Made by a program: the position numbers and the translations under genes | The notes under the pieces: model-generated | Told to the model about the DNA's origin: nothing | What the model saw: only the letters and a program-made list of their open reading frames with translations | Databases searched by the model: none | In this document: piece after piece, positions 1 through 64,000 of the stretch | How the letters are laid out: each line of letters starts with the position of its first letter | Numbering within the stretch: position 1 is the stretch's first letter | From: the human T2T-CHM13v2.0 reference genome, Homo sapiens | DNA length: 64,000 nt | Reading direction: 5' to 3' (one strand) | Assembly: GCF_009914755.1 (NCBI RefSeq) | Contig: NC_060936.1

Positions 1-94
1 GGATGAGCATTGGCAAATGCAAATCATAGCTATTAATATTAAATTATAGGTATTAAGTTCTTACTTGCTCCCTGGTACCATGATAAACACGTGT

Positions 95-260
95 ATGTTT
101 TATTTCACTTAATCAATGGAAATACCCTATGAAGTAAGTAACATAATTATCCCCGTTTTACTGATAAAGACTGAGGCTTAGAAAGGTTAAACATTGTGCC
201 AATATCATCTAGCTGTTCAACTAGAACTGAAATGAATAAAAGTCTACAACTCACATTCTT
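95..260 (-). mobile_element. MIR SINE fragment
   Basis: MIR core-like text: ...ccctatgaagtaag...attatccccgttttactgataaagactgaggcttagaaaggttaa... Confidence 0.6.
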
Positions 261-2403
261 AACTGTTTAGATTTTCAGCATTTTGAAATTTGATGTGCTT
301 TCACTTGCATCTCTTCTTTGTTTCCCCATCAATATCAATTCCATTTGTTTCATTATCATCCTATGTTTCCTTTCTTTTATTTTTGTTTCTGAATCTAGAT
401 TTGGTGCTTTTCTCCACAGGTACTTTGAGCTTAGCACAGACGGCATCCTCTATGTTTCATGGCACTTTCCCCTCATTGCTGTCACTGTCCTCTCTCCCAG
501 ATTCACAATACTGAGCTCTGATAATATTTCCAACATTTCTTACTTGCCTTTCAGTGTCTGTGAATGGAATACTGCTATGTGAGTCTGAGGTTTGTACTGG
601 AGGTTTTATGGGTTTCTTGTTATTGCTAGATGAATACTGTAGGTTATTACTATTACTGTAGGTTAATGTTTCTTTATCCTGTTCTTTCAATATCTTCCTA
701 GTATGATGGAGAGAGAGGTTGAAAAATCAATAGAATTAGAATTGAAAAGAGACCATGACAAGATGAAAATTGGATAGAAACAAATTGAATGATTTTTTTT
801 CCAAGTTGAAGTTCAAGATTAGAGTAAAGAGGTGTCTCCAGCTTCTCTCAGAAAATAAAAGGTGGGGAATGTCTCACATGTATCTATCACATGCCCTTTT
901 CTCACTTTGGTTGCCTACTATGGAATCCTCCACTTCATTCTGAACAAATTCTCCTCTCAAAATGTTTCCTTATGTGTTCACAGCAGGGACCAAGCTGTTT
1001 GTAGTAGTATTTCCTACTGCCTCCCTTGATGAAGACCGCACCTCTTTATATGAAAGTGGGGAGAGGAGGTATCTATATTTTATCCCCTCACTTATTAAAT
1101 AAAGCCCACTACACTATTCCCTACTATATTTTTTAAATTAAACCTGGATTCCTGATTTAAAATTTCAATTCCTCCTATAATGCCTCCAAAACACCCAGAT
1201 CTTCTGATCTTTTGATTCTCACTGATTATGCCTTTGTTCCTTCACTACAGACTCATAAAGTCCTGTCCTGCTATCAGTTTTCAAGTCATCCCTATGGAAG
1301 TTCAAAATTTTTTCTAGAGGTCATCCTAATCATTTCACCTTTCTATCTGTATTTTCATTATTCATTTTATGAAGACAATTTTCTTCTAAAGCTAGATCCT
1401 CTAATTGTACCCTTCATTTTATATTTACCTAATTCCTGAGCAATCTTGCTCCCATAAGAATGTTGTCGTTTTCCAAACCTATTTTATTTCCCCTCAAAGG
1501 GAAGGAAGGACAGAGGTGTCTTGGTCTAGAATTGTACCTGCAGAGATGGTGAGAAATAGCCAGATTTAGGTCATTATGCCAATCATTGTTGAGAAGTTCT
1601 TACAGAATTTGCGTTCTATTTCTTAAAAGAAATAATGGCTAAAAGGTTGCATTAGAATATAATATGAAACTTTACTCGAAATAATATAATGTCATTAGTG
1701 AAGAGGAAGTTAAGGAAGAGACCACAGTCTTCAAGTAATGGAAACATTTATTTAACATTTACTGCATATTTTTTCATGCAATAAGTATTTATTAATTGCT
1801 AGGTACTCTGCTAGATATTAAAGATTCTCTTGAGCATACAATAAACAATATCTCCTTAAGTTTACATACCAGCTTAGAAGAAGGATAATTAATCAGTTTA
1901 TTACAAGGAAGTGTGATGAGTGACCAGATTGGGAAATTACAGAGAAATATGCAAATTTATAGTAGGGCATTCCATCTAGTCAAGAAGGAAATAACATTTC
2001 ATCAGAGACCCTAAGAATAAATAAGAGTTAATCCTATCATAATATTAAGGAGAGAAAGTTGAAAAAAACTGTCCCTGACCTCTAAGAACTTACAACACAG
2101 GAATCTATATGCTTTCTGAAAGATCTTGCTAGAAATAGTTCAAATAAACTAGGGAAGAATTTTTAAAACAATAGCTGCCAATTTTGCTCTTAACATTTTC
2201 CAGAGATTTGTAAAAAAAAAAAAAAAAAAAACACCTGTGACCAATCACCATTTTAAACCTCCTGAATTAAAATTTCTGGGAGTAGATCCTGGGAATCTGC
2301 ATTTTATAAGCTCCCTGGGTGTTTCATATATATATGAATAATTAGGAAACTTTGCCTAAAATATAAACATAGGTTTTCTTAAGAACCATCTGTGGGTGTT
2401 TTA

Positions 2404-2712
<309 letters not shown>

Positions 2713-4399
2713 TCATCTGTGGTGTATTATATCTGCATACTCTCAGGCTGTACCTGAGAACCTGGAATTTGTAGCGGTAAGAGGTCCAGACTCTATTTTT
2801 GGGAATCAGCACAGTCAGTGCTGGTTGAGGAGTAGACAGACCACACATGGTAACTGAGAACTCTGAAGTTTCACCACCATATTATCTATTACAGAAGACA
2901 ACTGTGGACTAGACACTGATTTAAGTTTTAGAGGCAGATTGGATCCAATCACCTGGATGATATCTTACTTTTTGACCATACATAGCACAAACCATCTCTT
3001 ACTCAAGCATAATTGAGCAGGTACTATTCTGGTATACAAAAGGCAAACACTTCTTTGTTCACAAAAATGTAAGTATATGTAGAGATTTCAATAAGTAAGG
3101 AGAGAATCACTTTTCCAATTCTATTATTTGTTATTGTGGTGCTTCTGGGATCTATGTGGTCACGTCACCATTATATAGCTCTTCCTTTCAAAAAGAGCTG
3201 AAGGGAAAATTTATTATAATATTTCCTGGTTCCTTGTGAAGTGTGTAGGCAAAAACAGCCAGCTGTCTACAAACAAGTGTTCAATGCTTCTGAAAACAGG
3301 AGAGTGCACCCTGTCGCTGCTCCCTGTGCCTCTTTCCGGACTGCCACTGCTTTGTAGTCAGAATGGCATTTTCCTTCTGTGGTTTCTCATTATGCTTTAT
3401 GATGAGGTAATGTCCTTAATGTGGCTTGCTGTGCTTTCTGGGACGTACCCCAGCCCACCTCCAGATGCATCCACCCTCTTTCTTTGCTTCATTAACTGTG
3501 CCATGCTCCTTTCTACTACAAGGCCCCTCCTCCCATGCAGTCCCTTCTACCTGGAGGTCTGTGCCACCTCTGCTTGCTTCCACACCAGCCTAGCTAACAC
3601 TCGTCTTTCACATGTGAGCTCAGGAGTCACTTACCAAAGAAGCCTACCTTGATTCCCCATCAAGGTCAGTTATTAAACACTATTTCTATCTTGTAGAGTG
3701 CACTTCTCTGTTTGTTTTTGTATTCTCTTTCATGAGTTTATTTGCTTAATATCACCTTAACTAGACTGAATGCAGGGATTGTGTGTTGGTGTGTGTGTGT
3801 GTGTTTACCATATTGCCTAAGCATAGTAGGTATTTCATAAGTATTTGTTGAAGAAGTGAATGAGGGTTTAAAACACTTTGAGAGCATCAGGTCTATGATT
3901 TCAGTTCACTGAGTGGGTTCATCAAATAATTGTTCAATATTTGCTATGTACTGAGTCCAGTAATGGGCACCAGGAACTCCAAGAGGGATTAACTGTTTAT
4001 AAACTGTAACTACAACTTGCACACTGAATTTTAGCCAACTCTCTTACAAGTAGATGCTGTTGGAGCACCCATTTGTATAAGCGGTAGCCCTTTCTCACTA
4101 ACTCATCTCCCCATCTTCTCTGCAAGCATCTGAAGCATATTTCACTATATTTCCTGCGTTTTTTCCTCTATAACACCTAGGAGGTCTTAATAAAAATATC
4201 CAATCCAGTCCAGTTATAGAAAACAAAGCAAAAACATCAGATAGGTTCTTCATTTACTATATAAAGCCACTTTTATTCTAGATAGTTATAGAATGTAAAG
4301 GCTAAGAGAAAACATTAGAAGGGTAAGCTTATGAAGGTTTTCTTCATGTAAGACCAAGATTCTATCATTATGTCCATTTTGTTAGAAAATAAGCCTTCA

Positions 4400-4770
<371 letters not shown>

Positions 4771-4971
4771 TCAAATATTTTCATCAGTAACAAGTCTCAT
4801 AGTTAGTACAATTTATTTTTTCTGAAATTTAACCTGAAACCTATGTTCAGATATGATTCCCAGTCTTTTCAAATACTTTATACTATTTAGAATAATGTTT
4901 AGAATTCTTCCCTTTAACCATTCCATATCATGCCTATTTTAGTGCAAATATTTCTTCTCTTTGAAAATGCA

Positions 4972-5790
4972 TTCTCAAAAGAAGACATTTATGCAGCCAA
5001 AATCACATGAAAAAATGCTCACCATCACTGGCCATCAGAGAAATGCAAATCAAAACCACAATGAGATACCATCTCACACCAGTTAGAATGGCAATCATTA
5101 AAAAGTCAGGAAACAACAGGTGCTGGAGAGGATGTGGAGAAATAGGAACACTTTTACACTGTTGGTGGGACTGTATACTAGTTCAACCATGTGGAAGTCA
5201 GTGTGGCGATTCCTCAGGGATCTAGAACTAGAAATACCATTTGACCCAGCCATCCTATTACTGGGTATATACCCAAAGGACTATAAATCATGCTGCTATA
5301 AAGACACATGCACACGTATGTTTATTGCGGCACTATTCACAATAGCAAAGACTTGGAACCAACCCAAATATCCAACAATGATAGACTGGATTAAGAAAAT
5401 GTGGCACATATACACCATGGAATACTATGCAGCCATAAAAAATGATGAGTTCATGTCCTTTGTAGGGACATGGATGAAATTGGAAATCATCATTCTCAGT
5501 AAACTATCGCAAGGATAAAAAACCAAACACCGCATGTTCTCACTCATAGGTGGGAATTGAACAATGAGAACACATGGACACAGGAAGGGGAACATCACAC
5601 TCTGGGGACTGTTGTAGGGTGGGGGGAGAGGGGAGGGATAGCATTAGGAGATATACCTAATGCTAAATGATGAGTTAATGGGTGCAGCACACCAGCATGG
5701 CACATGTATACATATGTAACTAACCTGCACATTGTGCACATGTACCCTAAAACTTAAAGTATAATAATAATAAAATAAAAAATAAAAAAA
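4972..5790 (+). mobile_element. 5'-truncated L1 (L1PA3/PA4-like): ORF2 C-terminus, 3' UTR, A tail
   Basis: ORFs 5007-5225 and 5120-5518 translate to the ORF2p C-terminus (split by a frameshift); 13-bp TSD GAAAATGCATTCT at 4963-4975 and 5791-5803; TT/GAAA endonuclease-type site. Confidence 0.95.
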
Positions 5791-7799
5791 GAAAATGCAT
5801 TCTAAAACTTTGATATTAAATGTAAGTTAAAAGTTTCAAAGCTAAACTTGCACTCTAATATAAGCTTATGCTGCATAGACTGGACTCCAATTTAAATATG
5901 TTTGTAATATTGTCCTTTTGTTTTAAGTAATAATAAGTAACCAACTTTTTTATTTGTTTTTCCTATTTTTATAGGTGTGCACATCAATTTATACCATATA
6001 TTATCTCTTTGACAATTTGTTTTATCTGATTCATATTGTTGATGTCTGTATCACTTACTACTTTGCTAATGATTTAAACTAGAAGAATCAGAGCCTAAAT
6101 AGCCAGAAAAATAAAAGTTTATGCATTAAACATATTCATATAAAAAAGATATGCAGCCAGAATATTTCGGTCTAATGGACCGAAGTAAATATAATCGCTC
6201 CCTATTTGCTTAAACGAATCCAAAATACCTAGTTGTCAAAACAGTTCTGAAGTTCAAATGAAAGCAATTTGTTTAAAGGCTTATGTGAAAGACACAGTAA
6301 TACTCTTATGCCATCATGTTTATCCTTTATATCAATAAACTTCCATGTACATACCTATTTAATGTATTCTGCTAGTGTTTATTTTTGCCAAGCTAGGTAG
6401 GCCAGGATTATCTACACTTCTTATAAATGAAAAATCTGAGGTAAGGGGAGGTTAAATGACTTTGCCAAGGTTGCACAGTGAGTCCACAGCAGATCTAAGA
6501 TGAAAACAAAGTGTAATGAGCCATGGTGCCTCCCTTCCTGGAAAATAATTTATCAAGCACTTATCCCAAATCAAGATTAATAAGGTCAGATGATAACTTT
6601 TCCTTCACTGAAACACATTCAGCTAATACAACTGAGATCTGTTTAAGTTACCATTTCTAAATTTTGTGTGTAATGAATCGCAAAGAGAAAGACAGTTAAA
6701 AACAGAAGTTCTTTCTGTTCTCTAATAATATCAAAGGTTTCACATCTTTTCACTATCACAGCATCTGTGTGAGGTAGGACATGTATAGTGAATTTATCAC
6801 ACCTATCTCCAGATAAAAGCTCAAAAGAAAAATAGGTCTATGGCTCTTCAATGCTCTGATATCATACGTGTTTCTAGAATTAAGGCTGTGTCTAGTGTGT
6901 TTCCATAAGCATTATGCTTTCCTTTGGAGTCACATGGTTCCTGTTTAAACAGCTGTCCTCAGTGCAACTGCTTTCATACTGGTTGTAATTATACTTCAAA
7001 TGAAAAACATTGTTGCATTGTTATTTATAAATTGGGGAGGGAGAGCAACTTAAACTACATAGAGGTTAGTTTTTCAGATCTGGAATCAGTTAAATTATTT
7101 ACTAAGGGCGCCAGTGTCAGAAAGATTATCCTCTGGTATATTTATACATTTAAAGGGGAAAAACTCAATTACAAAATCCCTGAGCATTAAATGGGTAGCA
7201 ATGCTTACTGCAACTTAATTTGAAATGGATTTTTAAAACTGGTGGAAGTTGTTACTAATGATGTCATGGAGGAGGCATGGTGATTAAGTTAATGTTCAGT
7301 ATATGCCCAGGATTTAAATATCTGCATTTGGTCTCCCATTCAGTTTGTAACAGTTTAATAAATAACTACCAACAAGGTATAAATTTGGGAAAATTGTTAT
7401 TTTTTATTTGAAATGTAGTGTAGTTTGATGGATGAAGGCCACCATAAATCCACTCCACTATGTACTAACTATGATGATTTTGGGCATTTTAAGAGGCAAA
7501 GCATTGGTCTGTTTAATTATCTGCTCCTAGATATGGACAAGGGGCTTATTGTGTTTACACAAATTTTCTTACATCCATCACTTATTGACCTATTAGAAAT
7601 CCCTGGTGGGAATGGAGAAAAATATAGTGACTCCCTAATATTCCACAAGATTTCCAAAGGTGGCTTTAAAAAACAACCTCAAGTCAGCTACCTGAGAACT
7701 GGGAAGTTCTCTGCTTTATGATAGGTAGATATTCACTTTAAGAAAAATATGACTTCAGATCAGGAGACAAGAATATTAGAAATAATTGTAGTACATTCA

Positions 7800-8560
7800 T
7801 TTTATACTTACTTGTATTAGGCATTTATTTTATATCAAGCATTATGCTAAGTGTTAAGAATAGCAAAATAATTAATCATAGTCTTTGTCTTCAGTGAGCT
7901 GTCTAATAAAATAACCAAGCATGTAAGCAAATAACCACAATGTAATGGTAGAGTCTCTAATTGAGACACATAGATCAACAAAGAAAAATTAACTAGGATA
8001 GTTCAAAAATATAACAGAGATGTTACTGAAGAGATAATTGTTCAATGATTTTTCAAAGTATTTTATTTACCAACAAACTGATAGATGAGGAGGGGGTTGT
8101 GAGCAATGTGTGTGATACAAAATTAGGAAATCTAAAAGGGCATGACACATTGTGGGGAGGGGACTTCAACCTAGCCAGAACATGTAAGAGTTGGGAGCCA
8201 ATGTTGGAGGAAGAGGTTGGAAATATAAAAAGAGGTTAGGCTGATAAAGGTCCTGCATGCTCTGCTAAGTAATTTCAGGAAGCAGCTGTTGAAGATTTTT
8301 GACCAGAAAATTGACATGATTAGATTGTACTTTGATAAAATGTCTCTGTCAACGAGGAAATAAATAGATAGAAAGAGTAACACAAGTCATATAAAGCTAG
8401 CAGCCAAGAGTTTAGTATAGAAGTCATGGCATGGTCCAGGCCAAAGGTGAAGAGGTCAGTAGGGATGGTTTAAAAAGACTGGTTTGAAATAAAATTGTTT
8501 ATTTTGGTTAGAAGAGTAGTGTGGCATGGATGGCAATGGATAATGAGGACAAAGAAGGAC
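7800..8560 (-). mobile_element. Degraded L2 LINE (approximate bounds)
   Basis: L2 3'-end-like text (ttatatcaagcattatgctaagtg...gtctttgtcttcagtgagct) followed by purine-rich L2-like sequence. Confidence 0.4.
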
Positions 8561-8612
8561 ATGAAGAGCAGATCTAGGTTTAGGGCAAAAGACAATTTTT
8601 CTTAAAAATTGT

Positions 8613-9053
8613 GCACTGTTCACAATAGCAAAGACTTGGAACCAACCCAAATGTCCAACAATGATAGACTGGATTAAGAAAATGTGGCACATATACACCA
8701 TGGAATACTATGCAGCCATAAAAAATGATGAGTTCATGTCCTTTGTAGGGACATGGATGAAGCTGGAAACCATCATTCTCAGCAAACTATCGCAAGGACA
8801 AAAAACCAAACACCACATGTTCTCACTCATAGGTGGGAATTGAACAATGAGAACACATGGACACAGGAAGGGGAACATCACACACCAGGGACGGTTGTGG
8901 GGTAGGGGAGGGGGGAGGGATAGCATTAGGAGATATACCTAATGCTAAACACGAGTTAATGGGTGCAGCACACCAACATGGCACATGTATACATATGTAA
9001 CAAACCTGCACGTTGTGCACATGTACCCTAAAACTTAAAGTATAATAATAATA
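8613..9053 (+). mobile_element. 5'-truncated L1 (L1PA5-like) 3' end
   Basis: ORF 8661-8843 = ORF2p C-terminus ...FSLIGGN; L1 3' UTR; 9-bp TSD AAAAATTGT at 8604-8612 and 9054-9062; TT/AAAA site. Confidence 0.93.
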
Positions 9054-12000
9054 AAAAATTGTATATTTATTAAAGTCTTTCCTCTTATATAAAACAAATT
9101 CTAAGTGAAAACCAAGTACCAAGAAAGGAAAGAGCTGCTAGAAGTGGATTTCCCTTGGTTGGATGGGCCAAACCTAAGTCCTATAAAGGCCTAAAGAAAA
9201 ACATTTGCCACTTGAGGGTGGAGACTTTCTAGAGTTGGGCAGCAAGACATTCCTGGAAGAAAAGTTGCTCCTTATGGGTATCATTATTTACCTTCAGTAA
9301 GCATAAAGACTGGGTTCTTTGAGAGTTAAAGAGTTTCCTTCTAATAATTTGGGAAAGACATGTTAATCTCAGTTCCGTGAATTAGTAGTTATAAAATTTT
9401 GTATGAATCAGTTGGATTCTCTCTGAAACTCAGTTGTATTATGCTTAAAATGGGAGAATAATATCTGCCTCATAATTATTTCTAAAATTAAATGAAATAG
9501 TATAAGTAAGGTGTTTTGTATTCTGCTCAGCACATACGTAATTTGTAAATGATAGCTATTCGTCAAATTCCTATTGAAAGTAGTACATGTGTCCATTAAA
9601 TTAAGGGTTGCCAAACCTCAATTTTATATTTCTTTATATCTTGTTTCTCTCCTTTATTCAATCAACAAGCAGTTTTTGAAGTGTTGTCCTGTATCAAGGG
9701 GTCACAGATTTGCTGGTTATGGTCTGACAATCTAATGGAGAGAGAGAAGTATTGTCAAATAAAGACAGTAAAATGTGATTTCGCAGTCTATAAATATATA
9801 CAAATAATATTTCATTCATGAGTATTCTTTTAATGTCCTTCTTAAAATAACTTAATTTGGGGATTTGTCTTTAAAACTCTCGCAAAAATTTGAAGCCAAA
9901 TTAAGTTACTCATGAGATAACTAGTTTGAATTACCATCAACATTCCAGGGTTATACTGCAAAACCTATAGATGATATAACTACATAAACCAATCTACACA
10001 TTGATAATATCATAATGATAGTAATCATAATGAAGTTAAAAGTTAATGCAAACATTATATTTCAGAGTGCCTACCTACCACAGTTGCTATCTGTATAGAT
10101 GTAATTATCAAGGATAATCAACATGAGAGACATTTTATTTATGATTCATCTGCCTGGTTGGTACTATGTTGGTTACTTTTAACTTCGATGGGAAAAATGA
10201 CATTGGACTGGGAGGAGTTAGAAGTGAAGAAACGACCTACAGCATTTATTTATTTATTTATTTTACTAAACTCCTTTCATGTCAGAGAAACATAAAACTG
10301 CTGATTAGAGAAACCAGGAGTAAAATTTGTCAGTGAAACAAAACAAATTCTAATCAATTCTTGTTACAGTACTAAAATGCTTTCATTTTCATAACCCATT
10401 TAACAAGTAGATGTTTCCTGTGATGCAAAAATACATTTTTTTTCCTTTTCACACCTCTACAAATTGCTTTTGTGTGATACACTGCACCACAGGACACTTA
10501 TCCAAAGAGCTAATGTAAAAACCTCATTTTGAGAAACAAAAGTAGTGTCAATTTATATGTCAAGAGAATGAATACTGCATTCCAAGTTGATACAGGATCT
10601 GACATTTCAAATCCAACATAAATTATTTGGAAGACTCCTGTCTTTTTCCCTGATCTCTGTATTAACAGCTTTTGTGACCTTGAATGCAAATGAAGTACAA
10701 TACTAAGGATGTTCTTCATCAGTATGAATTAGAAGTTTTTTAATGTATGTTTCTGTGATCATCAGCTTATTTTCCAACATTTATTTTTTATCTCCCTAAA
10801 TCAGTTTAACCAGCAGCATGTTGCGAATGTGACTCATGTCATCTGTGCCTGTGGTTAACATTATGTTGCTGCAACAAGTCCACCTGACAGATTTTTTGAG
10901 CCTAGGAAGTTGTCCATTTCAATTAACAGGATGCCCAGGACATTTCCCTGGCAGAATAATAAAAGCTCACACTGGTTCTCCTCCTCTCTGAAAAAGAAGA
11001 AAATATTATGTACTATTACCATAAAGTCAACTTTCTATTTTTGTTTGAAAGCACAGTCTTAGCAGGAAACCAATATAAACAACAACAAAAAAAGTATGTG
11101 CTGAAACTTAGAGAAGTGTGATTTCTTTATTCTCTGCATTATAGTATATGCACCAGGCATTCCTTTCTTAATTCTGTCTCTCCTGTGGAAAATAGATGGA
11201 TACATCCATGAGTTTATATTGCTGCTATTGCCTGCTGTTCCCTGTCCATAGCAATAGGTCTGGGTTTTCTGTGCTCTGGAAAGAAAGCACTTTGAAGAAA
11301 ATGCATCATTCTAATGTTTAAATAGCATTTACTCTATGAACTCTTTGAAGAAACCTGTGGTGTTTAATTCCTAGACCATTGCTAAGCAAGGCTACCTAAT
11401 GGGTGGTAAAGTAAAAACACAGTGTGATGATGACTCCAAAGGGCTTCAAGAAGAATTTATGCAGCTTCTCAATAATACTTTAATGAGATAGGAAACTGAC
11501 ATTTTCTCTTAGTCAACGTTGGTGCTAAACTTTTAACAAAATTGCATTGTAAGCCATAACTCTTTTAGTCCAACTCAATTTCTCTCTGTTCTATTCTTGA
11601 TAAATATTTTTAATTTTCATGTAAACCTACATCAGAAAAGAGGCCAAAAAAAGAAAACCAAACTGAAGCAAAGCTCCATTCAGCTATAAAAACATCCTTG
11701 CAAATGTATGCAGGCACTCCTTAGATATACCATTTTGTATGGTTGAGCTTCACAAACTCATCTCTGCAGCAGGCTGCACATTTGGCTAGGAGACAACTGA
11801 GTTATAAAATTGGTTTTGGACTGTTGAGAAAAGAAATGGAGCTAAAGCATAGAGATTCTATCATGAGCCTAGTAAAATAGGAACCATTTCTTTTAGTAAA
11901 TTTTTCCTCTAATATTGGTTTATTGTCTTTCATAAGGGGCCTGATCATTATCAAGCTGCCTCACCCTGTTTCTCCATGCACAGTGATCCTCAATTAAAAT

Positions 12001-12898
12001 TGTGCATATATAGATAGTGAGGAGATGAGCCTAAAATACTGAAAATATCTCCTTTCTTAAAAAAATCAATTATTACTGAAAATAGTATCATAGCATCGTA
12101 CAATTGATAAATTATAGCATTATGAAAAATAATTATAAAAAAAGAACCATAGCATCATACAATTTGAGAACTGAAAGGATGATCAGTTAACCCCTCCAAA
12201 AATTATTTTAAAGATGAAAATTGCTGTGCACAAATGTTGATTTGCACCAAATCAGAAAGCTAGCTAGTATTGGAAGAATAGAAGTTTAGAAAATATATAA
12301 TGCCCAAACCTAGGCTTTTTAAGAAAATAATTTAGTGTAATTCTTTTTATTTGATTTTTCAAAGAATTGAATTCTAAGCAGAAAATTTAACTCACTCATT
12401 AACATTTTTATTCTGTTGCCAAAATAAAATTATTTTTTATATTTGTACGCCCCCTTTTTTTTGAAAGCATCTTCAAATCTATTATTTTTGTCTTCATAGC
12501 CATTCTGTAAGTTAGCTATAAAAATTTCTGATTTACTTTTTTCCCACTGAGGACAGTGTAAAACAGAGATAAACTACAACATTTCTAAGTTCACAAATCA
12601 ATGTCACTACAGACATTGACTATATAATTATGAGTGCCAATGAATTTGCGGAAGAAAAAAAAAAGAGGAAACTTACTTTCACTGAATACAAAGTTATTTG
12701 TGCTGAAAACTATTGAGAGAAGTTTTATATTTATTAGGTAATTATCTGTGGAGAGCCATTATCTCAATTTCCCAAACAACAGACTGAGTCTCTTAGATAG
12801 GGTAAATAATTCAACTGAGGCTTTAAAACTGCTTGGAGACAAAGGTGGGATTCAAACTCAGTATTGTTACTCCAAAACAACTACATGGTCTGCTACGT

Positions 12899-13367
12899 CA
12901 GTGGCTCTCAAAGTATGATCTGGGTACCTGTAGACCCCAAGACGTTTTTAAAGAAGATTCTAGGATTAAAACTATTTTCATTATAATACCATTTAAAATC
13001 TCATTCTCTAACAATTGTACACTGGAGTTTTCTAGAGGTTACCTCCAGCTGCTTGACTGAAGAAGCAGAGTCCATCTGTTTTCTCTTAAATCAAACATTT
13101 AATAAGATTTGCAGATACAAAAAATAATGTCATGCTTCTTATTATTTGTTTTGTTTTGGAAAATTGTTTTAAATATATTAATTATGTTACATGTTAGAGG
13201 TTTATTGTTTATTTTAAAATAAATTAATTATATTTTTATTTTTTACTTTTAATATCTAGTAGGTTATATGTCTGTAGATGCAGCTCACACACATAAAACC
13301 TCTCATGCATCCTTAATTTTTAAGAGTATAAAGGAGTTCTGATACAAAAAACATTTTGAGAACTGTG
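12899..13367 (+). mobile_element. hAT-Charlie non-autonomous DNA transposon (MER119-like)
   Basis: Starts CAGTGGCTCTCAAAGT, ends TTTGAGAACTGTG (Charlie-type TIRs); interior resembles MER119 from memory. Confidence 0.6.
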
Positions 13368-14159
13368 CTAAATTAAGCTTCTTTACTGAGTAAAATTGGA
13401 AGCTACAATATACAGCAAAACAACCCAGGATCTAGCTTTCGAAAGACAAGCAAATCTCTGTGTACCTTAGTTTTAGTGCTAGAAATAACCTTTAGATAAA
13501 ATCTTGCTTCCATGCCGGTTTTTTATTTAACTTATCCTAGAAATAAATCAGTAATTATTGTTCTTTGCTTGGAGGTCATGAGTTATGAATTGTCACTGTA
13601 ACCAGGTATTTAAATCAGACTCTTTTGACTTAGTTTGAGCAAAGGTCTAAAAAGCCAAAAAGGAAAAGATGGGTGATAAAACTTGCACGTTCCAATGTGA
13701 GGGGCTAGAGTCTCCACAGGGCTTTCAAAGACAACTTTAAAAATTGGTTTGACAATGCTGCTTCTACCTGAATATAAAAGAGTTGAAGTAGGAAAAGCCA
13801 GGTTTTTGGAAATTAAATAATTTATTTGATTATGGCTGTCATTGTGCTCTGAATCTTCATAGAGGAGGGAAGAAGAAAGCTTCTGTCTCCCACAAAACCT
13901 GAGGGGTGGGGCTTTAGAGAGACCATCTGGAGATCCTCATCTGTAACACATGACATTTCTGGGGCTCCACAGAGGATGTCTGACCCACAGCAGGAAAAGT
14001 CAAAGGTGGGGATATTGTGACTGACTCAGCCCTCAAATGGAGGAGCATGCATTGGGAGCTTCATTGAGAGCAATCTGTGCTTACAGAGACTGAGAGCCAA
14101 GAATGATGTTTCCTCTGGGACCAGATATTGAGAAACCAGCCTGTAGTCGTTGTTTTTAG

Positions 14160-14550
14160 TAACTTTTTATTTTTTATTATATATAACTGACAATAATACA
14201 TTCATTATTATTACATAATTATATTGCATTATTTCATGCCTACAGACGTTACAAGACAAGCACAAAAATCCCCATATACTCTTTACCAAGCTTCATCAAT
14301 TGTTTCTGTTATCTCATTTGCTTTATTATTCCATCTCTCTCTCTCTCTTTCTCTCTCTCTCCATGCACATTCATCACACATCCACTTTTGTTTTCTGAAC
14401 TATTCACCTATAGGTTAGAGACATCATACCTCTTTACTCCTAAACACTTAAGTATGTACTTCCTAAGAATAAGCACATTTTCTTATATAACCACAGTACA
14501 GTGGTCAACATCAGGAAATTTCACATTGATGCAATAGGATTACCTAACAC
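14160..14550 (-). mobile_element. Ancient L1 (L1MC-like) 3' fragment
   Basis: T-rich start, then ...ctttactcctaaacacttaagtatgtacttcctaagaataag...ataaccacagtaca...aggaaatttcacattgat, typical of L1MC4/5 reverse strand. Confidence 0.5.
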
Positions 14551-17204
14551 ATAGCTGGAGTTGTTTTAAATTCTTCGCAACACTGCCTGGAAGAGCATCC
14601 TAACCTCACGGAGGGAGAGAACTGCTGTTTTCCCAAAGGTTGAAGGAGGAAGTGTGAAGGGCAAACAGATGGAAATGCATGGGGTTCTAACTCAGTCTTG
14701 AGTGTCTAGCAATGATTCTAGGAAATTGGGGCTGGAAATAGAATAGAATCATTTACTGAAGGACAATTCAAAGACGTATTTGCTGGGTAATGGGATTGAG
14801 AGAGGCGTGTGGCCAGCAAGCAGCAAGGCAAATTCGAGGATGGGTTGGAGAGCACCTATCCCAAGCTTCTGTTTGTGCCTATTGACTAATGTCAGAATTG
14901 GTGGCAGAACCCAGGGTTGTGCTGCTTCAAAAAGTAAAGCACATTTATGTTAGCTGCTGTACTCTTATCCAAATCCAGAATTTTGCTTGACAGTATGTTA
15001 ATATAATGTGTAATGTATCTTTAACATTCTAGGGCTATAAACTCATTTATTCATTTAATAATCAAATATTAACTGAATGTCTACCTTGTAAAGATACCTG
15101 AGCAGTTTGTTCAACACTCATTCATTCAACAAACACTTACAGATAAGAATGATGTACCAGAGTTTCTAATTGCTAGGAAAACAGTATTTGACTAAAATGG
15201 GCAAGACCCCTGCTCTCCCCTGGAAAGTACTTTCTAGGGTACATTCTGTTGTCCTTGTTGAACTTAGCAATATCATTTCTGTAGGGGGATGCTGAAATGA
15301 TGTTTTGGTATATCTGACATACTATATTTTTTATTTTTGTGATTAAGGAAAGATTTGGATTGGAGAATAACGCTAAATAAAATTTTGATCTAGCTTTGTT
15401 CCTCAGAATGATCTACTGTCTTCTTAAAGTCCTGTTTGTTGGCTACATATTTTGTTATTTTTAAATATTTTCAGGATAGCAGGTACTTTATGCTGCATTT
15501 ATTGTGACCTTTGATAGTCTAAAGCAAAGCAGAACACACTTATTTAAAATGTGCTTATAAGATGCTTCTTTAGGCAAATAGAATTTATACATTCATGAGC
15601 AAAAGCTTACAGATGTATACATTAATGAACTAATTATTGTGAATACCAAGTGTTGATTTTATATCCAAAGTTCCATGTGTGTTTTTAATATTTAGGAAGT
15701 TATGATTTGTCTACAAGTATTTTGACGTGATACATGTATTAAACACTCAAGCCTGAATTCAGAGTAATTTTCCTCTGGAGGCAAGAAAAAAATTATCTGA
15801 ACCATCATTAGTTTTACTTCAATGTGAATCATGACTCCACATCAACATGATTCCATTTCCCCTAAGCTGACTTTAAAACTCTTAAACTCAAAGCCAAAGC
15901 TATAATGACATTTGCTTGTTGAGCTTTATAGAAGCACTGGGAAGCCTGGAAATGATGCTTAAATTATATTGAACCTTGTTGTTTCTAGTAGCCTTTTTTA
16001 AACCATGAGAAACTAAGTTTAGTAGCTTGCTTTGGGGATATTATTTCTAGACACACAAATCTAGTGAAAAGAACTCGAAGTACACTGTGTCAGATTTCTG
16101 GCTATTATACGTTGTAGAATAAAAACATGATTGATATCTTAGGCATACACACACATATAACACATATGCATATATATGATATATGTATGTATATGTGTTT
16201 TATATATACATATATATTTCTTCTATACATATGTATATAGGCTCTGTATTTTGTTCTTCAGTACTTGTAATGTATGCATTCATATATATGTTTATGTGTG
16301 CGTGCATAATAGCTATTAAGTGGTAGCAAGTTATAAAGCCTGTTTGACTCTAGAGCTTTTTTAAAAAATACCAGACATTGTAACTGTATAAGTGACCTTT
16401 TCAGAAGGTTGGTAATATTGACAACCTCGTTGGGAAATGTGTTTTGATTTTGCTAAATAGAAGTAGATTATGTTTATATATGAATATGAAACTACTTTAA
16501 AGTGAATCTTTCCCTCAGTGCTAGATATAAGATACTGAAAATAGATATTTAAAAAGATCCTTGAAATGCAAATGCCTTTGGCATAATATTATGATAAAGC
16601 ATTGTGTTTAAAGCCTGATTTGTTAATTTTATGCATCATTTATTTGAATTTTATATAATTTTTAAAGGAAATATTACTATTCAAGTGTTTTAAATCACTT
16701 CCTTTTATAATTCTAAGTTAACAGATTGCTTACAGCAGTTTATGCTTCTGTTCAAACATTTTAAAGGAAGAAGAACTTTATTAACTTGTTGGGCATAGAA
16801 ATTATATCTGTTCCATAAACATGTTCCAAGTACAGTACACAGTTATTATTGCTTCTTGATGAAGGAGGAGTGCATGTCCTAGTTATAGAAATGAGGAAGT
16901 AAAGATCCAAAGAGTTAGTTGCATTCTCTGAATGTGTAATGCATTTATATATTGAACATTGGAAAAAATGCCCATTCTTATCCATTTAACATGTTCTTTC
17001 TTGATAAGAAAATGCAATTTTGCAGTTAAGAAAAGCGAAAAGTTATAACAAATAAAACACTATGCTTTTATGTTATTGGAATCACGTGGTTTATTTATTT
17101 ATTGGTTTTTAGCTATTAGAATATATTTAAAGCTAATTGAAATTCCACAGAACTGGATACTGACTTGTTCCTTTTATACACATATATGTATAATATTGTG
17201 TGTG

Positions 17205-17214
17205 TATATACATA

Positions 17215-17254
<40 letters not shown>
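17205..17254. repeat. (TA)n microsatellite
   Basis: Direct reading. Confidence 0.9.
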
Positions 17255-17257
<3 letters not shown>

Positions 17258-17609
17258 ACTTTCATTGTCCATTCACTATCAATGGACACTTAGGTTGTTT
17301 CCATTTCTTAGCTATTGTGAATAATGCTGCAAGAAATATGAAGTGGAGATATCTCTTTGAGATACTAATTTCTTTTCCTTTGGATTTATCAAGACCACAA
17401 TGAGATTTCACCTCACACCTATTAGGATGGCTACTACAAAAAAAGATAAGCGATAACAAGTGTTGGAAAGGGAATGGAGAAAAGGGAATCCTGTACATTG
17501 TTGATAGAAAAACAAATGCTACAGCCGTTATAGAAAACAGTGTGGAGGTTCCTCAAAAAATTGAAAATAGAACTACCACACAATCCAGTATAGCCCACTT
17601 GTGGATGTA
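17253..17609 (-). mobile_element. Old L1 (L1MA-like) ORF2 3' fragment with internal inversion (17253-17388 on -, 17389-17609 on +)
   Basis: Minus part translates ...FLAALFTIAKKWKQPKCP; plus part is the immediately upstream ORF2 segment (accacaatgagatttcacctcacacc...gttcctcaaaaaattgaaaatagaactacc). Confidence 0.8.
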
Positions 17610-20600
17610 CTCTGCTTTATTAAGAGGACTGAGGTTCTTGCTATTTCTTGAACACAGAGAACTATCTGCTGCCTCAGGCCACTGAGCCTTCAGCTCTCTC
17701 CACCTTCTCTCCAGGAAGTTTCTTACCTGGATCCTCAGCTGAATGTCTTTCTCACTTTACTCTGGTTTCTGCTGAAATATCTTTCCAGAGACCCCTTTGC
17801 TGACCGCCTACTTTAAATAGGCTCTCCTCCCTGTCTCCTGCTTACTTCCATTAAGCTTTACCTGCCTATATTTTTCTTCATAGCCATTATTACTACCAAG
17901 AGTTATATTGATTCACTTTCTCAATGAGTCCATGAGAGTGAGGACTTCATCATATTTAACACTAGAAACACTGTCTATCATATTAAGGAGGTGTCAAAAA
18001 ATAAAATGTCAATGCATATATAAGGCATATAAATATATAAGTATGCTTTTTATTATATATAAGTATAACAAATAATACATAGATATTATGTAGATATATA
18101 TAAACTTGTCAAGCCCTCTGTGGAATAAATGCATTGGGCAGGTTGAAACTCGAAAGCTTTTAGGCATGTGACAACCATACATACTCGAAGCCAATTTGTG
18201 ATCTTAAAAAAATTCATTTTTTTCCCAAAGAAGAAGTCAAACTAAAACATAATATTCTATGGATATTTTAATGTGGAACAATAGAAATAATTTATTTAAA
18301 ACCATAAATAAGAAGCTTTATTAAGATACATTCTATCTGCAGCAATATAAAAGCATAGCACCACATCAATTATCTTGAGTTTGCTTTAAACAGATAGAGA
18401 CCAGTATAGCCATAGACTTCACATCAACCACCGGCCAAATTTTCATGGTCTGATAGCCTTTCTGTGGATGGACATTTCTCCTTATACATTCCCACCTTGT
18501 GTGCATTTGAACTTGTCTGTCTCTTTATGCAGTCATATTATGGACTGATAAAGATCTCCACATTTGATCAGATTAAAGGGGAAAAAGAGGATATTGAATA
18601 TGACCAAATCCATAAGATGAGATTATCAATTGCTTGTTCAAGTAATATTGTAAAAACACGTGGTTAATTTTGTCATCTCAAAGGTATTTCTATGGTGAAT
18701 GTGTTCAAAAACCAGAAAAATCACATACTGTGTACTGAAAGCCTCTTCAAATTTTCTGTCTGTCGAGTTATTTTTTGTGTTCTACTAACCCTGTCAGACC
18801 TTATCAGATATTTCTTCACTTCAATACAAATCTGTTTTTAAGCATAATCTTCTCTTATGTTACTGTTCTTCTAAAATTTTAAGTGTAAATGCTGCAGAAT
18901 AATGCATGTTGCTGACTAATCTAATACTATAGAAGTTCAAAATTCAAAACACAGAAATAAAGGAATATTGATAGAGCTAAGTGCTATTCAAAGTTTTTTC
19001 TGTAGAGAAAATTAGAGCCTGTATATTCGTTACAGAGACTGTAAACACTAGGAGAGTAAAGTCCCTGTGCGCACTGTGGGCCTCATATCCAGGGCACTTA
19101 GCACTATATAGGCACTCAATACATCTTTGTTGGATAAACAAAAATTTGAGGCTATGTAAATGATCCCTTTTCCCCCAAAATAAAAATAATTATAACACAG
19201 TATTAGCCATTTAGGTATAATTGGTAAATAGTTAATATAGTCTTACTTTGGTCTAAAATGTGCCTGTTTTTCTGGATGTGGTATTGGGAAGGAATGAATT
19301 ATATTCAATAAACAATGAAATGTATAAGTATTATAGTTGTATAATTGAGTGACAATTTTATGCCGTTCCATAAGTAAAAACTTCACTTTACCCATGACCT
19401 TGTCTCAAGAGCAATAGAATAGTTGAAATGGGACAAGACATAGAAAACGTATGTAGAGGTTCCTGCCATTCAAGGTGGAATAATAACAGTAATAAATATT
19501 CTAAGAGCATTATTTCAAAAGAGTCTTTTATGTTAACAATAGTCACAAAAATATTTCATTTTTCTATATCTTGTGGTTGGGACATTAGTCTCTTATGCAG
19601 AAATATGTACAAGATATATTTTTGTTTTTGAAGTCCTACATGGTAGTAGGATACTTTCTTGTTCCTGGGTAATTTCTACTAATGCAGGTATCAGTTATGC
19701 CTTCAAACTATTCAATACCTCACCCTTGCATACTATCGGTAGTGCAGATTTGTTTTTGTTTTATAGCCTTTGTTAATGCATTTGCAGATTGCACTGAAAA
19801 GAGCCTGAGAAAATTACTCCATATATCAGCATCAACAGTACAAATTGTTTTTGTTTCTTTTCTTTTTTAATTCACACACTGTGCTAGTGTGCCATATTGT
19901 ACAAATCAGTAAAAAAAAAAAAAAAATAGGTAATTAAAGCTGTTCTGGAAAGTTGTAGTGCTGGAGCAAATATATTTTTTCAATGTTTCTCAAAACCAAG
20001 CAACAGAAAGGGTAAATAAAATAAAACGTGAAGCCAAACATACATTCTGCCCTCTTCCAACCACAAGGATTCAGAAATATTTGCAACTTCTGATTTGGTG
20101 ATTAATTTAGCATCACTTGTGAAATTAGTGAAATTAAAATATTTTTCATGCATGTAATGTTATTCTCTAGCTAAGGAATCCTGAATGAAATTTTATTTAT
20201 GTAGATATGCTAAGTGTGGCCATAGGAGGTTACATGGTATAAGTTAAGTAATTAATAATAGCTGTAATAAATGTTATTCTAAGAATTCTCACAGTAACAT
20301 TTTACAATTAGAGATTATTTTATAATCAACTGTATTATAAAGATAATGATTTTCTTCTTTACTCAAATGTAGAAAGAAAAGTTAGCTGATTTGTATGTTG
20401 CTAGCCACATGTATTATATAAATTCTAATACAATTACATGTCACTGTGCTTAGTTTTTATGTCAGACTTGCTTCACCATTCACAGTTTTCCTTTTTCTCC
20501 TTGAACACAGATCATCAGTACCATATAAACTACATGAAATTTTGTGATTTTAAGTCAATCATGTTTTCTCTTCAACATGTGATGAATTTCAGTATTAAAT

Positions 20601-23600
20601 ACACTTCTATGAAAGAAGCAAAAATTCTACATACTTCATAATTCACTTTCTAAATTTTGCCTTACAATATTTTATTTTATTCAAGTACTGTGACACATTA
20701 AATGAAACATTACCTGATCAAATAAATGCTACCAAATTCTTGTGCTATATTAATTTTCTGAGTTTATCACTGTTCTCATGAGAAACCTGAATTTGCTCTT
20801 TGTTGCCCTTTGTGACCTTATTCTAAGGATGTCTACAATATGGTCCAATCAACTTTTTCAGTCTTCTTTCTCTCTCCTTCCCATACTTACCTTATTCTCC
20901 TGCCACACTAACCTACTCTCTAGAATCCAAACATTCCCAGTGCTTTTCTCCCTCCATAACTTTTCTCCTTCATAACTGAAACACTTTTCTCTATCAAAAC
21001 GCATAGAAAGAATGGTCACCCTTCAAGGACCAAATGCCATTAGGGCTTTTACTATTCCATTGAGCTCTAATTTGTATGCATAAAAAACTCATTATAGTCT
21101 GCCTTGGGTAGAGTTTTAAATGGGTTGAACTCTCCTTTTCCCACTCCATCTTCTGGATTAAAAATTCTTGAAAGCAGAAATTTCTTGAGATTTCTTGCTT
21201 TTCTATTTTAAACAGCATTTGGGAAAATGCTTTGCCCAAAATAGTCTATCAGCAAAATATAATGAACCAATATACATTATGAGTGAATGGCACCAATTAC
21301 TTTGGTGAGGCCATCCCAAAATAAAAACAATAGTTCTTTATACACTTTTATGTTTAAATTAAGTGAAGGAGTAAGGTGATGCCATCAGCTCTACTTTGTC
21401 TTAGAAGTATACCTACATTGTCTTTAAATAATGATGACATTTAGATGAGATGGGTTGAGTTCTCCTCAGAGATATGTTATGTCTCCAGTAGAGTTATAGT
21501 ATTCTCCAATCCTTACCTCCAATGCGTACTCACTCCCAACAACCACTATCTAAACTTTTGGAGCTGCTGCTCATTTATATATATTCCAGAAAGAATGAAA
21601 TGCGTAAGTTTAAATAGAGAATAAACACATAATTTTAAAAAATGATTTACATAAATAACATCTATTAAAATTAGCTGCTCAATAAAATCTCTACTAGTTG
21701 AAATAATCATCAAAATAGTATTGATTATACTGATATTAACTATTAATATCACAATTATTTGACTTCTCTCATGTTAAAACTCTATTCTAGAAAATAAATA
21801 AGAACATTTTCCTTAGTATATTAAATAAACGTAAATTTTATTTTATGCCTTCTGCAAATACTTCTGATATTCCCTTTTAAGTAATATTATAAAATTTGAG
21901 GTTGTAGTAGATTGTGCCTAATGTATTCATCAGGGCTTCCATGTTAAGTTATTTTCTTAGCTTTGGCTTCTTCACAATAAAGAAACATGAACAATGTACA
22001 ACACAGAAACGACCTCTCAGGTTTGTGGATAATCTGTTATAGCTTGTCAGAAAATGCAGGGGAATTTTATATTTATGGCTTGAATATCCCTAAATCACCA
22101 AATCCATCCGCTCTTACTTCCTGTTAAGATGCTAATTCTTGTTAGAACCCTATTATGTAACTTTCATATTAAACACATCACAGAATTAATCCTGGCTCTT
22201 CCTTATAGAACTTAAAAGAAAAGCAAAGGCATGCATAGTTAATGGGCAGGAGGTTAGTAAGGTTTGAGGTGTAGTAATTATCAGACTGGGAAAGAGGAAA
22301 AATGAGACATAGAATAAGATATAATAATATTCTACTTTTGGAAATCCTAATCATGGGAAATGTCTAGAATATATGCCCACATATGGCAAAGTATCTCCTG
22401 TACCCGTTTTTTCTTTCTATTAATGGTCACAAATCATGTTTAATGATGCAAGCTGGCATGTAAGCCTTTGTGAAAATATATATATGTTATTAATCTAAAT
22501 AAATAAATATCATGGGAGATAATTGAAAATTATTTTATGTCCTACATAATAACTAAATATCCTGTAGAAATCAAGTAACTTTTTTCACGTTTACATAAAA
22601 GTCAGGAGCATAGCTAGTATTAAGCCTAAGTGTAATTGTAGCTCCATGATTCAACTGTACCACCAGATTGGCAAGGTAAATTCTGAGTGAGAGGATGCTG
22701 TGTTGGGAAAGGGGACTGATTGTGTCCTTTGAGCTTTTAGTTTAACAAATATTTATTTAGAACCTTATATGTATATACCAGGCAATGTGCTAGGTACTGT
22801 GAACTGAAGATTAGTTAGATAGCATTTCTTGGGGAGCTTCTATTGCCCTAAACAACAATAACAAAAACAAACAGTGTAATGCACTAAGTGATATATGATA
22901 GAGACATGAATTTTATAGGCAGGGACCTTATCTTGTACTCTTTTTTACACCACACAACTCCTGGAATTAAACAATTTGTTGATGTTTGCCTGTTTTATAG
23001 AAATGGAACTTTGGCTTCACTTGGGGCTACCTCCAGTGTATTGACATAAGAATACAACTCACAAAAATACTGTGATTTGTATTCAGCTAGAAGGGCTGAG
23101 CTTCCCATCAACCTCTGCCAACCAAGTTTGCTAGTCTTAATACAGTTAGCATTTAAACGATTTCATTATGTTGACATTTTAGGTCATGTTACAATTGTTA
23201 GTAAAATTAAAAATCCACATGTGATAGATGGTGTTACAAGATTCCAGTAAAGTCTGTTAAAGTGAATTATTTTATGATTATTTTCTGATTATTCCCTATT
23301 TCAAGGATACAAAGTAATTGTAAGAAAGACAGTTTCTTTTCAAAAGTGTTACAAACTTAAACCATAACAAGAGAGAAAATCACAACGCTAAGGGATTCTA
23401 TGGCAAATACCACAATGATGACATTGAAAAACAAAGCAAAAAAATCACTTGAAATCACTTGCTATAGTATATAACTCCAAAAGAATTTGAATTTCAAATT
23501 GAACTTCAGTCTCTTTAGTTGAGTTTTATATCAGAAGACCAAAAACTCAGATCCTTATAATCTGCCTCGAGTTGTACCTCCCAGGAAATTTGCCTGTTCT

Positions 23601-25029
23601 AAGGAATTAATCTGATATTTCTCTTGAATATGTTCTTTTGTCAGTAAAAATTAGTTGCCATTCACATTAGACACCTAAAAGATCAAAGATTGGAAGCTGA
23701 GAAAACAGCTCATCCATGTTATTGCTTCACTTGATCTGCTGTTATTCTATTCATTGTATCATTTCATGGGTGAAATGAGAGTCTCCTTCCAACCAAGTCA
23801 AATAGTGTCAAAATTGTAGGTGTAATTAGATTGAACTCTTCCCCAAATCTCTAACCATAGTGCACCCAATTGCTTCCTCTAGTGAAAACTTTAGTATGAC
23901 TTAACTATACGTTCCTCATGTAATTTGTTGAATGCTGTCTATTTCTCTCAAATATAATTACATTACTTTAAAAACATCTTTGAATTCTCCTCTGAATAAA
24001 TCATTGATTTAGAATTTCATAGGATTGCATTTATGCTCATTTTAACATTAAAGAATAATTTGATCAGAATTAGGTGGTTGGTTCTTAACTTATGGTGAGC
24101 TTCTTTCTTGCATCGTCTCCTACCTTTGGTCTTTTCTGTTTATCAGTATGTTTCATCCATTGAAGGGGGATCTAGAGTCTAGTATTCTGAAATCATGGCT
24201 TCATAAGTACTCCAACTTCCGAACATCTAAATCTAAGAACTAGCTTTTAAAATGTGTTTTAACCAAAGTAAATTTTTAAAAATTTTACTTCTAGGGCTTT
24301 TAGAATTAAAGAAATGCTGTCCATTTAAAAGGAGTGTGGCTATTTGGGTTAACATGGTCTTTTGTGATTTCAAGTCTCCATATAACATATCTTACCCATC
24401 TCTCTAGTACTTACCTCTTCACTTAGATTTTCACTCATATTTTATAGACTATAATTAAGACAAAACATATCTCTAGACCTCCATAGACATGTGGTTTTGT
24501 TTTATGCCTAATGTAATTCTATGTGAACTATGTAGAAATAGATGTTCTGGAGTTAAAAGTAGTATGACAAATGTTTTGAACTTCTCATAAATTTATCCTG
24601 AAGGCAAGCCCACAATATTAAATCATCATGTGTAGAGGAAGCTGTCCTGTTGATTTTGAATTTTTTAAATATAAGAATCATGCTGTTCAGGCAAAAGCCC
24701 CAGGAAAACTGATCAATTTAAAGATGTTTTATCTTGAAAATTCTTTGGAAAGCCCTTTTGTTTTAAGGCTTTTGTTCCTCTAAGATTAGATAAATGATTT
24801 TCAGAAATCTAAGATACCTCAATAAATTAGTAAATCTGTTCTCTTTCCTTTGGGTAAATACTGCTTTCTCCCCATTTTACTGATGAAGAAATTAAGATGA
24901 AGAAAACTTACATTAATATGAAGGTAATATATCTAATAAGTAGTAAGGAATGTCTAAAAAATTGATTTACTACCCTCTCAAAGTCCATTCCAAAATTACA
25001 GAGACTTTTTTGCAAGAGAAAAACAGGAT

Positions 25030-25210
25030 TTGGATACAAACAGAATTGAATTTAGATCCCAGCTCTGATACTTATTAACTCCAAAGAAGTTATGAACTGA
25101 GTTTGCTCATATGTAAATAGAGATAATTAACGCCTACTGAACAATTTCCTTGTGAAGCTGAATGTGATAAACATATGCAATCTGCTGAATGCAGCTTATT
25201 AAATAGCAGC
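25030..25210 (+). mobile_element. MIR SINE fragment
   Basis: ttagatcccagctctgatacttattaac...ctgagtttgctcatatgtaaatagagataatt MIR core. Confidence 0.55.
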
Positions 25211-28200
25211 TGTAATTTTTTTAAACTATGCTGCTTCTCCATAAATAGGCATATAGCCTCCTCCAGTGAATCTCTGAAGAGGGCAATTTTCATGTGAATA
25301 TAAAGGTCCAGGATACCTGTGAACAAAGCTGTATTATTTTTTATAATCTGACACCTTTTTAAAAAGTTTTATTCTATTTTTAATTGATATATGCCCTTTT
25401 GATATACCTGTAAGTTGGTGTCTTAAAGACAGGGATAAAAAATAATGGTGTCTTTAGAGTAATTTAGCATGAGAAGTTGATTATTTCCTATTTTATTTCT
25501 ACAGTTGTTCTCCACATGGATGCCCAACAGTGGAAACCAAAGACCACTTCCTCTAGGCTGTAATTTTTGTCCTTACTGGTCTTGCATTTCCAGCTTGGCA
25601 CCTTCCCACCATTGTCATCACAGGGTATGGTACTGAACTAAACTCAGAATATAGCAAAGCACCTAAAGATGAGCCGCTAGTCAGCTCAGAACTATAAAAA
25701 TCTCACGCCGAACCCCAACATACCACTTACTTGTTCAATGACACACTGCTGGGTTTGAATATGGAGCAAACCAAGGTTTAAATACATAATTTTCTCTTCT
25801 TCAGTCTTAGGCGTGTATAGAGAATTGCTACCCCATTCTCTCTACCTCACTTCCCCAAAAGTTGGGAAAGCTGAATCCATTTATGTTCATTGTTTGTCAT
25901 TTCACCAACATCCTCCATCCTTATAGGAAATGTGCAGAGTTTAGGCAGTTACCTTAGAGCACTTTGTAAAGATTTTTGGTTGGCTTCTCCTTTTTATGAA
26001 GCCAACAATTATGTATCTGTTTTATCTCAACATTCTCCAGACTCTAACTGTTGCAGCATCAGAATCTGTGTAGATATCAATACCTTCTGGAAATGAAATA
26101 ATTCCTTTGCATTCTCTTTCCCTCATGCCTTCCTCCTCTTCTGTAGTCCCCTTTGTTTACCCACCACTTCCTGCCCACAAAGCCACCCATTCTGCCATCA
26201 CTGCCATGCCAGCTTCCTTATAGGAATATTGCCATGGTGGTCTTGATTTGTACATAGAATCATAAGAGACATTCTGCTCTGTTTTGATATAGCTGAGAAA
26301 ATGACCCCTGCTCACCCCTGCAGACTCAACTGGCAAGGAAACTTGAAGCTGTAGCTTCAGTTGCTTGTAATGCTTTTTAAATAGACCTTTCTCATTAAAG
26401 AACTGTACATCTTTGAACCTCATGTGATAAGTGCCCTGGCCTCTCTTTCCAAGAACACCTAGGAGAATATGACAATGAGAAAACAAAACAAACAAACAAA
26501 CAAAAAAAAAAAAAACAAGGTAGAGGCATCACAGAAGTCCCAGGAACCATCCAGCCTTCATGGCTGAGAAGTCATCTTTGGCAGCTGCCAATCAACATTC
26601 CTGTCCAGTTTTTAAGCTCAGAGTATTTTCTGCTCATCTCCATTCATTGATGAGAGTTTATCTAACAACTACTCATTTTAAGTACCAGCTTATTACAGGG
26701 AAGCACAAATATATAGTGCATGGCCTCCTCTAGTTGTCAAGACTAAATGAGCATTGATGAAACTGGGAAAATAGAGAGATCATGTGTAAGTAAGTGTTGA
26801 ATTTTGTGTTACAGAATGTAAGTACCTGACAAGCTTGTAGGAAAAAAAATACCTAAGGAAGCCATTGTTGGTATGGAAAGCTTCATGGAGGTGTCAGTAA
26901 TTGCCAGATGGGTATTGAATTAGCTCTTCATGGAATTAAATATAGATGCTAAGAATTTATTCAGCTCCTTTTCCTCTACAATGAGTAGTCTCAATTATAT
27001 GACCCTGTAGTAAAAGAATGTTTACATAAACTCCTACCATTTTGTAGCATCTTTTGAACACTCTTCATATCTCTTCACTTGGGGATGCTAAACGTGGAAG
27101 CAGGAAGTGTGTAGAGTCACTCTGACTGTAATAAAAAGAAAAGATAAAGATTTCTACATCTGCATACCTATATCAATAGTACATGTGAATGTCAGTTCAT
27201 GCATACAAAAACCATAAATTACCTTTGGCATTCTCTCCTTTATATTAAAGCCCCTTTCAGTGGTACTTACTTTTCATTATTTGAATCAGTGCATTGATCC
27301 TTTATTCATCTTTTCTATTTTTCTCATTTCTCTTTATATAATTCATATCAGGCTATTCTCTTTCACGAGAGTGTTCACAATGGCCCATTTTAATAAACGG
27401 ACCTGTATGCAGAAATATTTAAAGCTGGAAGTCACCTTGGAGAATCAACTTCTCCCACTCTCTCATTTCACAGCTAATGAAATCAAGGTCAGAATAGATG
27501 AAGTGATTTGCCTAAGGTTATGGACTAAATAGAGGCATCAGAAATAGGATTATAAGATACAGAATTTTACTTTTGTCATTATGTAACCTTATTAATTGAA
27601 CATTTATTTATGTGACAGGTACTATTCTAGGGGCTGGAGACCAACCAAAGCCCCCCCAGGTACAATTCTGCTCCTGATATTCACATCTCTGCAGATTTCA
27701 GTTAGATGTGCTCAATGTGACTTTCCGTTATAGATTTTGGTAAATAGTTTTGTTTCTTCATGCTTTGATAGTGCCCTTATCGTCACTCAGTCCCAATTAA
27801 CTTCCCCAAGCTTCTCATTTAATTAATTCCCATCCTTTTTTTTTCAAGGTACATACTAGCTCTCCTGACTTAGTGCCATCCTGCCTCATTGTCATCCCCC
27901 CTTTCTAAAATAATTATTTTGAGTATAATGAAATGTTAAACATGATTGAACCCAGTATGTGATTATTGTAACTCTGGCTGCCAACAGATGTTTTCGTATT
28001 TGTTGACTTGTATAATAAAGTGTCAAAACAGAAAAAATGAGTAGTTCTTTCATCCCTGCCCCCTTTCCCTTTTTAAAATCTTTGTTACTAAACATTTGTT
28101 CTGTCATAATGAGAGCGGGCTTGTAGACTTATGCCTCTTACATGGTTGTCAATGGTTAGACAACAAAAGAGAAAAAATAGGAAAATTCTTCTGCCCTAAA

Positions 28201-28559
28201 TATGAGGTACAATCTTTTGGCCTTCTACCTTCATTTCCAAGAAAGTCCATATTCTGAACCATTACCTTCCATACTGTTCCTACCAGCAACCCCACAGGTA
28301 CTTCTAGTGGTTACCTGTAACCATAGAACATTTCTTTGTTTACTCTATTACTTGATGAATTCTTTTTCTTTCACTACCTAATACTCTTTAGTAGTTATCC
28401 AGGTAAACATTATTATCTTCTATAGCTGTAGACACAATCAGATAATGTTGTGCTTAATGAACAAAATAAAATAGCCACAGTTTCATGTAATACAGTATTG
28501 ATAATGAAAATGGCATTTTATTTTTGTTTAATATTTTTAAAGGATAGTTGTATGGTCTT

Positions 28560-28980
28560 TTTTTGGTAATGTTTATTGCTCTATAATTTTAAGTTCTCAC
28601 AAAAAGCTGCAGGGATAGTACAGGTTCTCATATGCCCTCTACCTTGACTCACTAATTATTTACCTTTTGTCATATGTCATTTTTTCTCTATCTTCTCTCT
28701 CTCTGTGAATATATGAATATATATATATATACACACACACATATATATACACATATATATACACACATATATATATACACACATACATATATATATATAG
28801 TTGTCCAATACAGGCAATTTATCTTTAATATAATGGTATTAATATAATACCATTATCTAAATCACAATCTATATTCAAATTTCATCTACTGTCCTAATAA
28901 TGTTCTTAACAGTTAATTGTTTTATTTCCCACTGGTCCAGGATCCAATCTAGAATCATGCAGTGAATTTAGTTGCCATAC
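28560..28980 (-). mobile_element. Ancient L1 (L1MC-like) 3' fragment containing a TA/CA microsatellite (~28715-28800)
   Basis: ...attcaaatttcatctactgtcctaataatgttc...ggtccaggatccaatctagaatcatgc...atttagttgcc. Confidence 0.5.
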
Positions 28981-30391
28981 AGTGCTTTATTTTTGTGTTG
29001 AAAAGCTTACATTAACAATAATGATCTGGACAGTGTCCTTTTAAAAATAATCCCTGCTTACTGACTGCTGTTCCAATAATAAGAATTTAAGTCAAAAGAT
29101 ATGTAACAAAATCCCTTAGGATTAGTGATATCTGTGCTGAGGATATCTGTGCACATCAACCTTGTAACTATTTTCTAACCACCAGTTTTGGCATTTCAAT
29201 GGGAGAGGGTCCAAGACAGAAAACTCTGAGTTTATTAATATTTTACAGTTTTGAAATTTAAACCTTAGGACTAGGATTCTACTGCCATTCTAGTCCATCA
29301 TGGGTTAAAGGGATAGTGTTTATAAGTAGCCATGGAACAAGGATTCACAGTGCCCTCTTTAAAGCCAATCCTAAATAAATATTTAGCTCAGCACTATGCT
29401 ACCGAAGCCTCAAATAAAATCAATATTCTCCTCAAAAGAAATGCTTGATATATTTAAAACAAAACCTGGATGTAAATATGAGTTGTCATTCTTGAAAGTA
29501 AGTTATCTTTTTAAAAACATACAGCTATGCACTTTTAAATGTCCAACATTAAAATGAATATAAATAGTTGTCTTCCTCCCCAAAAATGCCGCAAAAATTA
29601 TTTGTATATTTCTGATGCCTAAAGCATGCAGTGTTTTGCTTAATTCTGTAAATAGACTATGGTTAGGTCTACAGGGTGTGAGCAGTTTGCTTTCTAGCCT
29701 CTGTCGAAGCAACAATAATCCCTAAATCTCAGATATATTTTCTCAATGTCAAGCCTGTTTCTAAAACTAGATACAAAAAAACACTAAAAAGTCATCAGCT
29801 TTACCAACTATGAATGTATATAATATTTTGTGAAAAACACACAACCCTACCTAAACAGATTAATGTTCTTTAAAAGTATTGTACAAAAACATAAAAGTAT
29901 CAAGCCTTGATAAGAGAAAATTATCTGAGTCAGTTAATACCAATTACATTACTGAAACATCAGATAGATGATGGAAGGTGCAAAATAATCCTTTGCTATG
30001 TTCACTTTCTCCTCTAAAATAAAGACAAGGCATTTATACATGCAAGAAATAGAAATTAGCTACCAGAAAAATGCTGTGCCCATCCATATTCAGAGCATAG
30101 ATTAAGAATAAAATAGTTTTTTAATTGATTCTACCACATTTTTTATTTTTTTATTTTTTATTTATTTTTATTTTTTTATTTTTTTTATTATACTTTAAGT
30201 TTTAGGGTACATGTGCACATTGTGCAGGTTAGTTACATATGTATACATGTGCCATGCTGGTGCGCTGCACCCACTAACTGGTCATCTAGCATTAGGTATA
30301 TCTCCCAATGCTATCCCTTCCCCCTCCCCCCACCCAACAACAGTCCCCAGAGTGTGATATTCCCCTTCCTGTGTCCATGTGATCTCATTGT

Positions 30392-34246
<3,855 letters not shown>

Positions 34247-34282
34247 TTAGTCGATGCAGTTTCTTCCTAGTCTCCATGGTCT

Positions 34283-35300
34283 TTACATTTTGGCATGATT
34301 TTGCAGCGGCTGGTGCCAGTTGTTCCTTTCCATGTTTAGCACTTCCTTCAGGAGCTCTTTTAGGGCGGGCCTGGTGGTGACAAAATCTCTCAGCATTTGC
34401 TTGTCTGTAAAGTATTTTATTTCTCCTTCGCTTATGAAGTTTAGTTTGGCTGGATATGAAATTCTGGGTCGAAAATTGTTTTCTTTAAGAATGTTGAATA
34501 TTGGCCCCCACTCTCTTCTGGCTTGTAGGGTTTCTGCCGAGAGATCCGCTGTTAGTCTGATGGGCTTCCCTTTGTGGGTAACCCAACCTTTCTCTCTGGC
34601 TGCCCTTAACATTTTTTCCTTCATTTCAACTTTGGTGAATCTGACAATTATGTGTCTTGGAGTTGCTCTTCTCGAGGAGTATCTTTGTGGCATTCTCTGT
34701 ATTTCCTGAATCTGAATGTTGGCCTGCCTTGCTAGATTGGGGAAGTTCTCCTGGATAATATCCTGCAGAGTGTTTTCCAACTTGGTTCCATTCTCCCCAT
34801 CACTTTCAGGTACACCAGTCAGACGTAGACTTGGTCTTTTCACATAGTCCCATATTTCTTGGAAGCTTTGCTCATTTCTTTTTATTCTTTTTTCTCTAAA
34901 CTTCCCTTCTCGCTTCATTTCATTCATTTCATCTTCTATTGCTGATACCCTTTCTTCCAGTTGATCGCATTGGCTCCTGAGGCTTCTGCATTCTTCACGT
35001 AGTTCTCGAGCCTTGGTTTTCAGCTCCATCAGCTCCTTTAAGCACTTCTCTGTATTGGTTATTCTAGTTATACATTCTTCTAAATTTTTTTTCAAAGTTT
35101 TCAACTTCTTTGCCTTTGGTTTGAATGTCCTCCCGTAGCTCAGAGTAATTTGATCGTCTGAAGCCTTCTTCTCTCAGCTCGTCAAAGTCATTCTCCATCC
35201 AGCTTTGTTCCGTTGCTGGTGAGGAACTGCGTTCCTTTGGAGGAGGAGAGGCACTCTGCTTTTTAGAGTTTCCAGTTTTTCTGTTCTGTTTTTTCCCCAT
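34283..35300 (-). pseudogene. L1 ORF1 (RNA-binding chaperone), frameshifted by +1 in the homopolymer at 35085-35092
   Basis: MGKKQNRKTGNSK... from 35300 and ...LQNHAKM ending at 34283; span 1018 = 339x3+1; the frame changes at an 8-T run. Confidence 0.95.
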
Positions 35301-36197
35301 CTTTGTGGTTTTATCTACTTTTGGTCTTTGATGATGGTGATGTACAGATGGGTTTTTGGTGTGGATGTCCTTTCTGTTTGTTAGTTTTCCTTCTAACAGA
35401 CAGGACCCTCAGCTGCAGGTCTGTTGGAGTACGCTGCCGTGTGAGGTGTCAGTGTGCCCCTGCTGGGGGGTGCCTCCCAGTTAGGCCGCTCGGGGGTCAG
35501 GGACACACTTGAGGAGGCAGTCTGCCCGTTCTCAGATCTGCAGCTGCGTGCTGGGAGAACCACTGCTCTCTTCAAAGCTGTCAGACAGGGACATTTAAGT
35601 CTGCAGAGGTTACTGCTGTCTTTTTGTTTGTCTGTGCCCTGCCCCCAGAGGTGGAGCCTACAGAGGCAGGCAGGCCTCCTTGAGCTGTGGTGGGCTCCAC
35701 CCAGTTCGAGCTTCCCGGCTGCTTTGTTTACCTAAGCAAGCCCGGGCAATGGCGGGCGCCCCTCCCCCAGCCTGGCTGCCGCCTTGCAGTTTGATCTCAG
35801 ACTGCTGTGCTAGCAATCAGCGAGACTACGTGGGCGTAGGACCCGCCGAGCCAGGTGCGGGATATAATCTCGTGGTGCGCCATTTTTTAAGCCGGTCGGA
35901 AAAGCGCAGTATTCGGGAGGGAGTGACCCGATTTTCCAGGTGCGTCTGTTACCCCTTTCTTTGACTCCGAAAGGGAACTCCCTGACCCCTTGCGCTTCCC
36001 AAGTGAGGCAATGCCTCGCCCCTGTTTCGGCTCGCGCACGGTGCGCACACCCACTGACCTGCTCCCACTGTCTGGCACTCCCTAGTGAGATGAACCCGGT
36101 ACCTCAGATGGAAATGCAGAAATCACCTGTCTTCTGCGTCACTCACGCTGGGAGCTGTAGACAGCACTGTTCCTATTCGGCCATCTTGGCTCCTCCC
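35301..36197. promoter_or_regulatory. L1 5' UTR CpG-rich bidirectional promoter: sense promoter (- strand, YY1 site 36179-36187) and antisense promoter (+ strand, approx 35600-35820)
   Basis: Most CpG-dense segment of the window; AAGATGGCC YY1 core intact; ASP position taken from established L1 5' UTR architecture (roughly nt 400-600). Confidence 0.85.
35749..35964 (+). CDS. ORF0: L1 ORF0, intact 71 aa (MAGAPPPAWLPPCSLISDCCASNQRD...TRFSRCVCYPFL)
   Basis: ATG at 35749 in strong Kozak context (gcaATGG); open to TGA at 35962-35964; splice donors CAG/GTGCGG after 35854 and CAG/GTGCGT after 35939. Confidence 0.85.
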   Translation: MAGAPPPAWLPPCSLISDCCASNQRDYVGVGPAEPGAGYNLVVRHFLSRSEKRSIREGVTRFSRCVCYPFL

Positions 36198-36240
36198 TGA
36201 TTCTACCACCAAGAATAAAATAGTTGTTTGTCCCCTACAG

Positions 36241-36378
36241 TAGAACAAGTTTGCCCATTCATCCTTGTGATAGATATGCATGCAAAACCAAAATGAAATC
36301 AAATCCCCACAGATGGCTCGTAAGTCAAAAACACTGTTTAATTCTTTCACTGCATCCCTTTGGGAAGCCTGGCCCTTG
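36241..36378 (+). other. SYT1: Non-coding 5'-UTR exon (alternative, L1-proximal), probably SYT1; may extend 5' to or into the L1 when used as first exon
   Basis: Acceptor tttgtcccctacAG (36239-36240), donor TTG/GTAAGT (36379-36384); sequence recalled from a SYT1 mRNA 5' UTR. Confidence 0.7.
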
Positions 36379-37848
36379 GTAAGTAGTAATGTACAATGTA
36401 TATAGTGTCAACTATTCTCTTATTTTTTAATAGAATGTCTTTGTCTTATTTAACAGGTTTTTTTCCCATATTTCTTGTAAGAAGCTCTGTGTCACTGTTT
36501 ACCTTAATGTGTATGTCCACAGAATCTTGCTCTAGTTTTTGTTTTAATAAAAAAGAAGTGTCCGTATACTAAAACTATACAAAGCATATCTAAAATTGAT
36601 TATGGCTCTAAGTCATGTTTTTAGAGGCAGTCAGGCAAACCTAGGTGCATTTTAACATTGCTCTTCCAAATGGATTTTACTAAGAAACAGTTGAGTTTCA
36701 AGCAGGAATAAAGGAAAAGCAGATCTTGGAGATTTAACTGTTGAGCAGATGCAGTAAATGAGGTTTTGGAAATACCGCTGTCACTTTAGATATTTTATGC
36801 TGAGTTACCTATGTGACCCAATAGCTAGAGCTGCTGATATTAAAATATTTTTGTAATTCTGTTGAAAATAGATGCCATGAGAACTCTTAAAAACAGAGTA
36901 ACATACTTATTATAAGACCTATTTTAAATATTTCATTCTTTCCTCATTTTCATGATACCTAAATTTTTTGAAGACTGAAAATGATGAGAACTTATATAAA
37001 AAGGTACTTGTCTGTAGCATCATGGAAATTTTCATTTATGAGTTGTTAACATGTCAAACCAAATCAGAAATTCCTGATATCTTTATTACATTAAAGCAAT
37101 TCTTAATGTTGCCTCTTGAGAAGGGTTTAATTTTTTTACTCTTTAAACTGAAAGTTTATCTTTTTTATGCAATGACGTGCAATCATTTTTCTCTTAATTC
37201 CTGATGGGCTTGTAATATATACATATTTATTTGTGTGTGTATGTACCTACATATCTATTAATATGTATATAAACATGTATATTTAAATACATGTATGTTT
37301 ATCCTATGTACTAGAATAGTTAGTAGGTTATATCTAGATATTGATTAGCTTCTGAAAATAGGCAAATATGTATAACATATTGAGGTGTTTCTAACATCGG
37401 TGAAAAATATAAAACTTAAAAGTAACATGGGGCTGTACAAGGTTGATTTGTAATAGTCATATTGGTAATTGAGACAGCACCAGATATTTAATTGACTAAG
37501 AATCATGTGATTTATTTCTTAATAAATGTAATATTCTCTAATGTCTGCCTAGATTAGTGTTACTCTAATTTCAAATTAAAACACTATAGAAAGCATAATT
37601 GACTTTTCATAAAATCAGTATATAAACTATCCACAGACTCTCAATCTCTAGCTCATCAAACAACTTTAAAATCCAAACTATCTGTATTATATATACTAAA
37701 TATGGATATATATGACATTATTTTTATTGGAATATATAGTAAAATTTTAAGTAGAAATATTAAATAATAAAATTAACATATTTATGACAAAAATGATTCT
37801 GAACTATGTGTAGTCAAGTAACCTCTGTATATATTGTTTTCCTTTTAG

Positions 37849-37914
37849 AAAAACAGAATAATTCTGAAAGAAAGAAAACAAAGAAAAACATACTCCAGAA
37901 TTCCTAATAGAACA
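37849..37914 (+). other. SYT1: 66-nt non-coding 5'-UTR exon, probably SYT1
   Basis: Acceptor ttgttttccttttAG (37847-37848), donor ACA/GTAAGT (37915-37920); AAAAACAGAATAATTCTG...CCAGAATTCCTAATAGAACA recalled as lying just upstream of the SYT1 ATG-containing exon. Confidence 0.8.
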
Positions 37915-40556
37915 GTAAGTACTTTAATGACACAATGATGATAATAAATCTGTAAAATTAGAGCTTACAAATGTCTTTTATAGAAATACTAACTTCTATT
38001 TTCTAAGATAATAAATTAGTAGAGGAAGCAAGTTGAGCCTTCTCTTTCAATTTACTGGAGTAAACTGAAAATCATTTGTCCTATAATCCTCTTACATAAG
38101 AGGGCAAAGTACTCGTTGTGATACATTTATGGGGCAGAAAACATTTATGATGACTCCATCATATCTTTTGACTAGCATAGTATCATCTTAAATTCTAAAG
38201 AAGAAAACAGTAATAAGCTAGATGTAATCAAAGTGCCTCATTTTCTCCATATGTGATAAAAAGTTTTTACTTATTTTGAACAAAATTTTAAATACTATTG
38301 ATGTGCTTGGTTTATTTATAATCACTAAATTGGGATTATTAAAAAATGGCAGCTATCTGCAGGCTTAAAATCTACACCATATTCTCATTAGTACATTTGT
38401 TTCTAATCTCACAACTTAACTAAAAGTGTATTTCCTAGAAATGTATTTCCTTGCTATTGTTTGATGATAATATAGTTTTCCTAAATATGTTCTCACTAAG
38501 CAAAGTACATGTTGATGTCAATCTTTATGGTAAAATTGGTGACAATATAAAATTTTCAAGATGCAGGCAATTATAAATTTTGAATATGTGAATATGAAGA
38601 ACAATAACATAAAGATAGAAAAGCAAAACCCATGTTGATGACCCACGTTGTATCACATTTAATATTTTTGAAACTGCATTTGAAATTGCATTTCAAACTC
38701 AATGTTTCAAAAGTTTCAAACAAATATTAGAGTAAAACATAGTATAATAAATTAACAAAATGAAACATCTATATCTTAGTACATATCAAACTAGAGTCAA
38801 GTTCAATGGAAAAAAATGTAAGTTTGATATATAAAAAGTAGAAATTTCTAAATAATTTTATAGGATATATACAAATTATTCCTGCATAATAACATTTTTT
38901 AGCCCCAAAGAACTTTGATGCATAAATTACATCTTAACTTTGAATGATTGGGTATAATTAATCATCATCACGATGATATAAATGAAGTTTATCTGAAATA
39001 TATTTTATTTATTTTTGAGGTGTGAGAAAGGCAGAGAAAACACATTTCTTTTACCTGCCTGTCTGAAGGTTATGTATGTTACAACTTCACACAAAGCACT
39101 CTGCCACTTACTTTTTGTTGTAGTTATGAACGGCCATATATTTTAAACAGAAATCTATAAAATTTATAATTCAAAATGTTTACACTTTTAAAAACTACTC
39201 TTTGATTTAAAAAATTAACTCTAAATGTATGAAAGTCTATTTTGAGTATTCAGAGCAGGTTACGGGCATGTTTACATAGTTCTGGGTACAGGGATAATTT
39301 AAGAATCAGATTTTTCTGTCATATATAACAATTTTTGAAACCTGCAAATCTGCGTGAGTTACAAGATATGAAATAAGTGAGAAATTTCTTTTTGACATAG
39401 AAATTTTTTATCATCTTAATACCCTAACATAGACAATGAAATCATTCAGCCAAAACAAACCTTTTTCAACATCTAAAAGACTAGACTGTCTTAAAGTTTT
39501 GTTTTTATATATATAATTCTGTTTCTAAACATAATTTCAATTCTGTACAATACTCATTGGAAAATGGTTGAATTTTTTAAACTGACAGGACTGACATAAG
39601 CTCTTTATGCAAGAACCAAGTGATATCTACTTCACTCCCTCACAATTTCTCGGCCCTCTGAGTATAATTTCATGTGAAAAGCCATCAATGACTCCTTTTC
39701 TGCGCTGATTTATGTATAAGTTATTTGATCTATTGTTCAGGTGTGACCTATATAAGTTATTTGACTGGAACTGTAATTTTCATAATTGTATTGAAATAGG
39801 ATTTAGCCTAGCATACCTCGGAGACATCTCATTCAAGTAATGAGATCTCCTGTTCATTTGCAGTAATCTTAGAAAAAAATAACATACATGTTTCCAAAGA
39901 AGAAATTATGCCTCTTTTCATGCATTTTTATGTGGTTTGGAGCAGGTTTTAATCTCAGATTTTAATTACCTATTATTTAATAATTATATGCTAAATCACT
40001 CATAAATTACATGCAAAAAAAGACTCTTCTTATTATACTGTAATAAAAAGTATAATTTATCCTTTAAAAATTTTATCAGATATTGTGAAGAGGAATACTC
40101 TGACTTAAATGACATTGTCAAAACATAAGAGTTCTTAAAATATCTTAGCCACTAAAGGCTCGTGAGTTAGTGTTAGACAATACATGGAATAAAACATGAT
40201 ATCAGATGAATATAATAGATAATACAGTGACATTTTATCTATAGATTGTGCATGTGTTTCTAGCCCATGAATGAGTTTTATGAATTGTATTGGAATCAAA
40301 ACTTTATAAATGAAAGCTTTTTAGCACAGGAAAGCTCTACAAACCTCTTACAATTTTGCTTTTAAATCCATAGCTTAAGAACAAGTTGATAATTGATTAA
40401 AATATTACTATAATATTGCTAAAGACGCTTAGAGCACATTGCATTTATTGCTTACAAAAGGTTTTTGTGCTTAAGAAATATAAAAGATAAAAATATAAGA
40501 TGCTTTCTTATAAGAATAGAAAAATAAAAGACCACTGGAAAGTGTATTCTAAAATA

Positions 40557-40980
40557 CAGTTGACTCTTGATCACCAACTCCCACACAGTCCTAAAATTCC
40601 ATGGTTAACTTTTAACTCCTCCAAAACTTAACTACTAATAGCCTACTGTTGACTGGATGTTATCAATAACATAAATAGTTGATTAATTCTTATTTTTCAT
40701 GTTATGTGTATTATATACTCTTCTTAACAATAAAGTAGGAAAAGTGAAGAAAATATTACTAAGAAAATTGTAAGGAAGAGAAAATGTATTTACTATTCAT
40801 TAAGTGGAAGTGGATCATCATAAAGGTCTCCATCCTCATCTTCACATTAACTAGGCTGAGGAGGAGAAGGAAGAGGAGGGGTTGGTTGGTTTTACTGTCT
40901 CAGCAGTGGCAGAGGCAGAAGAAAACCTGTGAATAAGTGGACCTGCATAGTTCAAACCCGTGTTGTTCAAGTGTCAACTA
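40557..40980. mobile_element. Tigger2a-like Tc1/mariner non-autonomous element
   Basis: Termini CAGTTGACTCTTGA...TTCAAGTGTCAACTA flanked by TA on both sides. Confidence 0.75.
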
Positions 40981-42016
40981 TAGTCATCTTTCTTTTGATT
41001 GCTGAAGCTCAGTAATACTTTCAAGAACTTCATAGTCTCCTCCTTGTAAACTCTGATCACACTGGATACTAATAATAAAGAGGGTGTGTTTAAAAAATCA
41101 TTCAGATGCTCAGACATCCGTGTTAGAAACTCTTCATATTATCCTAGATTTCCTAAGCCTCTTTAATAAAACTGGGAGTTGATACACTCACTCAAAGTGT
41201 GACAACTATTAACAACACTGCTTTCCTGAAAAAACAAATATAGCAAGAAGTTTTTAGTAAGAGTGATTCTAATGGAAGGCAGATTTTAACCAATAAAACA
41301 TCTTGTGGCTCATTAGAGAATAAATATTATTTGCAAATATCCCAAATGTTACCTGCAAATGCTCCTGACAAGTTTTACTTAGTCAATATTTCCCTATTAG
41401 AAGTAATAAAGTCCTGCAATAAAAAAGCATAAGCCTGTGAGTGTGTGTAATAGTGGCATAAAGCTAGGAGAAAATTTAGAGGTCACCTATTCTAATATTT
41501 TCATTTTATAGAGGTTACCTCCTCTAATATTATCATTTATATATGGCCTGATAGGTCAAGTCATTTGCCTAAGCTCTTATATCTAGTGATAGAATTGAAA
41601 AAAAAATCTGTGCTAATTAACCACCCACCATTTTTTTCTATCTGCCATATTAACTGAAAGTGCTGTTATTAAAAAATGCATGTGTCGGAACTGTTAAAAA
41701 AAAACTCTTCTCCAAATTTAATCTTTTTTCAACCAAAACACTAGTGAAAATTTATGTAAATTATTGTTTGTCTAATCTCTAGTAGTTTAAAATTGTATTT
41801 TGATATAGTTTATTAGAATGATGTTTATAAAAGTTATATATCTCCACAGTATAACCTTTATAAATAAATATATATATACATATATATGTATCTCCACTAT
41901 GTATGTATAAAGAGAGCTCATTTATATAGGTATTTATTTATTTATATTTATATATATCTCTACTATATATGTATAAAGAGAGAGGTAATCTGAGTCTTGG
42001 CTTAATCCATCTCCAC

Positions 42017-42068
42017 CTAATATTTATTAATGATAAGTAGTAAAGAAAAATAACATATGCACATTAAG
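42017..42068 (+). repeat. 52-bp inverted repeat, left arm (partner 44827-44878)
   Basis: 47/52 identity to the reverse complement of 44827-44878 by manual alignment. Confidence 0.9.
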
Positions 42069-42336
42069 TTTTCATGTGCAGCGAATCCATAGGAAAATGT
42101 GAGGACATTCAAGATTACACAGTGAAAAAACAACTAGATAATAATAATATGTAATAATAATACATAAAAGCAATCTGCCATCAGCAACACTTAAGCAGTT
42201 ATCTCAATGAGTCTCCCTTTTCTCATCTGGGTAATGAAAAATGTCTACCCAGCATACTTCCCAAGATTCTCTGAGATTGGATTAAGTATATGAAGATCTC
42301 TATAGTGATATTTAATTTAAAATTCTTATATATATT

Positions 42337-44075
<1,739 letters not shown>

Positions 44076-44826
44076 AAAATTCTTATATATATTATATAAA
44101 TTCTTATGTATAAAATAATGCATATTAACTTTAATTAAAATTATTTTATAATATTGACAATTATTTAAAATATATATCACCAATAAAATATATTGATTTT
44201 TAATTAAAAATAATTAAAATTTATATATAAATAAACAACACTTATTTTTAAACAAACAATAAGTATTATTACATAAAACTTAGACTATATTATTGTAAAA
44301 ATAAGTTGTTTTTGTGAACATTTGCCTTAATTGTTTTTGGAGTACCATGCATCATTTTATGAAGGCATGTTTCTGAAACAACCAAAGTTGTTGGTTGATT
44401 TTTGCTTTAGGCAATAATGATCATCCAGAAAAAAAATTCTCTTTTTCTTGAATTTATAATTTATCTTTAATCCTGATCTGTGTTCCCACACATAAGCCTA
44501 AGAGAGTTCATATATAGAAGGAAGGGAGTTGGGAAAGGAAAGGAAGCATTTATTGGGCTCTTGTTTTGTGTCAGCTGTTTAGTAGGCATTGAACTAAATT
44601 TCATTTAATTATTCAAAGAATTCTTCTGATGTTATAGTGGTTTTGCAGATGATGAAAATGTGGATTGAAAGGTTTATAAGGTTAGCTTACTTAGTATGCA
44701 GCAGAGTTGCCATTTAAACTCAGGTCTGTCTGATTTCTCCTTTTCAAGTTAGGACTCAACTAAACGGGGACAACTAGTGAAAGTAAGGCATATTTCACCT
44801 TCCTATATGAATGTCTATGCAAAATA

Positions 44827-44878
44827 CTTAATGTGCACACGTTACTTTTCTTTTCTACTTATCATCAATAAATATTAG
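44827..44878 (-). repeat. 52-bp inverted repeat, right arm (partner 42017-42068)
   Basis: See left arm. Confidence 0.9.
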
Positions 44879-46425
44879 ATTGCATCATGCATATTTGTCC
44901 TTCAGATGCTAAAAATAAACCATGGTAGGAGAATTTAATTATTAAAGACAGCAATCTTTTGATAGGAAAAGTAGAACCCAAATCAAAATGGATTATAGCC
45001 ATAAGTATAAACATTCACCTAAAGGAGAAAAACAATATTTATTTTGTTTGTAAATAACAATACAGTGGACATTCACCATATATACTTAGATTTTTATACA
45101 TGCTACATTATCTGGACTTATTTTCTTTAAAAACTTTGGTACAACTTTGGAAATTCATTCCTTTATCCTTCATTCTTTATTCAACAGCTGCTATTGATTA
45201 CCCACTGTATACATAGTTCCAGGTGTTTTAGATATAGGAATAAATAAAGTATAGTCTCTGTCATCAAGTAGTTTATATTTTTAGTAATTACAAATATAGA
45301 AAAGTTTGCTTCATAAGGAGAATAAAAGTTATATTGACTATAAGTCATAGATTTTCTTTTCAAGCTACTCGTCTGTTTAACCATGATCAGATTAAATTAT
45401 GTTTTTATTTGTCAAATGATTCAGTGTTTTGTCACTTTCCCTGGAAATTGAGTAAAATGGGTTTCCCACAATCATTATTATTCATGATAAATCTAAACCA
45501 TATTTCATGATTTACAGTATTTTTTGATACACTAACAAAGGAGTCTTTTATAATCTTATTATAGCATAGTACTGGCTTTGAAAATTCTCTATATTCAAAT
45601 GCCAGCTCCACCACTTATTAACTATGGGATGTAGGACAATTTTTTAGACCTCTGTGAGTTTTGATTTCTCCATTGAGTAATTGTGATATTCAAATGAGTC
45701 AAATATAGGCAATGTCTTTGTTTATATAAGTGTCTTGTTGATTGTAGTTACTGTATTCAAGTTAGCTATTATAATTAGTTGATAGAATTCAGTTCATTGT
45801 TTCTAAAACTTCTTATTAATCTTTGATTTGTAAGCTCTCATTGATATTAGTCTTTATTTTATTCTGAAAAACATTATCTTTCATGACTCTGATATGTAAG
45901 TTGTCTAGTCAAAAGAGATAAAGTGGAAATTATTTAACCAGCATTTACAGTTTTAAAGAAATCATGTAAAGTCCAAAGTTAATAAGACTTTAAATCAAAT
46001 GATTTAGCTATATGAATTATTAGTTTTGATCTGCTATAACATTATGATTTATTTACTTGGCTACACCAGGGTTTTGCCTTGGGTTGCATTATTCTCCTTT
46101 GTAATTAAGAATGTTTGCACTGGATAAAAAACTGTATTCAAGTGCTATTTCTGCCACTTACTACCTGTGTGTCAGCAGGAAAACAAAATAAGCTGCCTCA
46201 ATGTCCTCTTCTATAAAAATGAAAATGAATCCTATTTTATACGTTTCATATGAGAATAATGACATGTTTATTAACTGCTTATTACAGAAATTAATATAGT
46301 AACATAAGTAAAAATTATTGTTGTTATATTTGTTATTTAAAACATCTTAGTAATATCAAAGGGGCATTCTTTTCTTTCAAATTTATTTATTTATTATAAA
46401 TTGACATCTTTTAAATTATAAAACA

Positions 46426-46756
46426 TAGTCATGTACCACCTAACAAATTTCAGTCAATGATGGACTGCATATATAGCAGTGACACCTTAAGATTATAATA
46501 TCAGATTTTTACTGTACCTTTTCTGTTAAGATGCACAGATACTTACCAATGTGTTATAATTGCCTACAGTATTCAGTACAGTGACATGTACAGGTTTGTA
46601 GCCCAAGAACAAAAGGCTAAACCATACAGCCTAGGTGTGAGGTAGACTGTACCATCTAGGTTAGTATAAGTACATGCTATGCTGTTCAGCAACAACAAAA
46701 TTGCCTAATGATGCATTTCTCAGGATGTACCCCTGTTGTTGAGTGATTCATAACTG
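46426..46756. mobile_element. Tigger3a (MER7/Golem)-like MITE
   Basis: TAGTCATGTACCACCTAAC...CATAACTG termini; internal ttgcctacagtattcagtacagt...ggtttgtagcc...ccatacagcctaggtgtg. Confidence 0.75.
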
Positions 46757-48257
46757 TATATAGAAGTCTAGATGGAATAAAGAGGAAGGGAAAGTGTGAG
46801 GGAAGAAAGAAAAGGAGAAAAGTCTGGTTGGAAATCTTTAACACAAGATGAAATTTCGATTTGATAGAGTAGGATGCAGGCTTGCTTTGGGAGGAGTCCA
46901 TCAGGAGCCCTCTCCTTGAAGGCCTCTTCCTTCTTAAAGCAAACACAGAAATTAGACAATCTCAATAGCATGACTCACTTCCAGAAAGGTGGAGAGTAAA
47001 GCTTGAGACATTTTGACAGTCTTCGTGGCCCTAGAAGTAGGCTGAATCAGTATGCATCACGATGTGAAGGGTAGCAAAAATGCTTTCTATCTTATCATGA
47101 AATTATTTTCTTTGTAATAACAAAGGGGACCACTTCCTCCAGAGAAAATAGACCTAACCAAACTCTAGACTGAACAGATGTCCAGAAATAAATTACATCC
47201 CACACATTGTTATTACATGCACCATTTTAAAGTTAAGGGCAGTATGATGCCATTACATGGCAACTCTCATTTTAAAAAATAATAAAATTTTGTATGTGAT
47301 GTCTGAAATTGAAATCACAGCATTATTCTTTTACCAAAGAAATCTCAGTTGACAAAGTTGCTTATTTTGCTGCATTTTTCCCTCATGATACAGAATACTG
47401 TTTCTCCTCATTTTAAAACCTCAATTAATTATCTTCAAATGAAAATTTTCATATTCACCATTTTAAGTGGTTTTGTTGTTTGAGTCATTCTTTTGCAAAC
47501 ACCATAAAAATCCCTTTACAGTCTGACATAGGCTATCAATCCTAACACCACTTCTCCTTTCAATGTAAAATCTTGTTATGCCTCTAAAGATGAGTATATC
47601 CCAGTCTTAGTAATAACTATTCCTGTTTCAGCAGAAAGTAATTCATAATAAGTATCTTAGCATTTTCCTCCTTTCCTTGGAATTGAATCATTACAAATAC
47701 TGACAATTTTATTTCTTTTCTATTCTGAAAGATGAAAAATCTGGTTCAGCATATGCTCCATTGTACATTTGAGCAATCTATATCCTCTGTTCTTATGGTT
47801 AATATGAATTGCTTAATCCTGTGATTGTTTTTGTTTTCCATTTTCAAAGGAATCCTGGCAAAGCCTATGTTCATGAATTTGTACAAAATGTTTCAGACTA
47901 AGGAAAATGTCTCTAAACAAAAGCTCAAAATACATTGGTTTCTAACTCATATGACCCCCCCCAAATGATATTATACAATTTTTCAATAGTCTGAAATATA
48001 TTATAAGAAATAATTCTTAGCAGTAGTTTTGCAAGTTGCTCAGGATTTTTGCTTATCCATTTTATATTTGCATGTGGCATTGACACAATTTGCTATAACA
48101 TCTCCTAGGAAGTAATATATTTTTTTTAGGCATTTACTATTTGAGCTGTGAAGGTTAGTCTTAGATGTTCTTTCTCTTTTGTACTTTAAAATTTTTTTTC
48201 TAATTTTGCACAAGGTAAAAATGTTTTTAATACCCTCTATGTCTTAGACTCACCATG

Positions 48258-48458
48258 CAGGGGTGTCCAAGGGAGAGAGTACAGTCATGGGTTCTTAGTT
48301 TCTGTTTCTGGTTGGGCCAGTAAAACCCCTTCCTCATCCCTCCTTCCTGCTTACAATTAGACACAGAAACCAAAAATTATGGCTTCAGGCTGCTAAAAGC
48401 CTGAAACAAAACAAAATAAAAACAACAACAACAAAATAAGGCAGGTTGGACAAGCTCA
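48258..48458. mobile_element. hAT-Charlie MITE with MER30-type ends (MER30B/MER107-like)
   Basis: CAGGGGTGTCCAA...GGTTGGACAAGCT termini, ~200 bp. Confidence 0.7.
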
Positions 48459-49499
48459 TGAGCATTACATATGTCACAACCTTTATAATAAATACCATTT
48501 TATTACAGAATGCAACAAAATAATTATTTGAATTATGCCTAGTAACATAATTCCAGAAAGAAATGGGTTTGGACAATTGTATATTTATGGATATATCCAT
48601 TGTTCCCATTTTAAGAAGTGAACAATTATTAGTGTGTTTTTTTGAAAGGCAAAGCCAGATTTGTCATTAAATGAGACAGCTAAAAGAATGGAAGCAATAC
48701 AAGCAGTCCCCAACTTATGAATGAGTTATATAACAAAATTCCTTTTAAGATGTTTTCTTTCCATTTTATAAGATGGATATTTATCGACAGTGGCCACACA
48801 AAAAAACCTGTGAAAACCCACAGCTTATGCTAAATGACAATATTTTTAGCATTGGTTATGGTGACTGTGTGAGTGAGAGGGACACAAGGAAAAACATGTT
48901 TCTCCATTTTTCCTGATACTCAGTTGACCCTGCCCAATATGTGAAAAATAACTAAAGCCAGCTTTTCACACAGCCTTCTCTCTCTTTGTCACCTTTGTTT
49001 TCTTCCTGAGGTAATGCTGTTTCCCAACTGATATTCTCTAGCTGCCTTTTCTTTAAAGTGGTTTTGGTTTCCAATTTTCTAACCCAACTTATCTCTTGAT
49101 CAAAATGACTCAGTACAGCTGGTATGGGGAAATGTCTAAGAAAAAATAATTGGGCCAAAGTGTCCACACCAGCCCTGCATCTTGCATCCCCTCTGCTTCT
49201 CACTTCCCGACCCCCACACCACAATTGTTAATTTAAATAAACAAATAACTTAAGGAATTTCTGGCAGTGTGGGGTCCTGGAGTGATACATGTATAGATAG
49301 TATGGGTGAAGATATTTGGAGACAGGAACTGGGATAGGTGGGAATTCAGCCTTAAATGCAGCATCCCCTGCACTGCTCTTGAAGTGATACATTTTCTTCA
49401 ATACTATACTTAGGAGCCTATAGTTTCTTTATTTTAATACATACACATTTTCCCAGTGGGTCTTGCAAAGCTTGTGATAGAAGATTTGTTAATGAGGTA

Positions 49500-49861
49500 T
49501 GTATTAGTCTGTTCTCACACTGCTAATAAAGACATACCCAAGACTGGGTAATTTATAAAGGAAAGAGGTTTAATTGACTCACAGTTCCACATAGCTGGGG
49601 AGGCCTCACAATCATGCCAGAAGGTGAATGGGGGTCAAAGGCACATCTTACATGGCAGCAGGCAAGGGAGCACGTGCAGAGGAACTCCTTTTTATAAAAC
49701 CATCAGATCTCATGAGACTTATTCACTGTCACGAGAACAGCATGGGAAAGACGCCCCCATAATTCAATGACCTCCCATTGGGTCTCTCCCACAACAGGTG
49801 GGAATTATGGGAGCTACAATTCAAGATGAAATTTGGGTGGGGACACAACCAAACCATATCA
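49500..49861 (-). mobile_element. MaLR solo LTR (THE1-type)
   Basis: TGTATTAGTCTGTTCTCACACTGCTAATAAAGACATACCC...GGACACAACCAAACCATATCA; TG...CA ends; ~360 bp. Confidence 0.9.
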
Positions 49862-50849
49862 AGATGTAATAAGCTAGAGATAACTGCTTCATTTTTTCTA
49901 AAATGTAAAAGTAAATGTAAAATACATGATTATATAATATTGTTTACCTATATTTTAATTTTAATTCTTTTCAATACCTCAAATGTAAAACCATCCACTC
50001 ATAAAGTAAATTTTAAGAGTTACCTCTATATGAAAGAAATCGTTATTTGTGTTAGTTATAACATTCCTTATACCTGGCCACCCAAAACAAGAAAATAATC
50101 AAGTTTTCAATTTTCAATTTTTTTATCATAACTCTGGATATAAATATAACTAAAATGTTTTCAGTAATAACTCCATGCACAATGATCAAACAAATGCTGT
50201 ACTTGTTGTGGGCTGGCATCAACAATTATGAAAGTGGCTTGGTAAGGCCAGGCCAGACCTTTGTAACCAGTTATACCAGGCTACTGTTAGACAGCCCCAG
50301 ATAGCCCATCCCTCTGCCTCAGGGCTTATGGAAACAGTGGATGTTGGTAACTGAACACTTACTCCCTGCTGCATGCTTCCCATGTCATTTCATTCCTGTG
50401 AAGTGCATTTTCATATCTATATTTCATAAATGAGGAGACAGATTCTGAAAGGCAAACCAACTTGCTCAAAATAACTAGCTTATATATTTTGAGCCAGATG
50501 CAGACTAAAGTCTGTGTAATGCTAAAACCTGTGCTCCTAGACATTATGCAAACTGTTTCATGGGCTTACACTGAAATAATATCTGATGAATTTCTCTTTG
50601 CATAAGAGAGTGAGCTCCACAAGTGTGGTAGGCAGAGCATCCTCCTATCTCAGAACCTGACACAGCGAAGGTGCTCAATGCTGGTTGAACCAAAGTGACA
50701 ACTTGTTTATCCAGCTCTATCATAGCAGTAACTTTACTAAAAGTTCTCTGTTCCCTTACTTTTTTTCAGAAAAGTTATCCACGTCCCCAAACAAAACCTA
50801 CGTCCCTGTAACAAAAAGCTTTTATTTTCAAGAGCTGTATCTTTAGCCA

Positions 50850-51270
50850 TTTTTTTAATTGTGGTAAAATATATATAACATCAAATTTACCATTTTAACC
50901 ATTTGAAAGTATACAGCTCAGTGGTATTAAGTACATTCACACTGTTGTTTGATCATCAGCATCAGCCACCCTCAGAATTTTTTCATCTTCCCAAAGTGAA
51001 ACTCCGTACATATTAAACAGCAACTCCCCATTCCCCCTCCCTGCAGCCCCTGGCCATCACTATTTTACCTTCAGTCTTGATGAAACTGACTATTCTAACT
51101 ACGTCATATAAGTGGAATTAAACAGTATTTTTCCTTTTGTAACTAGGTTATTTTGTATATTGTCAAGGTTTATCCTTATTGTAGCATGTGTCAAAATTTT
51201 CTTCCTAAGGCTGAATAATATTCCATTGTATGTATATATCACATTTTGTTTATCCATTTATCTGATGATT
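50850..51270 (-). mobile_element. Old L1 (L1MB-like) 3' end
   Basis: ttttttaattgtggtaaaat...tcagtggtattaagtacattcacactgttg...ggctgaataatattccattgtatg. Confidence 0.75.
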
Positions 51271-51899
51271 TATTGAGTAATGGAGTTGTCCAAAATGAAA
51301 TCTTTTTGCCAATTCTTTGATGGAAAGATAAGATGCAAATATAGAAATGCAATGAGTTCATGATTTTTAGAACATCTCTCTTTTTATATCATAAGCCCTA
51401 AAATTAATCATGGAAAACTAGTTCAGTTTAGGCAATCAGCAAAAAAAAATAGATGGGCTTAAGATAATTTAGGATTTATGAGTTATAAATATGCCACATT
51501 TTAACTACTCAGGCTGGAATTAGCCTGTCTTCATTTGATTATCTGTTTTGATACATTGACTGTTCTTCAGAAGATTCGTGAAGTTAGGGTATTTAAAAAT
51601 TGCCATTTCTCTAAAATTAAATAGAATAATAGGGAAGGGAGCATTGATTCTAAATAAGAATGCAAATTTATAGCCATCAAGTTTTCTACTACTACCATTT
51701 AACTTCTAATCAGCGTATTATGGAATATTCTTGTTCAAGAATTGGTGTCTGAATCTTAAGTCAATAAGAAGGAAATAATCTATACAGTTTTTAGTATTTT
51801 CAGCAGTTTTCCTTATGTGCTAACCAATAATTTTTTAGCTGGCATTTATCAATGCCAGAGACACGCTCATATACACATATTATATATCCTATAATACAC

Positions 51900-52060
51900 A
51901 GCATTATCCTCTAATCCTCACACTGAAAAGTAGACATCATCACCATTTTACAAATGAGGAAGGAGAGGATCAGAAAGGTTAAGTGACTTTCTCAGTTAAT
52001 AACTGGCAGAGTTGGCATTTGAGAACAGGACTTCTAGATACAAGGCTGCTGCTCTGTCAC
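51900..52060 (-). mobile_element. MIR SINE fragment
   Basis: ccattttacaaatgaggaaggagaggatcagaaaggttaagtgactt MIR core. Confidence 0.6.
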
Positions 52061-53359
52061 CTCACACTTCCCCTACATGTTGTGAATGGTGCTGGGCCAC
52101 AAAAATGAATGGGACAGTCTCCACCCTGGAAAAATTTATATTATACTGGAATGGATGGGCATTTTTAACTAATTAAAATATAATAGTATGAAGATTAGAA
52201 GTTCTTTGGATGCCAGCAGGTAGACATAGCTTAACAGTGCCTGAAAAGCTTTGCAAAGGAAAGGGCATTCCATCTTGGCCTTACATGACTTCCTTCCATG
52301 CTGGTTTTCCATTTTAATTAGTAAAGAATTTAGTTAAGCACATGGGATGATTGGTTAAAGTTGAAGCTGTAATGAGATCATGAAGGTTAAATTAAAGTGT
52401 TTGAAGTTTATCTCTTAGCAGTGGAAAACAAATGTTTTTATGTTTTCATTCTTGCTACTTTTTTCTGCTTAATCTACCATTCTGTAGAAGCCTTAGTAAT
52501 AGAACAAGCGAAGGAGAAGAAAAAGATAATTTTTTTAAAAAAGAATCCTTTTATGAGCTTATGCTAGCTTATTTTAATGTTCTTGCATTATAGGCATGAT
52601 TAAAGATTTTAAGTGTATGACTTTGCATTTTGATCAGAGTTATCATCTCCCTCAAGGCTGCTCAATAACATGATCCATAATGACATTTTGTTGTTATTTT
52701 CTGACCTGTTGGGTGAGGCACTAAAGCCAGCTTCCCTAGGTCTATGTAGCTTTAAGTTATTGCAGTGAGGAAATTTCACAGTGCTGTCATGCTTTTGGTT
52801 AATACAGTTTTGTGTTTTGCTTGGGAAAGACAATTCTGAGAGTGTCCTATTGATTCAGATGTTTTCTGACAGTAGCTGCCTACCAGGTTTGCCTTCATTG
52901 ACTTTTCAATGTTCTGTTACAAATAACTTGCATGTACAATTTGATATTGAAAAGCCTAGAAGGTTCCCCACTGTGCATGAAGTTAGAGCAGCCCTGAGCC
53001 ATGGGGTGGTGAGTGCTTATTATCATTCTGAAAATCATCCACTTGTCCTAGGCTGTTGCCATAAAAGGGTTGTGTTTTCTCTGTTATTCTTTTTTGTTCT
53101 CCTGCTTCTTTTATTCTTTCAGACATTCCAATGCACTTCTTATTCTTTAAAAGTTTAAACTTCATTCTTAAAAATTCCCCATGGTGACTGAAACTTGAAA
53201 TATAAAGTCACAGGTGTTTTCTGATATTTTTGAACACACGGAATGTGAGATGGCTTGGATTGGAAGTACTTATTTTGTTAGTACAATTTAAAAGAATCAC
53301 TTCTGTGAGATTTTCCTAAAATGATGAATGGTTAGAAATGTTCTTTTATAATCATAATA

Positions 53360-53520
53360 AAAATAACTACCATTTATCGAATGCCTACCATCTGCCAAGA
53401 TCTGTGCTTAGCAACTTTCATGCTATCTATAATATTGACAACTCTGTAAGGTAGGTATCATTAAACCATTTACAGATAAAGAAACAAAGACTCTGAGAAG
53501 TTAAGTGACTTGTCCAAGAC
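53360..53520 (-). mobile_element. MIR SINE fragment
   Basis: catttatcgaatgcctacc...aactctgtaaggtaggtatc...tttacagataaagaaac...gagaagttaagtgacttgtccaag. Confidence 0.65.
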
Positions 53521-55478
53521 AAGAATGATTACTTCTATCTTTCTAATTGTGGTTGACTTCTACTTATTAAAAATGATGGTAATATCATTTGGGTTTGCAG
53601 AGCACGTCACGGTTTACATAGCAGTTTCACATATGCCACCTCCTTTAACCTCACAAAACTGATAACTATATTTTGCATTTCACCTTAATCTTTGTGAGAC
53701 CATCTTGAGGCTTTAGATCAGAAATGGGGTATGAATTTCCTTGTGCTGAAATATGACCCTTTGTTAAGTTAGCATCATTTGCAAAAATGTCTTCTTTTCT
53801 ACCATTACTAGTTTATGCTTCTATTTTATCAGGGGAGAAGGCAGCTGGAGAACTTGTCTGTTGATGCCCTTGAAGAGTTTGTGGGATTATGTTTACCCAG
53901 AAAATAGTTGCCTGTAGCAAAAGCATAATAATGTTTTTGAGACCCAGCTGCTCTGCCCCTGAAAACTATGTAGGAAATACTTACATAGCTGCTATTTCCT
54001 GCTCTCTCCTCCCAGGATCCCAGCCCGTGGCATCTCTGCCTTTCAAAGACATTCCACTGTGCAGTCTGTCCCTATGTCTGCTTGTAAACCAAAGCATAAT
54101 GTTCATTTACACATAAGTGGAGGAGGGGGAAGGAGAACCTTATAGAATTACAAATAAGATAATATTATAATGGGTAATAAGTACATTTCTGCCTTATCAC
54201 CAGTATTTCCAAAACCCAATGGCATCAAATTCTCTGAAATAATTTAGGGCTCTGAAATGGGAATTGGGTAAAGAAAATAAGTAAAAAAGTTGTTGGATTC
54301 AATAGGGAAAAATAATAAAACAAATACAGTAACAGGTACACTACCCTCCTCTATCCCCTTTGGGAACACCAAAGCAAACCCACTCACCCTTCCAAAAAGT
54401 ATCATTTCTTTCAAATATCAGAGCTTTGACCCAGGAGTCTGACCTCACTTTTCCTGACCTAACTCCTCCTAGGCGAGATTGGTTTCTCCCTCTCTTCTGT
54501 ATTCTCAAAGCACCTAGGACATGCCTCTGCTTCAGTATCCATCTTCTCTACTGGACATGAGCAAAATGAGCCCCCTCCTTATCCCTACCATTCCGGAGAA
54601 CAGTCCATCACTTGGAGCATAAAGCTTAGTGCACAAGTAGATGAATCTATTCAGCCATGCAACAGTACCAGACCTTCTGTTAGTGCTGTGTGCTACACTC
54701 AGAGAATGTTTAAAGAAATGAGGAATGAAGAAAGGGAGTGAAGAAGACAGGGAATGTAGGAATGAGAGAGACAGGGAAGAAAAGACTGAAGGAGAAAGGA
54801 AAGAGGGAGTAAGGAAGGAAGGAAAGAAGAAAGCCTGGCCCAAGATGTGAATAAGAGTGTAATGATTTCACTTATCACATAGTATTTCACATAATATCTA
54901 TTGTTTACTTTCAGCAAAGAAATTTATTTTGAGAATATGAATATTTCAGAGGAATAATTCACAGTGGAGATGGGGTAGATAGTTTTGTAGAAGACTAGAA
55001 ATCAGTTTCTAAATGTTTCTCTTTCCACTAATTTCAAAGTCTATTTTTCTTATTACTAAAATGTTTCCACTTTTATATATGTGAAGATAAAACTTTTGCT
55101 TACTCCTTAGCTAATGAATTTTATAAACAAACTCTTTTATATGTTTTTATAATATAATATGTGAAATGAGAAGACTAAGGGATTTTACCTACCACCTACA
55201 TATTACCATATTAAGATATTCCTGAATAAAGTAAACCCCACCATAAATGTGTGTGTGTTGGGGGGTATGATTTTTCTTTTTGGTCTATGAAACAGATTAT
55301 GCTAATTTACACCAGCACTTCCAATAACAACTAACTATTCTGCACCCCAAACACACACACACACACATACACACACAACACACCCCATCTACTCTTCTCT
55401 CTCCTGCTCCAGTACTCTGTAGCATTAGTTTAGTTTCTCTTATTCCCTCAGCCCCACTCTTTAGACAAAAAAATAGAG

Positions 55479-55479
<1 letters not shown>

Positions 55480-55545
<66 letters not shown>

Positions 55546-55547
55546 AA
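55480..55547. repeat. (GAAA)17 perfect tetranucleotide STR
   Basis: Direct reading. Confidence 0.95.
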
Positions 55548-55639
55548 AGGAAACCTTTCCTTCTCATTTCTAGGGCTCTAAGGGTTTGCACGCTGCCACT
55601 CTACCATTCTTCACACATTCCAATTAGAAACTTAAGGGA

Positions 55640-55941
55640 GGCCAGCGTAGTGGCTTGTGCCTGTGATCCCAGCACTTTGGGAGGCTGAGGTGGGTGAATC
55701 GCTTCAGCCCAGGAGTTTGAGATCAGCCTGGGCAACATGGTGAAAACCCGTCTTCACAAAAATAAAAACAAACAACAACAAAAATAGCCGGCATTATAGC
55801 ACACACCTGTAGTCCCAGATACTAGGGAAGCTGAAGTGGGAGGGTCGCTTGAGTCCGGGAGGTGAAGGATATAGGCTGCAGTGAGCCTTTAGTGTGCCAC
55901 TGCATTCCAGCCTGGGCGACTGAGCGAGACTCTGTCCCAAA
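55640..55941 (+). mobile_element. Alu SINE (AluJ-like)
   Basis: Diverged dimeric Alu; gcttcagcccaggagtttgagatcagcctgggcaac and aggctgcagtgagcc are AluJ-type. Confidence 0.9.
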
Positions 55942-58900
55942 AGAGAGGAGTGGAGGGGAGGGGAGGAGAGGGGCACAAAGGTGCCATGCATATCAGAGGA
56001 TGCTTTCTTGTCTGCTTATCTCAAATCTGGCCATACATTTGAATATCAAATAAAGCTGATATTCTCATTTTCTTCCTCTCTACTGAAAAATAATCTATCC
56101 CAGTAACAACAGTTAGCAGTCACTGCAGGCAAGATGATAAAGAGGAAAATAAAAAAATCTTGAGGAAAAAAAAAGTCAAGGATGATTTTGAATATTTATT
56201 ATATTATCTTGAAACCCATCATAATCACTTCACAAATTCTTAATGAAATCTGACCAAAATGTGCTCCCACTATTTGTTGAGATCTATAGGAAAGTCAAAA
56301 TGATACAATTTCTCATTTTATCATTATTTTTTGTGCACTTATGCGCACAGAAGATACTGTGTGAATTGGTTTGAAGTTTTCCTTCTTTTCACTATCTTAT
56401 AGCTTAATTGGTAATGAGCAGCAAATTTTAAAAGATTAAAAATTACGGGGGGGAAGGGAAGAGGAAAGTTAGTGCCCTAGATAGAGTGAAAAAAATTACA
56501 AAAGAACAAAGTAATTATTCACAAGATGGGAAAAAGATATAAATGAATTGAATTATGAGTCAGACAGAAAAGACCACACACATATATACCCACATGCATG
56601 AACATACACAAACACAAATACACATGCACACACAAAAAGACATGCACACACAGTCTACACTACACACATATCATCCACCCACACAAATGCAGAGACCACA
56701 CATTTGACACATGCTCACAAACACACTTATCCAAACATGGCAAAATTATGCTCCCAATTTAATTAGCAAAGAATACATTTTACCAGAAGCAGGGTAAACA
56801 CCACATAGGATAGTAGCATATATCAGAGTAGCTTCCCTTGATCCCCAGAGTCCTTGTGGGGGCTCACAGCTGCCTATGAACTGGACATATAAGCAAACCT
56901 ATAAACCTGAATTCTTTCTGCAACACCGAACTTTTATAAGCCAGAGGTACAGGATGACTTCAGAAAATCTTAAACTTACAATTTTTATGCCTCTGATTAA
57001 CATTAAGCATCACATCTCTTGGTTTGAAAAAAAAAATTAAAAAAAAAAACAACTCAGTGACATGGAGGCCATATCATCATCTGGGGAGAGAGAGCAGAGT
57101 CAGTGAGCAGAAGCTATGAGCAAAATGGCATTACCTTGCAGTAAATATTGTGAATTATACTTAATCTAATATTCAATTTACAAATGGGGATAATTAATAA
57201 TTAGTGCCTAATTAGAAATAAATGAAATAATATTGGTAACATAGCTAATACAATGCCTGGCACATCAAAGATGCTTAAAAAAACAGAAATGGGGAAAGGT
57301 GAGACAGATTTTCACTTCCTTGTTATAACTGATGATTATCCAGTTGCTTTTGGTCTAGTTGGTTCCCCTTGCATAATCCATTAGCTTAAACTAATTGCAT
57401 TTTCCAACTTGATCTCCATTTAGTGTCCTAACATGTATTAATATGGGCTACTGAATCTGCATTCATATGTCTCTGAGACCTGAATAAAACCTTAAAATTT
57501 TCAGGGATAGGTTGGAAATACACATTACATGAATGTTACTATACATTGCCTTGATGCAGTGTTACTATAATTGCCTCCACGCAGTGTGCTTTGGGATCAT
57601 AGATCAAAATGATGGGAAAACCTTCCTGCCACAACAAGCCAGTTGGCTTGTCCCACTGTGAGATTCTCCCCCAGCTTACAAAATAGACATGCTTTTTCAA
57701 AAGTGTTTCTTTTAATTTGTTGAAATGTCAAGAAGAGCCTAATGTTATAGATTTTGGTGAAAGGTAGTTTTCCCTTATCAAAATCATATAGCTCATACCT
57801 ATCTATTTTTTTCAAATGTCCATTGTACAAAAATACAGTCTTTATGGGTATTTAACTCCTACAGTTGACTTTAAGTTCTGCTCTCTATATTGAGCAGAAA
57901 AATAGTCATGGAACTGTGGAATTGGAATTTGAAGGTATGTATATCAATGCCATTTAAATATTAAAAGTAGTAGGAAACTATATCTATATAAATATAGTCA
58001 TTTTCTAGAGTCAGTTAGTTTCAAGAGGCTTTTCTTTTTTTAACATTTAAGATGCTTTACTTGGAGTTCCTTAGAGAAAAATTTCTTCAAATGCTAAGAT
58101 AATATAAAAACCATAGCTTTCCAAAAACTTTTACATTAACTTTGAAACAAGTAACTAATGCAAGTGAGGCCAAGCAATTAGTTTGTAAGGAGACCTTGTA
58201 ATGCAGAGGTGTAGGGGATTCCAGGTAAAACATCAATACCAACTGTACTTTTTTGCTGTGTGGTGTAGAAAGGCAGATGAGAGAAGTCGGGATATGGACA
58301 CAGGTCCTGGACTTTAAAGATTCACTTAAATTTCCCCACTTCTTTATCCTGGCATACATCCTCCCCTAGGATCAAGCTGCCATGGGCTAGAAATAAAGAC
58401 TCAGAATATATTTGTTCAAGACCAACAGATCAAGTAGAAATTGTTGTAGAACATATATGTGCTGCTGCGTTTCAGGGTTGAATATAATCATTTGGCAATA
58501 TCACCTCTACATTTTTATTTCCACGAAGACACACCCATGAGACAAGCCTTAAAGAAGGTGACAGCAATAGATATTATTTCCAGAGCTCCTACCATGCTTT
58601 GGATTACAATCTTATCAATTTGGGTTGAAGTTGCAAAAAATTCAGGCCAAAAATGAACTTTGAGTAGTTTATGAAACCCAAACACACTTGTCAAACCTAA
58701 CCATGCAAAACAGCACAAATTAAGTCAACTTTCAATCTGGTTTTGTGCCAAATGGAATGAAGCCTCTGGTGGGCTAGACAGCTCTATTTCCTGCTTTCAA
58801 TTTTGGAGATTCCAATTAGTAAATTAAACTTTAAAAAGCTGTCTAAAATAATTAATTAGGTCATAATTATTCAGAAGCATATTTTATAGTGTACTCTAAT

Positions 58901-59279
58901 CTAGTGTCTAGTCTAAATACTTGAAAACGGTATCAATTTCATTATTAAAGAATTAATTATAATTGGGCCTAATCCTTTGCTGATGAACGTTGAAAAAATA
59001 CTCTGGGGATAAACTGTTCACATATGCGAAGTGGATAAATTCTTTCAGAGCTCAAGAATAATAGTTATGCTCTGGAAGTGTTTTCTGCTTATATTAATTC
59101 CTTTGTTAAAATTCTTACAGATATCACCCAACAAATAAAAGTTTCATAGGAAAAAGAGCCCTCTGTTTAAATGAGTTTATCACATATGGACAACTGATTT
59201 TCCTCCTACTCTATTCCAAACATTTTCCATAATCAGTACATTGGTACAGAAAAGAGAAAAGAAACAGGGAGAAGTAACC

Positions 59280-59392
59280 TGCCGGGCATGGTAGCTCATG
59301 CCTGTAATCCCAGCACTTTGGGAGGCCGAGCCAGGAGAATTGTTTGAACTCAGGAGTTCATGAGCAGCCTGGACAACATCATGAGATCCATG
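59280..59392 (+). mobile_element. Alu left monomer (FLAM/AluJ-like)
   Basis: gccgggcatggtagctcatgcctgtaatcccagcactttgggaggccgag...; no right arm. Confidence 0.8.
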
Positions 59393-61215
59393 TGGGAAAA
59401 ATTTTGATATTTCTTTAACTTCCTTCTCATTTCTTCCTAATGTCCTTTTATGATCTAGCAAATCAAATTTAAAAACTCAACATATCATAAATAATGATAC
59501 CAGAGATCAGTATAGCTTACCTGTTTCCATCTATGTCAGAGAGAAGAAATAAATATAGACCATTTCAATACTCTTCCTGCATATACAGGCCAAATAGAAT
59601 TATAAAGCCAAAGCTCTAGAGTTCAATAAAGGAAAGGCAGTTAATGATTATAGTTTTATGGGTAAATTGTTGTAGTGAATTAATGTGTTTTTCAGAAGAG
59701 AGAGAACAGGAATGGCAGGTGTTCATCTATAAATGGTGATGAACAATGTGAAACCAAGACCACAGGTAATATTTCTGGTAAGGATTTCACAAGAGTGTAA
59801 ACCACAGCAGCTAAAAACAAAACTTAAATCCATAAGTAGACAAGTTAATCAGAAACATATTTTATGCACTGTTTCTTCTATAATTTTAGGCTTCACAAAA
59901 TACATTACATACATAACTAAGGCCATAATGCTGACTTAAGCTCTTATTTAAATGTATTTGTTGAAAATATTCACAGACTTTTTCAGAACATATGTTCTTT
60001 TTATATTTGTCTATACATGTTTCTATTTTTTTTCAATTGTGTTTGGATGTTGAGACTCTAAGTGATTTTTCTATTTTATTTATGGATATTATAATATTAA
60101 TTTTAATACTAATTCAAAATTTTAAAAATATAAAAAGGAATCTAAAAATCCCTGTAATGTAGAAAGATGGCTACTAACTATGACTTACATGTGACTTGAC
60201 ATTGATAGAAAAATACTCGTGTGTTTACAAATGAACACATAATAAGTATGAAATAAGGATATAGTCAGATGTTAAAATCCCTTTCTGGATCTCAGTCCTC
60301 TTGGCAAACATAACTGTTGTGTTACTCTTTTTATTTTAATGGGAGTAAAGTGTTTGGGTGAAAGAATAATTTTTACTTTTATGTTTCCAAAAATACAAAT
60401 ACTGCTGTTTTGAGATGCAAAATGGAAAAATTGAATAGAATAGAATTAAGTCTCATTGTCCAACAGAATCAATAAATAATAAATGAGAAAAATAAAGAGA
60501 TGCTCAAATATAACCTTGAACATAATGCTTTGCAGGGTTATAAGAGTGTTCAAATGCCTTTCATTTTCATCCTTTCAAATTTTTCAAAAGCTAATTAAGG
60601 TGTCATAGGTAAATAATAATGCTTCTATTATAACCAAAGCCTATTCTTTGAAGGCGGTTTATCAAGCATTTCTGCTAGTTTATATAACCGTAGTGGATCT
60701 ACCAATACACCCAATGAGTGGCATACAAACTGATCAAGATAGACCCAGGAATCTAGATACATGTCCATCAGTGTGAGAATAGCATTTGCCAAGTCAACAT
60801 TTTTGCCTCCAAAATGCTTTATAGACCTCAAGAAATTCTAACAACACTCTTGAGAGAACATTTGCTCTTATTAACAATTTCTAGTGAGAAATTAATGGCT
60901 AATTAATTTGCCCAAGGACAAAGAAAGTCAGATTATGGTTTTCAGGCTCATTTTTTTTTAGTCTAATTGATTATTAGCGTTGCATTATCTCTTTTTTTAA
61001 CCTTGAAGGTCTTTTTGTTTTCTTAAAAATGCAGCATTCTTTGCTATTGTGAATCCATGTTGTGGCTATACTTGTATTTGAGGTTACACTTCTATTCTAA
61101 GTTCCTATTTCCAACACCAATTTTTTAGGCGTTTTTCTCTTCTTTTTTTTCTTTTTCTAAAGTTTTACTTTATTCTGCAAAGCTAAACTAGAAAGATGTA
61201 CTAAAGATTGTTTGG

Positions 61216-61447
61216 CACTGGGTACACTTGAACATAAACACGGGAACAACAGATACTGGGGATTACTGAAGAGGAAAGACAGCGACAGGGGCAAGGCTGA
61301 ACAACTACCTATTGGGTACTATGCTTACTACCTGAGTGACAGATCATTTATTCTCGAAACCTCAATATCATGCAGTATACTTTTGTAACAAACCTGCATG
61401 GGTGCCCTCTGAATCTGAAATAAAAGTTGAAAGGAAAAAAAAGAAAG
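61216..61447 (+). mobile_element. Old L1PA (PA15/16-like) 3' UTR fragment with A tail
   Basis: actacctattgggtactatgcttactacctgagtgac...gtaacaaacctgcat...aataaaagttgaaa; TSD-like aaagattgtttgg / aaaattgtttgg. Confidence 0.8.
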
Positions 61448-62061
61448 AAAATTGTTTGGTTTTGTTTCAATTAGCCAAAATTTGAGATAAGTAATAGCTG
61501 CAAGTAGTAAAAAATAGTCTACGCTGTGTGTACATAAGAGTAGATAACTCAAACCTCGGTTCCCCTCTAAACACAAACTCTAAATAAAGGAAGAGGGTTC
61601 TGCCCTTCAAAAGTGAAGATATATAGACAAAAGAAACAAATATCTTGAAATGCTGAGCCTCATCCTTTTCAAAAAATACTTAAATAACTAGAAAAACAAA
61701 ATAAAAATAGAATTCAGGGTGTGTGTTTGAGAGCAACAGATCCTTCTTCAGTATATTATTGGCTGGAAGTGTACAGAAATCTTTGTAAATTTTATTTAAA
61801 AATAATTTATTGGCTAATTCAAGATTTTATTTACTACTTTCTATGCCAGACACTATTATGAGTTCTGAAGTTACAATAACAAATGATATGGACTTTGTCC
61901 TTAAAAAGCTCACAGTCTAAGAGAGTGGGGGAACCCAAATATAATAAATCTGTGCTAAAAGAGTACAAGGAAAGAAGTAATTATTAATACTTCTGTGGAC
62001 AATAAACACTACTATAGATCAGAAAACTGTATCCCAAAGCCTAAATGTGGTTAAATGCCTA

Positions 62062-62494
62062 CTATATTTGTTTGCTACCATAACAAACCACCAATTTGCA
62101 TAACCTCAACAAAAGAAATTTATTCTCTCACAGTTCTGAAGACTAGAAATCCAAACTCAAGATGTCAGTCAGGCAGTGCTTCCTCTGAACTCCTTTAGGG
62201 AAGGCTCCTTCCTTGCTTCTTCCAGCTTCTGGTAGCCCCAGGCACTTCTTAACTGTGGCAACATAACTCTAATTGCTGCCTCTGTCTTCACATGGCTGTC
62301 TTCCCTCATTGTCTTTGTCTCTTCTGTTCATTTAAGAACACCAGTTATGTTGGACTTAAGGCCTACCCTACTCAAGAATGACTTCACCTTAATTACATCT
62401 GCAAAGACCCTATTTCCACATAAAGTCATATTCATAGATACCGGGGATTAGGACTTCAACATATCTTTTTAAGAGGCACAATTCAACACAAAAC
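62062..62494 (-). mobile_element. MaLR solo LTR (MLT1C-like)
   Basis: gaaatttattctctcacagttctg...ttacatctgcaaagaccctatttcc...ttaggacttcaacatatcttttt. Confidence 0.8.
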
Positions 62495-63654
62495 ACTTAC
62501 TCAGCTAGGTGCTCATTAAAACACTGGATTTCTGCCATTCTGAATTTAAAAGGTAATGATTTAATTAAAACTTCAGAGAATAAAATGACATATTGTTTTA
62601 CAGTTTACAGTTCTATATATAGGCATATATATACACAGCTGTCATTATTTCATTGTTATCTGTAGAATTTCTTATTCTGTCTTTAAATATAAAAAGGATT
62701 ATCTTCTATGAACAATAAAAAAGATAAACTAAATTTAATTACCAATTAAAGATGGGGTAAAAAAGAGCAACAACACTCTAAAACAGAATAATCATGGATA
62801 TTGTGTAACCTCTCTCTTTCGTAGTTTGTTCATACTGGGAGACTAATGAAATAGAATGATAAAATCTTGTCCAGAGATGAGGAGGAGTATTAAATGACAT
62901 CCTGTTCATTTAATGTGAATATAATAAACTTCAAAGTCAAAAATGTGACTATAATAAAGTTTGAAATTTTTGAAAATATGACACATAAGCATAAATACGT
63001 ACATAAGATTAACACATTTTATCTATAAGTTATTTAAATTTATATACATATCCAACCTGAAAATTGTTTAATATTTGAGTTTTTTATAGTGTCTAAGAAT
63101 GCGTAAATGGTATGCAAAAATATTTTCAATTTTTTGCTTACCATAGTTGAATGTTACAAACTTACTGTATCCAGCAAATTCCAAACTATATGCTAGAACT
63201 TGCAGAGAAAACAAAATGTTTTCCATGACAGCAAGAGACTCTATTTAATCATTATATTAAGAGATTTAAACAAGATGAGAATTAAGGATGGGATGGATAT
63301 TCCAGAGAAATGGAACGATTAATTCATTCAATTTATATATGTTGAGTTTCTGCTCTATACCAGGCACCGGTCAAGGTATTGGGAACACAGCAATGAACAC
63401 AATGTTCCAAGTCTCTGCCCTCAAATAGGTTAACCTCAAGTAGCTTAAATTCTAGGTGAAGGAGTAAGGGGAAGGAAGGGAAACGGGATGAATAATAGAT
63501 AAACAACAAATAAATTTTTAGTACAAGTATGTTCCATGAAATATTTGGGACACTTAAATAATTAAACAATGAATAAGTTGTCAGAATAGGTAATGACAAG
63601 GACAAGTAATAATATTTTTCATATGTCTGATGCAATAGTTAGAACATAATTATT

Positions 63655-63824
<170 letters not shown>

Positions 63825-64000
63825 TAACTAAAAAGTTTTTTGTTGCTTGTCTGAAGTTCAAATTTAACTGGGTGCCCTGTATTTTCATTTGCTCCATCAA
63901 ACCATCTTAACAGGAGGAGATAGCAAATAAAGGCATTTTTAAAAGTAGTATGTTATATGGTGATAAATGCTTTGGAGAAAATAAGGCAAGGTTAGGCGAA

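What the first reader, a model, noticed from the sequence alone, without database searches (positions are those of the whole stretch)
35749..37851. Predicted 109-aa ORF0-fusion peptide whose stop codon is built by the exon junction
Seen by manual splicing and translation: ORF0 ATG 35749 to donor 2 (35939) gives 63 codons + AG. Joined to acceptor 36241, the frame stays open across the whole 138-nt exon (SRTSLPIHPCDRYACKTKMKSNPHRWLVSQKHCLILSLHPFGKPGP) and ends at TG|A on joining exon 37849. The other combinations give 53 aa (SD1->36241), 54 aa (SD1->37849, tail EKQNNSERKKTKKNILQNS) and 67 aa (SD2->37849). Known: ORF0 forms fusions with proximal exons through these donors. Inference: a locus-specific microprotein or tumour-antigen candidate with a unique 46-aa tail, made only when this L1 is derepressed.
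Basis: partly seen in the sequence, partly recalled or inferred. Interest (0 to 1): 0.8.

Follow-up and report, generated by a model that had tools for sequence, protein, structure and literature searches.

The report
ORF0 upstream reading frame on L1PA2-SYT1
The predicted 109-residue peptide is correct arithmetic on the already published L1PA2-driven SYT1 transcript, but the published transcript skips the exon that the peptide needs and would instead give a 67-codon upstream reading frame ahead of normal SYT1.

Summary
ORF0 starts at 35749. Donor 1 ends an exon at 35854 and donor 2 at 35939. The fusion peptides are 109, 53, 54 and 67 aa, and the stop TG|A is built across the 36378|37849 junction.

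- **Acceptor:** it is a tandem CAG|TAG. RefSeq uses 36244, which gives 108 aa.
- **Chance:** an open 46-codon frame arises by chance in 6-10% of comparable stretches.
- **Identity of the locus:** this is the published L1PA2-SYT1 antisense-promoter transcript. Its primers and CpG sites map exactly onto the window.
- **Published structure:** the RT-PCR product size, the primer design, the 10-exon model and independent split reads all join donor 2 directly to SYT1 exon 3 at 37849. The 138-nt exon is skipped.
- **Consequence:** ORF0 is then the only upstream AUG. It opens a 67-codon frame that ends 70 nt before the SYT1 AUG, and it cannot fuse to SYT1.
- **Expression:** the transcript is also made in normal neurons.
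- **Tail:** its last 28 residues can be encoded without the L1.

The 109/108-aa form remains an unsupported minor-isoform hypothesis. Interest is low.

The parts
30174..36197 (-). Full-length L1PA2 (6,024 nt) in SYT1 intron 2, antisense to SYT1. ORF1 and ORF2 are each interrupted.
   Evidence: The published hg38 coordinates chr12:79039622-79045645 map here with hg38 = window + 79009448, verified on 4 of 4 published CpG sites. The ORF pieces are 78+248 aa and 692+572 aa, with L1 ORF1 and endonuclease/reverse-transcriptase Pfam domains.
35726..35939 (+). First exon of the L1PA2-SYT1 transcript, from the antisense-promoter start to donor 2. The 5' end is approximate.
   Evidence: EST starts in Criscione 2016, supplementary file 3, map to 35726, 35734 and 35812 (the hg19-hg38 offset is recalled or inferred). 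Published forward primers lie at 35778-35870, and one of them spans donor 1 unspliced.
35749..35964 (+). L1 ORF0: 71 codons plus stop when unspliced.
   Evidence: Translation. It is the first ATG after 35365 on this strand. The same ATG context is kept in 29 of 29 nearest copies. No Pfam family matches.
35852..35860 (+). ORF0 splice donor 1, CAG|GTGCGG. Exon end 35854, phase 1.
   Evidence: 7 of 9 consensus positions. The GT is kept in 29 of 29 copies.
35937..35945 (+). ORF0 splice donor 2, CAG|GTGCGT. Exon end 35939, phase 2. This is the donor used in the published transcript.
   Evidence: 8 of 9 consensus positions. The published '200 bp' products fit only donor 2 -> 37849, which predicts 210-221 bp. 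The GT is kept in 27 of 29 copies.
35821..36045 (.). CpG island whose hypomethylation correlates with L1PA2-SYT1 expression.
   Evidence: Published chr12:79045269-79045493, mapped.
36239..36243 (+). Tandem (NAGNAG) acceptor CAG|TAG.
   Evidence: plus the hub annotation.
36244..36378 (+). Alternative 5'-UTR cassette exon of SYT1. It is absent from the selected transcript and from the published L1PA2-SYT1 model. It is the source of the 45/46-aa tail.
   Evidence: Hub annotation; translation; single copy in the genome; donor TTG|GTAAGT.
36293..36378 (+). A 28-codon upstream frame inside the cassette exon.
37849..37914 (+). SYT1 exon 3 (5' UTR), the documented splice target of the L1 exon. It is closed in the two frames that ORF0 can reach.
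   Evidence: Published reverse primers lie at 37873-37914. 'Exon_3' is named in the paper's supplementary table. An independent paper also names the third exon of SYT1.
36198..36225 (.). Flank between the L1 5' end and the cassette acceptor. It holds a 12-nt repeat (36198-36209) and a 15-nt repeat (36211-36225), whose partners lie at 30127-30138 and 30104-30118.

Best explanation
The locus is the known L1PA2-SYT1 alternative promoter. A full-length, coding-dead L1PA2 sits antisense in SYT1 intron 2. Its antisense promoter starts transcripts about 15-23 nt upstream of the ORF0 AUG. ORF0 donor 2 (35939) is spliced directly to SYT1 exon 3 (37849), skipping the nearby 135/138-nt cassette exon.

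In that mRNA ORF0 is the only upstream AUG and has a strong context. It opens a 67-codon upstream reading frame made of 63 ORF0 codons, one junction codon and three exon-3 codons. The frame stops 70 nt before the SYT1 AUG and is in a different frame from SYT1.

Both donors lead into closed frames of exon 3, so ORF0 cannot be fused to SYT1. SYT1 protein from this mRNA must therefore come from one of three routes: leaky scanning past ORF0, reinitiation after it, or starts downstream of the ORF0 AUG.

The 109-aa peptide (108 aa with the RefSeq acceptor) needs cassette-exon inclusion in an L1-initiated transcript. It is at most a minor isoform, and its open frame is a chance property of a 5'-UTR exon.

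Shown: the anatomy, the frames and the mapping of the published reagents. Taken from print: promoter activity, the junction and the tissues. Inferred: translation of ORF0 at this locus and its effect on SYT1 translation.
For: **The locus is the published one.** Twelve published primers were tested. The ten that should lie in the window each match once, and the other two belong to SYT1 exon 4 outside it. Four of four published CpG sites fall on CG, and the L1 ends match.

**The junction is donor 2 -> exon 3.**
- The paper reports products 'at 200 bp', confirmed by Sanger sequencing. Across the four primer pairs the models predict 210-221 bp for donor 2 -> 37849, 125-136 bp for donor 1 -> 37849, and 260-271 or 345-356 bp with the cassette.
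- One exon-1 primer (35850-35870) spans donor 1 unspliced.
- The model has exons 1-10 and splices into 'exon_3' from 'intron_2'.
- Its 'exon 3' primer lies in the SYT1 exon that holds the start codon, so no cassette exon fits between.
- Nanopore reads are said to confirm all the predicted exons.

**Frames.**

**ORF0 is typical of the family.** Of the 29 nearest other copies, 29 keep the ATG and its context, 27 stay open for at least 63 aa, 29 keep the donor 1 GT, 27 keep the donor 2 GT, and 24 keep all the features.

**Promoter activity.** Deleting the L1 left 2.6%, 11.2% and 53.7% of luciferase activity in three breast cancer lines. Methylation and expression correlate at R = -0.73. The transcript carries H3K4me3 and long reads in neurons.

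**SYT1 protein is made.** SYT1 was detected by western blot after the cloned transcript was expressed.
Against: - I could not see the gel, the Sanger trace, the sashimi plot or the long-read figures. [quoted passage not shown]
- The cassette exon has a good acceptor and a consensus donor, and lies only 301-304 nt from donor 2. Some inclusion is therefore plausible, especially in neurons.
- No data on translation of ORF0 at this locus were available.
- One of the three ESTs that start at the antisense promoter begins downstream of the ORF0 AUG. The paper's predicted transcript start was shorter than the long reads showed. The clone that gave SYT1 protein may therefore have lacked the ORF0 AUG.
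- The EST mapping uses an hg19-hg38 offset that I recalled or inferred.
Confidence: 0.75

Rival explanations
1. One reading: donor 2 is spliced to the cassette exon (36241 or 36244) in a meaningful share of L1-initiated transcripts. The resulting 109/108-aa basic peptide (about 12 kDa, pI about 9.7) is translated and serves as a locus-specific microprotein or tumour antigen.
For: - The frame arithmetic holds.
- The cassette exon is a real annotated exon (hub annotation) with usable splice sites.
- The tail is single-copy in the genome.
- The tail would give detectable tryptic peptides of 10 and 15 residues.
- ORF0 fusions to nearby exons are an accepted class, as cited.
Against: - Every description of the L1PA2-SYT1 transcript that I could read joins the L1 exon to exon 3.
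- The open frame is within chance, at 6-10%.
- Neither the tail nor ORF0 matches any Pfam family.
- The stop lies 65 nt upstream of the next exon junction, with further junctions beyond it. By the 50-55-nt rule (established knowledge, recalled), such an mRNA is a candidate for nonsense-mediated decay.
- The transcript is also made in normal neurons.
- Twenty-eight of the 46 tail residues can be encoded without the L1.
Confidence: 0.07
2. The L1 acts as a promoter only. ORF0 at this locus is essentially not translated, because starts lie at or downstream of the AUG or so close to the cap that scanning ribosomes pass it. None of the four peptides then exists, and ORF0 has no effect on SYT1 output.
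For: - One of the three ESTs at the antisense promoter starts 63 nt downstream of the AUG, and the other two leave only 15-23 nt of leader.
- By Kozak's work (recalled), very short leaders favour leaky scanning.
- SYT1 protein is made from the cloned transcript.
- Two further ESTs start at L1 positions 15-23, beyond both donors.
Against: - The AUG has G at -3 and G at +4, and it is the first AUG for any start between 35366 and 35748.
- Long reads gave longer 5' ends than the predicted start.
- ORF0 translation from other loci is reported by Denli 2015, as cited. I did not see that paper.
Confidence: 0.15

Closest known systems
L1PA2-SYT1 onco-exaptation / L1 chimera (Wang 2023, PMC10696462; Jiang 2019, PMC6486989; Garza 2023, PMC10619931)
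   Same: It is the same element, the same antisense promoter and the same first exon. The published primers, CpG sites and L1 coordinates all map onto the window.
   Different: In the parts of those papers that I read, the upstream reading frames are not analysed. Wang 2023 speaks of a 'fusion protein', whereas the sequence shows that ORF0 cannot be joined in frame to SYT1.
ORF0-proximal-exon fusions of primate L1 (Denli 2015; not held, known here only through citing papers)
   Same: The ORF lies antisense in the L1 5' UTR, is 71 aa long, has a strong AUG context, and carries two internal donors that splice to downstream host exons.
   Different: Here both reachable frames close within the SYT1 5' UTR. 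The product is therefore a short upstream frame, not a fusion to host coding sequence. I could not check whether SYT1 is among Denli's 57 reported fusions.
L1PA2-MET (L1-MET) antisense-promoter transcript
   Same: An intronic antisense L1PA2, active when hypomethylated, splices into the next host exon in bladder, colon and breast cancers.
   Different: According to the papers cited, L1-MET yields a MET isoform that starts inside the gene. L1PA2-SYT1 enters upstream of the SYT1 start codon and keeps the whole SYT1 coding sequence.
LINC01876 L1PA2 promoter with a disabled ORF0 start (Garza 2023)
   Same: An L1PA2 antisense promoter is used in the human brain, and the state of the ORF0 start codon is discussed as being relevant.
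   Different: At LINC01876 the ORF0 start codon is lost in humans. At SYT1 it is intact.

Membership tests
L1 ORF0 | Lies on the antisense strand of the 5' UTR of a young primate L1 (L1PA1-8) | tested here: met
   The ATG is at L1 position about 449 on the antisense strand of a full-length element that the papers call L1PA2. Garza 2023 puts the ORF0 start-codon change at L1 position 451.
L1 ORF0 | AUG in a strong context, opening a frame of about 70-71 aa | tested here: met
   71 aa, with G at -3 and G at +4. The length of 70-71 aa is given. The context is identical in 29 of 29 nearest copies, and 20 of those 29 also have 71 aa.
L1 ORF0 | Two splice donors inside the ORF | tested here: met
   35854|35855 and 35939|35940. 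The donors sit at the same positions and phases in the copies: the donor 1 GT is kept in 29 of 29, the donor 2 GT in 27 of 29, and donor 2 is in phase 2 in 28 of 29.
ORF0-exon fusion transcript | An observed junction between an ORF0 donor and a host exon | tested here: met
   Met for donor 2 -> 37849 only, through published RT-PCR, Sanger sequencing, long reads and split reads. For donor 2 -> 36241/36244 no evidence was found and no read data were available to me.
ORF0-exon fusion protein (fusion to host coding sequence) | The ORF0 frame runs on into the host protein | tested here: not met
   Both frames reachable from the donors stop in exon 3 or at its junction. The donor 1 form is in the SYT1 frame but is closed by TAA TAG 24 nt before the AUG.
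Upstream open reading frame (uORF) | An AUG upstream of the main start, ending before or overlapping it, on the same mRNA | tested here: met
   In the leader built from window exons and exon 4, ORF0 is the only upstream AUG, spans 67 codons, and stops 70 nt before the SYT1 AUG.
Upstream open reading frame (uORF) | It is translated and alters translation of the main ORF | not testable with these tools
   This needs ribosome profiling or a reporter assay.
Tumour-specific antigen | Expression restricted to tumours | tested here: not met
   Tested from the literature only. The transcript is nearly absent from normal tissue adjacent to bladder tumours. It is present in normal neurons and in ESTs from normal brain, thalamus and cerebellum.
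Tumour-specific antigen | The peptide is made and presented on HLA | not testable with these tools
   No proteome or immunopeptidome data were at hand. Searches found no report on this.

The most novel reading that the evidence does not exclude
ORF0 of this ape-specific L1PA2 acts as a translational gate on SYT1, the main calcium sensor for fast transmitter release. In neurons and tumours that use the L1 promoter, SYT1 output would depend on where transcription starts relative to the ORF0 AUG and on whether the cassette exon is included. With the cassette, the frame grows to 108 codons and four more upstream AUGs are added, two of which open frames that overlap the SYT1 start. Under this reading the ORF0-leader peptides of 67 or 108 aa are really made, giving a lineage-specific layer of control and a locus-tagged peptide.
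Probability: 0.1. Interest if true: 0.55.

Novelty: new member of a known kind. Interest (0 to 1): 0.22.

Why it matters
L1PA2-SYT1 is reported as one of the most frequent L1-driven oncogene transcripts in bladder cancer, and it is also seen in breast and colorectal cancer. It is used in normal human neurons too. What its leader encodes bears on two practical points. First, the transcript cannot make an ORF0-SYT1 fusion protein, although one paper uses the words 'fusion protein'. Second, any antigen search should start from the 67-aa form that the documented junction predicts, and should take the brain expression into account. The specific 109-aa peptide adds little. It is a paper product of a chance open frame in an exon that the known transcript skips.

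Tried and rejected
- **Papers not held:** Denli 2015, Jang 2019 and Shah 2023. I therefore could not check whether SYT1 is among Denli's ORF0 fusions, or how Shah classed its protein product.
- **Supplements:** As a result I saw only 5 of the 6 SYT1 rows in Criscione's table, and not its column headers. Each SYT1 row I saw ends in 'yes no', which I could not interpret. Table S3 of Garza 2023 and the unread supplements may bear on the exon structure.
- **Literature searches:** 'ORF0' with 'SYT1' found 3 papers. In the passages I read of the two published ones (the third, a preprint version of Garza 2023, I did not open), none describes an ORF0-SYT1 leader peptide. Searches for ORF0 with immunopeptidome, Ribo-seq, HLA or neoantigen terms returned only reviews or unrelated papers.
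- **Pfam:** no family for ORF0 or for the tail.
- **Source element:** I looked for a source L1 carrying the same junction of L1 5' end plus 12 nt. The pattern occurs only at this locus, allowing up to 1 mismatch.
- **Machine outages:** several genome calls did not complete while the machine was busy. The 10-kb fetch did not complete. Exon 4 was reached through the repeated primer search instead.
- **Not attempted:** structure or complex prediction of the spliced peptides, because they are joined sequences.
- **Not possible here:** no RNA-seq, Ribo-seq, proteome or other-primate data, so junction use, translation and the age of the cassette exon stay open.
Full report
**1. The observation**

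On the + strand an ATG at 35749, with G at -3 and G at +4, opens a frame of 71 codons when unspliced. Two GT donors lie inside it. CAG|GTGCGG ends an exon at 35854 (106 nt, phase 1). CAG|GTGCGT ends one at 35939 (191 nt, phase 2).

I joined the exons by coordinates in a script. Donor 2 -> 36241-36378 -> 37849 gives 109 aa, with the stop TG|A made across the last junction. Donor 1 -> 36241 gives 53 aa, donor 1 -> 37849 gives 54 aa, and donor 2 -> 37849 gives 67 aa. The 45 full codons of the tail are confirmed by the translate tool.

One correction is needed. The acceptor is a tandem CAG|TAG, and RefSeq places the exon start at 36244. That removes one codon, giving 108 and 52 aa, and changes nothing else.

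**2. Chance**

The exon is 41% G+C. The frame in question is open in 6.2-7.1% of 20,000 shuffles, in 6.7% of 9,124 138-mers drawn from the window, and in 10.1% of 4,115 GC-matched 138-mers. Some frame is open in about 19%. The other two frames of the exon carry three stops each.

A stop made by a junction needs only TG or TA at a phase-2 exon end followed by A (or, after TA, by A or G). Neither feature calls for an explanation beyond chance. The tail and ORF0 match no Pfam family.

**3. What the locus is**

The repeat at 30174-36197 is a full-length L1 on the minus strand. Its ORF1 is in pieces of 78 and 248 aa and its ORF2 in pieces of 692 and 572 aa. The pieces carry the L1 ORF1 domains and the endonuclease and reverse-transcriptase domains.

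It is the published 'L1PA2-SYT1' element. Wang et al. 2023 (PMC10696462; I read sections 11-14, 33 and 36, Table S4, and passages of Table S1) give it as hg38 chr12:79039622-79045645, in intron 2, spliced into exon 3. Three checks tie it to the window:
- With hg38 = window + 79009448, all four of their measured CpG sites fall on CG. The L1 ends fall at 30174 and 36197, exactly 6,024 nt apart.
- Ten of their twelve primers each match the window once, with forward primers at 35778-35870 and reverse primers at 37873-37914.
- The other two primers belong to the next SYT1 exon, outside the window.

**4. What is known about the transcript**

In breast cancer lines, deleting this L1 from a SYT1 promoter construct left 2.6%, 11.2% and 53.7% of luciferase activity. 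The authors attribute the activity to the L1 antisense promoter (PMC6486989, passages).

In bladder cancer lines the transcript was shown by junction reads, RT-PCR, Sanger sequencing, nanopore reads and 5' RACE. It correlates with hypomethylation of a CpG island (R = -0.73) that maps to 35821-36045.

Garza et al. 2023 (PMC10619931, passages) report the same L1PA2 as the start of a SYT1 isoform in normal human brain. They support it with H3K4me3 and long reads and find it only in neurons by single-nucleus RNA-seq.

Criscione et al. 2016 (PMC4908685, supplementary file 3; I saw 5 of 6 rows) list ESTs from brain, thalamus, cerebellum and NT2 cells that start in this L1. SYT1 is also among the genes activated through L1s after DNMT1 loss in neural progenitors (PMC6639357, passage).

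The statement 'made only when this L1 is derepressed' in tumours is therefore too narrow.

**5. Which junction is used**

The text of Wang et al. says that the four primer pairs gave products 'at 200 bp' and that Sanger sequencing matched the prediction. From the primer positions, the predicted product sizes are:

| Splicing model | Predicted product |
|---|---|
| Donor 2 -> 37849 | 210-221 bp |
| Donor 1 -> 37849 | 125-136 bp |
| Donor 1 + cassette | 260-271 bp |
| Donor 2 + cassette | 345-356 bp |

Further points agree with donor 2 -> 37849:
- One of their exon-1 primers (35850-35870) runs across donor 1 unspliced, so their exon 1 extends beyond it.
- Their model has ten exons. The hub gives 11 exons for NM_005639.3, and the target is exon 3, so the L1 exon plus exons 3-11 makes ten, with no room for a cassette.
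- Their 'Exon1-3' reverse primer lies in the exon that holds the SYT1 start codon. Their exon 2 is therefore 37849-37914.
- They state that long reads confirmed all predicted exons.

I saw no figures, so faint extra bands cannot be excluded.

**6. The leader as a whole**

I located SYT1 exon 4 in the same genome through the published primer. It lies at window coordinates 208187-208369. Its AUG follows 17 nt of leader, and its translation begins MVSESHHEALAAPP. With that exon added, the leaders read as follows:

| Leader | Upstream AUGs | ORF0 frame | Stop relative to SYT1 AUG |
|---|---|---|---|
| L1 start -> donor 2 -> exon 3 -> exon 4 | ORF0 only | 67 codons, different frame from SYT1 | 70 nt before |
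| Donor 1 form | ORF0 only | 54 codons, in the SYT1 frame | closed by TAA TAG 24 nt before |
| Cassette form | ORF0 plus four more | 108 codons | 82 nt before |

The four extra upstream AUGs of the cassette form open frames of 6, 62, 28 and 51 codons. The 62- and 51-codon frames overlap the SYT1 AUG by 7 nt.

The last 28 of the 46 tail residues therefore need no L1 at all.

No ATG lies between 35365 and 35749 on this strand, so ORF0 is the first AUG for any start in that span.

ORF0 cannot be fused to SYT1 through either donor. The term 'fusion protein' used in Wang et al. does not fit the sequence. Their western bands near 50 kDa were detected with a SYT1 antibody.

**7. Start sites**

I used an hg19-hg38 offset of 393,780, which is recalled or inferred and was not checked by a tool. 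With it, the five EST starts I saw map to 35726 and 35734 (23 and 15 nt upstream of the AUG), to 35812 (63 nt downstream of it), and to 36175 and 36183 (L1 positions 23 and 15, beyond both donors).

The last two imply a first exon that runs through the cassette sequence without ORF0.

By general rules (Kozak; recalled), a very short leader favours leaky scanning and a long upstream frame disfavours reinitiation. SYT1 output from L1-initiated mRNAs should therefore depend on start-site choice. This is inference.

The stops of the 67- and 108/109-codon frames lie 53 and 65 nt upstream of the exon 3/4 junction. That makes the mRNAs candidates for nonsense-mediated decay under the 50-55-nt rule (recalled).

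**8. Is this ORF0 typical?**

The 213-nt ORF0 stretch has at least 3,160 first-look candidates in the genome, of which 40 were scored. The best other copies are 95-96% identical. That number fits the ~3,200 ORF0 loci quoted.

I examined the 29 best other copies, which were selected by score:
- 29 keep the ATG and its context.
- 27 stay open for at least 63 aa.
- 29 keep the donor 1 GT and 27 keep the donor 2 GT.
- 24 keep all the features together.

This copy shares 55-58 of its first 63 residues with 26 of them. It therefore carries private substitutions that could tag peptides to the locus. The cassette exon and its flanks are single-copy.

**9. Splice-site reading**

Donor 2 matches 8 of 9 consensus positions and donor 1 matches 7 of 9. 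The cassette donor is TTG|GTAAGT. The cassette acceptor has a 60-65% pyrimidine tract, against 75% for exon 3.

Nothing in the sequence forbids donor 2 -> cassette splicing, with an intron of 301-304 nt. The selected SYT1 transcript also skips this exon (hub annotation). I put the chance that the junction exists at 1% or more of L1-initiated transcripts in some tissue at roughly 0.4. I put the chance that the peptide is made at a meaningful level at well under 0.1.

**10. Comparison and novelty**

The kind is known: an L1 antisense-promoter chimera and an ORF0 joined to a nearby exon. The transcript at this locus is also known. In the held library, 'ORF0' and 'SYT1' co-occur in 3 papers. In the passages I read of the two published ones (I did not open the preprint version of Garza 2023), none describes the ORF0-SYT1 leader peptides. 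Denli 2015, which lists 57 ORF0 fusions, was not available.

What is modestly new here is the reading of ORF0 as the single upstream frame of the documented L1PA2-SYT1 mRNA, together with the demonstration that no ORF0-SYT1 fusion is possible. The 109-aa peptide itself is unsupported.

**Verdict**

The thing itself is ordinary and largely already explained. Interest is 0.22.

Noticed in passing
window 36239-36243: The cassette exon has a tandem NAGNAG acceptor (CAG|TAG). The choice adds or drops one codon in every frame that runs through.
   Followed up: partly
window 30104-30138 and 36198-36225: The L1 is flanked by two nested direct repeats in swapped order. A 15-nt repeat lies at 30104-30118 and 36211-36225, and a 12-nt repeat lies at 30127-30138 and 36198-36209, abutting the L1 5' end. 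One reading is a 15-nt target-site duplication plus short 5' and 3' transductions that carry the source element's own duplication. No second copy of the L1-end-plus-12-nt junction exists in this genome, so this stays unexplained.
   Followed up: partly
window 36197-36240: The L1 5' end lies only 42 nt upstream of the cassette acceptor AG. The only yUnAy branch-point candidate in range (CTGAT, A at 36200, 40 nt from the AG) straddles the L1 end and the flank. The insertion may have influenced use of this exon. Testing that needs other-primate sequence, which I did not have.
   Followed up: no
window 36175-36378: Two ESTs listed by Criscione 2016, one from cerebellum, appear to start at L1 positions 15-23 on the antisense strand. 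That is a second start cluster at the very 5' edge of the L1, giving a first exon that reads through the cassette sequence without ORF0. The mapping rests on a recalled hg19-hg38 offset.
   Followed up: partly
window 36276-36378 with exon 3 and exon 4 (L001 1374-1556): The cassette exon brings four upstream AUGs. The frames opened at 36280 (62 codons) and 36313 (51 codons) run through exon 3 and end 7 nt inside the SYT1 coding sequence, overlapping its AUG. Inclusion of the cassette should lower SYT1 translation in any SYT1 mRNA.
   Followed up: partly
window 35854|37849 junction and 37902-37907: Donor 1 -> exon 3 puts ORF0 in the same frame as the SYT1 coding sequence. Only a tandem TAA TAG, 24 nt upstream of the SYT1 AUG, separates them.
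   Followed up: yes
window 36000-36008: A third donor-like site, CAA|GTGAGG (7 of 9 consensus positions, exon end 36002), lies downstream of the ORF0 stop. It could give L1-initiated transcripts that carry the full unspliced 71-aa ORF0.
   Followed up: no
window 30392-35300, minus strand: ORF1 and ORF2 of this L1 are each split into two open pieces, of 78+248 aa and 692+572 aa. The element is therefore not coding-competent, although its 5' UTR promoter region is in use.
   Followed up: partly
L008, L012, L014, L015, L016, L031 (other L1 copies): In 6 of the 29 nearest ORF0 copies the frame runs to 100 aa instead of 71. In 5 of the 6 the donor 2 region differs from the common GTGCGT form, and the sixth has donor 2 out of phase. 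This looks like a subfamily variant with a longer ORF0.
   Followed up: no
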